Assembly (NCBI GenBank): GCA_043813585.1
Contig: JBDRKW010000006.1
Span: forward strand, 15,444 to 79,443
DNA from: Candidatus Kerfeldbacteria bacterium
GTDB lineage: Bacteria; Patescibacteriota; Patescibacteriia; UBA9570; XYC2-FULL-38-9
Length of the DNA stretch: 64,000 bases
Direction: 5' to 3'
Below are positions 1 to 64,000 of the stretch, one piece after another; the first letter of the stretch is position 1; each line of letters opens with the position of its first letter. The notes under the pieces are model-generated. The model was not told where the DNA came from. It ran no database searches and saw only the letters and a program-made list of their open reading frames with translations. The translations under genes and the position numbers were made by a program.

Positions 1-1
1 C

Positions 2-1729
2 GAATTCGAACTCGATATGATCGTCCACAGCGTGCAGGACGAAAAAGGCAACGACTACCAATACGAAGAAACTCACGGGTATGACGTCTTCTTAAAAATC
101 GGCGATCCGGACCGGACGATAACCGGAAAGCACTGGTATGTCATATCCTATACTGTTGACGCCGCGATCCAGGGTTTTGATAACCACGACGAATTATACT
201 GGAACGTCACCGGCAACGACTGGGATGTTCCGATCCTGCAGGCAGAAGCGACAGTTACGATTCCCCAGGGCAGCAAGAAATCGGTGAACAACGCCATTTG
301 CTTCACGGGCGAATACGGTTCAACAGATGAATACTGTTCGGCGGCGGTTCCGTCAGACACTGAATTTAAGTTCAGTACGACTGACAGCCTATACGCCAAC
401 GAAGGGCTGACGATCGGCGCGGCATTTGATAAAAAAGCGGTAGCGACGCCCGCACTGCTCAATGTGACAACGGATCCGGCCGGAGCTTGGGTAAAACTGG
501 ACAACAACCGGCTGGACTACACCACTCCGCATACGTACCGCGTACCGCCGGGAACCTATGAACTGACGATCGACAAGTTTCGGTACAAACCGTTCATGCA
601 GACTGTGATACTTGAAGAAGACATGCAGATCGATGTGGAACGGACGCTCGAAAAAACAACGCTTGCTACAGTTATGGAACTGTACGTCCCGTGGATTGCG
701 TTTGTCATCCTTGCCGGCGGAGTATACCTGATCTGGTATGCCAAAGGACGCGAACCGAAAGGCCGCGGCACGGTCATTCCTGAATACGAACAGCCGGATA
801 AACTAAGCCCTGGTGAAGTCGGCGTGATTATTGACCAGAAAGCGGACCTGCACGACATTACGGCCAGCGTTATTCAGCTCGCGGTCCGGGGCTACCTGAA
901 AATCCGCAAGGAGGAAAAGAAGAAAAAATTCAACTGGGGAAAGAAGGATTACGACTACACGTTCATCAAAGTCAAAGACGCTGCGCGTGCAAGCGACCTG
1001 GAACAATTTGAAAAAGAAATTTTCGACGGCATCTTCTCGGGCAGCAAGGAAGAGGTGAAGCTGAGCGACCTGCAAAATAAATTCTACACATCGCTGCCGA
1101 CGGTCAAGAAGGAACTCTACGGCGTCGTCGTGAAAAAGGGATACTTCGCACGATCGCCAAGTACGGTAAAAGGCATTGCCATCGGACTGGGAGTGTTGTT
1201 CGCAATCGGAGTCGGCGTATTGGGCGGCGTGATGACCATTGCGTTTGAATCGGTCTGGTACTTCTTGCTGTTTTGCGCGGCCGGCGTAGGCGCGTTTGTG
1301 ACGTCGTTCTTTATGGCCCGCCGCACGAAGCAGGGAGCGATAGCGCTGGAAAAAATCCAGGGTTTCAAACTGTTCCTGACCACGGCGGAAAAAGAACGGC
1401 TGAAATTTTTCAACTCTCCCGAAGCGTTCAGGGACCTGTTCGAAAAATACCTGCCGTTTGCGATTGCGCTTGAAGTCGAGGAAGAATGGGCCGAACAGTT
1501 CAAGGATATCTACGAAGGCAAGCCGGACTGGTACGAAGGCGAAGGAACGTTCAATGCCGTCATCTTCACACACTCGATCATGGCACTAAATTCGGCAACA
1601 GCAAGCACATTCGCCTCTGCTCCTTCTTCGAGCGGCAGCAGCGGCTGGAGCGGTGGTTCCAGTTTTGGAGGCGGAGGCGGCGGATTCAGCGGTGGCGGTT
1701 TTGGAGGCGGAGGCGGCGGCAGCTGGTAA
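2..1729 (+). CDS. DUF2207-family membrane protein, 5'-truncated by the window edge
   Basis: The reading frame is open back to nt 2 and there is no N-terminal signal peptide. Central TM helices and a C-terminal Gly-rich tail (GGGGGFSGGGFGGGGGGSW) are typical of DUF2207. Confidence 0.6.
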   Translation, partial: EFELDMIVHSVQDEKGNDYQYEETHGYDVFLKIGDPDRTITGKHWYVISYTVDAAIQGFDNHDELYWNVTGNDWDVPILQAEATVTIPQGSKKSVNNAICFTGEYGSTDEYCSAAVPSDTEFKFSTTDSLYANEGLTIGAAFDKKAVATPALLNVTTDPAGAWVKLDNNRLDYTTPHTYRVPPGTYELTIDKFRYKPFMQTVILEEDMQIDVERTLEKTTLATVMELYVPWIAFVILAGGVYLIWYAKGREPKGRGTVIPEYEQPDKLSPGEVGVIIDQKADLHDITASVIQLAVRGYLKIRKEEKKKKFNWGKKDYDYTFIKVKDAARASDLEQFEKEIFDGIFSGSKEEVKLSDLQNKFYTSLPTVKKELYGVVVKKGYFARSPSTVKGIAIGLGVLFAIGVGVLGGVMTIAFESVWYFLLFCAAGVGAFVTSFFMARRTKQGAIALEKIQGFKLFLTTAEKERLKFFNSPEAFRDLFEKYLPFAIALEVEEEWAEQFKDIYEGKPDWYEGEGTFNAVIFTHSIMALNSATASTFASAPSSSGSSGWSGGSSFGGGGGGFSGGGFGGGGGGSW

Positions 1730-1757
1730 TTAACAATTTCTTTCTATACTAACAGCT

Positions 1758-2804
1758 ATGGAGTTCAAAAAAATTCAATCAATCGCATTTTTCGCTCTGC
1801 TGATCGGCGTGAGCATCGTGTTCCTGCAGATGATCTGGCCGTATGTGTTTGCCCTGTTCTGGGCAGCAGTCATCGCTGTGATCTTCCACCCCGTCTATAA
1901 GCGGCTGCTTAAGCGGCTAAAAAATGAAAGCATCGCAGCGAGCCTGATGGTTATTATCGTGATTCTCATTGTGGTATTGCCGCTTGCCGGCGTGCTGACG
2001 CTTGTGATCCAGCAGGCTATCCAGATATATGACCGCGTGAGCGAACCGGATACGATTGCCTCAATTATCAGCTCGGCTGAAGCGATTATTCATGCGCCGT
2101 TTGTCCAGCGCATCACCGGTGAAGTGGATTTTGTACAGCAGCTACGCGACGCGTCATCGACAATCGCTTCGTCAGCGATCCAATGGCTTCAGGCCGGCAC
2201 GCGAAGTACGTTGCAGGTCATCGTCAATATCCTGATTATGATCTACTCATTGTACTTCTTTTTTAAAGACGGTGAATCGTGGCTGAAACGCATCATGCAC
2301 CTGCTGCCGTTCGGAGATGAAAATGAAACAGTTCTTTATAAAAAATTCGTTTCCACAAGCAAAGCAACATTAAAAGGCACGATTTTACTCGGCGGCATCC
2401 AGGGCACCCTGGGTGGTCTGCTATTCCTCGCCGTTGGGATCGAAGCTGCAGCATTCTGGGGGTTGGTCATGATCGTATTGTCGATCATCCCGGCAGTCGG
2501 ATCATTCTTGGTATGGTTCCCGGCGGCAGTCATAATGCTCGCAACAGGCAACATATGGCAGGGAGTAGCCCTTCTCATTGGCGGCGTGATTATCGGTACA
2601 GTTGATAACCTCCTGCGTCCGTCGCTAGTCGGGAAAGATATTCAGATGCACCCGATCTGGATCCTATTCTCGACTATCGGCGGAATTGTGATGTTTGGGA
2701 TCTCCGGTGTGGTGATCGGGCCTATGATCGCCGCTTTTTTCCTGGGCGTCCTAAATATGTATGAAATGCGCTACAAGAAAAACCTGGATAGTAAATTAAC
2801 CTGA
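1758..2804 (+). CDS. AI-2E family (PerM/UPF0118) transporter
   Basis: 348 aa with multiple TM helices and a characteristic N-terminus (FFALLIGVSIVFLQMIWPY...) plus a C-terminal VIGPMIAAFF region. Confidence 0.7.
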   Translation: MEFKKIQSIAFFALLIGVSIVFLQMIWPYVFALFWAAVIAVIFHPVYKRLLKRLKNESIAASLMVIIVILIVVLPLAGVLTLVIQQAIQIYDRVSEPDTIASIISSAEAIIHAPFVQRITGEVDFVQQLRDASSTIASSAIQWLQAGTRSTLQVIVNILIMIYSLYFFFKDGESWLKRIMHLLPFGDENETVLYKKFVSTSKATLKGTILLGGIQGTLGGLLFLAVGIEAAAFWGLVMIVLSIIPAVGSFLVWFPAAVIMLATGNIWQGVALLIGGVIIGTVDNLLRPSLVGKDIQMHPIWILFSTIGGIVMFGISGVVIGPMIAAFFLGVLNMYEMRYKKNLDSKLT

Positions 2805-2812
2805 CAGTAATT

Positions 2813-2847
2813 AAAAAGCGGCCATCCATGAGATGAACCGCTTTTTT
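2813..2847. terminator. bidirectional rho-independent terminator between convergent genes
   Basis: AAAAAGCGG-loop-CCGCTTTTTT hairpin flanked by an A-run and a T-run. Confidence 0.6.
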
Positions 2848-2857
2848 GTACTCTGAA

Positions 2858-4456
2858 TTATTTCTTGAGCGGCCGTTTCTTGTTCACCGGAAACGGATTC
2901 CCAGACAGCGCCATCACTGCATACGCCGTGTTCAGCACTTCGTTACTGTCTGCGCCAAGTAAATCATACTTAAACGCTCCACCACTGCGCGCCAGCGAAT
3001 CCAGGTAATGAAACCCATTCAGATTATTTGTGGTCATTGATTTTGCTTCCTTGCGTTTTGCCCGCAAACCCTGCAATACCCATGCTGTTGATGATGCATT
3101 CGAGGTTGCGTCAACGCCATACCCCCAGCCGCCGTCAGGATTCTGTTGTTGGCGCAGGAACGTCGTCGCATTCGTAATTTTCTGCGTTAGTGATAAACCA
3201 TGTTTGTCCTTTTCTCCTTTGAGCCTGGACGCCATGTTAAGCCAAGCCGCTGTGGTATCAATGTCAGACGCGCTACCAACGGCAAACGATACGCCGCCGT
3301 CATCATTAATACAGGCAAACGTCGCTTCCGCGCCCTGCTTTAATTTCTTCGAATCATACGGCTCATCGGCCGCAATCATCGCCAGCACCGCAAAAATATC
3401 GTCATTGCAGTACGCCGCATCGCCAAACTGCTCGCCATCCATTGTTTTCTTCAAACGCTTCACAAAATTCGCCCCGTTATAATGCCGCGCATCTTTGCCA
3501 ATCGCTTCAAGCGCCATAATATGCCGGGCAAGCTCTGCAGTTCCCTTCTTCGCCATCGGACGGTACTGCTTCACCGCGCGAAACATCCGTTTATCATTCT
3601 TGCCACCAGCCTTCAACGCCATAGCCGACCATTCGGTCAATGCAATGCTGCCAGACACTTTACCGTTGTCATCAATATTTCTCTTCAGGTACTCCACACC
3701 ATTTTCCACCAGCTGCTTTCGCTTATACCGGCCCAGCGAATGGTACTTCTTTACTTTTGTGTAGATGCGAAGCGTCTTTATGTCGGTCTTCGGGTAGCCC
3801 TCTCGCACTGCATACACACTATAGGTTCCCGTCGCGTTTGGCTTGAATATTGCTTCGCCGTTGACATCTGTTGTAACCGTCGTATTCCCTATATGAACTT
3901 CTGAATCGCCGGCCGGTACATATGTACCGCTACCGGCTACCAAGTCATATTCATAATAATCCACAGTGGCGATAACGGTTCCGCCTTCACGCCGATGCTG
4001 TGCATTCAGTTGCAAGCGCAGCGGGGGGTTTGAAACGCCGTAGGTTAGAATAACCTCATCGCCCGGCTGCAGTGCAAAATCATTCATTCCGACTGACGGG
4101 CTCTCATAATTCACATAGTACAGCCAATAGTTCGAGTAATCGCCTGCATACGAATCGATCGAGCTCAGGAAAAACCCAAAACCATCCCAGTATGTTACCT
4201 CATATTCAAACTCACCCATCAACGATGCCGCATGCAACGCGCATAACGCATTCGCTCCGTCCACATGATGCTCTGTGCCTGTTGAATCTTCCACGTCGCA
4301 GCCACCGTCGGTAATATACACTGTTCCGTCATAAACCGTTGCATCGTTTGCTTCTATGCGGACCACCGCATCAACATACGTCGTTGCCGCAGCCGGCAAT
4401 GCAAACACCAGCGCCGCGCCTCCGATAAATAATAATGAAGTTACCATTCGTTTCAT
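2858..4456 (-). CDS. secreted protein with an N-terminal DUF4430 (BtuG/transcobalamin beta-like) domain, an Ig-like domain and a C-terminal alpha/alpha-toroid (prenyltransferase/terpene-cyclase-like, QQNPDGGWGY) domain
   Basis: Signal peptide MKRMVTSLLFIGGAALVFALPAAA. DUF4430-like motifs YWLYYVNYESPSVGMNDFALQPGDEVILTY. PFTA/SQHop-like repeat QQNPDGGWGYGVDATSNASSTAWVLQGL. An alternative start at 4489 would overlap the upstream gene by 25 nt. Confidence 0.6.
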   Translation of the reverse strand: MKRMVTSLLFIGGAALVFALPAAATTYVDAVVRIEANDATVYDGTVYITDGGCDVEDSTGTEHHVDGANALCALHAASLMGEFEYEVTYWDGFGFFLSSIDSYAGDYSNYWLYYVNYESPSVGMNDFALQPGDEVILTYGVSNPPLRLQLNAQHRREGGTVIATVDYYEYDLVAGSGTYVPAGDSEVHIGNTTVTTDVNGEAIFKPNATGTYSVYAVREGYPKTDIKTLRIYTKVKKYHSLGRYKRKQLVENGVEYLKRNIDDNGKVSGSIALTEWSAMALKAGGKNDKRMFRAVKQYRPMAKKGTAELARHIMALEAIGKDARHYNGANFVKRLKKTMDGEQFGDAAYCNDDIFAVLAMIAADEPYDSKKLKQGAEATFACINDDGGVSFAVGSASDIDTTAAWLNMASRLKGEKDKHGLSLTQKITNATTFLRQQQNPDGGWGYGVDATSNASSTAWVLQGLRAKRKEAKSMTTNNLNGFHYLDSLARSGGAFKYDLLGADSNEVLNTAYAVMALSGNPFPVNKKRPLKK

Positions 4457-4464
4457 CTCTGTGT

Positions 4465-5184
4465 TTATAATGATTTTTCGTACGACCATTTTACCGAGTC
4501 GCCTTTATTTAACATTTTTGATGAAATGCCTACAGTCGCCTTCTGTCCATTCACGTAATAAATCCAAAACATGCCGGCATGCAGGTCTTCCTCTAATCCA
4601 TTGATTGCTTTTACATAGGAACCCATTCCTCCAAATGAGGAAGCCGTGTAAATAAAGCCCTTGCTCTTCGCATTCTTCATTAACTGCTCGACTGATGCGC
4701 CGGTGTTGATATCTGCCGTATAGGTTGCCGTCCCAGACGGTGTAACCACCTGCAGCGTTGCAGCATACACCTGCTGCTCCGGTGCTTTTTCCTCCTGCTT
4801 TTTCTCTTCCTTCTGTTCCTGTGCAACTTCCTCGACTTCCTCCGGTTCGGCTTCCAGGTTCGCTTCCTCCGGATCAGCTGCGCCTTGTTCAGGTCCCGCC
4901 GATGTTGTAATGGTTGGCGCATTCTCTTCCGGCTGTTCACACTCCTCTTCAACGGCTTCCTTTACTACTGCATTACTGTCTTTTTTTATCTTTTGATCCT
5001 GTTGTTCCGCAACTTCGTTTACAACGCCTGCTTCAGCGCCCGCAACGACAGACTCGTACGACTGGTTCGCGCCGGCCTGCTGCATTTCATAACCGTTGTC
5101 ATTCACAGATGGGCATGCACCGCCAAGAACAACCGCTGCTGATAGTGTCAGGCCGATAATAATGGTTGTCGTTCGTGTAAACAT
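4465..5184 (-). CDS. secreted/lipoprotein with a C-terminal DUF4430 (BtuG-like cobalamin-binding) domain and an acidic low-complexity linker
   Basis: N-terminal TM/signal ending in a Cys (LGGAC). A Glu/Gln-rich linker. C-terminal FIYTASSFGGMGSYVKAINGLEE...GMFWIYYVNGQKATVGISSKMLNKGDSVKWSY matches DUF4430. Confidence 0.6.
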   Translation of the reverse strand: MFTRTTTIIIGLTLSAAVVLGGACPSVNDNGYEMQQAGANQSYESVVAGAEAGVVNEVAEQQDQKIKKDSNAVVKEAVEEECEQPEENAPTITTSAGPEQGAADPEEANLEAEPEEVEEVAQEQKEEKKQEEKAPEQQVYAATLQVVTPSGTATYTADINTGASVEQLMKNAKSKGFIYTASSFGGMGSYVKAINGLEEDLHAGMFWIYYVNGQKATVGISSKMLNKGDSVKWSYEKSL

Positions 5185-5197
5185 AGTTGTTGAAACA

Positions 5198-5395
5198 AAA
5201 AACCCGCAGACAATGCAGGCGCGGGTGACGATTCGTCACGGGACTCGCATGCTTTTTGCTCGAAAGCGTTGTCGCGATAGCAAGCGGCCTGGCTTACCGT
5301 CTTCATGACGACGGATTACAGTTGCGGCACAGCTCCGGATTCACACCGGATTCCCTTGCTGCCCCATCTACCGGGGCAAGGCATAATTTTTTAAG
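5198..5395 (-). promoter_or_regulatory. cobalamin riboswitch (aptamer plus terminator expression platform) in the 5' leader of the DUF4430 operon
   Basis: The minus-strand RNA contains UGCCCCGG..GGGGCA, AAGGGAAUCCGGUGUGAAUCCGGAGCUGUGCCGCAACUGUAA, hairpin CCGUCGUCAUGAAGACGG and AAGCCAGGCC. It is followed by a CCCGC..GCGGG hairpin plus U6 ending about 15 nt before the ATG at 5184. Confidence 0.75.
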
Positions 5396-5429
5396 GTAAA
5401 AGCAGTATAGGCGATCGCCTGTCTGGCTG

Positions 5430-6440
5430 TCAAATAAGGTTGGTGACTTTTGCGATAAACACGGCGTACAAAAACAGCATGGCCGCGCCTTCCCACAGCC
5501 GGATCTTGTCATCCAGCGTCACGAAGAACGCGACAAACGTTGCGATAATCAAAAATGGGAGGCCGACCATGAAGGTGACATCCGTGAGTCCAAGGTCCGC
5601 AAACAGCGCCGGAAAGCCACCAACCAGCAGCAGGTTAAACGTATTCGAACCAAAAACATTTCCGATGGCCAAGGCATGGTTGCCCGCCCTAATCGCGGCA
5701 ATAGACGTAAGCACTTCGGGCAACGACGTACCAATCGCGACAACCGTGATAGTAAGCATTGAAGATGAAATGCCGAGCAGTTCTGAAATATTAAGAACAC
5801 TGTCAATCAGGAACTTCGCGCTTATACCGAGTGCTCCCGCGCTGATAAGGATAATGAATAGGTACAACCCCCAGGGAATGTTTCCTTTTTTGCCTTTCTT
5901 CCCTTTCTTATCGGCATATTCATCCTTAAGATCTTGCAGCTCTTCTTTGTTCTCCTCTTTCTCTTTTTTACTGGTATCGGGCTTAACGGAGTAAATCAGG
6001 AAGATGATAAACAGGCCGAGAAGGAACAGCCCCTCTCCCCTCGTAATCGTCCGGTCGAGCGCAAAGAACGTAAACAGCGCCATGGACGTGAAGAAAAACG
6101 GCAAGTCAACATCAATAAGCGATGTCTTCACTTTGAGTGTTTTGGCGACTACTGCGCCGATGCCCAGGATAAGAAGCGCATTGGCGATGTTGGAACCGAT
6201 GATGTTGTCTGCAACGAACGTGGTCACACCCGAGTGAACCACTGCCAGCGTGGAGGTGATGAATTCCGGAAGCGACGTGCCGATGGCAACAATGGTTGCG
6301 CCGACGATAAACGAGCTCAAACCAAGAGCCAGGCCAAGTTTCTCGCTGTACCGCGTGAAATAATCTGCCGACTTCACCAGGACCACGAGGCAGACAATCA
6401 ATACGGCGAACCAAAAAATTATCTGTAGCATATTTGCCAT
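5430..6440 (-). CDS. Ca2+/Na+ antiporter, CaCA (YrbG) family
   Basis: Two alpha-repeat GTSLPE motifs, 10 or more TM helices, and a central K/E-rich cytoplasmic loop. Confidence 0.75.
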   Translation of the reverse strand: MANMLQIIFWFAVLIVCLVVLVKSADYFTRYSEKLGLALGLSSFIVGATIVAIGTSLPEFITSTLAVVHSGVTTFVADNIIGSNIANALLILGIGAVVAKTLKVKTSLIDVDLPFFFTSMALFTFFALDRTITRGEGLFLLGLFIIFLIYSVKPDTSKKEKEENKEELQDLKDEYADKKGKKGKKGNIPWGLYLFIILISAGALGISAKFLIDSVLNISELLGISSSMLTITVVAIGTSLPEVLTSIAAIRAGNHALAIGNVFGSNTFNLLLVGGFPALFADLGLTDVTFMVGLPFLIIATFVAFFVTLDDKIRLWEGAAMLFLYAVFIAKVTNLI

Positions 6441-6479
6441 TATACTGCATTTTGGAACGCCGGTAAAGCATGGTATGCT

Positions 6480-6773
6480 GTGCGCATGGAATTTTCTCTG
6501 ATCAACATTCTGCTGGTTTATGTGATCGCGATTAACGTCATTACGTTTATAGTCTACGGCTTTGACAAGTGGATGGCGCGGGCAGGATCATGGCGCGTGT
6601 CCGAAGCGGTGCTCTGGATCCTCGCCCTTATCGGCGGGTCTGCCGGCGCGCTCTCGGGCATGAATTTTTTTCGCCACAAGACGCGCAAGGTATGGTTTCA
6701 GTTCGTGCTCATGATGATATTGTTTATTCAGATCGGCGCACTTTTTCTCCTCTATTACTTCGAAATTATCTAG
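6480..6773 (+). CDS. DUF1294 small membrane protein
   Basis: 97 aa with the conserved FDKWMARAGSWRVSE and FFRHKTRK motifs. Confidence 0.6.
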   Translation: MRMEFSLINILLVYVIAINVITFIVYGFDKWMARAGSWRVSEAVLWILALIGGSAGALSGMNFFRHKTRKVWFQFVLMMILFIQIGALFLLYYFEII

Positions 6774-6794
6774 CCACAGAACACGCGGCAAGGG

Positions 6795-6824
6795 TTGACA
6801 AAACGCAAAAAATAGGCGTAGTAT
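6795..6824 (+). promoter_or_regulatory. sigma70-type promoter (TTGACA-18-TAGTAT) upstream of the 6949 gene
   Basis: Perfect -35 at 6795-6800 and a TAnnAT -10 at 6819-6824. The gene follows after a structured leader of about 120 nt. Confidence 0.55.
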
Positions 6825-6948
6825 GAAGCATTCACACGCCAACAACAACTCCTTCGTCCAACGAAGGGTTCTTGGTACTGGAGGCTATAACTAGAGGGAC
6901 CTAAACGAGAGGGCATGGCGAACGAACGGGCCATGCAAGGAGGTGCTT

Positions 6949-8394
6949 GTGAAGCACTTTACAACGACAATGGTGATCTTCGCGGCCGTGCTGGTTTCGG
7001 GATGCGACAACGGGGATGACATCCTCTTCCCGAACGGCATCGGCGGTGGCGACGACGACAGTTTCGAGTGTGTTGCGTCCATCAGCGACGTGTCCGTGCG
7101 TACGCATCCGGACAACGCGCTGGCGTTCTACGCGAGCTGGACCACGCCCGAACCGGCGTCCTCCCGCGTGGAGTTCGGCCGGGCCGATGACGGCCTGGAC
7201 TTTGTCATCGAGGATGACAACAAGGTTACGGACCACGAGGTCTTCGTCTTCGGCATGAAGCCGGAAACGGAGTACATGTTCGCGGCCGTCTCGATCATGG
7301 ACAGCGGCGAGGAAGCATACTGTTCAGAAGAGCTGGGCTTCACCTCCGGCACGGTTCCGTTTGCCGGCGCCGACGCCGAGGTGACGGTCTACGACAGGGA
7401 GCTGGCGTACCACGGATGGACGCTCGGCAACTTCCTGATGGCGGACAACCAGCAGTCTGCCTGGATGGTCATCTGGGACATGGACGGCGACCCGGTCTGG
7501 TACTACGACTACGGGCTCACCGAGGGACGATCCGACCAGGAGGTCACGCTCGTATACGACGGTGACAAGCCGCGGATCCTGATAGGCGGCGGCGTCAAGA
7601 AGAACGAGCCGGCCACGGAGCTCGACCTGGAATGGAACGTAACCTGGGAAGGCCCGGTCCAGTCCGACGGCATGGGCACCGAAGGCGACATGCACCACTG
7701 CATGCACCGGACGTCCACAAACAACTACGTCGCGCTGTTCCACGCCTGGGAGGACTCGAGCACCCACACCGAAGTCCGCGAGTTCGACCGCGAGCTCAAC
7801 GTGCTCTGGAGCTGGATGCTCTACCAACACACCGATTGGGACGGTTACGACATGGGCAACCACGTCATCGTCGACTACGAGGACGACGCCGTCTACTACA
7901 ACGAGCAGCTGTCCAAGGGCTTCTACAAGATCGACCGATCCACCGGAGAGGTGATCTGGAAGCTCGGCGAAGACGGCGACTTCGAGGTCATCAACAGCAA
8001 GAGCGATGAGGACTTCGGGTACTTCACCCACGCGCCTGAGCTGTTGCCGGACGACCGCCTGCTCATCTTCCACAACGGAAGCGACCAATCGGGTTCGGCA
8101 GCCATCGAATGGCAGCTGGACTTCGGCGCCATGACCGCGACCGCGATCTGGTCGTGGAACGGCGGCGAAGACGACGGCTGGTACAACTATTGCTGGGGCG
8201 ACGTGGACCGCCTTCCCAACGGCAACACGCTGGTGACCGCCGGAACACCCGACCCGCCCAACCGGGAACCCCGCCTCATGGAGGTGGCTCCGGACGAGGA
8301 GCTCGTCTGGGAGCTCCGGATATACGACACCGACCCCGACTTCAAGGGGTCGTATATGTCGGAGCGCATCCCCGTGCTGGTCGGCGAGAAGTGA
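6949..8394 (+). CDS. lipoprotein, probably an arylsulfotransferase-like beta-propeller protein. The gene is high-GC and compositionally atypical for the window.
   Basis: GTG start 5 nt after the AAGGAGG SD. Lipobox LVSGC. Codon usage is very GC-rich, and the opposite strand carries the artefact ORF 7324..8088. The ASST assignment is tentative. Confidence 0.45.
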   Translation: MKHFTTTMVIFAAVLVSGCDNGDDILFPNGIGGGDDDSFECVASISDVSVRTHPDNALAFYASWTTPEPASSRVEFGRADDGLDFVIEDDNKVTDHEVFVFGMKPETEYMFAAVSIMDSGEEAYCSEELGFTSGTVPFAGADAEVTVYDRELAYHGWTLGNFLMADNQQSAWMVIWDMDGDPVWYYDYGLTEGRSDQEVTLVYDGDKPRILIGGGVKKNEPATELDLEWNVTWEGPVQSDGMGTEGDMHHCMHRTSTNNYVALFHAWEDSSTHTEVREFDRELNVLWSWMLYQHTDWDGYDMGNHVIVDYEDDAVYYNEQLSKGFYKIDRSTGEVIWKLGEDGDFEVINSKSDEDFGYFTHAPELLPDDRLLIFHNGSDQSGSAAIEWQLDFGAMTATAIWSWNGGEDDGWYNYCWGDVDRLPNGNTLVTAGTPDPPNREPRLMEVAPDEELVWELRIYDTDPDFKGSYMSERIPVLVGEK

Positions 8395-8395
8395 A

Positions 8396-8443
8396 GTTCA
8401 AGTGGGGCGCGGCAAGAACGCTGCGAACCACTTCTTTTTTTAC
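8396..8443 (+). terminator. rho-independent terminator after the high-GC lipoprotein gene
   Basis: AAGTGG...CCACTT stem followed by T7. Confidence 0.45.
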
Positions 8444-8486
8444 TTGAGTTTGCGAGCTTTCCATGTTCTGGTATGCTGAACAAACT

Positions 8487-9161
8487 ATGGAAGGTAATAT
8501 TCTCTTAATTGATAAGCCAAAAGGGATGACATCGCATGATGTCGTTAACATTATCCGCCGGCAAGAGGACGAACGGCGTGTTGGCCATGCAGGGACGCTC
8601 GATCCGCTTGCAACCGGGTTATTGATCGTTCTGGTCGGACGAGATGCAACCAAACGGCAGTCGGAGTTCATGGGCCTGCCGAAAGTTTACGAAGCAGATC
8701 TCACTTTTGGTTCAGTCAGTGACACGTACGACGCCGAAGGGCCAATCACCCCTTCCGCAACCGCAGAACAGCTTGCTCAACTTGATGAATCGACGATACA
8801 AGGCGTTCTTCAGCAATTTATCGGGCAGATCAAACAACAGCCGCCAAAACACTCCGCAATTAAAATCGGCGGACGGCCGATGTACAAAAAAGCGCGCGCA
8901 GGCACGCTGCAGCAGGAAGACGTTCCAGAACGCACCGTACAGATCGATTCCATAGAAATCCTTTCATTCTCGTCGGCAGCAAACGGCAAACCCCCGACCG
9001 CACAGCTCCGCGTCCGCTGCCAAAAAGGCACCTACATCCGTTCGCTCGCCCATGATATCGGCCAGGCGCTCGGCACCGGTGCATATCTTTCTGAACTGCG
9101 GCGCACCGCTATTGGCGAGTATTCTGTTGACGACGCACAAATAATCCATAACAAAGAATAA
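8487..9161 (+). CDS. truB: tRNA pseudouridine(55) synthase TruB
   Basis: LLIDKPKGMTSHDVV...GHAGTLDPLATGLLIV catalytic motif. The alternative upstream ATG at 8463 adds 8 aa. Confidence 0.85.
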   Translation: MEGNILLIDKPKGMTSHDVVNIIRRQEDERRVGHAGTLDPLATGLLIVLVGRDATKRQSEFMGLPKVYEADLTFGSVSDTYDAEGPITPSATAEQLAQLDESTIQGVLQQFIGQIKQQPPKHSAIKIGGRPMYKKARAGTLQQEDVPERTVQIDSIEILSFSSAANGKPPTAQLRVRCQKGTYIRSLAHDIGQALGTGAYLSELRRTAIGEYSVDDAQIIHNKE

Positions 9162-9170
9162 TATCCGCGT

Positions 9171-9731
9171 ATGAAAATCTACACAAAAACCGGCGACACC
9201 GGCGAAACAAACCTCCTCTGCGGCGCGCGCATCACAAAGGCGCACCCGCGCATCGAAGCGTACGGCACGGTGGACGAGCTGAACGCCTGCCTCGGCATCG
9301 CAATCGCGGACGGGCGCGAACGCAACACCGGTATCAATGTGGAACGGCTGCTGCGGCCGATTCAGCGGGAACTCTTTATTATCGGCTCCCACCTGGCAAC
9401 GCAGTGCGAACCGAGCACCATGTCCAAATCCATCCCCCCGCTCAAGGACGACGCGGTCCAGCACCTGGAACATGAAATTGACGAGCTATCGGAGTCGCTG
9501 CCCCCGCTGAAAAACTTCATCCTGCCGGGCGGCACGACAACCGGCGCGCACCTCCACCTCGCGCGGACCGTTTGCCGCCGCGCCGAGCGGGCTGTCATCC
9601 GCCTTTCCCAAAATGAAGAGATACCGCCCATCATGGTGCGGTACCTCAATCGATTGTCTGATTACTTGTTTGTGCTCGCCCGCGCGGTCAACGCGGACCA
9701 GGGCGCTTCCGAAGAAACCTGGGAAGCGTAG
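9171..9731 (+). CDS. PduO-type ATP:cob(I)alamin adenosyltransferase
   Basis: N-terminus MKIYTKTGDTGETNLLCGARITKAHPRIEAYGTVDELNA is typical of the PduO/MMAB family. Confidence 0.8.
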   Translation: MKIYTKTGDTGETNLLCGARITKAHPRIEAYGTVDELNACLGIAIADGRERNTGINVERLLRPIQRELFIIGSHLATQCEPSTMSKSIPPLKDDAVQHLEHEIDELSESLPPLKNFILPGGTTTGAHLHLARTVCRRAERAVIRLSQNEEIPPIMVRYLNRLSDYLFVLARAVNADQGASEETWEA

Positions 9732-9745
9732 CCAACTCGTCCGGT

Positions 9746-12079
9746 CTAAGGCCAGTAGTCAACCGCCGGGACGATCCCGCCCTGTGAAACCGACAAACCG
9801 CGGATCAGGTCGTCTTTCTGTCCGTCCGTATTCTGCACGCGCACGGTGTACCGGCCGGCCGGCATGGACTGAATGGGCATCTCCACCACGATGCGGGTTG
9901 AAGAAATGACATAGGTATTTACGGCGTTGTACGGGCCGATCTTCGCCGTTATCCCGTGGCGGAAATCCGAACCGTAGACGTCCACTTTTGCGTTCCCGCC
10001 GCCAAACCATTCTTTTCCGATAAGGCCGGGTGAAACGAACGACAACGCCGGGGCCGGATCGGTATAAGGCACGTTTCCGCGGATATCAACCGAACGGATC
10101 ATATCATTCCACATATCGGCGACCAAAACCTTGTTCTTCAGACCGAGCATGCCTTTAGGATTATTGAACTTGCTGTCGGTGCGGCTGCCGTTCTGAAAAC
10201 CGCGCGCGCCAGAACCGCTCACCAGTTTCGTCACCTTGTTCGCCCGGTCGATCGCGCGGATCCGGTTGCTGCCGACCTCGGAAACGTAGAGATGGCCGTC
10301 CTTCCCCCGCTCAATCCATTCCGGATACGAGAACAGCGCCTGGTCCAGGGTCGCATCCAGGTAGCCGTTGCTGCCGGTGCCGGCAAACGTCGTCACCTTC
10401 TTCGTCTCCAGGTTCAGCCGGCGGATGCGGTGGTTGTCGCGGTCCGCAATATACAGGTATTTTCCGGACTTGCTGCGCGTGATGCCGATCGGCGCGTGGA
10501 ACTTCGCGCTCAGCGCATCGCCGTCCGCATACCCGGCAGCTCCGGTGCCCGCAATCGTCTTCACCTTGCCCTTGTTCGGACCGATCAGCGTCACCCGGCG
10601 GATCACATTATTACCCGCATCCGTCACAAACATGAACTTGCCGTTGCGCGAGCGCACCGAACCCATCGGCCCGCTGAAATACGCGCACCCGGATTCGCCC
10701 GTGTCAAATTCGTTCTTGCACGGCATGCCGTCCTGCAGGTCGTTGTAGTTGGACGAATGCATGTTGATCTTTCCGGCGCCGGTCAGGTATTTCGTTTCGC
10801 CGGTGGCGATCACCACTTCGCGGATCCGGTTGTTGTTGCGGTCAACCGCAAATATCTTCTCGCCGTTTTTCGAAACGACAAACGACGAGATGTCGGAAAA
10901 CCGCGCATTCTCTCCGTAGTAGGATTTCTTGTCATCAGCATTATAGTTGTCGATCACATTGCCTGCGATCACTTTTGACGATTTCCCGCCCCGCTTCATC
11001 TGCCGCAGGCGGTTGTTCTCGGAAAAATATATCTTTCCCTTGTCCTTTGACAGCCGCATGAACTTCGGCCGTCCGACCAACACCGGTTTTTTCTTCTTTA
11101 CGTTGAACCGGTTCTTGCCGGCGAACTTCTCGTTCACGTTCGCGTCGCTTAGCTTGTACTTCTGGATAATGCCGATTCCGGTTGAAGCAACATACAGGTA
11201 ATTGCCGTAGTGCGTCAGCCCGCGCGGGTAGTTGATCGAAACCATGTTCTTGTCCGACGCAAAGGTGGAAACGGTACAGCCCGAAAGGTCAATCTTGCGG
11301 ACATAATCGTCATACCCGTTCCCGTCGCTCACATACAGCGTATTGTCGTCCGTCAGGTGCACGCCCCACAGGTTGTTGAACGTGGCGCTGCCGCAGCCCC
11401 CGTCCTTATGGCCTTCCGACCCGGTTCCGGCAATCGTGGTTATGGCGGTGGTGTTCAGGTTCACGCGCTTGACCTGGTGCGTGCCCGCGTTGGCAATATA
11501 CGCGTATTTCCCGTCGCTTGTGATGGCCAGTTTCTTCGGGTTGTTCAGAGAACCGGAGATGTTCGTCACGGCCCCTCCGTAAATGGAAACTTTTTTTAAT
11601 TGATTGTTGCCGGTGTCCAGGAAATACACCCAGCTGCCGGACACGGCCACGCCCTGCGGCTTGTTGAGCCCGCTCACAACCGTTGTCACATATCCGTCCT
11701 TGATCCGCTTGATCTTGCCGTTATCCGTATCAGCCACAAAAATCATGCCGCTGCCCTGGGCCACGCCGGCCGGGAGCGCAAAACGCGAGCTGCCTGATGA
11801 TCCGTTCTGGTCGCCGTACGAGCCGTTGCCGGCGATGGTTTTTACCTTGCCGGTGCGGGTGATGCGGCGGATGACGTTGTTATAGGTATCGGCAATGATA
11901 AACCCGCCTTTAGAATTGACGGTGATATCTTCCGGAAAGTCGAAATACGCATTCAGCGGGGCTTTGCCGTCACCCCAATAGATACGGCTCTTGTAGGTTG
12001 TCGTGTCGCCGTACGCGGCATGCGCAACGATCGGCAACAGCAATGCGGCAATGAAAACCGCGATGGCTTTGCGAAACAT
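9746..12079 (-). CDS. secreted NHL-repeat protein with a C-terminal IPT/TIG domain
   Basis: Signal peptide MFRKAIAVFIAALLLPIVAHA. Repeated YVADxxNxRIRR-type NHL blades. C-terminal Ig-like IPT domain (TVRVQNTDGQ). Confidence 0.65.
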   Translation of the reverse strand: MFRKAIAVFIAALLLPIVAHAAYGDTTTYKSRIYWGDGKAPLNAYFDFPEDITVNSKGGFIIADTYNNVIRRITRTGKVKTIAGNGSYGDQNGSSGSSRFALPAGVAQGSGMIFVADTDNGKIKRIKDGYVTTVVSGLNKPQGVAVSGSWVYFLDTGNNQLKKVSIYGGAVTNISGSLNNPKKLAITSDGKYAYIANAGTHQVKRVNLNTTAITTIAGTGSEGHKDGGCGSATFNNLWGVHLTDDNTLYVSDGNGYDDYVRKIDLSGCTVSTFASDKNMVSINYPRGLTHYGNYLYVASTGIGIIQKYKLSDANVNEKFAGKNRFNVKKKKPVLVGRPKFMRLSKDKGKIYFSENNRLRQMKRGGKSSKVIAGNVIDNYNADDKKSYYGENARFSDISSFVVSKNGEKIFAVDRNNNRIREVVIATGETKYLTGAGKINMHSSNYNDLQDGMPCKNEFDTGESGCAYFSGPMGSVRSRNGKFMFVTDAGNNVIRRVTLIGPNKGKVKTIAGTGAAGYADGDALSAKFHAPIGITRSKSGKYLYIADRDNHRIRRLNLETKKVTTFAGTGSNGYLDATLDQALFSYPEWIERGKDGHLYVSEVGSNRIRAIDRANKVTKLVSGSGARGFQNGSRTDSKFNNPKGMLGLKNKVLVADMWNDMIRSVDIRGNVPYTDPAPALSFVSPGLIGKEWFGGGNAKVDVYGSDFRHGITAKIGPYNAVNTYVISSTRIVVEMPIQSMPAGRYTVRVQNTDGQKDDLIRGLSVSQGGIVPAVDYWP

Positions 12080-12159
12080 AAGCGATGGTTTAATGGTTTG
12101 TTTTATTCACTATGCCACAGCAGGAGCGATTTGTAAAAGCATTTTTCAGATAAAAAAAC

Positions 12160-12200
12160 GAGACCGGGGCCGGCTTCGTGCGATTGATGTGATCTCTCGC
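12160..12200 (-). terminator. rho-independent terminator at the 3' end of the high-GC island
   Basis: Minus-strand RNA CGAAGCCGGCCCCGGUCUCG + U7. Confidence 0.5.
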
Positions 12201-12248
12201 TCGAAGCCGACCGCCGGTCGCTTGCCAGTCTTTGGCTACACCGCGGTA

Positions 12249-13898
12249 CTACCAGTACCGCGGACACTCGCTTGGGTCGATGCCGGGCCCCGGAGCCGCA
12301 CCGCTCGCGCACCGCGCCAGCATGTCCACCCTGTTGGTGAGCACGTTGGCGTTCCCGGTGAACGTCGAGCAGGCTCCGATGATGTCGGTCGCGGTCCCCA
12401 CCACGAAGGTGTTCGTGGGACCGTACGTGTTCCGGAGCTGAATCCTCTGCTCACCGGCCCACTTCCCCGAGGGGTTGTGGTCCAGCGTGGTGATCTTCCC
12501 CGAAGGGATGTCCACCACCGGTCCCGACATCTGGTTCCCGTACATGTCCCGACGGACCACTCGCATCCAGTTGCCCTGCCCCTCACGGATCGAGATCCGG
12601 TTGGTGCCGTTGGGCAGCTGGGTGTTGCCGCAGATCCCCACGTAGATGGGGTCCCCGCCGTCGGCCGCCATCTGCAGGTCCGCCCGCCCCACGTCCGCGG
12701 TCTCCCCCAGTCCGAGGGCGACCACGTACGGAAACGTTGCGTCCCTGCTCATGACGTACTCGACATCGCCGGCCTTGAACCCCCCGTAGAGGGCCATCAG
12801 GACGACCGTCAAGATTCCAATGCCTCCGAAGAGGAGAACGGCAGAGAGAAGCCATTCACTCTTCAGGGATCCGACTCCGATGAGCAGCAGCAGTACCGCG
12901 ACCGTGGCGAAGAACCAGGGGCTCTTCGTCATGCTGCCGCGCGAGTCCGGAGTCGCGCCCGCTGCCTGCTTCAGCACCTGGGCACCCGTTGCCACGACCT
13001 TGTCGGCCGTGGTGGAGACCGTCGGGGATCCGCTGCTGCTTCCGCTTCCGCCGTTCTTCTTCTCCTCCAGCTCCTTCTCCACGGTGGAGATGTACTCGGC
13101 AGGGTTGTCCCCGATGCGCACGCCGTGCTCCACCCAGGAGTCCATGGTGGCCTGGTGCTTCTCATCGTACTGCTGGTAGCGCACCACACCCCCGTTGCGC
13201 TCGCTCTTCTTCGACACGCGAATGCCGATGAAGGTCGGGTCACCGCTGGGGATGGTGGGGTGGTAGCGGCAGCCTTTTCCCAACCGGCCGATGTTCACCG
13301 GGTGTGCGGTATCCGTGATCTCGTCCAGAGACTCACGGGCGTAGGGGCTCACGTGGGGGCAGATCGCCACCGTCTTCTCGCCGGTCCAGGGGTTCATGTA
13401 CTGCGGGACGAGCAAGCCGTCCACAGCCGAGAAGCCCCCGACCAGGACAGAGATGACGACGAACGACCAGATGGCCACTTTGGGTGCATCGGCCACGAGC
13501 TTGAGCCAGAGGCTCGCCGCAACCGCCACACCCACCACGCCGATCGGGATAGTCGCGACCCGGAGGATCAGCGGCCATTCGAACACCGTCATCAACCACG
13601 TGATCGACCGGAACATCATCCAGTCGACCACCACGAGCACCCACAGAACCAGCAGGATGTTCCCGACCTTCTTCAAGGTCGGGGCCTGCATCTTGATGTA
13701 GAGCCCGTAGATGAGACCGACGATGCCGAGGTACCCGACCGACAGGATGATCGTGCCCAGGGTGATACCCACGGGCAGGCCGATCATCTGGGAGGTCAGC
13801 GTGATGACGTAGAAGAGGGTCGCCAACAGGCCGACCAGGACGGAGGGAATGACGTACCAGAGGTGCGCCTTGCACCAGGTTTTGATCTTGTTCAACAT
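12249..13898 (-). CDS. large polytopic membrane protein of unknown function inside the high-GC island. Cys-containing extracytoplasmic domains.
   Basis: 549 aa. About 6 N-terminal TM helices plus a central TM pair. Realistic amino-acid composition, whereas the overlapping + strand 1003-aa ORF is R/G/P/H-rich artefact. Confidence 0.6.
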   Translation of the reverse strand: MLNKIKTWCKAHLWYVIPSVLVGLLATLFYVITLTSQMIGLPVGITLGTIILSVGYLGIVGLIYGLYIKMQAPTLKKVGNILLVLWVLVVVDWMMFRSITWLMTVFEWPLILRVATIPIGVVGVAVAASLWLKLVADAPKVAIWSFVVISVLVGGFSAVDGLLVPQYMNPWTGEKTVAICPHVSPYARESLDEITDTAHPVNIGRLGKGCRYHPTIPSGDPTFIGIRVSKKSERNGGVVRYQQYDEKHQATMDSWVEHGVRIGDNPAEYISTVEKELEEKKNGGSGSSSGSPTVSTTADKVVATGAQVLKQAAGATPDSRGSMTKSPWFFATVAVLLLLIGVGSLKSEWLLSAVLLFGGIGILTVVLMALYGGFKAGDVEYVMSRDATFPYVVALGLGETADVGRADLQMAADGGDPIYVGICGNTQLPNGTNRISIREGQGNWMRVVRRDMYGNQMSGPVVDIPSGKITTLDHNPSGKWAGEQRIQLRNTYGPTNTFVVGTATDIIGACSTFTGNANVLTNRVDMLARCASGAAPGPGIDPSECPRYW

Positions 13899-13964
13899 TT
13901 CGGTATCTCCAGGCCCGGGAGCGATTGCAGCCGCCCCCGGGCATCAGTGTTGTCGTTCTGCGTT

Positions 13965-15086
13965 CTACTTGTTGTCCTTCGAGCCGGAGCCCGAGGACGA
14001 CCTGCTGCTGATCCAGGCCTCCGCGAGCGGCCGCAGGAGCGTTCCCGCGGTCGCCACAGCGGCCACCATGTTCTTGCCGGCCGGGTCCAGTCCCGCGCCG
14101 ACCTTGTTGACGACGGCCGCGGTCTCGGTAGCCGTTTCGCTGGCGGCCGACTGGATGGCCTTGGTCTTGATCCTGGTGACCTCGAGGCCGTAGTCGCGGA
14201 GGTCACCGTTGAGGAGCTGCTTCGCGTGGCTGTTAATCCGCGCGAAGTTCTCCGGGGTGTGGTGGCCGGAGTCGGTGATGATCTCCGCCCCATCAGCGCC
14301 CAGCCGGGTCAGACCGACGTTGTAGGCCGGCCCGAACAACTGCTTCACGACGTCCACCGGCTTCTTGTCGAGCCGGGTCAGCAACTGCTGCGCGATCTTC
14401 TCGTCCACCAGACCGCTGTCGGAGCGGCGGACGCGGTAGTAGACCACGCAGTCAACCTTGTACGACTCACCACCGGGGTTGACGGTGATGGTGAGCTCGA
14501 TCTGCTTTTCGGACAGGTCGATGTCGGCGTACGGCATCATGAAGAGGGGCAGCCCGATAGCCACCTGGCCGGCGCCCATGCCGTTGACCGTCCATCCGCC
14601 TTCCGAGTCGATTCCGCCAGTCAAGACGTTTCGGAACACGCGGACCTGATCGGCGGGCAGCATCCGCAAGTGGCTCTTGCCCCTGGCGTCGGACACGATC
14701 TCGCTCGTGATGAGCGTCGTGTCCTCGCCGCTGCCGGTGGTCGGGGTCGCGGAGCCGCTGCCGCTCTTCTCCGACTTGTCGCCCTTGCGACCGAAGAAGA
14801 GGTAGACGGCCAGCGCTCCGGCCGCGATGAGGCCGAGCAGCAGGACGATCAGACCGAGGATCCAGCTCAACGCGCCCGTGAGCGCGCTGAGGATGACCAC
14901 CGCGTTGATGCCGATGGTGACCAAGACCTTGCGCTTGGTCGTCCACCAGCTGTCGCTGCTCTCGGTGGGCGGGGTGGGGGCGGTCGGCGGGGTTCCGCCG
15001 GTCGAACCGGTTGAGGTTGCGGGGGCGCTGGAGGGCGTGGTGACGCCCATGTCCAGCATGTCGATTCCCGAGTGGTCGATTTCCAT
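13965..15086 (-). CDS. SPFH/band-7-like membrane protein with S/T/P/G-rich termini, inside the high-GC island
   Basis: Single N-terminal TM. The core ...IELTITVNPGGESYKVDCVVYYRVRRSD...DYGLEVTRIKTKAIQ resembles the SPFH fold. The assignment is tentative. Confidence 0.45.
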   Translation of the reverse strand: MEIDHSGIDMLDMGVTTPSSAPATSTGSTGGTPPTAPTPPTESSDSWWTTKRKVLVTIGINAVVILSALTGALSWILGLIVLLLGLIAAGALAVYLFFGRKGDKSEKSGSGSATPTTGSGEDTTLITSEIVSDARGKSHLRMLPADQVRVFRNVLTGGIDSEGGWTVNGMGAGQVAIGLPLFMMPYADIDLSEKQIELTITVNPGGESYKVDCVVYYRVRRSDSGLVDEKIAQQLLTRLDKKPVDVVKQLFGPAYNVGLTRLGADGAEIITDSGHHTPENFARINSHAKQLLNGDLRDYGLEVTRIKTKAIQSAASETATETAAVVNKVGAGLDPAGKNMVAAVATAGTLLRPLAEAWISSRSSSGSGSKDNK

Positions 15087-15711
15087 TTCGAACTCCCTTT
15101 TCTGTGTTCGACCCGGTCGCTTGCGCGCCGGGAATTCTGTTCAGTGGTTCGGGTTCTCGTGACCTAATGTGTCAGAAATGCCCAATGCCTTTGTATTGGT
15201 AGTTTATTGTATAGCCTAGACTGTCAAAGTTCGCCGTTTGTCTTACTGCGTTCCGCGCAAAAAGCGCAAATCGCAGAAGAGGACGAACGGTGAATCGTGA
15301 AGTCAAAAATTTGACCGCACCATTCACGGTTCGTTCCAAAAAGAGAATCCTCCCTCCATATATTGTAGGCAAGTCGAATCTCTCTCCCCGGTTTTGAATG
15401 TACTCTCTCCGTCATTAAATGACCCAAAATATTACACCAAAACAACACATTTGTCAAGGGTACGAACCGGCTCCAAACGTACCTTTTGAACGAAAAAAAA
15501 TACGCTAACATAAGCAAAAAACATCCATAGAAGAACAAACGCTCCTTGCCGGCAACATATGCTGCGCGCGCTCCATACGATAACCACCGCCCAACAGACC
15601 AACCGCAATCCGAGCTCTCAACGTCGACCGCGTCACTAACAAAAAACGGGAACCCATTGTTCCACGCTTTTTCCATGTTCCACTTTTTTCCGGCCTTCGC
15701 GTCAAGACCTA

Positions 15712-17565
15712 TTACTCGGTCGCGTCGGGCGGAATCTGCATATAGTTCACCAGGTATTGCGCCATATCGCTAAACACCGGCGCAGCTGAAGCGGCCGACC
15801 ACAACACGTCCTTTGGTTCGTCAATCTTCACCAGAATCACGAACTGCGGGTCAGACACCGGCCCGTACCCCACAAACGTATCTTTATGCCGATTCGCGTC
15901 ATACCCTGCACCGTTCCCTTTTGGAATCTGTGCCGTTCCGGTCTTGCCCGCCATGTGGTAGCCGTCCACCTCTGCCAGGATGGCATGCCCGCCTTCCACC
16001 ACGCGCACGAGCATGGCGGAGATCGTCCGCGCAGTCGGTTCGGACAGCGGCTGCCCCGCCACGACCGGTTCGGTTTGTTCCTGGTATCCGTTTGACTTTA
16101 CCACGCGGTCAACAACGTACGGCTTCATCATTGTACCGCCGTTTGCGAGCGACCCGAACGCCTGGATCAGCTGCATGGGCGTGACGGTCAGCCCCTGGCC
16201 ATACGACGACGTGGCGCTGTAAATATCGCGCTCCTTTGCAACGCCGGAGATGTCTCCGCTTTGTTCGCCGTCCAGTTCAATCCCGGTCGCCTTCCCAAAG
16301 CCGAAGTTCCTCACGTAATCATGCCACTTCTCATTGCCGACCTTCTGCACCACAAAAATCGAACCGGTGTTCAGCGAGTCCTCCAGCACCCTGGTCATGT
16401 CCACCACGCCGTTGGCTTTGCCGTCCGAATTATGGATCGTATACTGGCCGATCTCCACAGAACCGGTATCTTCATAGGTCGTGTACGGGCTCACTAGGTT
16501 CTCGTTAAGGCCGGCTGACATGGTAAACGACTTGAACACCGAGCCCGGTTCGTACTGATCCGCGATCGCATCATTAATAAACACCTTGATGTCTTCGACG
16601 TCCCCGTAGTTATTCGGATCCCAAAGGGGCGCATTGCAGAGCGCCTTTATCGCTCCGGTGGAAGGGTCCATCACGATCATCGTACCCTGGTTTGCGCTGT
16701 GCTTCTCTACTGCCGCAGTGATCAGCGAACAGGCCTTGTACTGGATATTCTTATCAATCGTCAAAATGAGCGTATCGCCGTCTTGTGCTTCCACAATTGA
16801 TTTTTCACCGACCGCGATAAACCGGCCGGATGCATCCAGCTCTGTCGACAGCGAACCGGCCTCCCCGGCCAGCCGGCGGTTGAAATACCCTTCAAGGTTA
16901 TACTGCCCACGGCGCTGCTCATCGACAAAGCCCACAAAACCGGTTACTGACGAGGTGACGTCTCCCTCCGGATAATAGCGCGTTTCCTCCGGCGACCAGT
17001 GGATGCCGTCCAGTGCCTGCTCTTCAATGACCTTCTCGAGCGCTTCCAGTTCCTGGTCAGATACCTGATGCTTCAGCGGTTCATACACGTCTTCGGGCTT
17101 GGTCAGGCGCGACAACACCACTTCCGGATCCATCCCCAGAATCGGCGCTATCGCATCAGCCGTTTTCTGCGCATCCAGAACCTGCCTGGGGTTCGCATAC
17201 ACGTGCTGCAGCGTCCGGTTCGTGGCAATCATCGTAATGCCGGAATCGGCATAGTCATCCTTTGCATAGATCTCGCCGCGTTCCGGCAGCAGCTGCTTTA
17301 CCAGTTCATGCTGCCCGCTGGCCAGCGCCGCATAAAATGAATGGTCGAGAACCTGGATGATAAACAGCCGCGCGGACACCAAAAACCCTGCCAATACGAA
17401 CACCCCCATCAGTATCTTCAGCCGGTCAGCATCGACAAGTGCCGAAAACCGCGAATCGGATCCGTTTCCGCCGCGCTTTGCCCGCGCATTCCGCGCGCCG
17501 CTCTTCCGTGTTGTTGAATAGAATCGATTCATAGCCGGAGCGTACAAAAAACATGCCGTTTGCAT
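15712..17565 (-). CDS. ftsI: penicillin-binding protein 2 / FtsI-type peptidoglycan D,D-transpeptidase
   Basis: N-terminal TM, a PBP dimerisation domain and a transpeptidase domain. It sits in the dcw cluster downstream of ftsL. Confidence 0.8.
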   Translation of the reverse strand: MQTACFLYAPAMNRFYSTTRKSGARNARAKRGGNGSDSRFSALVDADRLKILMGVFVLAGFLVSARLFIIQVLDHSFYAALASGQHELVKQLLPERGEIYAKDDYADSGITMIATNRTLQHVYANPRQVLDAQKTADAIAPILGMDPEVVLSRLTKPEDVYEPLKHQVSDQELEALEKVIEEQALDGIHWSPEETRYYPEGDVTSSVTGFVGFVDEQRRGQYNLEGYFNRRLAGEAGSLSTELDASGRFIAVGEKSIVEAQDGDTLILTIDKNIQYKACSLITAAVEKHSANQGTMIVMDPSTGAIKALCNAPLWDPNNYGDVEDIKVFINDAIADQYEPGSVFKSFTMSAGLNENLVSPYTTYEDTGSVEIGQYTIHNSDGKANGVVDMTRVLEDSLNTGSIFVVQKVGNEKWHDYVRNFGFGKATGIELDGEQSGDISGVAKERDIYSATSSYGQGLTVTPMQLIQAFGSLANGGTMMKPYVVDRVVKSNGYQEQTEPVVAGQPLSEPTARTISAMLVRVVEGGHAILAEVDGYHMAGKTGTAQIPKGNGAGYDANRHKDTFVGYGPVSDPQFVILVKIDEPKDVLWSAASAAPVFSDMAQYLVNYMQIPPDATE

Positions 17566-17605
17566 TTTCGCTACTGGGCATGCTTAATACGCCATGTTGC
17601 TGGAT

Positions 17606-17971
17606 TTACTCGTTATCCGCAACCGCCACAGCCGTATCGCCCGTCGCATATTCAACCGTGCCGGAAGCGACCATTCCCATGGTCTGGCTCTGTTCCTGCA
17701 CATGATCGAGCGAACGGAGTGCGGTTTGCTTAATTTCAAGCCCCCTGTACTCCTCCTCGAGCGTAATTACATTGTTTTCCAAGTCCGACAGGTAAAATCC
17801 GCGCGCGGCAGAGCTGTTCACAAGCCACAGGTACGACAGTGCAAACAGCGCAATGCCGGCAATCAGGATAATCCGGACGCGCGTGGTATCGACCAGCGCC
17901 AACACCTCCCCCATTCGTGTCTGGGGCCGGTCGGATTTTTGTGCATGGAATCTGAATGAGAACTTGGTCAT
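17606..17971 (-). CDS. ftsL: cell division protein FtsL-like (septum formation initiator)
   Basis: Start at the internal Met MTKFSFRF, 4 nt after the rsmH stop. Single TM (ILIAGIALFALSYLWLV) followed by a coiled coil. The 5' extension in the ORF track overlaps rsmH. Confidence 0.55.
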   Translation of the reverse strand: MTKFSFRFHAQKSDRPQTRMGEVLALVDTTRVRIILIAGIALFALSYLWLVNSSAARGFYLSDLENNVITLEEEYRGLEIKQTALRSLDHVQEQSQTMGMVASGTVEYATGDTAVAVADNE

Positions 17972-17975
17972 AATT

Positions 17976-18908
17976 TTATTTTTTTTCTGCGATGCGGAGT
18001 TTTGCGCTCCGCGAACGCGGGTTTGTTTTTGTTTCTTCTTCCGAAGGTACGATTGGTTTTTTAGTAATAATGGAAAGGGTCGATTCGTGTTCGCAGCGGC
18101 ATTCGGGCAGCTCCGGCGGACAGACGCATTCCTGCGCGGCAAGCCGGAAGTACTGCTTGACGATCCGGTCTTCGAGCGAATGGAACGAAATCACCGCTAT
18201 CCGTCCTCCCGGCTTAAGCATGTTTACTGCAACCGGCAGAAACCGCTCGAGCGCGCCCAGTTCATCGTTGACCGCAATGCGCAGTGCCTGGAACAGCGTA
18301 GTTGCCGGATGGATCTTCTGGCGCCGTCCGCGTGGCAGGCATTCTTCCGCCAAATCCAGTAGGTCGCCGACCGTGGCAAACGGCTGCTGTTTCCTCCGCT
18401 CTTCCACTTTCATGGCAAACCGCCGGGGACGCATCATCTCGCCGTAGCTCCTGAAAATGCGCGTGAGCTCTTCAACGGGCGCTGTATCCAGAACGTCAGC
18501 TGCCGAATAGTCCGAACCGCTGCGGTCAAACCGCATATCAAGCTCTGCATCACGGTTCTTGAACGAAAACCCGCGCGTCGGGTCGTCCATCTGGTCGGAT
18601 GACAGCCCCAGGTCGAGCACAATGCCTGCAACCGGCAGAGTTTCGCTGATCGATTCCATGCTGTCAGCAATATTGGCATAGGAATCGTGCATCGGAATAA
18701 ATCGGTCACCGAACTCGCGCAGCGCCTCTGTCGCGCGCTTCAGGCTCTCGGCATCCCGGTCAAAACCGATCAGCCGGCCTTTCGGCGCTGTCGCCTCAAG
18801 GATGGCGCGTGCATGGCCGCCTGCCCCGACAGTGCCGTCAATGCAGTTGTCGCCTTCGGACAGGTTCAGGCCGCGAATCGTCTCTTGTAAAAGAACTGGT
18901 ACGTGCAT
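17976..18908 (-). CDS. rsmH: 16S rRNA (cytosine1402-N4)-methyltransferase RsmH (MraW)
   Basis: MHVPVLLQETIRGLNL...DGTVGAGGHA motif. Confidence 0.9.
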   Translation of the reverse strand: MHVPVLLQETIRGLNLSEGDNCIDGTVGAGGHARAILEATAPKGRLIGFDRDAESLKRATEALREFGDRFIPMHDSYANIADSMESISETLPVAGIVLDLGLSSDQMDDPTRGFSFKNRDAELDMRFDRSGSDYSAADVLDTAPVEELTRIFRSYGEMMRPRRFAMKVEERRKQQPFATVGDLLDLAEECLPRGRRQKIHPATTLFQALRIAVNDELGALERFLPVAVNMLKPGGRIAVISFHSLEDRIVKQYFRLAAQECVCPPELPECRCEHESTLSIITKKPIVPSEEETKTNPRSRSAKLRIAEKK

Positions 18909-18950
18909 GGGTGTTTATCAAAAGTCCCACATGGTCTCTCTGATTAGTTA

Positions 18951-19382
18951 TTACACGCCTAATTCGCCTAACGCTTCGGCAATTTCGTTGCTGTCATCTT
19001 CTGTCTCGGTCTTGTACTTAGTCCACGCAGCATCATCCCAGATTTCCAAACGGTCATATAAGCCGGCCACAACGACCTTTTTCTTGATGCCTGCATAGTC
19101 GGTAAGGTATTTCGGCAACACAACGCGTCCCTGCCTGTCCGGCACCACGTCCATCGCGCCTGCCAGCATCAACCGTGCAAACGCACGAGACTTGCTCTGT
19201 GAAATCGGAAGTTTGGTCAGTTTTTCCGCTAACTTCTCCCATTCTTCCTTTGGGTAAAGGAATAAACAATGGTCCAGACCGCGCGTGACAACAGCGCCCT
19301 TTGAAAGGTCAGCACGAAACTTCACCGGCACTGCCACCCGGCTTTTATCATCGACGCTATGTTGATACTCACCAATAAACAT
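18951..19382 (-). CDS. mraZ: transcriptional regulator MraZ
   Basis: MFIGEYQHSVDDKSRVAVP plus duplicated SpoVT/AbrB-like halves. Confidence 0.9.
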   Translation of the reverse strand: MFIGEYQHSVDDKSRVAVPVKFRADLSKGAVVTRGLDHCLFLYPKEEWEKLAEKLTKLPISQSKSRAFARLMLAGAMDVVPDRQGRVVLPKYLTDYAGIKKKVVVAGLYDRLEIWDDAAWTKYKTETEDDSNEIAEALGELGV

Positions 19383-19467
19383 GCGGAATTCCCATTAGTT
19401 AGAAGGAGTTATCCACTTTAAGGGGATCTTTTCCCCACTTTTATCCACATACTTCCCCTTTCAACCC

Positions 19468-19496
19468 ATTATACACCACATTGTGTATTAACTCAA
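19468..19496 (-). promoter_or_regulatory. candidate sigma70 promoter for the mraZ/dcw operon (TTGAGT-17-TATAAT with TG extension)
   Basis: Read on the minus strand: TTGAGTtaatacacaatgtggtgTATAAT, located 85 nt upstream of the mraZ ATG. Confidence 0.45.
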
Positions 19497-19570
19497 CCAC
19501 TTCACAACCCTGTGTATAATAAAAGAACATGGCTACTGCGCCATGTTTCCCCTTCTAATGCAAACTGAGG

Positions 19571-21247
19571 CTATTTCTTGAGGTATTTCTTTAAAACCGG
19601 CAAAGAAATGTAAAAAGAGGTGCCTTTCCCAACTTCGGATTCAAACCATAACTGGCCGCGATGCCGGCCAATGACATTTTTCACGATATACAGCCCCAAG
19701 CCCGACCCGGCCGTCTCTTTTTCTTTTGCATTCTGACCGCGGAAGAACTTCGTAAAGATCTTCTGCTGATCCTCTTTGGGAATGCCGATGCCCTGGTCTT
19801 CGACCGTAATGAAAAATCGGTTATTCTTAACTGACGCTGTCACCGTAACAGTGGAATCGCGCGGCGAATACTTTACGGCGTTATCCACCAAATTCTGCAT
19901 TGCGGTACGTATTTTCTGCTTATCCGCGTCAACCGGCGGCAATTCATCATCCGTTTTGTTATAGACCACGGTCACGCCTTTATGCTCCGCATCAATCTGC
20001 GTCCCTTTGACGATTGTCTCCATCACCTCGTCAATATTGACTTCGGCAAACTCGTACGGGAAGCGGCCTTCCTCGATTTCGGAGATATCCAATAGGTTAT
20101 TCACAATCTCAATTATCTCGTTCGAACGGTCGAAGGCCTTGTCCAGGAGCGCTGCCTGTTTTTTTGTAATCCTGCCCGCGTCGCCTTCGCGCATCATCTT
20201 GAAAAACCATTTCAGGGCGGCAAGCGGCGTGCGCAGCTGGTGCGCTGCCACGGAAATGAAATCCGACTTGATCTCGTCAAGCTCTTTTTCGCGCGTGATG
20301 TCGCGCAGCACCTTGACCCAGCTCACGACTGAACCGTCTGCTGCATAAATCGGGATGGAATCAACCTGGATGATATTCTTGTTCTCCCCTTCTTCAATCT
20401 GCACTTCCTGTCCCAGCCGCTTGGATTCCGGCTGCTCGCGGATGACCTGGATCAGCCTGCTGAACGCTTTGGGAAAATCCTCGCGCCGCAGCTCCGGACC
20501 GAACACCTCGCCGTAAAAACGAAGAATGTCGCGCGCCGGCGGGTTCATGAGCAGCACACTCTTGTTGGCGTCCAGCATGATAATGCCGTCTTCAAGCGAA
20601 TTGAGGATGGATTGCACCTTATCACGCTCAATCACGATCTCCAGCTCGCGGTCATGAATAATGCGGTTCACAAACACGGAAAACATGGCTGTAAAGACCA
20701 GCATTAAATCCACGCTTATCGTATTGGCCAGAGTAATCGCCGCATTGCCGTGGAACCCGGGGTCATGGTAATAACGCGCAAAATGCGGAATGACGCCGTT
20801 GTACTCCAAAATAATCATCGCCGTGTACAGGAAAATCATAAACAGCGACAGCGAAATGATCTTCAGGTCAGAATAAAGAATCGTGGCAGAGAGCACCGGG
20901 AAGAAAAACAGCACTATCGCGACGCTTTCGATGCCGCCGGTAAAATAGATGATCAGGGTGAAAACCAACTGGTCGACAAACACCTGCAGGAAGCTTAAAA
21001 TCTCAAGGCGGCGCTCCGTCATCGTTCCAGACCATTTCAGCATGTACAGCGTGTACGCGGAATTTATAATCACCGGAATGACGATCATCGCCACCAGCAT
21101 CAGCAAAGAAAACGAAACAATGGTAACGCCTGCGATCTTGAGAATAACGCCAAGCAGCGCCAGGCCGAATATTAAAAACCAGCGGCCGATGATGATCCCC
21201 CACAGCGCGTGGATCCGTTTTGTTTTTCGTTCTTCCGGGGTTGGCAT
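19571..21247 (-). CDS. sensor histidine kinase (TM sensor, PAS, HisKA, HATPase_c)
   Basis: H-box HQLRTPLAALKWF. G-box and N-box in the C-terminus. About 6 N-terminal TM helices. Confidence 0.8.
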   Translation of the reverse strand: MPTPEERKTKRIHALWGIIIGRWFLIFGLALLGVILKIAGVTIVSFSLLMLVAMIVIPVIINSAYTLYMLKWSGTMTERRLEILSFLQVFVDQLVFTLIIYFTGGIESVAIVLFFFPVLSATILYSDLKIISLSLFMIFLYTAMIILEYNGVIPHFARYYHDPGFHGNAAITLANTISVDLMLVFTAMFSVFVNRIIHDRELEIVIERDKVQSILNSLEDGIIMLDANKSVLLMNPPARDILRFYGEVFGPELRREDFPKAFSRLIQVIREQPESKRLGQEVQIEEGENKNIIQVDSIPIYAADGSVVSWVKVLRDITREKELDEIKSDFISVAAHQLRTPLAALKWFFKMMREGDAGRITKKQAALLDKAFDRSNEIIEIVNNLLDISEIEEGRFPYEFAEVNIDEVMETIVKGTQIDAEHKGVTVVYNKTDDELPPVDADKQKIRTAMQNLVDNAVKYSPRDSTVTVTASVKNNRFFITVEDQGIGIPKEDQQKIFTKFFRGQNAKEKETAGSGLGLYIVKNVIGRHRGQLWFESEVGKGTSFYISLPVLKKYLKK

Positions 21248-21251
21248 GCGA

Positions 21252-21644
21252 TTAATTTATTGTCGGATCCTGCGCGTATTCCGGCGTGATTGCGGAAACA
21301 GAATTCTGCTGAAGTTCAGCATGGAGCTGCTGCACTGTCGGTGGTTCGGTAAAAGAGACAAGCGGAATGCCGGCACACCAGCTCATGGTGTTGGCAATAA
21401 CAGCGACCAGACGCGTTACCGTAAAACGTGGCGTTCCCTGGATGACTGCAATGCCCGCCAATGCTTCCGGGCGCAGATCTTCGTTCGCTAACGCATGATC
21501 AAGCGTTTGCAGCAGCAATTGCGTATCATTTGAATCAAACAGAACGGTTGCCAGCGGTTTTTCCTCCTGTCCCGATACAAGACGCAAATCCACATCATCG
21601 GAATCGGATGAGCTGTCCAGTATGAGAATCGGTTTGGTATCCAT
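21252..21644 (-). CDS. short TsaB/YeaZ-like protein (N-terminal domain of the inactive Kae1 paralog)
   Basis: ILILDSSSDSDDVDL...GIAVIQGTPRFTVTRLVAVIANTMSWCAGIPLVSF aligns with the TsaB N-terminal domain. Only 130 aa. Confidence 0.55.
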   Translation of the reverse strand: MDTKPILILDSSSDSDDVDLRLVSGQEEKPLATVLFDSNDTQLLLQTLDHALANEDLRPEALAGIAVIQGTPRFTVTRLVAVIANTMSWCAGIPLVSFTEPPTVQQLHAELQQNSVSAITPEYAQDPTIN

Positions 21645-21699
21645 TCGTTGTTAATTATAACTGGAAAACCGGTTTATTTCAACCGCTTTCTATGCTACA

Positions 21700-22290
21700 A
21701 TGAATCGCATGAAAGTCAACAAAATCAAATCAACAATCCCAAATGCGCTAAGTGTCATCCGTTTCTTGTGCGGATGCAGCGTGATCGTTTTATATTTTAT
21801 TCCGCACCCGATCCTTGCGGTGCAGATCCTTGTTCTTTCCGGCATTGTCAGCGACAAGCTCGACGGAACGCTCGCCCGCTTCTGGAAAACCGAATCAGAA
21901 CTGGGCAAGAAGCTGGAATCGGTTATTGACCCGTTTTTTGTCACTGCTTCGCTGCTGTACGTTCTCATTTTCCTGGATTTTCCAGTCCTGGTTGCGATTA
22001 TTGCGGGTATCATGGCAGCTATTCCAAATGTCGGCCGCCTGTACATCAAGTTGCGCACGGGAGAATTTTTTTACGAAAAATCACAGATCACGCGGTATGG
22101 CGTGGGCCTGGCATTTATTCTTGCGGTATTGTACCTGTTCAGCGTCCCGTACCGCGACTGGGTGGCATGGGGGCTGCTGTTGTACGGCGTTGTCGCCACG
22201 GTCAACTACCTGAAGATGATGGCCGCATACATGAAAAAAAAGAAATCAACGCCGGCGGCCGAACATATAAAAAAGGACAAAGAGGAATAA
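21700..22290 (+). CDS. CDP-alcohol phosphatidyltransferase family protein
   Basis: DG..AR...G...D...D signature (SDKLDGTLARFWKTESELGKKLESVIDPFF). Confidence 0.75.
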   Translation: MNRMKVNKIKSTIPNALSVIRFLCGCSVIVLYFIPHPILAVQILVLSGIVSDKLDGTLARFWKTESELGKKLESVIDPFFVTASLLYVLIFLDFPVLVAIIAGIMAAIPNVGRLYIKLRTGEFFYEKSQITRYGVGLAFILAVLYLFSVPYRDWVAWGLLLYGVVATVNYLKMMAAYMKKKKSTPAAEHIKKDKEE

Positions 22291-22770
22291 TATTGTCGCA
22301 ATCGACAGGAGGATTAACGTAACGATTTCAACCGTTCCCGTGAAATCGGCTATATCTTGCTGTCCAAAACTCGATTCCCCGATCGCGGCAAAGGTGTATA
22401 TGTCAGTGTCCGGGTTGCCGTTTTTATCCGTAAACGTCAGGTGCATCTCGTGCTCGCCCGCTTCGTCGACGCGGAACGTCAGGTTTATCTCGCCGTCTTC
22501 ATTTGAGGTGATGGTTTCAATATCAAGCTTGTCTGCGCTTGATGTTTTTATCAGTATTGAACCGGTAGCGCCCGCTACAGATTCTTTTGTAGCCAAATCG
22601 GTGACTGCGCAGCTGATCTCCTGCGGCATGCCGGCCACCGCTTCTTCCTCGCTAAAAGTACACGCAACAACATAGTCAGCAATCGTCTGCCGGCTGGTTT
22701 TTTCCTTTGCTGCTGTCGCCAACGGCAGCAGGATAAATAGGAATGCGGCAATTAGGACCGTTCTTCGCAT
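22246..22770 (-). CDS. hypothetical secreted protein with a C-terminal TM anchor
   Basis: Signal peptide MRRTVLIAAFLFILLPLATA and a C-terminal hydrophobic helix. Overlaps the convergent gene by 45 nt. Confidence 0.4.
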   Translation of the reverse strand: MRRTVLIAAFLFILLPLATAAKEKTSRQTIADYVVACTFSEEEAVAGMPQEISCAVTDLATKESVAGATGSILIKTSSADKLDIETITSNEDGEINLTFRVDEAGEHEMHLTFTDKNGNPDTDIYTFAAIGESSFGQQDIADFTGTVEIVTLILLSIATILFLFVLFYMFGRRR

Positions 22771-22779
22771 GCGCTTCGC

Positions 22780-24297
22780 TTACCGCAAGGATGTGAATAA
22801 TTTCAGGAGCGTACGCACGCCGAACCCGGAAGCGCCTTTTGGCGCGTACGGCAGCACCTGCTGCTCCACCCAGGCCGGGCCGGCAATATCAATATGCGCC
22901 CACGGCGTTTTTTCGACAAAATTCTTCAGGAATACCGCTCCCATAATCGTATCTGCCCACCGGACCGAACTGATATTGCGCAGGTCCGCAACGTCGCTCA
23001 TTGAAAACTGGGCATACTCTTCGACCAAAGGAAGTTCCCACGTCGGCTCCCCTGCCTCATCGCTTGCTGTCCGGACTGCTGCGACCAGCTTCCTGTCCAC
23101 CCCGACCACGGCCGCAACCTCCTGGCCCAGCGCGACAATGGCCGCGCCGGTCAGCGTTGCGATATCAATAAGGTAATCAGGTTTGATGGTGTCCTCTGCC
23201 CAACTCAGCGCGTCAGCGAGGATCAGCCGGCCTTCCGCGTCCGTATTGAGAATTTCGACGGTTTTACCGTTGTACGCTGTCACGACATCGCCCGGACGGG
23301 TCGCTTTGCCCGACGGCAGATTTTCTGTGGCGACAATAACCCCATGCACCTCAATATTCGGTTTGAGCGCCGCGAGCTGGCTGAATGCCCCGAGAACGGC
23401 TGCCCCGCCCGCCATATCCTGCTTCATCGCTTCCATGTACTGCGGCGGCTTGAGCGACAGGCCTCCGGAATCAAAGGTCACGCCTTTGCCGCACACCGCA
23501 ATCTTCTTAAGCTTCTTTTTTCCGCGCGGCTTGTACGTAAGGTGGATCAGGTACGGTTCTTCGTCCGAACCCGCTGCCACTGCAAGAAATGCGCCCATCT
23601 TGAGCTTCTTGATCTCCGCTTCATTATAAATCTTCACGCTCACGCCCGGCTGTTTGGCGATCTCCTCTGCTTTTGCAACCAGCGTTTTCGGTTTCATGTG
23701 CACTGCCGGCTCATTCACCAGGCCGCGCGCAATGATTGCGCCTTCCGCATACAGGGCGCCGGTTGTGATTCCTTTCGTAATGTTCCGGGCAGCTGCAGCA
23801 TCCTTTGCGAGCAATACAACCGACTCGAGTAGGGATTCAACATTTTTGCGCTCCTCTTTTCCTTTATATTTTGTGAACGAGTATGCAGCCAGCTCCAGTC
23901 CTTCCGTGCACGCTTGCGCGGCAACTGCCGGTTGCACCTTTGCGCTTGTCACGCCGTCAAACGAAACAGCAACAGTTTTCGCCCGCGAATTCTTTGCGGT
24001 CACAGCTGCAAGCCCTGCCATGCGGCGAATCGATTCTGCAGTGATTGTTTTCTTTTCACCAACACCAACAACCAATACCTTCCTCGCAGGGATGCGGCCA
24101 TGGGTATGAATCAATACTGTTTTACCGGGCTTCGCTTCGAATTCTTCTTCAGTAATAACATTGCCGACAACACCGTCCAAAGCTTGATCAATGGCTTTCA
24201 ATGTTGCTGAAAACGTTTTTGCCCCTTCTAATGCCGGCACGACAAGCAGGTCGCATTCCACCGTTTCCGGCGCCTGTTTTTTTGCGATGATATTCAT
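22780..24297 (-). CDS. pepA: leucyl aminopeptidase (M17)
   Basis: NTDAEGRLILADAL active-site motif. Confidence 0.85.
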   Translation of the reverse strand: MNIIAKKQAPETVECDLLVVPALEGAKTFSATLKAIDQALDGVVGNVITEEEFEAKPGKTVLIHTHGRIPARKVLVVGVGEKKTITAESIRRMAGLAAVTAKNSRAKTVAVSFDGVTSAKVQPAVAAQACTEGLELAAYSFTKYKGKEERKNVESLLESVVLLAKDAAAARNITKGITTGALYAEGAIIARGLVNEPAVHMKPKTLVAKAEEIAKQPGVSVKIYNEAEIKKLKMGAFLAVAAGSDEEPYLIHLTYKPRGKKKLKKIAVCGKGVTFDSGGLSLKPPQYMEAMKQDMAGGAAVLGAFSQLAALKPNIEVHGVIVATENLPSGKATRPGDVVTAYNGKTVEILNTDAEGRLILADALSWAEDTIKPDYLIDIATLTGAAIVALGQEVAAVVGVDRKLVAAVRTASDEAGEPTWELPLVEEYAQFSMSDVADLRNISSVRWADTIMGAVFLKNFVEKTPWAHIDIAGPAWVEQQVLPYAPKGASGFGVRTLLKLFTSLR

Positions 24298-24366
24298 GGT
24301 TTTCGGTTATTATTCAACTTCCATACCATACCATGGACGCTATTTTTGGCAACTAAAAAGCCCCGC

Positions 24367-24395
24367 AATTGCGAGGCGATGTTCTATGCGACTCA
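24367..24395 (-). terminator. rho-independent terminator after the Ser/Thr kinase gene
   Basis: Minus-strand RNA GCCUCGCAAUUGCGGGGC + U5. Confidence 0.5.
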
Positions 24396-24410
24396 TTTCT
24401 AATGGCCGGG

Positions 24411-26498
24411 CTATTGAGCACCGGCCCGTTCCGCCTCCTCGCTCCGGGCCTGAGAATAGTGTTCCTCCGCCTTTGCGCGCCGCTTCGCAATATACTCAAT
24501 GACTGCATACCGATTATCGATCATTCGTTGAGACGTCACATGTTCCCGCATTACCGGATCGTCAATTTTTCCCAGGGCATCTTTTATACGGGCTATCGTA
24601 TACCATCGCATATCATTTTTCGGCGGTTCAGGGTTCTTGGCCCCGCCTTCAACATAGTATCTCAATAACCGAACTAATGATCCCTTCTCATTCTCTTCAA
24701 TGACCGAAGTTGCGATATGGCCCAGGACCTCCATGCGGTCGCGGTCCTCATCTGATAGTTCACTTGCCTTCCGGACCAGCTGCTCGTACATGTCGTACAT
24801 CATCATGCCAACCGCATAGTAATCGCGCTGTTCAGCAAAATATTGCATCCACTTGGCTGACTCGGCCGGATTGGCCTCCAAACTGGTCGCCAACCGCTTC
24901 ATAAGAGATGCCGTATCTCCAGAAGTTTCAAAATTCGGGACATAATTTGGAGAGCCCTGGTAGATGCCTTCAATAGGAAGGGCGAATGTCACCGGTTCGC
25001 TTGATGGCTGCTTGCCTTCAGGCCGTTTCACCTTCGGCTCCCGAACGCCGCCGGCTACCCGCAATGTTTTATCTCCTCTCAAGAGAGCACTGCTATCAAG
25101 GCGGCTTTTTTGTTTTTCAATAAGCCGTGGAATAATCGCCGTGCCAAAATCTATGACTTTCAGCTTCCCGTCTTCCTCCCTGACAATCATGTTAGCGGGC
25201 TTTAGATCACGATGGTACACGCCGCGCTCATGCATGTATTGAACGGCGGAAACCAGCTGGCCGCTCAAATCAAATGCTTTTTCTATTGTCGGTTCTTTTT
25301 TGAAGGCCTTTATTAAATCCTTCCCTTCTACCAACTCCATCGTTAATGCAAGAGACCGCTCATCGCCTTCGGTGTAATATATTGCATCCCGCAGCTCCGC
25401 GACGGGCGGTTCTTCAAACGCTTTACCGCGCTTTTCTGCTTCGCGTTTGGGTTTTCGCGTAAGAATATTCATCGCGGCAAGCTCCAAATCCTGGCTGCGG
25501 GAATAGACCGCCTCAACGCTTCCACGGTCAAGGCTTTCTGAACGCTTTGACGGTTTTGTAATTTTCATGAGCTCACGGCCGTGTTTTTCGCTGTTCACAA
25601 TTGATGCAATCCCATATCCGCCAAAACCAAACACATCATCAACCGTGTATTCGGCTCTTTTTGTGGAAAAGACATATTCCTCCACATCTGTCAGGGCTTC
25701 GGTATCGCTATTGTCGAACAGCCGCTTAATAATTTCAAATTCCTTTCCGCGGATAATATCTTCCCTCTCCTCGCCCATATCCAACTCGCCTTCCTCCGCT
25801 TCCTCGCCTTCCTCCAAATCGAGCTCCATTTCGTCTACATCCGCTTCTGCTTCATCCCGGACAGCCTCGTCATACCCGACAATAGCGTCAAGTTCTCCGT
25901 CCAATTTGCGCACCGCTTCCTCCGCAGGGCCTTCGACAGGCAATTCCTCAAGCGAGCGGCTCCATTTGAGCCGCACTTCCGCCAGGTCTTTCCCCCGTGC
26001 TAATCCGGTACGTTCAACAGCAGTATTGAGCAGCTCATTTAATTTTGGAACCAGTTGATCCTGAAGATACGCTTCATCTGCGCTCTCAACTTCGGTCCTG
26101 TACCCAGGAATCAATTCAGCCATCTCGCTCAATGTCCGCAGCTCTGTTTCCCGTCCACGCACGGTATCCGCCAAACGCGCAAAAGACTCTTTCATGCGCT
26201 GAAGCACGCCGCGGTCTTCCAGCCCATGGGTGACAATGTCCTCTTTTCGAAATCTTACCAGCGCTTGCAGCGAATCTAGCAAACGGTGTGCTCGCTCCCG
26301 CGTTTCAGCAGCTGCCTTTTCCGGCTGTTCAACGCGCGTCTCGTCTCCCTGATTTTCATCAAGGGCGCCTTTAAGAACAGCTAACTCAGCATCTGGTATC
26401 TGCTGAGGCCGAAGCTGTGCCGTCGGCTCCGGCACATTTGTCGGTACTACCCTTTTGGGTCCTTGTCCTTCCATTCGTGGCATAGTGTTATTGTTCAA
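24411..26498 (-). CDS. Ser/Thr protein kinase with a long acidic/coiled-coil N-terminal region
   Basis: Kinase catalytic loop HRDLKPANMIV, DFG-like VIDFGTA. No TM segment. Confidence 0.75.
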   Translation of the reverse strand: MNNNTMPRMEGQGPKRVVPTNVPEPTAQLRPQQIPDAELAVLKGALDENQGDETRVEQPEKAAAETRERAHRLLDSLQALVRFRKEDIVTHGLEDRGVLQRMKESFARLADTVRGRETELRTLSEMAELIPGYRTEVESADEAYLQDQLVPKLNELLNTAVERTGLARGKDLAEVRLKWSRSLEELPVEGPAEEAVRKLDGELDAIVGYDEAVRDEAEADVDEMELDLEEGEEAEEGELDMGEEREDIIRGKEFEIIKRLFDNSDTEALTDVEEYVFSTKRAEYTVDDVFGFGGYGIASIVNSEKHGRELMKITKPSKRSESLDRGSVEAVYSRSQDLELAAMNILTRKPKREAEKRGKAFEEPPVAELRDAIYYTEGDERSLALTMELVEGKDLIKAFKKEPTIEKAFDLSGQLVSAVQYMHERGVYHRDLKPANMIVREEDGKLKVIDFGTAIIPRLIEKQKSRLDSSALLRGDKTLRVAGGVREPKVKRPEGKQPSSEPVTFALPIEGIYQGSPNYVPNFETSGDTASLMKRLATSLEANPAESAKWMQYFAEQRDYYAVGMMMYDMYEQLVRKASELSDEDRDRMEVLGHIATSVIEENEKGSLVRLLRYYVEGGAKNPEPPKNDMRWYTIARIKDALGKIDDPVMREHVTSQRMIDNRYAVIEYIAKRRAKAEEHYSQARSEEAERAGAQ

Positions 26499-26615
26499 AT
26501 CAAATTATACTCGAAAAAATGCGTTTTGTCAACGTGACGCCCGTTCGCCTCCTTGTTTTTTTCGCCAATTTATGGCATTTATATAGTACATTCATAACGA
26601 TTTATCTTCCATTTA

Positions 26616-27344
26616 ATGGATACACAACTCGAAATCAAGAACCTGCACGTTTCTACGGACGGGCAGGAGATTTTACATGGCGTTAACCTCACCATTCCCA
26701 AAGGCGAGGTGCATGCCATCATGGGCCCGAACGGCTCGGGCAAATCCACGCTTGCCATGACATTGATGGGCCACCCGAAATACGAAGTTACAGACGGGAA
26801 AATCATATTCAAGAAGAAAAATATCACGTCGCTCCCGCCCGACAAACGTTCCAAACTGGGTTTGTTCGTCGCGTTCCAGTCGCCGCAGTCCGTTCCCGGC
26901 GTGAAAATCGCTTCGTTCCTGCGGCAGACATCCGGTGACGGCAAAAAAATGAGCGAATTCAAAAAAGAGATGGAAGCAGCCATGAAAACGCTGAACATGC
27001 GGCCGGAGTTTGCCGACCGCTACCTGAACGAAGGGTTTTCCGGAGGAGAAAAAAAGAAATCCGAGATCCTGCAGATGGCCATGCTCAACCCGGACATTGC
27101 GATTCTTGATGAAATTGATTCCGGGCTTGATGTTGATGCGTTGAAGGTTGTCTGCGAAGGCGTCAATACACTGAAGAAAAAAAACGGCATGGGCGTGCTG
27201 GTGATCACGCATTATCCGCGCATCCTGAAGTACCTGAAGCCTGACCATGTCCATATTTTGCTCGACGGCAACATCGCCACCTCCGGAGACCACGCGCTTG
27301 CCGATGAAATCGAAGACAAAGGATACGACTGGATAACCGCATAG
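26616..27344 (+). CDS. sufC: Fe-S cluster assembly ATPase SufC
   Basis: Walker A GPNGSGKST. Close similarity to the SufC N-terminus. Operon position. Confidence 0.9.
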   Translation: MDTQLEIKNLHVSTDGQEILHGVNLTIPKGEVHAIMGPNGSGKSTLAMTLMGHPKYEVTDGKIIFKKKNITSLPPDKRSKLGLFVAFQSPQSVPGVKIASFLRQTSGDGKKMSEFKKEMEAAMKTLNMRPEFADRYLNEGFSGGEKKKSEILQMAMLNPDIAILDEIDSGLDVDALKVVCEGVNTLKKKNGMGVLVITHYPRILKYLKPDHVHILLDGNIATSGDHALADEIEDKGYDWITA

Positions 27345-27347
27345 TGC

Positions 27348-28766
27348 ATGGCAGATAGTAACGGCCATATTTTCGAGGACCTGGACCGCGACGCGTTTGA
27401 GCATCGCGATAATGCCGACTATGCAAAAAAAGCGCAGCGCGGTTTAACCGAGGAGCTGGTGCGAACCATTTCCGCTGAAAAAAAAGAACCCAAGTGGATG
27501 CTGGACATCCGGCTTGAAGGCCTACGGCTGTTCAACGAAAAACCGCTGCCCGACTGGGGGCCGGACCTGTCCGCATTGAATTTTGATGAAATTATTTATT
27601 ACGCTACTCCGGATGAAATCGTTGAGAACAATGAATCATGGGACGACGTTCCAGGCGAAATAAAAGCGACGTTCGACAAGCTCGGCATTCCGGAAGCGGA
27701 AAAAAAGATGCTTGCCGGCGTCGGCGCGCAGTACGAGTCTGAAACCGTCTACCACCGGCTGAAGGAACAATGGGAAAAGAAGGGCGTCATTTTTGAAGAT
27801 ATGGATGATGCCGTGCAGAGCTATCCCAAGATCGTGCAGAAGCACTTTATGAACCGCTGCGTCCCCCCAAGCGACCACAAATTCGCGGCCCTGCATGCGG
27901 CCGTCTGGTCGGGCGGAAGCTTTTTGTATATTCCAAAGGGTGTGAAGATGGACCAGCCGCTCCAGGCCTACTTCCGCATGAACGCAAAAAACATGGGGCA
28001 GTTCGAACATACGATGATCATTATTGAAGACGGGGCGGAAGCCCATTACATCGAAGGCTGCTCCGCGCCAAAATACGGCGCCAACTCGCTGCACGCCGGC
28101 TGCGTGGAAATTTTCGTGAACAAAAATGCGCGGTTCCGCTACTCGTCCGTGGAAAATTGGAGCACCGATACGTATAACCTAAACACCAAGCGTGCAATCG
28201 TTGAAGAGAATGCGCATATTGAATGGGTAGGCGGCAACCTGGGCAGCGGCGTCACCATGCTCTACCCCGCTTCGGTATTGATCGGACGCGGTGCGCACGC
28301 CGACCACCTGGGTATTGCATTTGCCGGCAGCGGCCAGGTCCAGGATACCGGCGCAAAGGTTTACCACAGCGCGCCAAATACGGTTTCGAATATCGTCATG
28401 AAAAGTTTATCCAAGGATGGCGGCTCTTCTGTCTACCGCGGCCTGCTCCAGATTGCGCCGAACGCCGCGAACGCCGTCGCAAACGTCCGGTGCGATGCGT
28501 TAATCCTCGACGACCACTCGCATTCCGACACCATTCCCGTCATGAACGTGAATACCAACTCCGCGTCAGTCACGCACGAAGCTTCAGCCGGGAAAATATC
28601 CGATGACGATATCTTTTACCTGCAAAGCCGCGGACTTTCTGAACAGGATGCCGTTTCCATGATTGTGAACGGCTTTATCGAACCGGTCATTAAAGAACTG
28701 CCGCTCGAATACGCGGTGGAAATGAACCGGCTTATTGAACTGGAAATGGAAGGAGCAGTGGGATAA
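27348..28766 (+). CDS. sufB: Fe-S cluster assembly protein SufB
   Basis: 472 aa with the FYLQSRGL...MIVNGF C-terminal motif. Confidence 0.9.
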   Translation: MADSNGHIFEDLDRDAFEHRDNADYAKKAQRGLTEELVRTISAEKKEPKWMLDIRLEGLRLFNEKPLPDWGPDLSALNFDEIIYYATPDEIVENNESWDDVPGEIKATFDKLGIPEAEKKMLAGVGAQYESETVYHRLKEQWEKKGVIFEDMDDAVQSYPKIVQKHFMNRCVPPSDHKFAALHAAVWSGGSFLYIPKGVKMDQPLQAYFRMNAKNMGQFEHTMIIIEDGAEAHYIEGCSAPKYGANSLHAGCVEIFVNKNARFRYSSVENWSTDTYNLNTKRAIVEENAHIEWVGGNLGSGVTMLYPASVLIGRGAHADHLGIAFAGSGQVQDTGAKVYHSAPNTVSNIVMKSLSKDGGSSVYRGLLQIAPNAANAVANVRCDALILDDHSHSDTIPVMNVNTNSASVTHEASAGKISDDDIFYLQSRGLSEQDAVSMIVNGFIEPVIKELPLEYAVEMNRLIELEMEGAVG

Positions 28767-28768
28767 CT

Positions 28769-29608
28769 ATGGATACACCGCAAATCAAAACCGAGCAATC
28801 GCCGCAGGGTCCGACCATCATCGTTCCGTCGGGGGCCGCCTATCATTCCTGCATGCACATGCCGGAGCTGAAGCCTGGCCAGCGGTGGAATGCGGTCATT
28901 GGAAAAGATGCGCACGTCGTAATGTGCGAGACCGATCCGCGCCAGTCAGAAATCGTCGTGGAAAAAGGCGCCCAGCTGGAATTGATGATCGTACAGTCCT
29001 CCCCTTCCCCCATTCCCCGTGCCATCGAAAAAACGCTGATTCTGCATGAACGGTCGTTTGTCCGTTTGTATATTGGGGCGTTTGAATCGATGGACCTTGC
29101 GGTTACCGGAAGGCTCGTCGGTGCGCGCGCCGGGTTCGGCCAGCATGTCACCTATTTTGGCACTGACAAGCAACAGGTCACGCTCAACCTTTCGGCTGTT
29201 CATGAAGCGGAAGAAACCATGTCGCGCATTCTCACGCGCGGCGTTGCGGTTGATGCGGCGCATGTTGATTTCACCGGCTCCGTGCGAATTGAACAATCAG
29301 GCGCGGGCGCCGATACCTTTGTCGGCCATCAAGGGCTGCTCCTCGGCAGCAATGCGCGCATTGACGCGCTGCCCCGTCTGGATATCGAAACAAATGACGT
29401 GAAGGCGGCGCACAGCTCCGCAATACATGCAATTGACGAAGAGCAGCTGTTCTACCTGCAATCACGCGGCATCGAGCGTGAAGAATCCTCCCGCATGATC
29501 GTCAATGGATTTCTGGAGGAGAGCCTGGCCATCGTGCGCGACTCAGACATCATTAAACTCGTCAAACAATCAATTAAAAATAAACAGGAACGACTTTCTT
29601 ATGAGTAA
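28769..29608 (+). CDS. sufD: Fe-S cluster assembly protein SufD (short form)
   Basis: C-terminal beta-helix motifs DVKAAHSSAIHAIDEEQLFYLQSRGI. 279 aa. Confidence 0.75.
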   Translation: MDTPQIKTEQSPQGPTIIVPSGAAYHSCMHMPELKPGQRWNAVIGKDAHVVMCETDPRQSEIVVEKGAQLELMIVQSSPSPIPRAIEKTLILHERSFVRLYIGAFESMDLAVTGRLVGARAGFGQHVTYFGTDKQQVTLNLSAVHEAEETMSRILTRGVAVDAAHVDFTGSVRIEQSGAGADTFVGHQGLLLGSNARIDALPRLDIETNDVKAAHSSAIHAIDEEQLFYLQSRGIEREESSRMIVNGFLEESLAIVRDSDIIKLVKQSIKNKQERLSYE

Positions 29609-30818
29609 CATATTCGATAAAGAAAAACTGAAAAAAGATTTCCCGTTCCTCGAGACGGACATTGTCTACCTGGACAACGGCGCAACCACGCAAAAACCGC
29701 GTCAGATGGTTGACGCCATCACCGATTACTACACCAATTACAGCGCCAACGTGCATCGCGGCATTTATAAGATGAGCGAACGGGCGGACGCCGCGTATGA
29801 AGCGGTGCGCGACCAGGTGCAAGAGCTGCTCAATGCCGAACACCGCGAAGAAATAATATTCACGAGCGGAACCACGCTGGCGCTCAACATGGCGGCGCAG
29901 ATGCTCGGCCAGCGCATGGAAGAAGGCGACGAGATCATCCTGACCCGGCTGGAACATCACGCGAACCTGATCCCCTGGCAGATGGTGGCAAAGCAAAAAA
30001 AGCTGAAAATCAAATTTTTGTCGCTGAATGAGCAGGAACAGATTGATCCGGAACAGCTGCGGCAGCTTATCACCGAAAAAACGAAAGTACTTTCCCTTAC
30101 GCACGTTTCGAATGTATCCGGGTATGTGACGCCGGTTCGCGAACTTGCAGACATTGCGCATGAACACGATATGACTGTCGTTGTTGATGCCGCGCAAAGC
30201 ACCCCGCATATGCCGGTGGACGTACAGGCGCTCGGTGCCGACATGCTGGCGTTTTCCGCGCACAAGATGTGCGGCCCGACCTACGTCGGCGTTCTGTACG
30301 GCCACAAGGATCTGCTCGAGGAGCTGGAGCCGGTGCTCGGCGGCGGAAGCATGATCCTGGAGGTCTCGATGGAAACGGCCACCTGGGCGGATCTTCCGCT
30401 CAAGTTCGAACCGGGCACGCCGAACATCGCCGGCGTCATCGGGTTCGGCGCCTCGCTCGCCTACCTCAAGAAACTCGGCATGGACGCAATACATAAATAC
30501 ATGACCGCATTGACAGCAACGGCGTACAAAGCCCTCGCGAGCATGGATGGCGTGAAGGTTTTCGGTCCGTCAGACCTATTGGTGCGCCATGGAATTTTCT
30601 CGTTAGCGGTTGACGGCATCCATCCGCATGACATGGCTTCGATTTTAGACGAACAAAACGTCGCAGTCCGCGCCGGCCACCACTGCGCCCAGCCGATGAT
30701 GGCACGTTGGGGCGTCCCGGCAACAACGCGCGCAAGCTTTTATTTTTACAACAACGAACAGGACGTCGACGCGCTCGTTGCCGCAATACAAAAAGCGCAA
30801 TCAATTTTTAAGGTATAA
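29601..30818 (+). CDS. sufS: cysteine desulfurase SufS
   Basis: Start at the MSNIFDK ATG, which overlaps the sufD stop (ATGAGTAA). PLP-dependent class V fold with active-site Cys in RAGHHCAQP. Confidence 0.85.
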   Translation: MSNIFDKEKLKKDFPFLETDIVYLDNGATTQKPRQMVDAITDYYTNYSANVHRGIYKMSERADAAYEAVRDQVQELLNAEHREEIIFTSGTTLALNMAAQMLGQRMEEGDEIILTRLEHHANLIPWQMVAKQKKLKIKFLSLNEQEQIDPEQLRQLITEKTKVLSLTHVSNVSGYVTPVRELADIAHEHDMTVVVDAAQSTPHMPVDVQALGADMLAFSAHKMCGPTYVGVLYGHKDLLEELEPVLGGGSMILEVSMETATWADLPLKFEPGTPNIAGVIGFGASLAYLKKLGMDAIHKYMTALTATAYKALASMDGVKVFGPSDLLVRHGIFSLAVDGIHPHDMASILDEQNVAVRAGHHCAQPMMARWGVPATTRASFYFYNNEQDVDALVAAIQKAQSIFKV

Positions 30819-30822
30819 CGCT

Positions 30823-31188
30823 ATGGAACTCTACAGGGAAGAAATACTCGAACACTACCGCAAGCCGCACAACAGCGGAACGCTTGAAGGCGCGGATATT
30901 GTCCAGCATGAGCAAAACACGACCTGCGGCGACATACTCACGTTCTACCTCAATATGGAAGACGACAAAGTCAAAGAAGTCATGTTTGAAGGCGAAGGAT
31001 GCGCAATCAGCCAGGCCGCGGCGTCCATGCTGACCGATGAAATTAAAGGCAAAACCGTTGAAGAAGTGAAACAGCTGACAAAAGATGATATCGTCGATTT
31101 ACTCGGAATTGAACTGGGGCCAACGCGCCTGAAATGCGCGCTTCTGTCGCTGCAAGGCGTCACAAACGCAGTGAGCAAGACAGAATAA
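30823..31188 (+). CDS. sufU: SUF-system Fe-S scaffold SufU/IscU-like
   Basis: MELYREEILEHYRKPHNSG...NTTCGD...GEGCAISQAA motifs. Confidence 0.8.
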   Translation: MELYREEILEHYRKPHNSGTLEGADIVQHEQNTTCGDILTFYLNMEDDKVKEVMFEGEGCAISQAAASMLTDEIKGKTVEEVKQLTKDDIVDLLGIELGPTRLKCALLSLQGVTNAVSKTE

Positions 31189-31197
31189 CAAGAATAT

Positions 31198-31275
31198 CAA
31201 AAGCGCCGCCTAGCGGTATTTCCGTACACGAGATTCTCAAAGTCGAGTGGCGGGAACAGCGCAAAAGCGGCGCTT
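31198..31275. terminator. long-range stem (11 bp, AAAAGCGCCGC / GCGGCGCTTTT) between convergent genes
   Basis: Perfect 11-nt complementarity across about 50 nt with a T-run after it. Confidence 0.35.
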
Positions 31276-31288
31276 TTCTATTTCTGAT

Positions 31289-32482
31289 TTATTGTGTAGG
31301 TGGTTTGTCCTGCGGTTCGGACGGCTTGTCCATAGGAGCCGGCGCAGCGCTTTCAGGCGCTTTGCCTTTCTTCTTGCCGCGCTGAACAAGCACGAACACG
31401 ATCGCGCCGATAATCACAAGGACGATGAAAATGATCCAGATGTTCTTGAGCAGCAGAACCACCGAATACACGACAATCCACATCGCTATGCCGACTAATG
31501 AAGCGATGAACTTCAGCACGCCGTCAAACCCGCGGTCAATGTGCTTGCCCACGACCGGAATGAACTTGAACATGTTGGTGAACAGCATCAACGGGCCCAC
31601 AATCAGAATCATGCCAAACACCATCAGCACAAGCGACACGATGCGCAGTATCCATTTCGTACTTGCATCCTGCGCCTCCAGCGCTTCCAACGTCCCCTGG
31701 TGCGACAGGTTCGACACGACAAATGGCCTGCCTTCATATGCCGCTTTGACTTCATCATTTTCCGCGTTGCCGGCGATTAGAAGTGTTTTGAACAGCGGCA
31801 TATAATCATAGACCCAGCGCACATCACCTTCTATCGGATCATTTTTGCTTTCCGTATATTCGTAATTGGTCAGCGATTTCGTTCCGAAAAATGTTGTTGA
31901 TCCGCTCGGCGTTACCGTAAAAACGCCCAGCTTAAACGAAGCATACTTTGAATCCGTTTCTGTGCTCTCCCAGTCATACTCTTCCACAAGGTAGCAGGAC
32001 TCGCAATTGGTTCCGTCCTGGTCGCACTCCTCGCCAACATACCGGATTTTTGTCTGGTTCTCTGAAATCGTACCGCACTGCTCATGCTCCGAACGCGTAT
32101 AGACCTGCTTGTCCGTCTCGACATAAAGGCACTTCTCCGGCTCCTGAGCCTTCGCTGTGTCATCAGTGGCTGCTTCCCCTTCTACAGCTTTTTTATCGTC
32201 CGCTTTCTCGTCCTTTACTTTCCCTTCCTCGTCCGCAACAGGACAATTCAGTTTATCTGCTTCGGAGGTCTCCCCTTCAGTGGCAATATACCCGGTTTCA
32301 GGCGCAGTTGCCTCGATTACTTTTGCGGAAGAAAAATCCTCCGCGCGGTGCTGCGATTCCGCATACCATGCAGCAAGCGGCGAACCGATGACGACCAATC
32401 CGAGGCCGATCAAGACGCCGAATAAACTCGAAAAGATTCCTCCCTCTTTCCGGGTTCGATAGACTTTGTTATCCATAGTCAT
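31289..32482 (-). CDS. hypothetical membrane protein (N-terminal TM, Cys-rich extracytoplasmic domain, C-terminal TM bundle, Pro-rich tail)
   Basis: 397 aa. Hydrophobic segments at both ends. Confidence 0.5.
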   Translation of the reverse strand: MTMDNKVYRTRKEGGIFSSLFGVLIGLGLVVIGSPLAAWYAESQHRAEDFSSAKVIEATAPETGYIATEGETSEADKLNCPVADEEGKVKDEKADDKKAVEGEAATDDTAKAQEPEKCLYVETDKQVYTRSEHEQCGTISENQTKIRYVGEECDQDGTNCESCYLVEEYDWESTETDSKYASFKLGVFTVTPSGSTTFFGTKSLTNYEYTESKNDPIEGDVRWVYDYMPLFKTLLIAGNAENDEVKAAYEGRPFVVSNLSHQGTLEALEAQDASTKWILRIVSLVLMVFGMILIVGPLMLFTNMFKFIPVVGKHIDRGFDGVLKFIASLVGIAMWIVVYSVVLLLKNIWIIFIVLVIIGAIVFVLVQRGKKKGKAPESAAPAPMDKPSEPQDKPPTQ

Positions 32483-32563
32483 TCTTTTAATGAAAAATCA
32501 ACATGATAATTATACGCTATTTTGCCTAAATGAAAAATGAAGCGGCGCGATCATCACCTTGCC

Positions 32564-33874
32564 TTAATCTGTATTTTCCAGATCCTCAAGCACGATATCC
32601 CATGCGTCCGAAGCGACCGGTTCCGGCCGGCCATGCGACGGAAAGGCATGCATATCAATATAGGGCAGGCTGTTGGCCTCGAGCACTGCGCATTCCTGGC
32701 CAGTATGCGGCTGATTGACCTCCGGACAGATAAAATCGATCCCAACCAGGTTCGTCTGCAGCAATCGGGCAATGTCCAAAAATAATTGAATATTCTCCGG
32801 ATGCACATCATCGATGACATTCACCACGTCCGCCCCCTGGGACAGGATATGTTTGGGCTGAAGAAGAACCACCTGACCCACGTCTGGAACAGAATCGAGG
32901 TTCAGCGCCTGTTGCGCGAGCTGCCGCTCCAGCACGTCGTCAAGCGGTATTTCAAACAGCGTGACGTTGGGTTGTCCCCTTTTTCCGCGGCGTTCGTCGG
33001 CATTTTTTATCTCAACCAGTTGCCGGATGGTCGAGTCGCCATCGCCCACAACATTTGCCCGGTCGCGGCGGCACACATATACCTTCCTCTGCCCGATGAC
33101 TGTCGCGCGGTACAGCGGCCCGCGTATAAACCGCTCCACGATAATATCCGGGCGGTACGCGCGGCAATCGCGGATCGCGCGTGCGAGTTCCTCTTCTGAA
33201 TTGATATCGACAAACGTGTGGCAACTTAATGAACCGCCGTTCGGCTTAACGACCAGTGGAAAACCAAGATGCATCCCATAATTATAGGCGCGGCGTGCTG
33301 TGTAGAAGCGTTTCCCTTCTGCCACCGGAACCGCGTGATCGGCCAATAATTTTTTCATTCGAAATTTGTCGTCCACATTAACAATCAGTGGATCACGGAT
33401 TTTTAACGGAATGCATTCATAATGGTGGCGCCTGCCGTTTGCGAATAAGACATACTCGTTCATCGGTCTGCCGAAAAACGTCAGTGCGCGTACATCCAGC
33501 TGCCTGCGCTGCGCTTCCCGGAAAAAAATGAGGCTCCGGTTGAGGATCTTCTCTTCATCCACGTCGCGCGCCAGCCGAATCACGGTCAATTTAGAAAGCA
33601 CAAAAACAGCACCGCGTCCTGCCAATGACGACAAATTCCGCATCGGCGTACGCGCCGCAAAACGAGAAACCGCCTCAAAAGGAACCAGCATATGGTCAAC
33701 CATAAAATCAATGCGGGCATGGAGATGCGTCCGCCGCTTTGTGGGCAGGCAATGGATGCAGTATTTATTTTCCATAGCTGTAGGATACACGAAAAATTGA
33801 TTGGCGCCAGGGTAAAAAAAATCGGCATGCCTGTCCTCTGCAGTTGCATGCCGTACCGGTATCGTTCTGCGCAA
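32564..33874 (-). CDS. ATP-grasp protein resembling the N-terminal half of cyanophycin synthetase (CphA), without the Mur-ligase half
   Basis: VVKPNGGSLSCHTF...VVGDGDSTIRQLVEIKNADERRGKRG...DVVNVIDDVHPENIQLF...GIDFICPE aligns with the CphA ATP-grasp domain. Confidence 0.6.
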   Translation of the reverse strand: MRRTIPVRHATAEDRHADFFYPGANQFFVYPTAMENKYCIHCLPTKRRTHLHARIDFMVDHMLVPFEAVSRFAARTPMRNLSSLAGRGAVFVLSKLTVIRLARDVDEEKILNRSLIFFREAQRRQLDVRALTFFGRPMNEYVLFANGRRHHYECIPLKIRDPLIVNVDDKFRMKKLLADHAVPVAEGKRFYTARRAYNYGMHLGFPLVVKPNGGSLSCHTFVDINSEEELARAIRDCRAYRPDIIVERFIRGPLYRATVIGQRKVYVCRRDRANVVGDGDSTIRQLVEIKNADERRGKRGQPNVTLFEIPLDDVLERQLAQQALNLDSVPDVGQVVLLQPKHILSQGADVVNVIDDVHPENIQLFLDIARLLQTNLVGIDFICPEVNQPHTGQECAVLEANSLPYIDMHAFPSHGRPEPVASDAWDIVLEDLENTD

Positions 33875-33889
33875 TTCGTGCAGGCCGTC

Positions 33890-35917
33890 CTACCGGTGGA
33901 CGAACTGGGCCTTGACCCGCGGACCGTTCGTCACGAAGTTCGTGAGGCCGATGATGTGATCCTTGGTCTCACCACACCTACCGGACGCCTTGGCTTCCTC
34001 CATGAGGCCCTCCGCGAGCGGTTTCTCGATGCCGCGCATCACCACGCCCACCAGGATGTCGTCGATGGCCCGCGAGCGATGCCCGATGTCTACCTGCAGC
34101 GGCGCGTCCGGGATGAGGCTCGGCTTCACCGGCCTGGCGTCCATCGGCTTCATCTTGAAGGTGGACGCCCCGTGGGTCAGGATCATCTCCCTGGCCCACT
34201 TCATTGGATCCAGGTTGATGGCGTCGGCCCACCCATATTCCAGTGCGGTAACCGCGCCGATCGCCACGCCCGCGCGGAGCATCTGGAGCGCGCGATCCAC
34301 GCCCACCAGCCGCGGAAGTCGCTGGGTGCCGCCGTACCCGGGAATGATGCCCAGGTTGACCTCGGGCTGGCCGATCGCGGCGTCCGTGCTGATGACGCGC
34401 TTCCAGCACGCCATCGCCATCTCCGCGCCGCCGCCGAGGCAGAGCCCCTTGACCACGGCCACGACCGGCTTGGACATGGCTTCGATCTGGAGGGTCAGCA
34501 GCTGGCCGGCGCGTGGGAACTGCGCCATCTCATCGGGCTTCCCGCGCAGGTCCGCCAGCTCGGTCACGTCAGCTCCGGCGAGGATGCCGTTGAAGCCGGT
34601 GAAGATCACGCCCTTGACGGAATCGTCGCCATCGAGCTGCTTGAAGGCCATCGAGAGCTCCAGGATGGTCGCCGCGTTGAGCGGGTTCACCGGCGGCCGG
34701 AACACGGTCACGGTCGCGACACCGCTACTGTCGACGTCCACCTTGACGTTCTTGTAGACCTGCGGCAGCTGGCCGTCATCCGGAATCCTGTCGCTCTCGA
34801 ACAAGGCGGGCGGTTCGTAGTTGATGAACCCGTCGTTCACGGCGGCATCGAACCAATCGAACAGGTTGGCCGCACCGGCGTGGCTCATCATCTCCACTAC
34901 GCCCTTGTTGAACGCGAGCGCAGTGCGGGAGATCCAGTTCAGGTCGAACGCGCTGACCACGCCCTTCTCGAGCAGGTGCAGCGCCAGGCCGGCGAGGTAG
35001 GCCTTGCACACCGACGCGATCTTCTCGTACATGACCCCGTCGATCTGCTCGTCCTCCTCCGAGGCCTCCCGATGGTTGTACCACGGCGTCGCGTCCTGGG
35101 CGCGCATCATCGCGGTCATCGGATCATGGAGGCCGAACAGCCCGGTCTGCGCCCAGTACTCCAAGCACTCAGCCGTGAGGTTGTTCGCGTTCGGGATGAG
35201 GATGTGAACCAGGAACACCCCGCCGCCGCCGATCTCCCGATTGAGGACGTTGTTGACCTGGCGAGGCGTGCCCCAGTTGGCGTTCACGAGTCCGCACGCG
35301 CAGTCCATCATCCCGCAGAACAGGATGTTGCCCGCAAACAGCGGGCTGTCCGCCACGTGCACCGGCACCTTGCCGAGCCGGCGCAGCGTCTCGTCCGCAC
35401 GCGCAGTCATCTCGGGGTTCCGGGACGCCGTGAGCTCCATGACCGGATTCTTCCACGCCGGGAAGAACGGGTGCATAACGAAGCACCTCTCCTTGTACAT
35501 CGAGTCGCGCGCGATCTCGCTGCACGGCAGCGACGACGTCGTGAACCCGATCAGGCAGTCTGCCGGCACCAGCTCCTCGGTCTGCGCCAGGATCCGCCGC
35601 TTGAGCTCCAGGTTCTCGGTCGCGGCCTCGATCACCAGGTCGAAGTCGGTTCGGCTCTGCGGACCGCCCTTGAGCGAATCGCTGAACTCGAAGCACGACA
35701 GGATTTGCGACTTCACCGTCGCCGACATCTTCCCGCGCGCGTGGCCCTTCTCGGCTAGCTGCAGGATCTCCTTCTTGGCCGACTCAAGCACCCTCGCGTT
35801 GATGTCCGCGAGCACGACGCAGCAGTCGCCCTTGAGAGCCGTCGCGAACGAGTACGCCAGCCCTCTGCCGATGGATCCGGCACCGATGATTCCGATCAAA
35901 AACTCTTTCTGTATCAC
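33890..35917 (-). CDS. bifunctional 3-hydroxyacyl-CoA dehydrogenase / enoyl-CoA hydratase (FadB/FadJ-like, dehydrogenase domain first). High-GC gene.
   Basis: NAD-binding IGIIGAGSIGRG, HPFFPAWKNPVMEL motif, crotonase VAVVKGLCLGGGAEMAMAC. The opposite strand carries a 688-aa R/H/P-rich artefact ORF. Confidence 0.75.
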   Translation of the reverse strand: MIQKEFLIGIIGAGSIGRGLAYSFATALKGDCCVVLADINARVLESAKKEILQLAEKGHARGKMSATVKSQILSCFEFSDSLKGGPQSRTDFDLVIEAATENLELKRRILAQTEELVPADCLIGFTTSSLPCSEIARDSMYKERCFVMHPFFPAWKNPVMELTASRNPEMTARADETLRRLGKVPVHVADSPLFAGNILFCGMMDCACGLVNANWGTPRQVNNVLNREIGGGGVFLVHILIPNANNLTAECLEYWAQTGLFGLHDPMTAMMRAQDATPWYNHREASEEDEQIDGVMYEKIASVCKAYLAGLALHLLEKGVVSAFDLNWISRTALAFNKGVVEMMSHAGAANLFDWFDAAVNDGFINYEPPALFESDRIPDDGQLPQVYKNVKVDVDSSGVATVTVFRPPVNPLNAATILELSMAFKQLDGDDSVKGVIFTGFNGILAGADVTELADLRGKPDEMAQFPRAGQLLTLQIEAMSKPVVAVVKGLCLGGGAEMAMACWKRVISTDAAIGQPEVNLGIIPGYGGTQRLPRLVGVDRALQMLRAGVAIGAVTALEYGWADAINLDPMKWAREMILTHGASTFKMKPMDARPVKPSLIPDAPLQVDIGHRSRAIDDILVGVVMRGIEKPLAEGLMEEAKASGRCGETKDHIIGLTNFVTNGPRVKAQFVHR

Positions 35918-36023
35918 GGTCTCTACCTCCCTGTTGTTCGTTTACCGATAGTTTCAATTCGAAAAAGAGCAGATACGCTCCTCTCGTAAACCGACGACCA
36001 TCATAGCATGCAAAACTGAGAAG

Positions 36024-37325
36024 TCAACGCTCGAATGAACCCGCATCAAGCCGCTTTTGAACGGCCGGCAAACGAACGATGAATGCAACAATAAACAGCA
36101 AAACAAGCCCAAACGTCATTATTTTGAACCCTGCAAGCGTCTGTTCGCCGCTCACCGGCAAATAATTCCAAAACTGCGTCATCGCAAGCGTGCAGAAAGA
36201 CAGAATATGAACCGGAATATTTTTCTTTGTGAGCGGAAAACACAATAGATACAAACTAAACGGCAATATATACAAGTGGTACTGCTTATGCGTGCTCCGG
36301 GCGAACAATAATACAAACAGCATCACCATGCTGTAATCGATTAATAAATCTTCCGGCAGTATTCGTTTCCGATAGCGCCATAAAACTCCGGCCGCGCCTG
36401 CTCCGACAAGCATGGTAATCCAGGTTAATGCGTCACGAAACGTTTTCGCCAGCCCTTTCCGCGGAGTATCGGAATTGGGAGCGATCCAGTCAAATTCTCC
36501 GTTCTTGATCGACGTCCGGAACGAACCATACAGCGACGAACTGGCTTTGATATCGCCTAAATCGCCGCTGATCACTGCTTTCTGTACGCTCGTCAGTGTT
36601 TTCATCGTCTTCTCTGTGCCAAACAGCGGAACGGCTGCCGCGAACAGCACGGCAATAACAAGAACCATGGCAACCGCGGCTTTCCACTGCTTTTTCAAGA
36701 CCATATACGGAAGCAGGAATAACGGAAAGACCTTCACCACGGCAACCAACCCAAAACCGGCTCCGGCCAGCCACCCATTCTTATGGGCAATAAGCGCCAA
36801 ACCGCCCATCATCACGAATAACAGCGCCCCATTCACCTGCCCGGTCCCGAACAGCCCCTGAACCGGCGGCGCAAACGCCAGCGCCAATACAAGAGCCGTA
36901 TAACGAAACTTCAAAACGTCATCGCGCAACAGATAATGGATGCACACATATAACGCTCCCAAAAACAATGCCGCGTTCACCAACGCCCACGCTCGCGTCA
37001 TCGCATCGAGCGATGTAATTGAAAAAGGGACAAACAGCACGGCTGATTGAGGCGGATATAAAAACTGCGTCCCGCCCCTATGCTCGCGCAGTTCCATGAT
37101 CGCCTGCCGCAGCGCTTTTTTGTCCAGGACCTCGGCCGGTTCCAAACCATGCTGGCTCGTCATTGCCGCGCCAACGACATAGAACACCGTTAAGTCAGTT
37201 TGTCCGTACCCGACATCGCTGTATTTATCCAGAAGAAAAACAGCATTATAAAACACGAAAAACAACAGGACTGCTCCTGCTGCCAATACTTGAATAATGC
37301 GGCGTTGTTCAGGCGAAATCGTCAT
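36024..37325 (-). CDS. glycosyltransferase family 87 / DUF2029 integral membrane protein
   Basis: Polytopic protein with the ...GQVNGALLFVMMGGLALI...VKVFPLFLLPY region. ATG start MTISPEQ; the tracked longer ORF uses TTG at 37358. Confidence 0.55.
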   Translation of the reverse strand: MTISPEQRRIIQVLAAGAVLLFFVFYNAVFLLDKYSDVGYGQTDLTVFYVVGAAMTSQHGLEPAEVLDKKALRQAIMELREHRGGTQFLYPPQSAVLFVPFSITSLDAMTRAWALVNAALFLGALYVCIHYLLRDDVLKFRYTALVLALAFAPPVQGLFGTGQVNGALLFVMMGGLALIAHKNGWLAGAGFGLVAVVKVFPLFLLPYMVLKKQWKAAVAMVLVIAVLFAAAVPLFGTEKTMKTLTSVQKAVISGDLGDIKASSSLYGSFRTSIKNGEFDWIAPNSDTPRKGLAKTFRDALTWITMLVGAGAAGVLWRYRKRILPEDLLIDYSMVMLFVLLFARSTHKQYHLYILPFSLYLLCFPLTKKNIPVHILSFCTLAMTQFWNYLPVSGEQTLAGFKIMTFGLVLLFIVAFIVRLPAVQKRLDAGSFER

Positions 37326-37372
37326 AGTTGTAGTGCGACCAAATTGTACACAGGGCAACGCCTAAATGCAAC

Positions 37373-37398
37373 AAAAACCGCCCCTCGCGAGGCGGTTT
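37373..37398 (-). terminator. rho-independent terminator after the 37421..38257 gene
   Basis: Minus-strand RNA AAACCGCCUCGCGAGGGGCGGUUUUUG. Confidence 0.55.
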
Positions 37399-37420
37399 GA
37401 TCTTTGAACTATTCAGTTGC

Positions 37421-38257
37421 TTACAGCGCGAGTGACTCAAGAATGTTATCAAGAATATCTTCATCAGTATCAGAGATGCCGGTAGTTGATACTGTAGGAT
37501 AGGTTCGTGATGAAGCCATGATCGTCATGATGTAATCACCAACTGCGATTCGATGTCCAACATTAGGCTCATCAGCTGCATCAGTCTGATTCTTTCCAAA
37601 GAAGATATCAGTCTTGTTTGTGCCTTCGCCATGATAGGTCTTCTCTGTCACTTTTGCACCAGCAATATCTAGCGATACAGTCTTTGTACTGATTTCGCTG
37701 TAGCCAATTCCTGTTCGGAACCAGGTTATCATCGAACTGTCATTCTTGTCGCGATAACACACAGTCATGAACGTATTCGTTGACTGAAAAAGAAGACAGA
37801 ACCCCCCTTTTTCAACTACCCGATTTTCATCAGCATCATATACTTGCTCCTTCACTTCCCAATCGCTTGGATAGTGCCACGTCAACCCATATTTCGTATC
37901 CGTATACGTGCTCCAACCTTCGTATGCGCTGTCCGCTTCATCAATCGTTACGTCATCAAGAGTTGTCTCATCTTCGGTTGTAACCTCAACCGCATCCCCG
38001 TTCTCGTCAAACAACTCCAACGAGGTGTCGCCCTGGCAATCCTGGATCGTCTTCCGACAATCAGAAAGCGCGTCCGTGCAGGATTCAAAGTTCGTCTGCA
38101 GCGTTGAAAATTGATTTTCCAACTCCGTAATCCGGACATCATATTCATCGTCATTTGCAGAGACCTGTACGGAAAAGAAAAGATATGCGGCAATCGCAAC
38201 GACCAGCGCCGAAACTGTCGCCGCAATTGTAATTGGTAATGTGTTCGATTGTGCCAT
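37421..38257 (-). CDS. hypothetical membrane-anchored secreted protein
   Basis: N-terminal TM (LPITIAATVSALVVAIAAYLFF) followed by a coiled-coil and beta-rich domain. Confidence 0.45.
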   Translation of the reverse strand: MAQSNTLPITIAATVSALVVAIAAYLFFSVQVSANDDEYDVRITELENQFSTLQTNFESCTDALSDCRKTIQDCQGDTSLELFDENGDAVEVTTEDETTLDDVTIDEADSAYEGWSTYTDTKYGLTWHYPSDWEVKEQVYDADENRVVEKGGFCLLFQSTNTFMTVCYRDKNDSSMITWFRTGIGYSEISTKTVSLDIAGAKVTEKTYHGEGTNKTDIFFGKNQTDAADEPNVGHRIAVGDYIMTIMASSRTYPTVSTTGISDTDEDILDNILESLAL

Positions 38258-38399
38258 ATTTGTATTTAATTATTTCCTCTATAAAAATAGCACAAATCGG
38301 CATTGTGGAAAAGCATGCCTGTGTTGCGCTTATCCCCCGTTGACTTTGTGGGTGCCAGGAGTAAAGTATGAAAAGTATGAATTTTATAACTTCGACCCT

Positions 38400-38663
38400 A
38401 TGCTAAGCAACGAAAAAATCGACGTGTACGGTACCGGAACAGTCGGCGAAAAAGGACAAATCGTCATTCCGGCGGCCGCGCGCAAGGCCATGGGCATCAA
38501 CCCTGGCGACAACTTCATCTTTTTCAGCCACGGCCCGCTTATCCACATGGTCCGCGCCGACCAGCTGAACGAACTGATCGACAAAGCGACGAAAAAATTC
38601 ACCTCGCACTTAAACGGACTGAAAGACGCGCTGCAGCAGCCGAATAATACAAAAAAGAAATAA
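38400..38663 (+). CDS. AbrB/MazE/SpoVT-family DNA-binding protein
   Basis: GTVGEKGQIVIPAAARKAMGINPGDNFIFF is a swapped-hairpin (SpoVT_AbrB) motif. Start at MLSNEK. Confidence 0.55.
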   Translation: MLSNEKIDVYGTGTVGEKGQIVIPAAARKAMGINPGDNFIFFSHGPLIHMVRADQLNELIDKATKKFTSHLNGLKDALQQPNNTKKK

Positions 38664-38668
38664 CGCCT

Positions 38669-39484
38669 ATGGACAACATTATATCCGTACAGGGATTAAC
38701 CAAAAAATTCAAAAAGTTCACCGCAGTTAACAATATCAGCTTTGACATCCGCAACGGCGAAGTCTTCGGATTCCTCGGCCCGAACGGGGCGGGAAAATCG
38801 ACGACGATTCGCATCCTCTCTACCCTCCTCCGGCCTACCGACGGCACGGCAACCGTCAACGGGTTTGATGTGATTAAACAGCCAGACGACGTGCGAAAGT
38901 ATATCGGTCTGGTCGCGGAAAAAATTATTCTGTACGAACACCTTACCGCCATGGAAAACCTGGAGTTTTTCGGCAAGCTCTACGACCTTTCTGAAGATGA
39001 AATCCACCGCCGGGCGGATAAATGGGTGGAACGGCTCCACATGACCGAATGGATGGACGCGCAGGTCGGAACCTTCTCCACCGGCATGAAACAGCGCATC
39101 AATATCGTTCGCGCGCTCCTGACCGAACCGAAAATCCTGTTTTTGGACGAACCGACGCTCGGTCTGGACCCGCAAACCTCAAACATGATCCGCGAATTCA
39201 TCCGCGAACTGAATACCCAGGGTGTCACCGTGCTGCTCACAACGCACGGCATGATTGAGGCGGAATCGCTCTGCGACTGGATCGCCATCATCGACCACGG
39301 AGATATCGTCGCCATCGATACGGTCGACGGCCTGAAAAAACTGGTTCCGGACAAAGAACACCCGACCCTGGAAGATGTCTTCCTTAATGTTACCGGCAAA
39401 GAGATCCGCGACACGGCATCAGCGCATGCCCCGACAACGCATCGCCACGGGTTCATGAAAAAAAACAATAACCGGGTACGCTAA
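38669..39484 (+). CDS. ABC transporter ATP-binding protein
   Basis: Walker A GPNGAGKST, LSGG-type signature (FSTGMKQR), Walker B ILFLDEPT. Confidence 0.85.
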   Translation: MDNIISVQGLTKKFKKFTAVNNISFDIRNGEVFGFLGPNGAGKSTTIRILSTLLRPTDGTATVNGFDVIKQPDDVRKYIGLVAEKIILYEHLTAMENLEFFGKLYDLSEDEIHRRADKWVERLHMTEWMDAQVGTFSTGMKQRINIVRALLTEPKILFLDEPTLGLDPQTSNMIREFIRELNTQGVTVLLTTHGMIEAESLCDWIAIIDHGDIVAIDTVDGLKKLVPDKEHPTLEDVFLNVTGKEIRDTASAHAPTTHRHGFMKKNNNRVR

Positions 39485-39488
39485 CCAT

Positions 39489-40685
39489 ATGAAAACACTC
39501 AAAAACCTTTGGCAAATAGCAAAAAAGGACCTGCTGGAATTCCGGCGCGACCGGCTGCGTCTGGTGACGTTCTTCATCATGCCTATGTTCATGATGGTCC
39601 TCACCGGATACATCTTCCCGAACCAAAACACCCTAAAGGACATCCCGATCGGCATCGCAAACCTGGATAATGGCGCAGTCAGCCAACAATTGGAAGAGGC
39701 TATCAGCGGCCTGTCCCTTTCCGGGGAAACGTCGGCGTTTGCGCTGACCACCTATGATTCTGCCGACGCAATCAAAGACGGCATTTCCAGCCAGGATATC
39801 AGTGGCGGCATTGCGATCCCGGCCGACTTCTCGGAAAAAATCGCGCGCAACGAGCAGGTGGAGGTCCAGATAATCGAAGACCAGTCCAACCCGCAGATTT
39901 CACAGATCGTCAACCAGGTGCTTTCTAACATCGTCAGCGGCATGAGCGACCAGATCAGCGTCCAGACCGTTACCGGATTGATCGGCGCAACCGCGACGCC
40001 CGATACCCAGCCGTCCCTCTCCCCTGTTGCCGTGCTTAAGCCGATACAGTCAAAGATCGTCGGCATTATCGCATCCAACCCGAACTATTTTGAATTCATC
40101 GCGCCCGGCATCATGGCCATGGTCGTCATGACCGCCGTACTCACCGGCCTGGCCGCTTCCATCTCGCGCGAAAAGGAAACCGGGACGCTCGACGGCATCC
40201 TGATCTCGCCGATCAACCGGCTGTCGATCATTCTCGGCAAGGCGGTGGCCCAGTCGGTCCGCGGCCTGATCCAGGGCGGCATTGTGCTGCTGCTCGCCTT
40301 CCTCCTGTTCGGCGTCACGATCCACGGTAGCATCCTGCTGGTCATACTCCTTTTGCTGCTCGGTGTGTTCTCGTTTGTCGGGCTCGGCATCCTGGTCTCC
40401 GCAATTGCGACCGAACAGGAAACGGCAACCCAGCTCCTGTTCATGTTCCAGTTCCCGATGTTGTTTTTATCCGGCACCTTCTTCCCGATCCTGATGATGC
40501 CGAAGTTCATGCAAACAATTGCGTATTTTATTCCGCTCACCTATGCGATTGAAGCGCTGCGCAAAGTCATGGTGCTTGGCGCCGGCGTCCGTTCAATCCA
40601 GACCGAGATCATCGTTTTGGCAACCTTCGGCGTGGTCACGCTCATCATCGCCGTGCCCGCGTTCAAACGGGTCATAACTAGGTAG
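39489..40685 (+). CDS. ABC-2 family transporter permease
   Basis: 398 aa. N-terminal TM, a large extracytoplasmic loop, and a C-terminal 5-TM ABC-2 domain. Confidence 0.7.
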   Translation: MKTLKNLWQIAKKDLLEFRRDRLRLVTFFIMPMFMMVLTGYIFPNQNTLKDIPIGIANLDNGAVSQQLEEAISGLSLSGETSAFALTTYDSADAIKDGISSQDISGGIAIPADFSEKIARNEQVEVQIIEDQSNPQISQIVNQVLSNIVSGMSDQISVQTVTGLIGATATPDTQPSLSPVAVLKPIQSKIVGIIASNPNYFEFIAPGIMAMVVMTAVLTGLAASISREKETGTLDGILISPINRLSIILGKAVAQSVRGLIQGGIVLLLAFLLFGVTIHGSILLVILLLLLGVFSFVGLGILVSAIATEQETATQLLFMFQFPMLFLSGTFFPILMMPKFMQTIAYFIPLTYAIEALRKVMVLGAGVRSIQTEIIVLATFGVVTLIIAVPAFKRVITR

Positions 40686-40737
40686 CGGAAAACTGAAAAG
40701 ACCCGGAGTGTTTTTCATTGTGACATGAAATACGATG

Positions 40738-40757
40738 ATGCTGGGGAGGAGGGATTT
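40738..40757. repeat. 18-nt direct repeat of the tRNA-Gln 3' end (TGCTGGGGAGGAGGGATT), att-core-like
   Basis: Identical to 40921..40938, which is the tRNA-Gln 3' terminus on the minus strand. Confidence 0.6.
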
Positions 40758-40880
40758 CCGCGTCGCTTCGCTCCTTATCCTGGGCAGCGGCAGCGTGCCA
40801 CTGGCACCCTGCCGGCGCTCCCATCGTCGCATGCGCTCCTCGTTCGCTGCTGCCCGTTCTCATCCCTACTCTTTTCAACC

Positions 40881-40921
40881 AAAAAACGCCGGAGCCCCTG
40901 ACGGGGCTACGACGTTTTTTT
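40881..40921. terminator. bidirectional terminator hairpin (AGCCCC-TGAC-GGGGCT) flanked by A6 and T7, immediately 3' of tRNA-Gln
   Basis: Read directly from the sequence. Confidence 0.6.
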
Positions 40922-40923
40922 TG

Positions 40924-40995
40924 CTGGGGAGGAGGGATTCGAACCCCCGAATGCAAGGACCAGAACCTTGTGCCTTACCGCTTGGCGACTCCCCA
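40924..40995 (-). tRNA. tRNA-Gln (anticodon CUG). CCA not encoded.
   Basis: The reverse complement TGGGGAGTCGCCAAGCGGTAAGGCACAAGGTTCTGGTCCTTGCATTCGGGGGTTCGAATCCCTCCTCCCCAG folds as a cloverleaf with a U1:A72 pair and a TTCGAAT T-loop, and is near-identical in its D/T arms to E. coli tRNA-Gln. Confidence 0.85.
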
Positions 40996-41061
40996 ATATG
41001 CCACAAACACTCTATACCAACCGTTGATTTTTTTCAAGCGTCACGGTCGCGCCTGCGGTTC

Positions 41062-42726
41062 CTAGCCGGAGTTTGACGAATCAAACGTGCTTGTTGCCAG
41101 GTCCCAGACGTTTGCCAGCTCCTCTTCCGGCGGCTGTTCAATATTGGATTTCTCCTTGCTCGCCTGGGCTGCGTATTTTGAATCAATATCAACCTGGATC
41201 GAAATCGGCCGGCCGAACACTTTCTCGAACACATCATCGATCACCTTGCGGTTGCGCAAATCATTCAGCCGGTCTTCATAAAACTTATACTCATACCCCA
41301 TGGTGATCTCGCCGTCTTCATACGAAACCAGCTGCCCCACCTTGAACGTCAGGTGCAGTGCGTGGTTGGCGCGCTTCATCTCCTTTAATAACGTTGTCCA
41401 CTTTTTTTGAATGTAATCCAAAGAAACCTCCCGCACCGGTGCTGATGATTCAGCAAATCCCGGCTCCTGCTCCGGAGCCGCTACCTCCCGCTGCGAAAAC
41501 GATGCTGCAGGAGATGCAGGTTGCGGCGGAGCCGGCTCGATTGGATGTTGTGTGTCAGACCCGCCGGCACCTGATGAACCGGGCGCGGACGGCGCGTCAT
41601 CTTCCGGAACGTCTGCCGGTGCAGCCGGGCTGCCATTTCCCGCAGCGAGCTTGATCACTGCCAGTTCAAGCGGAAGCTGCGGAATGGCCGCTGCCTTCAA
41701 CTGCTCTTGTGCCTCTAAAAATGCCTCGAGCATCCTTGATATTTCGAGCGCATCCTTCTGCTGCGCCAGTGTCGTAATTTTTCCGATGTCCTCCTTGCTC
41801 AAATCAAGGTACTGCAGCGGAACCAGCGACTGCTGCACCACGTGCAGCAGCACCTTCCGTAAAAATTCAATCATGTCCTTTGTAAAATCATTCAGCATCA
41901 CCCCTTCTTCCAGCAGGCGGTTGATGCGCGATATGCTGTTGGACGCCTGGCCGCGGACAATCTCTTCCCATAACCCCACCACCTCGGACATGTCAGATCG
42001 CGGCAGCACAATCTCGGCCATCTCCGCCGTAATCTGTTTTTCATCAAGCGACAGCACCTGCCCCAATAGACTTTCGGCGTCGCGCAGTGCGCCTTCCGAA
42101 CGCTTGGCAACGGCATGCAGCACCTCGTCGTCAACGCGCTTGCCTTCAGCCGTCACCAGCTTCTTCAGCCGCCCGACCATGTCGTCAAACGAGATCTTCC
42201 GGAAATTAAAACGCTCACAGCGCGAAATGATGGTTGCCGGCACTTTATGGATCTCGGTCGTCGCCAAAATGAACATCGTACGCGATGGTGGCTCTTCCAG
42301 CGTCTTCAACAGCGCATTAAACGCGGATGTCGACAGCATGTGGACTTCATCAATAATAAACACCTTCCACTGCAGCACAGACGGCGCCACGCGCGCATTA
42401 TCAATAATATTTTCGCGGACATTATCCACGCCAGTGTGCGACGCCGCATCAATTTCTACAATATCAAGCGCCTTGTTCTCGTGAATAGAGCGGCAGTTGA
42501 TGCATACATTGCACGGCTCGCCGTCTTTCAACTGTTCACAGTTCACTGCACGCGCCAACAGCCGCGCCGTGGTTGTTTTGCCGATGCCGCGCGGGCCGGA
42601 AAAAAGGTACGCATGCGCAACCGCGCCGCTCTTCAGCTCATTTAAAAGCGTCTGGCGGACATGATCCTGCCCGACTAGGTCGAAAAAGGTCTGCGGACGG
42701 TATTTTTGGTAAAGCGATGTGGCCAT
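41062..42726 (-). CDS. dnaX: DNA polymerase III subunit gamma/tau
   Basis: YRPQTFFDLVGQDHV...GPRGIGKTT, zinc module CEQLKDGEPCNVCINC, and SRC-like motif. Confidence 0.9.
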   Translation of the reverse strand: MATSLYQKYRPQTFFDLVGQDHVRQTLLNELKSGAVAHAYLFSGPRGIGKTTTARLLARAVNCEQLKDGEPCNVCINCRSIHENKALDIVEIDAASHTGVDNVRENIIDNARVAPSVLQWKVFIIDEVHMLSTSAFNALLKTLEEPPSRTMFILATTEIHKVPATIISRCERFNFRKISFDDMVGRLKKLVTAEGKRVDDEVLHAVAKRSEGALRDAESLLGQVLSLDEKQITAEMAEIVLPRSDMSEVVGLWEEIVRGQASNSISRINRLLEEGVMLNDFTKDMIEFLRKVLLHVVQQSLVPLQYLDLSKEDIGKITTLAQQKDALEISRMLEAFLEAQEQLKAAAIPQLPLELAVIKLAAGNGSPAAPADVPEDDAPSAPGSSGAGGSDTQHPIEPAPPQPASPAASFSQREVAAPEQEPGFAESSAPVREVSLDYIQKKWTTLLKEMKRANHALHLTFKVGQLVSYEDGEITMGYEYKFYEDRLNDLRNRKVIDDVFEKVFGRPISIQVDIDSKYAAQASKEKSNIEQPPEEELANVWDLATSTFDSSNSG

Positions 42727-42806
42727 TCTTTAAAAAATAGTGATCTGACGTTAAAGACCCCGTTGGTACGAGGCCTCCTGTGTTTTTCGGTTTTGAAAGT
42801 ATAACG

Positions 42807-43454
42807 CTATTCCCCGTCCGGCGCAACCGGTGCCGGAAGCTCCATTTCATCGCCCAGCGGCAGCTCTGCTGACGCGCCCTCAAGCTCTTCGTATTCATCC
42901 AAATCCGGCTCTGCAGCGCCCTTAATGATATTCTCAACCGCCGCCCATTTGCTGTCCATATCCTCCGGAATCAGCACAATCACCGTATCCCCAGGCTCGC
43001 CTTTGAAATAGGTCACGCTTGCCGTCAACAGACGGAATGTATGCCCATTCTTGGCAATCACACGGAACGCACCGCTGTCGTTTCGCACCAGGCGGCCGAA
43101 CTGCCGCTTGCGCGTGACCGGGCCGATCTGCTTATAAATAAAACTGCCGTCCGGTTTGATGGTCAGCTTCATGATATCCCCCTCTACCAGCTTGGATTTG
43201 CTCGCGTAGTTTGCCGGTACCGTATATATTTTCCCGTCCGGACCGACCATATTCTGGCCGTCGAACACGCCCTCGATTATTGATTCATCGCCGTTTGCTT
43301 CAGCGCTGCCGACCTCTGCCGCTTTCTCCCTGGCCGAACGCAATTCATCAACGGGTCCCAGCTCTGCGACATACTGTTTTAAAGCATCAAGCTGCGTTTC
43401 GATATTTTCGATCATCTTATGCAGCTGCTCAAGCACGTTGTTTTCGTCTGTCAT
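42807..43454 (-). CDS. hypothetical protein (N-terminal coiled coil, C-terminal acidic tail)
   Basis: 215 aa with no recognisable motif. Confidence 0.4.
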   Translation of the reverse strand: MTDENNVLEQLHKMIENIETQLDALKQYVAELGPVDELRSAREKAAEVGSAEANGDESIIEGVFDGQNMVGPDGKIYTVPANYASKSKLVEGDIMKLTIKPDGSFIYKQIGPVTRKRQFGRLVRNDSGAFRVIAKNGHTFRLLTASVTYFKGEPGDTVIVLIPEDMDSKWAAVENIIKGAAEPDLDEYEELEGASAELPLGDEMELPAPVAPDGE

Positions 43455-43517
43455 ATTGTCTTTTTATTTTCTTTTTTGCCCCCATATCATAGCGCGGGCG
43501 AGTAAATTAGTAAAGAC

Positions 43518-43545
43518 CAAAAAACCCCTCGTTTAAGGGGCTTGT
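43518..43545 (-). terminator. rho-independent terminator after the 106-aa acidic protein gene
   Basis: Minus-strand RNA GCCCCUUAAACGAGGGGUUUUUUGG. Confidence 0.55.
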
Positions 43546-43565
43546 TCACAAAATGTGCGCAGCTC

Positions 43566-43886
43566 TTATACCGCCATCTGGTCGATCTTTTCGATAACAA
43601 TATGCTCCTCGTCCATCAGCTTTTTCAGCCCTTCCGTGTCCTTATTAGTTATCAGATCCTTTTTCTGCTTTACAATATCGACAATCGCCCGGATCTTTGC
43701 CGGATTATCCATAAAATATTCAATCGCAACCTCGCGCTGGCCGTCAGGCATTAAATCCAATACACGGAAAAAAACATCCTGGTCTCTTTTACCAAGCCCT
43801 TCAAATGGATCAGTTGGGATCATCTCCTCTTCATCCCCCAGCTCCTCATCCATATCTTCCCAGGTATCGTCTAAATAGTCCCCCAT
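43566..43886 (-). CDS. hypothetical small acidic protein
   Basis: 106 aa, D/E-rich N-terminus. Confidence 0.4.
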   Translation of the reverse strand: MGDYLDDTWEDMDEELGDEEEMIPTDPFEGLGKRDQDVFFRVLDLMPDGQREVAIEYFMDNPAKIRAIVDIVKQKKDLITNKDTEGLKKLMDEEHIVIEKIDQMAV

Positions 43887-43911
43887 AAGGTTCTTCTGTC
43901 GTTACGGTAAA

Positions 43912-44163
43912 TTATTCACCCGACTGGCGAGATGCCAGCTTCGCCTCCCATGCTTCTCGGCCGCGGTTCGGGTCGCCTTCATCCAGGGCTGCCGAATGCG
44001 CAGAACCGAAAATGCTCGCGGTCAGCTGCCCGCGTTCACTCTCCCCCAGCTTTGAATAGTGCTTCCATGTAGTTTCCGGGTTGGAAAGCAGGAATGCCAC
44101 TTCGTCCGTGGTCAGGCCGTTCGCCCGATCTACAGACGTTGTTTCTGGTGCTCGTTCTCGCAT
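43912..44163 (-). CDS. hypothetical small protein
   Basis: 83 aa. A perfect TTGACA -35 lies upstream on the minus strand at 44254-59, but the -10 is weak. Confidence 0.35.
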   Translation of the reverse strand: MRERAPETTSVDRANGLTTDEVAFLLSNPETTWKHYSKLGESERGQLTASIFGSAHSAALDEGDPNRGREAWEAKLASRQSGE

Positions 44164-44290
44164 AGGATGTATTGATTCTAACGTATTTTATTAATGGAGA
44201 CAATTCTTCGCTAACCTCAGTAACGTATTGGGTTTATCACACATTTTTGAATTTGTCAAGCCCTATGCGGTTCTAATACGCCAACATTAG

Positions 44291-46828
44291 CTAAATAAAC
44301 GCATCAGGTCCTAGTGAATGCGTTGCGCCCAATTTATCAAGCTGTGCGCGTTCTTTAATATCATCTTCCACCTCTTCGCGCGGACGCCCATATTTCAGGC
44401 GCGACAGCTCCTTGAGAGTTTCTATCAGTTTCGGGTCGCCCTCGGGCGGCATGATTGTCGTCATGTTAAACGGCCTGGAAGCGGTGTTTTCAATCAATAA
44501 TTTCATGTTCGCGGTATATTTTTCCACATTGATGATATCGTTCTCATCAAATACCGGTTCAAACTCCTTCACCAATACCTCAGCGTCCTCCGCACCCACG
44601 CGGAACGCGAGCATAGTGCCGGCATTGCCGAATACGGCATCCCGCACTTTTGCGTCATTATTCACGACCAGTTGGCTGACATACTGGTGGGCCATGATCA
44701 TATTCAGCTTATATTTTCTGGCTTCAGATAAAATGATTGCAATCGAGTCCGTGGCAAAATTCTGGAACTCATCCATGTAGAGGTAGAAGTCCTTGCGCTG
44801 CTCTTTCGGTATATCAGCGCGCGCCATGGCCGCCATCTGGATCTTCGTGACTAGAATCAAGCCAAGCAGAGATGAGTTCACTTCGCCGATCTTGCCTTTG
44901 GACAAGTTCACCAAAAGAATCTTCTGGTTGTCCATCACCTCGCGAAGGTTGAACGCGGAATCTTTCTGGCCGATGATATTGCGCATCATGTCATTCGTCA
45001 GGAACCGTCCGATCTTGGAAATGACATACGAAAGCATATCCGCGGCCTGCTGCCCTGCCTGCGACTGCTCATATTCCTGCTCCCAGAAATTCTTCACGAT
45101 CATGTTCTTCACATTCGCGACCTTCTCTTTGCGGAACGTATCGTCCGTAAACATGCGCGGAATTTCCACCAATGTCGCGCCGGCCTCCTTGTCCTCCATC
45201 AGCGCCAGCATGGCGTTGCGCATGTAGTGCTCAAACATAGGGCCGATCATCTCTTCGCCGAACAGCTTGTAGAAAATCGCCACCATCTCCTGCACCGCAA
45301 AATCCTTCTGCTCGTCATTCTCGTATTCAAGCATGTTCAAACCCATCGGCCGCGACGTATCGCCCGGATCAAAATAGATCACATCGTCCGCGCGCTCCTT
45401 TGGGATATGCTTCATTACGTCCTCTACCAGGTCGCCGTGCGGATCGATAATCGCCACGCCCTCGCCGTTTTGGATGTCCTGGATGGCGCAGTACTGCAAA
45501 AAGACGGATTTACCGGAACCGGACTTACCGATCACATACATATGGCGGCGGCGGTCATCGCGCCTGATGCGCACCTCTGTCTCCGCACCGCGGTATTCAA
45601 TTTTACCGAGGATGATCCCCTCTTTCGGCATGTTCGACGGCGGCGGCGACTTGCGGGACAGGAGCCAGCGGATATTCGGTGTTTCCGTGTTTGTCAGCGG
45701 CAGGTGCCACAGCGACGCCATCTCTTTCGTGTTCAGCACATAACTGCCTTTCTCGTTGAAATGCCTGTAAATGAAATCCTCAATCAGCTCCTCGTCGCTC
45801 GACGGCTTGCTGGCAATGAATTTATTGCCGTACTGGTAGCCGGTATATTGGGTGAATGCGTTCAGTATATTGGTAAGCTTCATGGTCGCGAGCTCTTTGT
45901 TCGCAGCCGACACCACCACGCGGATATTCACGTCAAATCCGGACTTGCTGGTTTTTTCCTCCAGCATTTTCACGACCTCCTCTTCCATGGGCGACAGTTT
46001 GTATTCACGTTCCGTCTGCGGATCAATGCCCTGCCCTTCTTTGTTTTTGCCACGTGACAATCCCTTGCTGAATTCACGTATCACTTTGGAAATGGGATTG
46101 CCTGTTACTTCTGCCATCGCCTGGTCAAGCCGCTTCCCCTGCTGCATGGTTTGCGCGACTTTCACCGGCAGTCTGTGCCATTCCGGACGGGCCGAGCGCA
46201 GCACAATCTGGATGGCCGCGCCTTCTTCCTTTGTAAACTTCGACATTACGTTCGTAATCGAGTTCAGCGGATCAGATTCCATCTTGTCATAGGAGTTGAT
46301 CGCAAAAATCTGGCTCTTCTCCAAACGCAGCCGGGAACCGACAATCACGCCCTGCGGTTCAAAAATATTGTAATCTTCAACCTCAATGATTTGCGCGGAT
46401 TCGTACTGCGCCTGCAGCTGCTGTTCAAAATATTGCCGCATATACCGCGGGACCGCCGCATGAAACGTTACCAACCCATCACAGTCGGCAACTATCTCCA
46501 AAGAAAAATGGTCGGTACGGCCATACAGCCAGGCCTTAAATCCGCGCTGGGCTTTCACGCCGCCCATAGTCGCAAACAGTACTTCAGCAACCGAGATGCG
46601 CTCCTGCACCTGGTCGCGCGTCAGCTCCTGCTGCCCGCCGCCTTCTTCCTGGCTCTCCTTCGGAATCGTAACTTGCAGCACCACCATCTGGAACGCGCGC
46701 GGCTTGCGGAGGCTCTTCCGGATAATCGCACGCACGACAAAAAGCGCGGCAATCAAAAGTGCAACCGAGACCGCGATATACGCCCCGATCAGTACCAGTA
46801 TGTTGAGTCCGGCTATGAAATCGAACAT
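44291..46828 (-). CDS. membrane-anchored FtsK/HerA-superfamily ATPase, VirB4/TraC-like (type IV secretion/conjugation-type)
   Basis: N-terminal TM. About 400-aa N-domain. Walker A GKSGSGKS near residue 420. Walker B YLYMDEFQNF. ARKYKLNMIMAHQ motif as in VirB4/TrwB-type ATPases. Confidence 0.55.
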   Translation of the reverse strand: MFDFIAGLNILVLIGAYIAVSVALLIAALFVVRAIIRKSLRKPRAFQMVVLQVTIPKESQEEGGGQQELTRDQVQERISVAEVLFATMGGVKAQRGFKAWLYGRTDHFSLEIVADCDGLVTFHAAVPRYMRQYFEQQLQAQYESAQIIEVEDYNIFEPQGVIVGSRLRLEKSQIFAINSYDKMESDPLNSITNVMSKFTKEEGAAIQIVLRSARPEWHRLPVKVAQTMQQGKRLDQAMAEVTGNPISKVIREFSKGLSRGKNKEGQGIDPQTEREYKLSPMEEEVVKMLEEKTSKSGFDVNIRVVVSAANKELATMKLTNILNAFTQYTGYQYGNKFIASKPSSDEELIEDFIYRHFNEKGSYVLNTKEMASLWHLPLTNTETPNIRWLLSRKSPPPSNMPKEGIILGKIEYRGAETEVRIRRDDRRRHMYVIGKSGSGKSVFLQYCAIQDIQNGEGVAIIDPHGDLVEDVMKHIPKERADDVIYFDPGDTSRPMGLNMLEYENDEQKDFAVQEMVAIFYKLFGEEMIGPMFEHYMRNAMLALMEDKEAGATLVEIPRMFTDDTFRKEKVANVKNMIVKNFWEQEYEQSQAGQQAADMLSYVISKIGRFLTNDMMRNIIGQKDSAFNLREVMDNQKILLVNLSKGKIGEVNSSLLGLILVTKIQMAAMARADIPKEQRKDFYLYMDEFQNFATDSIAIILSEARKYKLNMIMAHQYVSQLVVNNDAKVRDAVFGNAGTMLAFRVGAEDAEVLVKEFEPVFDENDIINVEKYTANMKLLIENTASRPFNMTTIMPPEGDPKLIETLKELSRLKYGRPREEVEDDIKERAQLDKLGATHSLGPDAFI

Positions 46829-46837
46829 CCTCCCGTG

Positions 46838-47461
46838 TTATTTGATATCTATATCTACCCGCGAACGCTGCTCTTTTTTTACCCTGGCCTGGAGCTTCAT
46901 GATGTCGTCGGTTTTCAGCTTCGTCTCCTGCTCCAGGAAATATTTATTCACCCGCGGGATGGTCGAAAGCCAAAGGCGGATGGCATCGAGCACTTTGCGC
47001 GCTGTTGCTTTGAACTGCGTGACCATAACCTCAATCTTTCCGGCAGCTTCCTCCCCCGCTATGCGAAACTGCTCCTGCTCCTGCGGCGTCATGCTCGCAT
47101 ACACTTCTGCCAGGCCCTCTGATAAAACCTCTTCAATTTCCTGGCGGGTTTTTGACTTGGCCTGCGGAGCTGCGGGTACGGCCGGCGCCTGCTGCTGGCC
47201 TGCCGGTACTGCGCCCGCCGAAGGCAGCGGCGCTGCTTCCGGCACCTGCCCCTCCTGAACCTGCGGTGCCTCCTGCACTGGGCCGGTATCCGGTAACGGA
47301 ACCGCTTCCGGGGCTATTGGCTGCTGTTCCGGAGCTGTCGATGCAGCTTCTTGAGGCATTCCCTGTTCCTGCGGCAACGCTACGCCAACACCAACCCCGG
47401 GCCGCAAAGGCTCCACTGGTTCAGTTGATGTTTTTTTCTGTCGTTTGAATAGCGCTGCCAT
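46838..47461 (-). CDS. hypothetical Pro/Gln/Ala-rich protein, co-oriented 10 nt upstream of the VirB4-like ATPase
   Basis: Start at MAALFKRQ. The low-complexity N-half and conserved-looking C-terminal 90 aa have no TM. Confidence 0.4.
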   Translation of the reverse strand: MAALFKRQKKTSTEPVEPLRPGVGVGVALPQEQGMPQEAASTAPEQQPIAPEAVPLPDTGPVQEAPQVQEGQVPEAAPLPSAGAVPAGQQQAPAVPAAPQAKSKTRQEIEEVLSEGLAEVYASMTPQEQEQFRIAGEEAAGKIEVMVTQFKATARKVLDAIRLWLSTIPRVNKYFLEQETKLKTDDIMKLQARVKKEQRSRVDIDIK

Positions 47462-47566
47462 GCCAGGTTGTCCTGATTCATTAACGGGATACAATATAGC
47501 ATAAATTGGACAATTCGGCAACAACGCCACTTCCGTAAAAACGCGAATTTTGGTACACTTTGCAAT

Positions 47567-48508
47567 ATGAGCATGAAACAACTTCAAGACAAAAAGAAAA
47601 CATTGCGATGGATTGATATCACCAAGCCAACGCAACAGGACAGGGATGCGATCAAAAACGAATTTGACCTTCTGCGGATCGACCTGTCAGACGCATTCCG
47701 GTCCACCTATCGGTCTAAAATCTCGCACCGCGAGAACTATATCTTCCTGGTGCTCATGGTGCCCATCTTCCGTTACGAAACCCAGTCAATCGACATCGAA
47801 GAGATCGACCTGTTTATAGGCAAGGACTATGTCATTTCCGTACATCAGGGCAATCTCAAGCCGTTGAAAAGCCTGATTAAAACCGCGCTCAATAACGGGA
47901 ACAAGAAGGAAGAGCTGCTGGGCCGGGGCGTTGAACATTTTGCACATGAGCTGCTCAACGGGCTGCTGTCGTACACCTATCCAATGGTTGACGAAATCGA
48001 CAACGTACTGGAAAAACTCAAAATAGATATTTTCGCGGATAAAAAAAGTCGGAGAATCCTGGTGAAAGATATTCTGCTGATACGCGGCAATGTGGCCGAA
48101 CTGCGCAAGGCGATACGCGGCCATGTAACCGTAATCGGCCAGCTCATCAAACGCGACAACGACCCGAATGCCTTTGACTTTATTACTCAGCCCGCACTGT
48201 TTGAATCGCTGGTGGACGATGCGGAAGAGATCTGGGCCGCGCTTGAATCCAACAAAGAACTGATCGAGGCGCTGGAGGACGCAAACGAATCGCTGGTATC
48301 CCACAGCTTGAACGAAGTCATGAAAACGCTTACTGTGTTTTCCGCAATTATGCTCCCGTCTGTGGTGGTCGCGAGCATCTTCGGCATGAATGTGCGGTAT
48401 GCTCCCCTACTCGGGCACGAACTCGGCTTCTGGATTCTACTGATGTTTATGGGCCTTGTAACGCTGATTATGCTTTTTGTCTTCTGGAGGAAACACTGGC
48501 TCAAGTAA
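47567..48508 (+). CDS. corA: CorA-family Mg2+/Co2+ transporter
   Basis: C-terminal two TM helices with the GMN motif (FGMNVRYAP). Confidence 0.8.
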   Translation: MSMKQLQDKKKTLRWIDITKPTQQDRDAIKNEFDLLRIDLSDAFRSTYRSKISHRENYIFLVLMVPIFRYETQSIDIEEIDLFIGKDYVISVHQGNLKPLKSLIKTALNNGNKKEELLGRGVEHFAHELLNGLLSYTYPMVDEIDNVLEKLKIDIFADKKSRRILVKDILLIRGNVAELRKAIRGHVTVIGQLIKRDNDPNAFDFITQPALFESLVDDAEEIWAALESNKELIEALEDANESLVSHSLNEVMKTLTVFSAIMLPSVVVASIFGMNVRYAPLLGHELGFWILLMFMGLVTLIMLFVFWRKHWLK

Positions 48509-48517
48509 CCCAACACA

Positions 48518-49912
48518 ATGCACACACTGTCACTCTTTAACACACTGACGAAGAAAAAGGAGGAATTCGAACCGATCAAGCAAGGCGGGGTCTCGCTCTA
48601 TACGTGCGGACCGACCGTCTATAATTTTGCGCACATCGGGAACCTGCGCACGTTTGTGCTGTATGACCTGCTGCGGAGGACGCTGGAAGCGGACGGATAC
48701 GCGGTGAATCATGTCATGAACATCACTGATGTCGGCCACCTGACCAGCGATGCGGATGAAGGCGAAGACAAAATCGAAAAGGGCGCAGCGCGCGAAGGAA
48801 AAACCGCGTGGGAGGTTGCGAGTTTTTATACGGATGCCTTCCTGGAAGACGCGCGGCAGCTCAATTTGCTGCAGCCAAGCAAGATGCCCAGGGCCACCGA
48901 CCATATCCAGGAGCAGATCGACCTGATTAAGCAGCTGGAGGAAGGCGGCCATACGTATGAAACATCCGATGGCGTCTATTTTGACACCTCAACGTTTTCC
49001 GACTACGGCGCAATGGCGCGGCTGGATGTTGCCGGGCTGCAGGAAGGCGCGCGCGTCGAGAAAAATGAAGAAAAAAGAAACGTCACGGACTTTGCACTGT
49101 GGAAATTCTCGCCCAAAGACCAGAAGCGGCAGATGGAATGGGAGTCGCCGTGGGGCGTCGGGTTTCCGGGCTGGCACCTGGAGTGCTCGGCCATGGCCAT
49201 GAAGTACCTGGGCGATACGATCGACATCCACGGGGGCGGCGTCGACCATGTCCAGGTACACCACACCAATGAAATCGCGCAGTCCGAGGCCGCAACCGGA
49301 AAACAGTTCGCGCGGTTCTGGGTGCACGGCGAATTTTTGCTTATTGACGAAGGCCGCATGGGCAAGTCCGAAGGCAACTTCATCACGCTTGCTGATGTTA
49401 TCAAGAAGGGCTATAGCCCGCTCGCCTACCGCTACTTCCTGTTAAGCGCGCACTACCGTTCCAAATTGAATTTCACCTGGAAAGCGCTCGATGGCGCGTC
49501 GCAGGCGCTGAATAAGCTGGTCTATGCGCTCGCGCAGGCAGGTACGCCGAGCGAACCGATCCCGAACTTTACCGAACACTTCATGGACATGGTCAACGAC
49601 GACCTGAACATGCCGCAGGCGCTGGCCGTCATGTGGGAGATGATGAAATCAGACAATGGACCATCAGCCAAAGCCGCAACATTGTATGCCATGGACCTGA
49701 TTCTCGGATTGGGGCTGAAAGAACAGGCCGAAGAGCTGCGCGCGAAGTTAGACGAAGCCGGGAAAGAGGTGGAAGAACTTCTGGAGAAGCGAACGCAGGC
49801 GCGCTCTGATAAAAACTACGAACAAGCGGACGAAATCCGCGACCAGATACAAAAAATGGGCTTCATCGTCGAAGACACGGACGACGGCCCAATCCTGCGG
49901 CCGGCAAATTAA
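48518..49912 (+). CDS. cysS: cysteine--tRNA ligase
   Basis: HIGNLRTFV (HIGH) and KMSKS-like RMGKSEGN. Zn ligands present. Confidence 0.9.
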   Translation: MHTLSLFNTLTKKKEEFEPIKQGGVSLYTCGPTVYNFAHIGNLRTFVLYDLLRRTLEADGYAVNHVMNITDVGHLTSDADEGEDKIEKGAAREGKTAWEVASFYTDAFLEDARQLNLLQPSKMPRATDHIQEQIDLIKQLEEGGHTYETSDGVYFDTSTFSDYGAMARLDVAGLQEGARVEKNEEKRNVTDFALWKFSPKDQKRQMEWESPWGVGFPGWHLECSAMAMKYLGDTIDIHGGGVDHVQVHHTNEIAQSEAATGKQFARFWVHGEFLLIDEGRMGKSEGNFITLADVIKKGYSPLAYRYFLLSAHYRSKLNFTWKALDGASQALNKLVYALAQAGTPSEPIPNFTEHFMDMVNDDLNMPQALAVMWEMMKSDNGPSAKAATLYAMDLILGLGLKEQAEELRAKLDEAGKEVEELLEKRTQARSDKNYEQADEIRDQIQKMGFIVEDTDDGPILRPAN

Positions 49913-50670
49913 TCCTCTTCCCTGCGGCCCAATACGATCATTGCCACGATCGGCGCGACCACCCATGCAAATACCATCCACTCGTTGGTGAAGATGGTTT
50001 GCGTGAACGGTGCAAATTTTCCGATCATCGAAGCGGGCAGATAGGTCATGGAGATCGAAATCATCAGGCCGACATGCAAAACCGAGAATATAATGGTGTG
50101 CAGGAACTTGCCGCGGCTGGCGTTATTGCCCAGCGTGCGCAGCAGCGCAGACCGCGAGATCAGGAAAAACAATATGACGAAGACGGAAATAAAGGTGGTG
50201 ATCTGGAACGCGTATTGGTTATTCCAGTCAATATTCAAAATAAAATTCGGGACCGTCTCCACCACCGCCAGCGCCATGTAGATCGATATCAGAATAACGA
50301 TAATACGGTCGCGGCCGAGCGAGATGCCGTAGAGCAGTGCAGCCACAAGGAAAAACAAAATCAAAAATACATCCCACGAAGGATTTGCAAAATCAAGGCC
50401 GTCAATAAAATCCTTGCCCTGTTCTTTGACGTTGGCGAGCGTTTCGCTGTTCTCTGCCTTGTCCACCTTCTCCACAGCAGAAATCTTGGCGTCCTCAACA
50501 GTTGCATCCGCTGCTTGCTGCGCGTCGGCATTTGCCGCTTCCATCCGATCCTGCGCTTTCTTCAACGCATTTTGCGTCGATGGACTGACTATGTTGTTAT
50601 CGTTTGCAGCTATCAAGAAATGATCACTCATCTCCTCCGCTGACCATGTTTGGTAACTCATTATCCTCAT
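49909..50670 (-). CDS. hypothetical membrane protein (4-5 TM) downstream of dnaJ
   Basis: Amphipathic N-terminal 100 aa then a hydrophobic core. Overlaps the cysS stop by 4 nt. Confidence 0.45.
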   Translation of the reverse strand: MRIMSYQTWSAEEMSDHFLIAANDNNIVSPSTQNALKKAQDRMEAANADAQQAADATVEDAKISAVEKVDKAENSETLANVKEQGKDFIDGLDFANPSWDVFLILFFLVAALLYGISLGRDRIIVILISIYMALAVVETVPNFILNIDWNNQYAFQITTFISVFVILFFLISRSALLRTLGNNASRGKFLHTIIFSVLHVGLMISISMTYLPASMIGKFAPFTQTIFTNEWMVFAWVVAPIVAMIVLGRREED

Positions 50671-50715
50671 TATACCATAAATGCGGATATAAATACAGCG
50701 GGAGTTATCCCGCTG

Positions 50716-51822
50716 CTATTCCCCTGCCTCGTCGAGCTGTTGCAGCTCTTTGAGCAGCTTCTTTCGCTTGGAGCTGACGCGCTTTGGTATTTCCAGATGC
50801 ACTTCAACAATATGGTCGCCGCGGCCGGATGCCTGCAGGCGCGGGACGCCTTTGCCGCGCAGCCGCAACTGCGTGCCAGATGCGGTTCCGGACGGGACTT
50901 TCACGCTGAGCTCGCCATCAAGCGTTTCCACATTGATCTTTCCGCCCAGCACCAGCATGGAATATGGTACGTATTTTCGCGCAAGGATATCATAATCGCG
51001 CCGGTTCCACCCTTTGTGTTCCTCCACGTGCACGGTGACGAACAGGTCGCCAAACGGAGCGCCAAAATCACCAGCTTCACCCTGGCCGGTGACACGGATG
51101 GTCTGGCCGTTATCAATGCCCGCCGGAATATCCACCTCAATGGTGCTTTCTTTCCGCTGTACGCCCCTGCCGTTGCATTTTGAGCATGCCTGCTTCGCTT
51201 TCTTTCCGCGACCGTCGCAGTTGGTACATGGAGACTGGGTGCGTATCGCGCCCAGGAAGCTCTTCTGCACATTTTGGACTACTCCGGTGCCGTTGCAGGT
51301 CTTACATTCGTCAATAGGCGTGCCCGGTTCGGCGGTATTGCCTTTGCAATGTTCGCAAACATCGTTACGCAGGAGTTCAACGTCTTTCTGCGTCCCGAAT
51401 GCCGCATCCTTGAAATCCAGCGTAATATCCATATGGATATCCTGGCCGCGCGCCTGTTTTTGGCGGCGCCGTCCGCCGCCGAACATCTCCCCGAATATAT
51501 CGCCCAGGTCAAATTCCACGCCGCCGGCCTGTCCGCCAAATCCGCCCTGTCCTGCAGCCTGCTGCCAGCTGAATCCGCCAAACCCCGCGCCGCCCGGTCC
51601 GCTTGCACCGCCAAAGTCAGCACTGCCGAACTGGTCGTAGTTCTTCCGCTTCTGCGGATTCGAAAGCACCTGATACGCTTCGTTGACTTCCTTAAACTTG
51701 GCTTCGTCACCGCCCTGCTTGTCCGGGTGATATTGGTGCGCCAGTTTCCGGTATGCCTTTTTTATTTCCTCCTCAGGCGCGTCTTTCGAAACACCGAGCA
51801 GCTCGTAGTAATCCTTGGCCAT
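50716..51822 (-). CDS. dnaJ: molecular chaperone DnaJ
   Basis: J-domain HPD (YHPDKQGG), G/F region, four CxxCxGxG repeats. Confidence 0.9.
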   Translation of the reverse strand: MAKDYYELLGVSKDAPEEEIKKAYRKLAHQYHPDKQGGDEAKFKEVNEAYQVLSNPQKRKNYDQFGSADFGGASGPGGAGFGGFSWQQAAGQGGFGGQAGGVEFDLGDIFGEMFGGGRRRQKQARGQDIHMDITLDFKDAAFGTQKDVELLRNDVCEHCKGNTAEPGTPIDECKTCNGTGVVQNVQKSFLGAIRTQSPCTNCDGRGKKAKQACSKCNGRGVQRKESTIEVDIPAGIDNGQTIRVTGQGEAGDFGAPFGDLFVTVHVEEHKGWNRRDYDILARKYVPYSMLVLGGKINVETLDGELSVKVPSGTASGTQLRLRGKGVPRLQASGRGDHIVEVHLEIPKRVSSKRKKLLKELQQLDEAGE

Positions 51823-53762
51823 TATTTATCGTCGTCTTTTTTGTCGTCTTCTTTCTTCTCTTCAAAGTCAGCATCTACAACATCTTCTTTTTTATCGCCA
51901 TCTTTGCCGTCCTCGCCTTTACCTTCCTTCTTGGCGTTTTCAGCGACCTGCTTTTCCTGTTCCTTCTTGTACAGAATCTCGCCGATCTTTTGCGCGGCAG
52001 TTGAGAGCTCTTCGCTCGCCTTCTTGATTGCGTCCACATCTTCGCCTTCAAGCGTCTTCTTCACCGCTTCCATCTTTTCTTCGATATTTTTCTTCTCGTC
52101 TGCGCTCACTTCGTCGCCGGCCTCTTTCAACGCCTTGTCAGTGGTATAGACAAGCGTCTCCGCGAGGTTGCGCGTTTCTACAAGCTCCTTCTTTTTGCGG
52201 TCGTCGTCCGCATGCTCCTCGGCTTCCTTGGTCATCTTGGCAATCTCCTCGTCAGACAAGCCGGAAGAGGCCTCAATCCGGATGGACTGCACCTTGCCTG
52301 TTGCCTTGTCGGTCGCCTTCACGTTCAGGATGCCGTTGGCGTCCACGTCAAAGGAGACTTCAACCTGCGGAATGCCGCGCGGTGACGGCGGAATGCCGGA
52401 AAGGATAAACCGTCCGAGCGATTTGTTGTCCGAAACCATTTCGCGTTCGCCCTGCACCACATGCACTTCAACCGATGTCTGGTTGTCGGCAGCAGTCGAG
52501 AAAATCTGCGATTTGGATGTAGGAATGGTCGTATTTTTTTCGATCAGCTTGGTTGCGACGCCGCCGAGCGTCTCGATGCCTAAAGACAGCGGGATCACAT
52601 CCAGCAGCAGCACGTCCTTCACCTCACCCTGCATCACGCCGGCCTGCACGGCCGCGCCCAGTGCCACCACCTCGTCCGGATTGACCGTGGCGTTCGGCTT
52701 CTTGCCGAAGAAATCTTCCACCTTCTTCTGGATCATCGGCATGCGCGTCTGGCCGCCGACCAGAATGACTTCGTTAATATCTCCCTTGTTCAAACCGGCA
52801 TCCTTCAATGACTGCTCCACCGGCCCGAACGTGCGCTCCACCAAATCGCCCACCAGCTCTTCCAGTTTGGCGCGCGAAATCTTCATCACCAGGTGCTTGG
52901 CGCCGGAATTCGGGTCGTTGGCGATGAACGGCTCGTTGATCTCCGTCTCCATGGAGGTCGACAGTTCGATCTTGGCCTTTTCTGCCGCGCTCTTCAGCCG
53001 CTGCAGCGCCAGGTTGTCCTGCGAAATATCCATTCCCTCCTGCTTCTTATACTCATCAATGATCCATTCAATCAAAATCTGGTCAAAATCGTCGCCGCCC
53101 AGGTGCGTATCGCCGGTAGTGGACTTCACCTCCACCGTATCCTCGCCCACCTCCAGCACGGACACGTCAAACGTGCCTCCGCCGAGGTCGTACACGATTA
53201 CTTTTTCATCCTTCTTTTTGTCAAAACCGTACGCGAGCGCTGCCGCGGTCGGTTCGTTGATAATGCGCTTTACGTTCAGCCCCGCAATCTTGCCCGCATC
53301 CTTGGTGGCCTGGCGCTGCGAGTCGTCGAAATAGGCCGGCACGGTGATGATCACCTCGTCGATCTTCTCGCCCAGCTTCTCTTCTGCGTCTGACTTCATC
53401 TTCTGAAGCAGTTTTGCGGAAATCTCCTGCGGCGTGTAGTCCTTGGCGCCCATGGTTACTTTAACGCGATCGCCGTCCTGCACGATCTTGTACGGCATGA
53501 GCTTGACGTCCTTTTGCACCTCGTCGTCATCCCATCGGCGACCGATCAGCCGTTTCACCGAAAAAACGGTGTTCTCCGGGTTGGTGACCGCCTGACGCTT
53601 GGCCGACTGGCCAACAAGCGGTTCGTCGTTCTTGGCGATTGCCACGATCGACGGCGTGGTGCGGTTGCCTTCCGCGTTTTCAATCACTTTCGGCTGGCCG
53701 CCTTCCATCACGGCCATGCACGAGTTGGTTGTTCCGAGGTCGATTCCCAGTATCTTTCCCAT
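51822..53762 (-). CDS. dnaK: molecular chaperone DnaK (Hsp70)
   Basis: [22 protein letters not shown] and other Hsp70 signatures. Confidence 0.95.
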
Positions 53763-53792
53763 AGGTATGTACGTTATGATTTATTATTTGAA

Positions 53793-54332
53793 TTATTTAT
53801 ATACTTTTACTTTTGCCGGCTGGATCACTTTGCCTTTGAGCCGGAACCCGGTGGCGACTTCTTCCGCGACGGTTCCCGATTCGCTTTCTTTTTCTTTATC
53901 TGGCGCAACTTCTTCCACCGCTTCATGGATTTGTGGATCGAACGGTTCACCGACCGTCGGAATCGTCTCCAGGCCGTGCTCTTCCAATATCTTCATGAAG
54001 TTGCTCTGGATATGCTCCATGCCTTTCAGCCAGTCGCTGTTGCGCTGTTCTTCCGGTACCGCCCTGAACGCAAACTTGAAATGGTCCACCATCGGCAGCA
54101 GCTCCATAAGGAACTCCTCTGTGGCGTATTTCATATTGTCCGAGATCCTTTTCTGCGTTTCCTTCTGGAGGTTCTGGTAATCGGCCAGCGCCCGCTGCCA
54201 TCCGGCCAAATGCTCATCGCATTTTGTTTCGAGCTCTCGCAAGAGCTTATCCGGGCTGTCGTCTGCTTTCTTCTGCGGCTGCTTTGGGTGCTTCTGTTGC
54301 CCTTTCTTTTTATCGCTCATCTTCCTCTGCAA
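53793..54332 (-). CDS. grpE: nucleotide exchange factor GrpE
   Basis: Coiled-coil N-terminus and C-terminal GTVAEEVATGF..VIQPAKVKV beta domain. Confidence 0.85.
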   Translation of the reverse strand: MQRKMSDKKKGQQKHPKQPQKKADDSPDKLLRELETKCDEHLAGWQRALADYQNLQKETQKRISDNMKYATEEFLMELLPMVDHFKFAFRAVPEEQRNSDWLKGMEHIQSNFMKILEEHGLETIPTVGEPFDPQIHEAVEEVAPDKEKESESGTVAEEVATGFRLKGKVIQPAKVKVYK

Positions 54333-55026
54333 TTAATGATTCCATATACTCTAATATTGCCAAATTTGTATCATAGTCCATGCGCATCGGGCCGAGGATA
54401 CCCATCATGCCCACGGCATCTTCGTTCAGCAGATATTTCGACGCCAGGAACGCGCAATTGGCGGAAAACGGATTGTCGTGGCCGATCATGACGCTGATGT
54501 CGTCGCTCATGATGTCGTCGAGCATCCCGCGCATCTTGTCCATGTCTTCAAACAGCTCGTTCATAGCCATGACCATCTCCATCTCTGCAAATTCCGGCTT
54601 GCGGAACAGATGTGAAATGCCGGTGTAAAAATAGTTGTGCGGGCCGATCGAAACAATCACCGCTTCGTTCGTCATGTCTGCGACCGTCTTCGCCATGCGC
54701 TTCATGCGGTCAGCAACATCGAGCGTCTGCCGGTCTGCGGCAGAATCCAGCGTCTCGCGCTGCCGCCGGTTCAGCTCCTTCTGGTGCATGAAATTCTCAA
54801 TATAGAACTGGTAGCCCTGTTCCGTCGGGACGCGCCCGGCAGAGGTATGCGGCTGCATTATGTAGCCCTCGTCCTCCAGTGCCGTCATGTCATTGCGGAT
54901 CGTGGCAGACGAACAATCAAAAGCATGCTCCTCGGCAAGCGCTTTCGAGCCCACCGGTTTCGCTGTTTTGATGTACTCCTGGATGATGGCCTGCAACAGA
55001 GCCAGCTGCCGTTGTTTCTTGTCCAT
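54310..55026 (-). CDS. hrcA: heat-inducible transcription repressor HrcA (short form, 238 aa)
   Basis: N-terminal wHTH (ILQAIIQEYIKTAKPVGSKALAE). CIRCE operator immediately upstream. Confidence 0.8.
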   Translation of the reverse strand: MDKKQRQLALLQAIIQEYIKTAKPVGSKALAEEHAFDCSSATIRNDMTALEDEGYIMQPHTSAGRVPTEQGYQFYIENFMHQKELNRRQRETLDSAADRQTLDVADRMKRMAKTVADMTNEAVIVSIGPHNYFYTGISHLFRKPEFAEMEMVMAMNELFEDMDKMRGMLDDIMSDDISVMIGHDNPFSANCAFLASKYLLNEDAVGMMGILGPMRMDYDTNLAILEYMESLIAEEDER

Positions 55027-55036
55027 ATGGCGTAAA

Positions 55037-55063
55037 TTAGCACTCTCACGTGAAGAGTGCTAA
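55037..55063. promoter_or_regulatory. CIRCE operator (TTAGCACTC-N9-GAGTGCTAA), perfect consensus
   Basis: 55037 TTAGCACTCtcacgtgaaGAGTGCTAA 55063, 10 nt upstream of the hrcA ATG. Confidence 0.9.
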
Positions 55064-55066
55064 ACC

Positions 55067-55094
55067 ATTATAAACGACCATACTCCCCTGTCAA
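55067..55094 (-). promoter_or_regulatory. sigma70 promoter of the hrcA-grpE-dnaK-dnaJ operon (TTGACA-16-TATAAT)
   Basis: Minus strand TTGACAggggagtatggtcgttTATAAT. CIRCE starts 4 nt downstream of the -10. Confidence 0.75.
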
Positions 55095-55100
55095 GTAATA

Positions 55101-55128
55101 CAAAAACCCCTCTCTGAAGGGGTTTCGT
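55101..55128 (-). terminator. rho-independent terminator (AACCCCT-CTCTGA-AGGGGTT + U5)
   Basis: Minus-strand RNA ...ACCCCUUCAGAGAGGGGUUUUUGU. It terminates the small-ORF and ferredoxin transcripts before the hrcA promoter. Confidence 0.6.
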
Positions 55129-55150
55129 TCGTGGTTGGCCGGGTATCGCG

Positions 55151-55258
55151 TTACACCACCATCGGTGCGACCAGCGCTATGACGAGAAGAGCTGAGACCG
55201 CGATGAAGAGCGATGAAACCCGGACCATTAACCGTTCGGTTTTTTGGTCAGCGTTCAT
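55151..55258 (-). CDS. candidate 35-aa hydrophobic peptide (MNADQKTERLMVRVSSLFIAVSALLVIALVAPMVV)
   Basis: An ATG..TAA ORF not in the >=60-aa track. It has its own consensus promoter and terminator. No SD. Confidence 0.35.
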   Translation of the reverse strand: MNADQKTERLMVRVSSLFIAVSALLVIALVAPMVV

Positions 55259-55288
55259 ATTTTTTTTCTATTTTTATTTTACGTTGTA

Positions 55289-55317
55289 ATTGTAGCAAAA
55301 AAATGACCTCCTGTCAA
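55289..55317 (-). promoter_or_regulatory. consensus sigma70 promoter (TTGACA-17-TACAAT) driving the small peptide unit
   Basis: Minus strand TTGACAggaggtcatttttttgcTACAAT, downstream of the ferredoxin stop. Confidence 0.6.
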
Positions 55318-55344
55318 GAGGCCACTTTGCTAAGCTTGCGCCAA

Positions 55345-55566
55345 TTACTGCTCCGGCCAAATTTGTTTGCCGTTTTCGTCCTTTACAACGACTGCATTCG
55401 TCGGGCAGGACTTGGCCGCTTCGAGGATTTCTTCATCAGAATCGCCATTCTGTTTCTTTACAACCGCAAGGCCTTCATCATCCAATTCGAACGTGTCATC
55501 GGCGATCACTGCGCAGCTTCCGGCACTCACGCACGCATCGCGAATGACTTCGACAGTATATCCCAT
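55345..55566 (-). CDS. small [4Fe-4S]/[3Fe-4S] ferredoxin
   Basis: 73 aa with CxxAGSC...CP motifs (ACVSAGSCAV...AKSCP). Confidence 0.7.
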   Translation of the reverse strand: MGYTVEVIRDACVSAGSCAVIADDTFELDDEGLAVVKKQNGDSDEEILEAAKSCPTNAVVVKDENGKQIWPEQ

Positions 55567-55570
55567 AGTA

Positions 55571-56719
55571 TTATGTTAATGCTTTTACTTTTTTGATTAT
55601 TGCCGGAAGGATGTCGAGCACTGTATCGATCTCCTGCTCTGTGGTGGTGCGCCCGAGCGTGAGCCGCAGAGATTGCCGCGCCTCTGTTTTGGACCGTCCG
55701 ATTGCGAGCAGTACATGAGACGGTTCAACCGAACCAGCCGAACAGGCGGAGCCAAGCGATACCTGAATGCCTTCCTGGTCACAATACATCAGAAGCGCCT
55801 CTCCATCAACTCCCGGCAAAAAGATATTCGCGTTTTTTGGAAGACGCCGGTCGCGGTCGCCGTTCAGCTCCGCGCCGTCTGCAGCAGCCAGAATTCCGTC
55901 GATTAGTTTGTCGCGCAGCGCCGTCATTTGCTTGCTGTCTTGTTTGCGCCGCGCCTGCGCCAGCTCCAGCGCCTTTGCAAACCCCACGATGCCCGCAACA
56001 TTCTCCGTTCCAGGCCGGAGTGCCTGTTCCTGGTGGCCGCCGTACATGATCGGCTTGAGCTTCACGCCCTGCTTCACATACAGCGCGCCCGTGCCTTTCG
56101 GCCCGTAAATCTTGCTGCCGTTTATCGTCAACAAATCTACTCCCAGCTTTTTTACGTCAATGTGCAACGCATCCGGCGCCTGGCACGCGTCCGTATGGAA
56201 CAGCGCCTTGTCGCTCTTCTCCCTTACCGCCTGGACCGCTTCAGCCACAGGTTGAATGGTGCCGATCTCATTGTTCGCCATCATCACGCTGACGAGGACA
56301 GTCGAATCATCAACCGCCTGCTTCAGTACATCAACATCCAGGATGCCATTATTTTCAACGGCAACCACTTCCACGGTAAACCCCTCCTCGCGCAGCATCT
56401 CGCAGGTATGCAGCACGGCAGAATGTTCAATATTCGTGGTGACCACCTTACCAGCGCCGAACTCCCGCGCCGCTCCTAAAATTGCCAGGTTATCGCTCTC
56501 CGTTCCGCCCGCAGTGAAAATCACTTCCTGCAGCGAACAATTCAACACGCCGGCCACTATTGAACGCGCATTGTCAATCGCCTTGCGCGCTTCATGGCCC
56601 AGTGCATACTGCGCAGACGGATTTCCGTACTCGTTTTTCAAAAAAGGCTCCATCGCCGCAAACACCTCCGGGTCCATCGGGGTGGTAGCAGAATGATCGA
56701 GGTAGATAAACTGTTTCAT
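55571..56719 (-). CDS. cysteine desulfurase, NifS/IscS-type (class V aminotransferase)
   Basis: Start at MKQFIYLDHSATTP. PLP lysine region and the C-terminal active-site Cys loop (SLGSACSAGSVEPSHVL). Confidence 0.8.
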   Translation of the reverse strand: MKQFIYLDHSATTPMDPEVFAAMEPFLKNEYGNPSAQYALGHEARKAIDNARSIVAGVLNCSLQEVIFTAGGTESDNLAILGAAREFGAGKVVTTNIEHSAVLHTCEMLREEGFTVEVVAVENNGILDVDVLKQAVDDSTVLVSVMMANNEIGTIQPVAEAVQAVREKSDKALFHTDACQAPDALHIDVKKLGVDLLTINGSKIYGPKGTGALYVKQGVKLKPIMYGGHQEQALRPGTENVAGIVGFAKALELAQARRKQDSKQMTALRDKLIDGILAAADGAELNGDRDRRLPKNANIFLPGVDGEALLMYCDQEGIQVSLGSACSAGSVEPSHVLLAIGRSKTEARQSLRLTLGRTTTEQEIDTVLDILPAIIKKVKALT

Positions 56720-56766
56720 TGCGTGCTTTAGTAAAAAAAGTGAAGCGGAGCGACAGAAAGCCATTG

Positions 56767-56937
56767 CTACTTGAGTTTAGCCTTCTTGCCGTTCTTGCCT
56801 TTCTTCCGGCGGTTCTTGGTACTTGTCTGCGTGCGCGCCTTGCACGCCTTGCGAGCACTCTTAGTGTGCTCTCCTTTGCCTCCGCAGTACGGACAATCCC
56901 TGTCCACACCTGCCACGGCCCGGTTAAACTGGCCCAA
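56767..56937 (-). CDS. candidate small basic protein (56 codons, TTG start) with a CPYC zinc-ribbon-like motif and a Lys/Arg-rich tail
   Basis: In-frame TGA just upstream. GGAGGAG SD 4 nt before the TTG. Peptide ..VDRDCPYCGGKGEHTKSARKACKARTQTSTKNRRKKGKNGKKAKLK. Not in the ORF track (<60 aa). Confidence 0.3.
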   Translation of the reverse strand: MGQFNRAVAGVDRDCPYCGGKGEHTKSARKACKARTQTSTKNRRKKGKNGKKAKLK

Positions 56938-57021
56938 TACTCCTCCCCTTCCGCTTCATAGCGTTGCAACGCCTGTACGGGTGAGCTGGCCGTACAAAGC
57001 GATAAAGTAGACAACCCCAAG

Positions 57022-57050
57022 AGTCTACAAAACGCGGTCGCTCTTGTCAA
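57022..57050 (-). promoter_or_regulatory. sigma70-like promoter (TTGACA-17-TAGACT) upstream of the small basic ORF
   Basis: Minus strand TTGACAagagcgaccgcgttttgTAGACT. Confidence 0.45.
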
Positions 57051-57063
57051 AAAAAGAAGCGGA

Positions 57064-57504
57064 TCACTGCAAAAGTGTCCGCTGCTCTTGTTCGCCGGGC
57101 TGCGCCTGCACTTCATCGCACAAGGCGTACCGGCGCAGAATAAGCGCATTCTGCCGCTCTGACACCGCAACCTCCACCGCGCCGTACGAGCCAGTTGCGG
57201 CAAAGCGGTAAACGCCATCCCCGGCCTCCAGTGCCTTCGCCCACTTGAACGTAGTGCGCCAGACCGGGCTTGAAGGGTCGGTCTCCCAGGGTGCGTCTGC
57301 CGAAGAGCGGCAGAACCGGACCCGGAAGATCACCCGCAGCTGGTTCTTATGCGGCTCGACGACTTTCACGCGGCCGCCGAACTGGTGGCCGGTTTCAAGC
57401 TCGGTAACAACCAGATCACCAGCGATAACCCCAAAAGGAATCGCAGTCAGCATCTTTGCCTTGCCGGACAAATCGGGCTTCTTGACTCCGCGGCCTTTTT
57501 GCAT
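57064..57504 (-). CDS. hypothetical protein (146 aa)
   Basis: Start at the second ATG (MQKGRG), preceded by a GGAGGGGG SD. No recognisable motif. Confidence 0.45.
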   Translation of the reverse strand: MQKGRGVKKPDLSGKAKMLTAIPFGVIAGDLVVTELETGHQFGGRVKVVEPHKNQLRVIFRVRFCRSSADAPWETDPSSPVWRTTFKWAKALEAGDGVYRFAATGSYGAVEVAVSERQNALILRRYALCDEVQAQPGEQEQRTLLQ

Positions 57505-57583
57505 GGCATCCCCCTCCAATGGATGAATGGCGATTGTGCTAGGCGATGTTCAGGGTATGGGAGCATACCTGCTTTGTCAATAA

Positions 57584-57608
57584 CAAAAACTCCCGTTGCC
57601 GGGAGTTA
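57584..57608 (-). terminator. rho-independent terminator after the 57633..58709 gene
   Basis: Minus-strand RNA AACUCCCGGCAACGGGAGUUUUUGUU (perfect 8-bp stem). Confidence 0.65.
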
Positions 57609-57632
57609 ATTACTTGCTTGATTCAACAGGAG

Positions 57633-58709
57633 CTAGTAAACGTTCAGTCGCGTTGAGCTGACAAAACCAAACTGCTCATTGAAGTCTTTAATGTTATGGA
57701 CACTTACTGCGCGCAATCCGAATGTTTCAGCATTCACGTCGTACATCTCCTGCAGGAAGGCCTGCTGGTCGCCGATATTGGCCCAGCGCGCCGACGTAAG
57801 ATAGACCCACACGGTGTCCAGCGCCTCATCAATTTCATATTCCCCAATCTGGCCAGTTTCTATCAGGTTATCGAAATACACGCGGCCGTCAGCATATTCT
57901 GCCGGTTCCTGTGCTTGTTCTTCCTCTTCCTTCTTTTTCTCGTCTTCTTTCTTTCTGGCTTCTTCTTCTCTAATCCGCTGCTCTTCCGCCAACCGCTCAA
58001 GCTCCGCCTGGCGTTCCTGTTCAGCCAACTCTTCTGCTGACAGTTCGCGATACAGTGTCATGCGCAAAACCGCCGTTCCGTGCACGCCGAACGATGCAAA
58101 AAAATGGTTGTTGACCGCCAAAATATCGATGGGGTTCGTACCTTCCGTCAATTCATAATCGTAGACAAACTCTCCGTTGTCGACCGGAACCTCAAGGTTG
58201 TTGATGTAGATCAATGATTTGGCCGGGCTGACCTTCCCCTTAAACGTCACAAAACGGTCCTGCGCCACAATACCGTCAGCCGGTTCGGTAATCGTGACCG
58301 TCGGCGCCCGGTTGATGACAAAGTGGAACACGCCCAGAGCAAGCACCAACAGCACAATGGCCGTCAATTCTGTCTGGTCGATGCTATCCCGCCATGTCCG
58401 TTTCCAGACAAACCAGATCATCAAAATTGGGATGACGATATACCAAAAATAGAGACCCAGAAAAAGTAGCGGGATTATCCACACCAGTTTCCACAAATCC
58501 TTTTTCTCGAATTTTTTTTTGCCGAAAATCGCCTCGCCTTTCTTAAGCTCCGTATCTGTTTTTACCCCCTCTTCCACTGTGTCTTCCTCCTTCTCCTCTG
58601 TAACATACAAAACGTGCTCTTCAATGGTGTTTGTGAACTCCAAACCGCAATGCCTGCAAACGTTTGCATTGTCGTTATTCGAATATTCACACTGTGGACA
58701 TGTGATCAT
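57633..58709 (-). CDS. membrane protein with an N-terminal double zinc ribbon, two TM helices, an extracytoplasmic Ig-like domain and a charged coiled coil
   Basis: CPQCEYSNNDNANVCRHCG at the N-terminus. TM at 70-100 and 110-130. EQERQAELERLAEEQRIREEEARKKEDEKKKEEEE stretch. Confidence 0.5.
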   Translation of the reverse strand: MITCPQCEYSNNDNANVCRHCGLEFTNTIEEHVLYVTEEKEEDTVEEGVKTDTELKKGEAIFGKKKFEKKDLWKLVWIIPLLFLGLYFWYIVIPILMIWFVWKRTWRDSIDQTELTAIVLLVLALGVFHFVINRAPTVTITEPADGIVAQDRFVTFKGKVSPAKSLIYINNLEVPVDNGEFVYDYELTEGTNPIDILAVNNHFFASFGVHGTAVLRMTLYRELSAEELAEQERQAELERLAEEQRIREEEARKKEDEKKKEEEEQAQEPAEYADGRVYFDNLIETGQIGEYEIDEALDTVWVYLTSARWANIGDQQAFLQEMYDVNAETFGLRAVSVHNIKDFNEQFGFVSSTRLNVY

Positions 58710-58797
58710 AAGATGATTATTTCCTCTTTATTGTACTAATAAAACAGTTGATTTGCAACTATGAAAACGCCTCCCGGGAAGGGATGTATTTTACTTT

Positions 58798-58812
58798 GGC
58801 ACCCGCACGGGG
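58798..58812. repeat. 15-nt partial copy of the tRNA-Glu 3' end (GGCACCCGCACGGGG), att-core-like direct repeat
   Basis: 14 nt are identical to 60755..60768, which is the tRNA-Glu T-stem/acceptor 3' strand read on the + strand. Confidence 0.55.
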
Positions 58813-58822
58813 TGAGTTCCGA

Positions 58823-60655
58823 TCATTTCTCGAATTTTGCGCCGCACTGGCTGCAGAAATTCTTGCGGGTCTCCAAATCGCGCCCGCAGCTTGGGCAGTG
58901 ATAAAAGTTATCGATCACCTCAAGGGCAATACTGGTAAACCGTTCAATCCCGGCCATTGCCTGAGGAGCGCCACGATGAATACTACGTTCGGGAAATCCG
59001 ATGTCCTTCTCACCGCTTCTCTTTGATATTTCATTGCTTTCTCTCCAGTTCATAAGCGCTCTGGATGGATCACCGCCCGTATAATAAATAATCTTTGAAG
59101 ACCGCTGCTCTGGGTGCTGACTAAAATATTCTTCCCAATATTCTTTTGAAAATATTGTATCTTCTGCTCTCACATAGTACATATCTTCGTAGGATAAGAT
59201 CTTCTGGATTTCGAAAGCTCTATACGGTTCTGGCTCCGTCACCATACCTGTATCAATATTGTGCCGCACAGCTTTAAGTCCAGATAAATAATTATTGTTA
59301 AGAAGAATATCTTGAATTCGAGGATCTTGTATACCAAACATCTCTATAATTTTGTTTCGAAATTCATCAAGGAATTCGTTATGTTCAACACTTCCAGATT
59401 TTTCATACAGACGCTCGTCAGCATCGAATTGCTCTATAAATGAATGGAGAGAATCTGATTGCAGAAAACTATCTATTGCCTTGATATTGTCTATCTGAAC
59501 TCTAGGTCGCCTTTTTTCGTCCAGTTCATATTGCGAACCATTTCGAGGATCCACCCGTGCGTCTTCAGGGATAAACACCAATGCGGCATTTAGATCTAAT
59601 CCTTCCTGCTCATTGGCCCATACCCACTGATCGTTTCGTTTTGGTATCGTCGCTTCAGTTAGTTGACCGTTAAAATAATATTGCGAAGCGATAAATGCGG
59701 AAGGATATGCAATGAATATTTCATTCTTGGTCTCCGCGCCATAATAATCATCCGACACAGCTTCGGTTGCAAAATGAACGGCCATCGAATCGGAATAATG
59801 TCCCGGCATCAACGGATGAGCCTGTATTGCATCATCATTCATATCCCTAAGGATTTCGAGCGCTTGAGTGCGAGAAAGATAAGGCAGCTTAAGAAAATTT
59901 GCGATTGCAGCAGACTTTTGTTTTTCAACAAGGTGTACACCAAGCGGCGGACGCAACCGACCATCGTCCAGTATATTTTTAAAACCGTCATGAAACTCTC
60001 CTACACCTTTGGTATGGAATGCAAGACTTGAATGATCACGAATTCCCTGCCGTGTCACATGAGTCACCATCTCTCCCGGAAAACGCTTTAGGAGGAGTGC
60101 ATATTCATCGACTGACAAAGAAGCAAGGTGTTCCTCTGAAAAATTTGTAACAATATCTTCTTGAGTAAAAGGACTGTTGGCCCATTTTTCTGCCTCTTCC
60201 TTATAAAAATTGTCTAGAAGTACTTGCTCATCCCGGAAGTGCCTAGGAAGGTTAGCGCTTATCTCTTCAGCTATCGCAGCTGCCTTTACCGAGTCACTTT
60301 TTTGGATCTCTTGAAGTTGCATCCATTCTTTCTCACCTAATTTAAAGTCAGCCTCGAGGGAACGATATTCCAAACAGTTCGATATTTCTTCAACCATGCC
60401 GTCATCCATATCTTCCAGCTGTTCATTCAGCTGGCCAAGCCGTTCCAGTAATTCTTGCATGTATTTTTCCCGCTCGCTCATTTCCTGCTTCAACTCAGCA
60501 TGCTTTGGCTGCAATTCAGCATCATTTTTTTCTTGCTCTAAACGAGCCGCACGCTGTTCCGCGCGCTTTGCTCGAATTTCCTTCGCAAGCTTCTGCCGTT
60601 CTTCAGGCGAGCGCTCCTTAGAAAATTTCCGTAAAAATTGTGGCCGTCTTATCAT
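58823..60655 (-). CDS. hypothetical 610-aa protein with an N-terminal coiled coil and a C-terminal CxxC..CxxC zinc ribbon. Sole gene between the tRNA-Glu 3' end and its repeat.
   Basis: C-terminus HCPSCGRDLETRKNFCSQCGAKF. Start taken at MIRRPQF. The tracked ORF extends to 60715 into the tRNA terminator. Confidence 0.5.
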   Translation of the reverse strand: MIRRPQFLRKFSKERSPEERQKLAKEIRAKRAEQRAARLEQEKNDAELQPKHAELKQEMSEREKYMQELLERLGQLNEQLEDMDDGMVEEISNCLEYRSLEADFKLGEKEWMQLQEIQKSDSVKAAAIAEEISANLPRHFRDEQVLLDNFYKEEAEKWANSPFTQEDIVTNFSEEHLASLSVDEYALLLKRFPGEMVTHVTRQGIRDHSSLAFHTKGVGEFHDGFKNILDDGRLRPPLGVHLVEKQKSAAIANFLKLPYLSRTQALEILRDMNDDAIQAHPLMPGHYSDSMAVHFATEAVSDDYYGAETKNEIFIAYPSAFIASQYYFNGQLTEATIPKRNDQWVWANEQEGLDLNAALVFIPEDARVDPRNGSQYELDEKRRPRVQIDNIKAIDSFLQSDSLHSFIEQFDADERLYEKSGSVEHNEFLDEFRNKIIEMFGIQDPRIQDILLNNNYLSGLKAVRHNIDTGMVTEPEPYRAFEIQKILSYEDMYYVRAEDTIFSKEYWEEYFSQHPEQRSSKIIYYTGGDPSRALMNWRESNEISKRSGEKDIGFPERSIHRGAPQAMAGIERFTSIALEVIDNFYHCPSCGRDLETRKNFCSQCGAKFEK

Positions 60656-60715
60656 AAAAAAACCGTTTACTAGATTTATACTAGCAATAAAGGCCGAGAA
60701 ATAGCAACACTTCAC

Positions 60716-60752
60716 AAAAAAAGCGCGCTCCCAGATGGGAGAGCGCTTTCTG
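60716..60752 (-). terminator. rho-independent terminator 3' of tRNA-Glu
   Basis: Minus-strand RNA AAAGCGCUCUCCCAUCUGGGAGCGCGCUUUUUUUGUG. Confidence 0.7.
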
Positions 60753-60755
60753 TAG

Positions 60756-60827
60756 CACCCGCACGGGGAATCGAACCCCGATTACCAGGATGAGAACCTG
60801 GCGTCCTGACCGTTAGACGATGCGGGC
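60756..60827 (-). tRNA. tRNA-Glu (anticodon CUC). CCA not encoded.
   Basis: The reverse complement GCCCGCATCGTCTAACGGTCAGGACGCCAGGTTCTCATCCTGGTAATCGGGGTTCGATTCCCCGTGCGGGTG gives a cloverleaf with an anticodon stem CCAGG/CCTGG and loop TTCTCAT. The D-arm resembles E. coli tRNA-Glu. There is a G1:U72 wobble. Confidence 0.8.
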
Positions 60828-60879
60828 ATAGTTCAACCGGATCATATGACCCGGTTGAAAATAATAACAGGTTTCAAAT

Positions 60880-61908
60880 TTATTTCAAGTCCTTGCCGAT
60901 CTCGATCACCTGCTCGACCATCCGCTTGGAATAGCCGTATTCATTGTCATACCAGGCAACCACTTTTAACAGATTGCCGGCAACGACATTGGTCATCTGT
61001 AAATCTACTACGCACGACAGCGGGTTGCCGATAATATCAGTGGAAACCAGCGGATCATTGGTCACGCCCAGGATACCTTTGAGGTCTTCTGATTCTGACG
61101 CTTTTGTCAGAGCTTCATTAATCTCTTCGATTGTCGCATCCTTTTTCAGAACCGCGGTAATATCGCTCAGCGAACCGACAGGAACCGGAACGCGTATGGA
61201 GATGCCGTCGAACTTGCCCTGGATCGAAGGTATTGTCAGGCCGGTCGCTTTTGCCGCACCTGTGGTTGTGGGGATAATGTTAATGCCTGCGCTTCGCGCC
61301 CGCCTCGGATCCTTGTGCGAACCATCCACCAGGTTCTGGTCTGCAGTGTACGCATGCACGGTGGTCATCATCGCTTTCTCGATGCCGAATGTCTCTTCCA
61401 AAATCTTCATGATCGGAGCGATGCAGTTCGTGGTGCAGGATGCGTTCGAAATGACTTTTTCTTTGTTCGCGTCGAGATCCTTGTGGTTAACACCCATCAC
61501 ATACGTGCCCACCGGATCGTCGCCTTTTGCCGGCGCTGAAATAATCACGGTCTTTGCGCCTGCCTGGAGATGCATGGATGCCTGCTCCTTGGTGCGGAAC
61601 ACGCCGGTGCATTCCAGCACCACATCGATATCAAGATCCTTCCATGGAAGCTTTGACGGGTCGAGCTCTGTAATCTTCTTGATCTTCACGCCGTCAACGA
61701 CCATATTGTCGCCATCGACCGTGATTTCGCCGGGAAACGAATGGTACACGGAATCGTACTTCAGCTTGAAAGCGGCATCTTCTACCGTGCCCGGATCGTT
61801 AATTGCGACGATATCCAGATCATCCAGGTGCTCACTGAACGCGACGCGGAACACGGACGACCCGATCCTCCCAAAACCATTGATGGCTACTCGTGTTTTT
61901 TTTGCCAT
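60880..61908 (-). CDS. gap: glyceraldehyde-3-phosphate dehydrogenase
   Basis: INGFGRIGSSV NAD-binding motif and the active site ASCTTNC. Confidence 0.9.
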   Translation of the reverse strand: MAKKTRVAINGFGRIGSSVFRVAFSEHLDDLDIVAINDPGTVEDAAFKLKYDSVYHSFPGEITVDGDNMVVDGVKIKKITELDPSKLPWKDLDIDVVLECTGVFRTKEQASMHLQAGAKTVIISAPAKGDDPVGTYVMGVNHKDLDANKEKVISNASCTTNCIAPIMKILEETFGIEKAMMTTVHAYTADQNLVDGSHKDPRRARSAGINIIPTTTGAAKATGLTIPSIQGKFDGISIRVPVPVGSLSDITAVLKKDATIEEINEALTKASESEDLKGILGVTNDPLVSTDIIGNPLSCVVDLQMTNVVAGNLLKVVAWYDNEYGYSKRMVEQVIEIGKDLK

Positions 61909-61925
61909 ATACTCGGGTTACTTAT

Positions 61926-62429
61926 TTATATGAATGAAAATATCCCTAACGATAACGCAGTAACAATTGTGGCTGCAATTATAACACCGATAAAAATCAG
62001 CGGCAACGCCTTTTTAAACGGAATTCCGAAGAGCCACGCGGCCAGCGATCCGGTCCACGCGCCGGTCACGGGCAGCGGAATGGCGACAAATAAGATAAGC
62101 GCCAGGTCGCCCCAGCGCGCATGCTTCTTATAAAACTTCCGCCGCGTGCGCTCAAACAGCCAGCTGAAGAATTTCTCCATAAGAGCCGAGTGTTTGCGCA
62201 GGAAATCCGACACCGGTTCGATGAACAGCAAAATGAAAAACACGGGGATCATGTTGCCCACAACCGCCAGGAGCGCAACCGTCCACCACGCCATGTCGTA
62301 GCCGCCGATGCCGGCCGGGATCGCGCCGCGCAGTTCAAAAATCGGCAGCATGGCGATCACAATCACCGCCAGTTGTTCTGGGATATTTTGAAATATTTCT
62401 ACGGGGTCAATTCCAAGCATAGTGGTCAA
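61926..62429 (-). CDS. small membrane protein of the putative small multidrug export (Sm_multidrug_ex/COG2426) family
   Basis: 167 aa, 4 TM helices, and the ELRGAIPAG motif. Confidence 0.5.
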   Translation of the reverse strand: MTTMLGIDPVEIFQNIPEQLAVIVIAMLPIFELRGAIPAGIGGYDMAWWTVALLAVVGNMIPVFFILLFIEPVSDFLRKHSALMEKFFSWLFERTRRKFYKKHARWGDLALILFVAIPLPVTGAWTGSLAAWLFGIPFKKALPLIFIGVIIAATIVTALSLGIFSFI

Positions 62430-63438
62430 ATGTCCAGGTGAGTAATTTTTTCATCTCTGCAAAGCGTGATGAATCGGATTCGGTATTGAGCACGACGGCA
62501 ATGACATAGCGGTCCGTGCCCGGCACCTTTGCCTTCACCACCAGGCAATACCCCGCTTCAATTAAATACCCGGTCTTGCCGACCACAACATCAACCGTGT
62601 CGTCAAACAATAACGCGTTCGTTGCTGTTGCAACCACCTGCAGGCCGCCGAGCGTGGAATAGGCATACTCCGGCATGGCCGACGCTTCGGCAATCGTCGG
62701 CTTCGAAAACGCCTCAAGCGCGAGCAGTGCGACATCATGCACGGTCGCGCGGTTGGTCGTGTACAGCCCGGTCTGGTCGCGGAACGTCGTGTTCTGCATG
62801 CCGATCGCCTTCGCCTTGCGGTTCATCTTCTTAACAAACTCCTCGTCCGTGAGGCCGGTGGTATGCGCGAGCGCCAGCGCCGCATCATTATAGGAAGCGA
62901 CCAGCATGGTACGCAGCAGGTCCTGTGCCGTCACCTGCGAACCGTACGGCAGCTGCAGCTCTTTGCCCAGCGTGACATCCTCTTCCGGGGCAAACGTATG
63001 GACATGTTCAAACCCGTCTTCCGGCTTGTTCGAAAGCCATACGAGCGCGGTCATCAGTTTGGTAATGGAAGCAATGGATGCAACATCGTCCGGATTTTTC
63101 TGCCACAATATGTTCTTCGACCCCTGGTCAAGCACAATCGCCGCGCCGGCATTGATCACCGGTCCGCGCGTATAGTCCTTGGGCACGGGCGGCTTCTCCT
63201 GATCCGGAACCTTCTTCTCCAACCGCCACTGGAATTCTTCTTTCTTGGCAGCGTTGTTTGCTTCCGCCTGTTCGGCCTGTTCTGCTTGCTCTGCCAGCTT
63301 CGCCTGTTCCGCGGCGCCCTCTTCAATCCGTTCAATAATCGTCGGTACAATATAAACATCCTGCTGCAGCGCATCCGGCAACGGAATGCCCAGCAGGTAA
63401 GAAATAATCGTTAAACTGAGGATAAAATGGTTAAACAT
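62407..63438 (-). CDS. D-alanyl-D-alanine carboxypeptidase (PBP5/6-like, peptidase S11)
   Basis: SITK (SxxK) active-site motif. N-terminal anchor and a repeated AEQ linker. Confidence 0.75.
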   Translation of the reverse strand: MFNHFILSLTIISYLLGIPLPDALQQDVYIVPTIIERIEEGAAEQAKLAEQAEQAEQAEANNAAKKEEFQWRLEKKVPDQEKPPVPKDYTRGPVINAGAAIVLDQGSKNILWQKNPDDVASIASITKLMTALVWLSNKPEDGFEHVHTFAPEEDVTLGKELQLPYGSQVTAQDLLRTMLVASYNDAALALAHTTGLTDEEFVKKMNRKAKAIGMQNTTFRDQTGLYTTNRATVHDVALLALEAFSKPTIAEASAMPEYAYSTLGGLQVVATATNALLFDDTVDVVVGKTGYLIEAGYCLVVKAKVPGTDRYVIAVVLNTESDSSRFAEMKKLLTWTFDHYAWN

Positions 63439-63440
63439 GG

Positions 63441-64000
63441 TTACAGGATGTCCTGGCGCGTTATTTCGATGATTTCGCCCGGTTTCATGGTGCCAATCTT
63501 CACCTTCCCGATACGGACGCGTTTTAACATTGTAACAGAATTCCCGACCGCTTCAACCATCCGGCGGATCTGCCGCTTCCACCCCTGTTTCAGCACAATT
63601 CGGAATTTTTTCCTGCCCAGCCGCTCGACTTCCGCCTTGCCCGTGTTCCCTTCCTGAAGGGAAATGCCTTTAGCGAGCTGTTTCAATTTTTCATCGTGAA
63701 TGACGTCCTGCAGTTCAACATAATATTCCTTTTCATGTTCAAACGACGGATGCGTCAGCTCCTGGATGAGCGAACCGTCATCAGTCAGGATCAGCAGCCC
63801 TTCCGACAATCGGTCCAGGCGGCCGGCGGGCTTCAACCCCTGATACTGTTTTGGCAGCGCATCATGAAGCGTTGCAACCGCATGCGGATCGCTCAGGGTT
63901 GTCGTTACTCCGACCGGCTTGTACCACGCAACTGTGGTCGTCTTGCCGGGCAGCGACACTGCTGTACCGTCAACTTCAACAACATCACTATCTTTCACAT
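63441..64000 (-). CDS. pseudouridine synthase, RsuA/RluB family (5' end lies beyond the window)
   Basis: Catalytic motif GRLDRLSEGLLILTDDG. The S4-domain N-terminus continues past nt 64000. Confidence 0.75.
   Translation of the reverse strand, partial: VKDSDVVEVDGTAVSLPGKTTTVAWYKPVGVTTTLSDPHAVATLHDALPKQYQGLKPAGRLDRLSEGLLILTDDGSLIQELTHPSFEHEKEYYVELQDVIHDEKLKQLAKGISLQEGNTGKAEVERLGRKKFRIVLKQGWKRQIRRMVEAVGNSVTMLKRVRIGKVKIGTMKPGEIIEITRQDIL

What the first reader, a model, noticed from the sequence alone, without database searches (positions are those of the whole stretch)
58798..60827. Direct repeat of the tRNA-Glu 3' end brackets a 1.9-kb segment carrying a single zinc-ribbon gene
The last 14 nt of tRNA-Glu (T-stem 3' strand plus acceptor 3' strand, GCACCCGCACGGGG on the + strand at 60755..60768) recur at 58799..58812 in the same orientation. 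Duplication of a tRNA 3' end is the canonical signature of site-specific integration (attL/attR). The bracketed DNA holds only the 610-aa coiled-coil/zinc-ribbon protein (58823..60655) and the tRNA terminator, with no integrase. It is either a decayed integrative element that retained one cargo gene or a minimal mobilisable cassette. The cargo protein has no recognisable family.
Basis: seen in the sequence. Interest (0 to 1): 0.65.

Follow-up and report, generated by a model that had tools for sequence, protein, structure and literature searches.

The report
Single-gene insertion behind tRNA-Glu
A 1.96-kb stretch of foreign-looking DNA carrying one gene of unknown function sits directly behind a tRNA-Glu gene, flanked by a 14-base copy of the tRNA's end; the same gene family occurs as a lone gene behind many different tRNA genes in other ultra-small (CPR) bacteria, and no recurrent integrase was seen near it.

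Summary
GCACCCGCACGGGG occurs exactly twice in the window, at 60755-60768 (the 3' end of tRNA-Glu(CUC), minus strand) and at 58799-58812. Both copies have the same orientation and lie 1,956 bp apart. Between them are a terminator and one gene (58823-60655, 610 aa).

The insertion reading is supported by four results.
- The gene has the lowest GC3 of all window ORFs: 0.39 against 0.60-0.64 for its neighbours.
- A syntenic relative (GAPDH 80% identical, same tRNA-Glu) carries four different genes at this position.
- The protein belongs to a family seen only in CPR/Patescibacteria sources, with about 390 clusters at 50% identity. It matches no Pfam, NCBIfam, PADLOC or PHROG family, and its model has no Foldseek match outside the coiled coil.
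- In 75 non-redundant loci the family gene has no conserved neighbour. In 28 of them a tRNA 3' end faces the gene within 800 nt.

In three or four other loci (L104, L143, L154, possibly L124) the single gene is also bracketed by a tRNA-derived direct repeat (tRNA-Gly 38 nt, tRNA-Ser 18/19, tRNA-Tyr, tRNA-Leu flank).

No integrase lies inside any bracket checked. The zinc ribbon is a local C-terminal add-on, not a family trait.

Best reading: a minimal, integrase-less, att-flanked single-gene cassette. The recombinase is unknown.

The parts
60755..60827 (-). Intact tRNA-Glu (anticodon CUC). Its 3' end, at 60755, faces the inserted gene.
   Evidence: ARAGORN; Rfam RF00005, 60.6 bits; 71/73 identical to the tRNA-Glu of the syntenic relative L172.
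60755..60768 (-). Proximal copy of the 14-nt direct repeat (attL-like), formed by the last 14 nt of tRNA-Glu.
   Evidence: Exact match.
60725..60746 (-). Terminator-like hairpin followed by a T-run, directly after the tRNA and inside the bracket.
   Evidence: Scan: 8-bp stem with 6 GC pairs, then GCTTTTTTTG.
58823..60655 (-). The only gene in the bracket: a 610-aa protein with an N-terminal antiparallel coiled coil (~17-134) and a ~450-aa globular part of unmatched fold. It belongs to a family seen only in CPR sources.
   Evidence: ORF list; identical to NCBI hypothetical protein ABIG66_01795 of Candidatus Kerfeldbacteria; alignments A1/A2; models with pLDDT 77 and 86; GC3 0.39.
58826..58900 (-). 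C-terminal zinc-ribbon tail (residues ~586-610). It is lineage-specific, not a family feature.
   Evidence: Pfam Zn_Ribbon_1, below cut-off; absent from 31 homologues; present in P0152; pLDDT below 50.
58799..58812 (-). Distal copy of the 14-nt direct repeat (attR-like), 10 nt after the stop codon. Under the integration model this is the displaced original tRNA 3' end.
   Evidence: Exact match; no Rfam family here.
58770..58782 (-). Terminator-like hairpin (CCTTCCCGGGAGG then CGTTTTCATA), 16 nt after the distal repeat. It is a candidate for the tRNA's original terminator.
   Evidence: Scan. The assignment as 'original' is inference.
58813..60768 (-). The inserted unit as delimited by the repeats: 1,956 bp, one repeat copy included.
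   Evidence: Repeat spacing; low-GC tract of 0.37-0.47 against 0.50-0.60 in the flanks.
57633..58709 (-). Flanking host gene (358 aa: N-terminal Zn ribbon, membrane segment, Ig-like domain). It marks the far boundary and has an orthologue in L172.
   Evidence: promoter-like site at 58758-58730 on the minus strand.
60880..61908 (-). Flanking host gene, GAPDH, upstream of the tRNA. It is 80% identical to the L172 GAPDH.

Best explanation
The 1,956 bp between the two 14-nt repeats is a minimal, non-autonomous integrative cassette. It carries a single horizontally acquired gene and was inserted into the 3' end of tRNA-Glu by site-specific recombination.

Proposed steps, all inferred unless marked otherwise:
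1. A circular form of about 2 kb carried a 14-bp core identical to the tRNA-Glu 3' end.
2. A recombinase not encoded in the cassette (supplied in trans or since lost) exchanged strands within that core.
3. The tRNA was rebuilt using the cassette's copy of the last 14 nt and the cassette's terminator.
4. The original tRNA 3' end and its terminator were displaced to the far side of the gene.

Shown: the gene is foreign in composition, the site is variable in a relative, and the family recurs as a lone gene at tRNA 3' ends.

The cargo is a 610-aa protein from a CPR-restricted family of unknown function. Its many invariant His/Arg/Asp/Glu/Asn/Tyr/Trp residues in a confidently modelled globular domain suggest an enzyme, and the coiled coil suggests an oligomer.
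For: Anatomy of the locus:
- Exact 14-nt direct repeat ending at the tRNA 3' end, in attL/attR geometry.
- A terminator after each repeat copy, and a promoter-like site for the next gene after the distal terminator.

Foreign origin:
- GC 0.43 and GC3 0.39, against GC3 0.60-0.64 in the flanking genes; this is the lowest GC3 of all window ORFs.

Variable site:
- In L172 (GAPDH 80% identical, tRNA-Glu 71/73 identical) the synteny ...GAPDH-tRNA-Glu-[X]-358-aa orthologue-...-Aminotran_5-Fer4-HrcA-GrpE-DnaK-DnaJ is kept, but X is msrAB plus 3 ORFs of mixed GC.

Family-wide pattern:
- 75 non-redundant loci; no neighbour family is shared by more than 4 loci.
- A tRNA 3' end faces the gene within 800 nt in 28 loci, against 7 loci where a 5' end faces it (binomial p = 2.5e-4; 19 against 5 after collapsing by tRNA type, p = 0.003). 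The tRNA density within 800 nt is about 10 times that further out (18 observed against 1.8 expected; 10 against 1.3). At least 15 tRNA species are involved.
- Bracketing direct repeats that end exactly at the tRNA 3' end surround the single gene in L104 (tRNA-Gly, 38/38) and L143 (tRNA-Ser, 18/19, with the same tRNA-terminator-gene-terminator-repeat layout). In L154 (tRNA-Tyr) the gene is bracketed by a 131-nt repeat unit that ends in the tRNA 3'-end sequence. L124 has a 43-nt repeat of the tRNA-Leu 3' flank.
- The family gene has lower GC3 than its neighbours in 41 loci (mean -0.10, t = -6.6). In L008 the low-GC tract coincides with the ORF alone.

No recombinase:
- The window bracket holds no other ORF of 60 aa or more that is not nested in the family gene, and the L104 and L143 brackets hold no ORF large enough to encode an integrase.
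- Neither protein bordering the distal repeat matches a recombinase family, nor do ten other window ORFs.
- No recombinase family appears among the 25 most frequent Pfam families of 135 neighbouring ORFs.
Against: - No clean empty site was found. The only syntenic relative has other genes at the site and no tRNA-derived repeat.
- 14 bp is a short core, and the cassette has only about 125 nt of non-coding DNA for arm-type binding sites.
- No recombinase has been identified anywhere, so 'in trans' is an assumption.
- Only about 4-5 of the 28 tRNA-adjacent family loci show a bracketing repeat, and 47 of 75 loci have no tRNA within 800 nt.
- A small within-locus control (ORFs more than 1.5 kb away) has 3 of 22 faced by a tRNA 3' end, so these loci are tRNA-rich in general.
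- No identical gene copy was seen in two different contexts. Within the look-ups made, the contigs that carry one and the same protein shared a context, so recent mobility has not been demonstrated.
Confidence: 0.55

Rival explanations
1. Autonomous minimal element. The 610-aa family protein is itself the enzyme that inserts its own gene at tRNA 3' ends. It would be a new recombinase or a homing-type nuclease that recognises conserved tRNA gene ends.
For: - It is the only gene inside the brackets in the window and L143, and in L104 the only one besides a short GIY-YIG ORF.
- The family has no conserved partner gene, and no recombinase family appears among the most frequent Pfam families of 135 neighbouring ORFs.
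- At least 15 different tRNAs are involved, which is easier to explain by one enzyme that reads a common tRNA feature than by many specific integrases.
- About 40 invariant, mostly polar or aromatic residues sit in a confidently modelled domain with no structural match.
- Small GIY-YIG ORFs, a known selfish-nuclease type, sit in the same kind of tRNA-3'-repeat bracket next to it in L008 and L104.
Against: - No match to any recombinase, transposase or nuclease family by Pfam, NCBIfam or PHROGs, by PDB sequence profile, or by Foldseek.
- No recognisable DNA-binding domain apart from a sporadic Zn ribbon.
- No identical copies were seen in different contexts.
- The protein is highly conserved (38-47% identity to the window protein across candidate phyla).
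- Most loci lack repeats.
- It is absent from the phage, plasmid and IMG/VR collections.
Confidence: 0.12
2. Remnant of a larger tRNA-integrated island. A conventional integrase-bearing element integrated at tRNA-Glu, then lost its integrase and all other cargo by deletion, leaving one gene between attL and attR. This is a cis-mobilizable element (CIME) in the strict sense.
For: - attL/attR-like repeats are retained without an integrase. This is the published definition of a CIME (PMC5704250).
- Tandem accretion and decay are visible at other tRNAs: L104 has an extra 14-nt copy, and L007 and L154 have serial 3'-end fragments.
Against: Independent decay would not be expected to leave the same single gene in brackets at tRNA-Glu, tRNA-Gly, tRNA-Ser and tRNA-Tyr. 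The bracket is tight (100 nt before the start, 10 nt after the stop) and shows no pseudogene debris. The low-GC tract equals the ORF in both the window and L008.
Confidence: 0.13
3. Recombinase-independent insertion. DNA taken up by natural transformation integrated by homology-assisted or microhomology-mediated (Campbell-type) recombination, using the highly conserved tRNA sequence as the anchor. This would produce direct repeats of variable length.
For: - Repeat lengths vary widely: 14, 19, 38, 43 and 131 nt.
- Repeats of non-tRNA sequence also bracket the gene: a 123-nt tgt gene fragment in L113, 62 nt in L147, and 45-57-nt promoter-like repeats in L125, L126 and L004.
- Some other CPR genes also show flanking repeats (5 of 111 control ORFs).
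Against: - 14 bp is well below the length usually needed for RecA-dependent recombination (general knowledge).
- The tRNA-derived repeats end exactly at the tRNA 3' end, as in integrase att sites.
- Flanking repeats are enriched at the family gene relative to control ORFs (8/50 against 5/111, p = 0.024).
- The promoter-like repeats may reflect shared regulation rather than insertion.
Confidence: 0.12
4. Coincidence. The 14-mer recurs by chance or as part of a GC-rich hairpin, and the gene is an ordinary, vertically inherited CPR gene that happens to follow a tRNA.
For: The 14-mer is partly self-complementary (CACCC-CGTGC-GGGTG with its flank). The region folds no better than shuffled sequence (z = 0.57), so no function is implied. 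Most family loci lack repeats.
Against: Chance expectation is about 1e-5. GC3 is an outlier. The gene is absent from the syntenic relative. Replicate brackets occur at other tRNAs. tRNA 3' ends face the gene far more often than 5' ends. There is no Rfam family at the distal copy.
Confidence: 0.04

Closest known systems
Cis-mobilizable elements (CIMEs) of streptococcal ICE/IME systems
   Same: They are flanked by attL and attR at the 3' end of a target gene (often a tRNA), lack integration and transfer genes, and can sit in tandem with other elements at the same site (definition in PMC5704250).
   Different: CIMEs are defined as decay products of ICEs or IMEs and are mobilised by a related ICE integrated next to them. 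Here no parent element or integrase is known. The unit is a single gene of about 2 kb, and the same gene family recurs at many different tRNAs, which suggests a dedicated cassette rather than random decay.
tRNA-targeted genomic islands and prophages with tyrosine integrases (P4-type and similar)
   Same: An intact tRNA at one end, a direct repeat of the tRNA 3' part at the other, foreign base composition, and variable content at the same tRNA in related genomes. The repeat sublocations match (T-loop or acceptor region to the 3' end). This comparison rests on general knowledge.
   Different: There is no integrase gene inside or beside the element. The size is about 2 kb with one ORF, against typically 5-100 kb.
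Integron gene cassettes
   Same: Promoter-poor units of a single ORF, without their own recombinase, inserted by an enzyme encoded elsewhere. This comparison rests on general knowledge.
   Different: No attC-type imperfect inverted repeat (no significant inverted repeat flanks the window gene), no integron integrase or attI, and the target is a tRNA 3' end.
Freestanding homing-endonuclease genes (e.g. GIY-YIG ORFs)
   Same: Lone selfish ORFs inserted next to highly conserved genes. GIY-YIG mini-ORFs occupy the same kind of tRNA-3'-repeat bracket in L008 and L104.
   Different: The 610-aa protein matches no homing-endonuclease family. Homing does not normally create direct repeats of the target.
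Tycheposons of Prochlorococcus (recalled from memory, not checked here)
   Same: Small cargo-carrying elements that target tRNA genes and build up in tandem in streamlined genomes.
   Different: Tycheposons encode their own tyrosine recombinase. None is present here.

Membership tests
tRNA-integrated genomic island (integrase-mediated) | Intact tRNA gene at one end and a direct repeat of its 3' part at the other end, in the same orientation | tested here: met
   14/14 nt at 60755-60768 and 58799-58812; tRNA intact.
tRNA-integrated genomic island (integrase-mediated) | Integrase (tyrosine or serine recombinase) gene within or next to the element | tested here: not met
   The only ORF of 60 aa or more in the bracket that is not nested in the family gene is the family gene itself. 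It and the 358-aa neighbour match no recombinase family. Ten other window ORFs show none (the window was not searched exhaustively). No recombinase family is among the 25 most frequent Pfam families of 135 ORFs neighbouring family genes elsewhere.
tRNA-integrated genomic island (integrase-mediated) | Base or codon composition different from the host | tested here: met
   GC3 0.39 against 0.60-0.64 in neighbours; lowest of all window ORFs.
tRNA-integrated genomic island (integrase-mediated) | Empty site (tRNA directly followed by the flanking gene) in a related genome | tested here: inconclusive
   The only syntenic relative (L172) lacks the gene but has 4.7 kb of other genes at the site. No closer relative was found.
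tRNA-integrated genomic island (integrase-mediated) | Excision to a circular form and regeneration of attB | not testable with these tools
   Needs reads, PCR or experiment.
CIME (cis-mobilizable element) | Retains attL and attR but has no integration or transfer genes | tested here: met
   definition from PMC5704250.
CIME (cis-mobilizable element) | Derived by decay of an ICE or IME and mobilised in cis by a related element integrated in tandem | tested here: inconclusive
   No parent or tandem element in the window. The recurrence of the same lone gene at other tRNAs argues against random decay.
Insertion sequence / transposon | Transposase gene (DDE, HUH, serine or tyrosine type) | tested here: not met
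   No hit in Pfam, NCBIfam or PHROGs, by PDB sequence profile, or by Foldseek.
Insertion sequence / transposon | Terminal inverted repeats and a short target-site duplication of fixed length | tested here: not met
   No significant flanking inverted repeat in the window. Direct repeats range from 14 to 131 nt between loci. Inverted repeats do flank the gene in L155, L124 and L173.
Integron cassette | attC recombination site and an integron integrase/attI platform | tested here: not met
   No inverted repeat at the 3' end of the cassette, and no integrase.
Homing endonuclease gene | LAGLIDADG, GIY-YIG, HNH, His-Cys box or PD-(D/E)xK catalytic domain | tested here: not met
Known anti-phage defence systems (PADLOC) | Match to a defence-system protein model | tested here: not met
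   Only a coiled-coil match to LmuB at E = 0.14.

The most novel reading that the evidence does not exclude
The CPR-restricted ~590-aa protein family is a previously unrecognised kind of DNA-mobilising enzyme, with an unmatched fold and a coiled-coil oligomer. It would carry its own gene, and nothing else, into the 3' ends of many different tRNA genes. That would make these about 2-kb units the smallest autonomous tRNA-targeting integrative elements known, and possibly a source of a new recombinase chemistry.
Probability: 0.12. Interest if true: 0.85.

Novelty: new variant of a known kind. Interest (0 to 1): 0.6.

Why it matters
Little is known about mobile elements in CPR/Patescibacteria, which have tiny genomes. 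This locus and about 75 related loci show one uncharacterised gene family behaving as a solitary, AT-rich unit that is often tRNA-proximal and sometimes att-flanked, with no integrase inside the brackets examined.

If a recombinase acts in trans, this points to a cassette-type gene-exchange system in CPR bacteria. If the protein moves itself, it is a new class of recombinase or homing enzyme with an unmatched fold.

Either way there is a concrete, testable substrate: a 14-bp core in tRNA-Glu, a 38-bp core in tRNA-Gly, and a well-defined protein family of about 390 clusters that deserves a name and an assay.

Tried and rejected
- The homologue search with the 358-aa neighbour gave one relative at 41% identity. 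This did yield the syntenic locus L172, but not an empty site.
- Assigning the protein to a family failed everywhere: Pfam (single protein and 32 members), NCBIfam, PADLOC, PHROGs, PDB sequence profile, and Foldseek against PDB (two models) and BFVD. Only coiled-coil or Zn-ribbon noise came back.
- Looking for the family in phages, plasmids and IMG/VR found nothing.
- Testing whether the ~1.9-kb Logan contigs are circles: there is no terminal direct overlap. L173 has a 30-nt terminal inverted repeat instead, which probably reflects a real flanking inverted repeat collapsed by the assembler.
- Deciding which terminator is native by aligning intergenic DNA with L172: no alignment was significant (p = 0.13-0.8).
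- I considered reading the 45-57-nt promoter-like direct repeats (L004, L125, L126) as insertion scars. I rejected them as firm evidence, because shared regulatory sequence explains them equally well and control ORFs show similar repeats.
- The repeat finder did not list the 14-nt pair. It was verified by pattern search instead.
- A literature search found no description of this family or of tRNA-flanked cassettes in CPR bacteria.
Full report
**1. The observation**

The window comes from a Candidatus Kerfeldbacteria (Patescibacteria/CPR) metagenome-assembled genome. The 610-aa product is identical to NCBI hypothetical protein ABIG66_01795, on a 219-kb contig.

ARAGORN finds tRNA-Glu(CUC) at 60755-60827 on the minus strand, and Rfam confirms an intact tRNA at 60.6 bits. 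GCACCCGCACGGGG occurs exactly twice in the 64 kb, at 60755-60768 and 58799-58812 on the same strand. The only other near-match has two mismatches.

The repeat is the last 14 nt of the tRNA. The second copy lies downstream of the tRNA in the tRNA's orientation, 1,956 bp away. The identity is exactly 14 nt and does not extend. Chance expectation for such a recurrence within 3 kb is about 1e-5.

Read on the minus strand, the layout is as follows:
- promoter-like site, 60888-60861
- tRNA-Glu
- terminator-like hairpin, 60746-60725
- 70 nt
- ORF, 60655-58823
- 10 nt
- 14-nt copy
- 16 nt
- terminator-like hairpin, 58782-58770
- promoter-like site, 58758-58730
- 358-aa gene

Rfam finds nothing at the distal copy, and the region folds no better than shuffled sequence.

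**2. The bracketed DNA is foreign**

GC drops to 0.37-0.47 across the ORF, against 0.50-0.60 on both sides. The ORF's GC3 is 0.39. That is the lowest of all ~60 window ORFs (range 0.46-0.87), and its neighbours have 0.60-0.64.

**3. A related genome has something else at this site**

The 358-aa neighbour has a single homologue in 5.8 billion proteins, at 41% identity. Its contig, L172, is syntenic with the window over at least 14 genes: pseudouridine synthase, S11 peptidase, Sm_multidrug_ex, GAPDH (80% identical), tRNA-Glu(CUC) (71/73 identical), then the 358-aa orthologue, Aminotran_5, ferredoxin, HrcA, GrpE, DnaK and DnaJ.

Between tRNA-Glu and the 358-aa orthologue, L172 has msrAB and three hypothetical ORFs (4.7 kb, gene GC 0.44-0.67). 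The family gene is absent, and there is no tRNA-derived repeat. This is not a clean empty site.

No closer relative exists in the collections searched.

**4. The cargo protein**

It has more than 330 full-length homologues at 38-47% identity. All those that carry a name come from Patescibacteria: Jorgensen-, Berkel-, Falkow- and Tagabacteria among others. A profile search of 1.84 billion representatives gives 391 clusters at E <= 1e-30.

No Pfam, NCBIfam, PADLOC or PHROG family matches, apart from Zn-ribbon models on the last 25 residues. That Zn ribbon is absent from all 31 aligned homologues and seen in only one other member. It is a local C-terminal addition, so 'zinc-ribbon gene' is a misnomer for the family.

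A 112-sequence alignment gives a confident model (pLDDT 86, pTM 0.77). It shows an N-terminal antiparallel coiled coil (~17-134) followed by about 450 residues of alpha/beta and helical domains. About 40 residues are invariant, among them H199, R202, Q203, R206, D207, H208, H214, H294, Y305, E308, N311, E312, Y326, N341, D342, W344, W346, E349, S374, Y376 and R572. This pattern suggests an enzyme.

**5. The family behaves as a solitary, tRNA-proximal, AT-rich unit**

From 91 loci I derived 75 non-redundant ones.
- No neighbour family is shared by more than 4 loci.
- Among the 135 nearest neighbouring ORFs, no recombinase or transposase family appears in the 25 most frequent Pfam families. The neighbours are housekeeping genes.
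- In 28 loci a tRNA 3' end faces the gene within 800 nt: 18 upstream on the same strand, as in the window, and 10 downstream and convergent. In only 7 loci does a 5' end face it (binomial p = 2.5e-4; 19 against 5 after collapsing by tRNA type, p = 0.003).
- tRNA density within 800 nt is about ten times that at 800-4000 nt (18 observed against 1.8 expected; 10 against 1.3).
- At least 15 tRNA species are involved.
- A CPR genome of about 1 Mb with about 45 tRNAs allows at most ~4.5% of genes to be faced by a tRNA 3' end (general knowledge). The family shows 35% (16/46, p = 8e-11).
- A small in-locus control gave 3/22, so these loci are tRNA-rich and the enrichment should not be overstated.
- The family gene's GC3 is lower than that of its neighbours in 41 loci (mean -0.10, t = -6.6). 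In L008 it is 0.28 against 0.69, and the low-GC tract equals the ORF.

**6. Replicate brackets**

- L104: tRNA-Gly(UCC) at 6484-6555 (minus strand). The 38 nt at its 3' end are repeated exactly at 3583-3620, bracketing 2.9 kb that contains the family gene (3953-5764, convergent with the tRNA). A further 14-nt copy at 6119-6132 separately brackets a 105-aa GIY-YIG ORF.
- L143: tRNA-Ser, terminator, gene (798-2531), terminator, then an 18/19 copy of the tRNA 3' end at 2670-2688, then the next gene. This is the same layout as in the window.
- L154: tRNA-Tyr is followed by three tandem ~125-nt units, each ending in the tRNA 3'-end sequence, then the gene, then a fourth unit (131 nt, 96% identical).
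- L124: a 43-nt repeat of the tRNA-Leu 3' flank brackets the gene.
- L007, L008 and L124 have tRNA 3'-end copies between the tRNA and the gene.

These tRNAs are therefore sites of repeated insertion, and the family gene is recurrent cargo.

Flanking direct repeats scoring 40 or more occur at 8 of 50 family genes, against 5 of 111 control ORFs (p = 0.024). Some of these are non-tRNA sequences: a tgt gene fragment in L113, and promoter-like sequences in L004, L125 and L126. I treat the promoter-like ones as ambiguous.

**7. Mechanism**

The anatomy is that of integrase-mediated insertion into a tRNA 3' end, but without the integrase. I rank the explanations as follows.
- (a) A minimal non-autonomous cassette moved by a recombinase encoded elsewhere: 0.55.
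- (b) A decayed island, a CIME in the strict sense as defined in PMC5704250: 0.13. This is disfavoured because the same lone gene recurs.
- (c) Self-mobilisation by the family protein: 0.12. This is attractive because the protein is the only constant component, but nothing links it to DNA chemistry.
- (d) Recombinase-independent, homology-assisted integration: 0.12.
- (e) Coincidence: 0.04.

Shown: the repeat, the foreign composition, the variable site, and the family-wide tRNA 3' association with replicate brackets. Inferred: the circular intermediate, crossover within the 14 bp, which terminator is native, and the identity of the recombinase.

**8. Verdict**

The locus is a new variant of a known kind: an att-flanked, integrase-less element reduced to a single, family-specific gene and recurring at many tRNAs in CPR bacteria. 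A minority possibility is that the protein is a new mobilising enzyme.

Noticed in passing
L154:3450-3830 and 6215-6345: tRNA-Tyr is followed by three tandem ~125-nt units. Each ends in a copy of the tRNA-Tyr 3' end and contains the inverse complement of the T-arm, so it can form a long hairpin. A fourth unit (96% identical) lies after the family gene. It looks like a miniature, non-coding repeat that multiplies at the tRNA end.
   Followed up: partly
L155:1-114 and 2022-2134; L124:3831-3893 and 5753-5813; L173 contig ends: In some genomes the family gene is tightly flanked by long inverted repeats: 114 nt and near-perfect in L155, about 60 nt in L124, and at least 30 nt at both ends of a 1,864-nt contig (L173). 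The L155 repeat contains a bidirectional terminator, and the contig breaks at it. The window gene has no such inverted repeat.
   Followed up: partly
L008:7846-8270; L104:6119-6555: Small GIY-YIG ORFs (87 and 105 aa; Pfam E = 6e-18) each sit between a tRNA (Lys, Gly) and a 14-26-nt copy of that tRNA's 3' end, in tandem with the family gene. They appear to be a second type of mini-cassette at tRNA ends.
   Followed up: partly
L172:3265-8000: In the syntenic relative, the same tRNA-Glu is followed by msrAB and three hypothetical ORFs with very uneven GC (0.44, 0.67, 0.59). This suggests that this site takes up different cargo in different lineages.
   Followed up: partly
75 family loci (e.g. L008:5950-7800): The family gene is systematically more AT-rich at third codon positions than its neighbours (mean -0.10 over 41 loci; 0.28 against 0.69 in L008). 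The low-GC tract is confined to the ORF.
   Followed up: yes
L113:207-329 and 3287-3409: A 123-nt direct repeat at about 80% identity, which appears to encode a fragment of a queuine tRNA-ribosyltransferase (tgt)-like gene (identified from the translated sequence, not checked against a library), lies on both sides of the family gene. It could be a partial target-gene duplication or two paralogues.
   Followed up: no
window:5266-5391 (-): A cobalamin riboswitch (Rfam RF00174, 43 bits) lies upstream of the ORF at 4465-5184.
   Followed up: no
window:6943-8394 (+): This ORF has GC3 0.87, the highest in the window (typical values 0.55-0.70). It is a compositional outlier in the opposite direction to the family gene.
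   Followed up: no
window:57633-58709 (-) and 58826-58900 (-): Both the C-terminus of the inserted protein and the N-terminus of the next host gene carry CxxC...CxxC zinc ribbons, within 200 nt of each other and on either side of the distal repeat. No homology beyond the motif was established.
   Followed up: no
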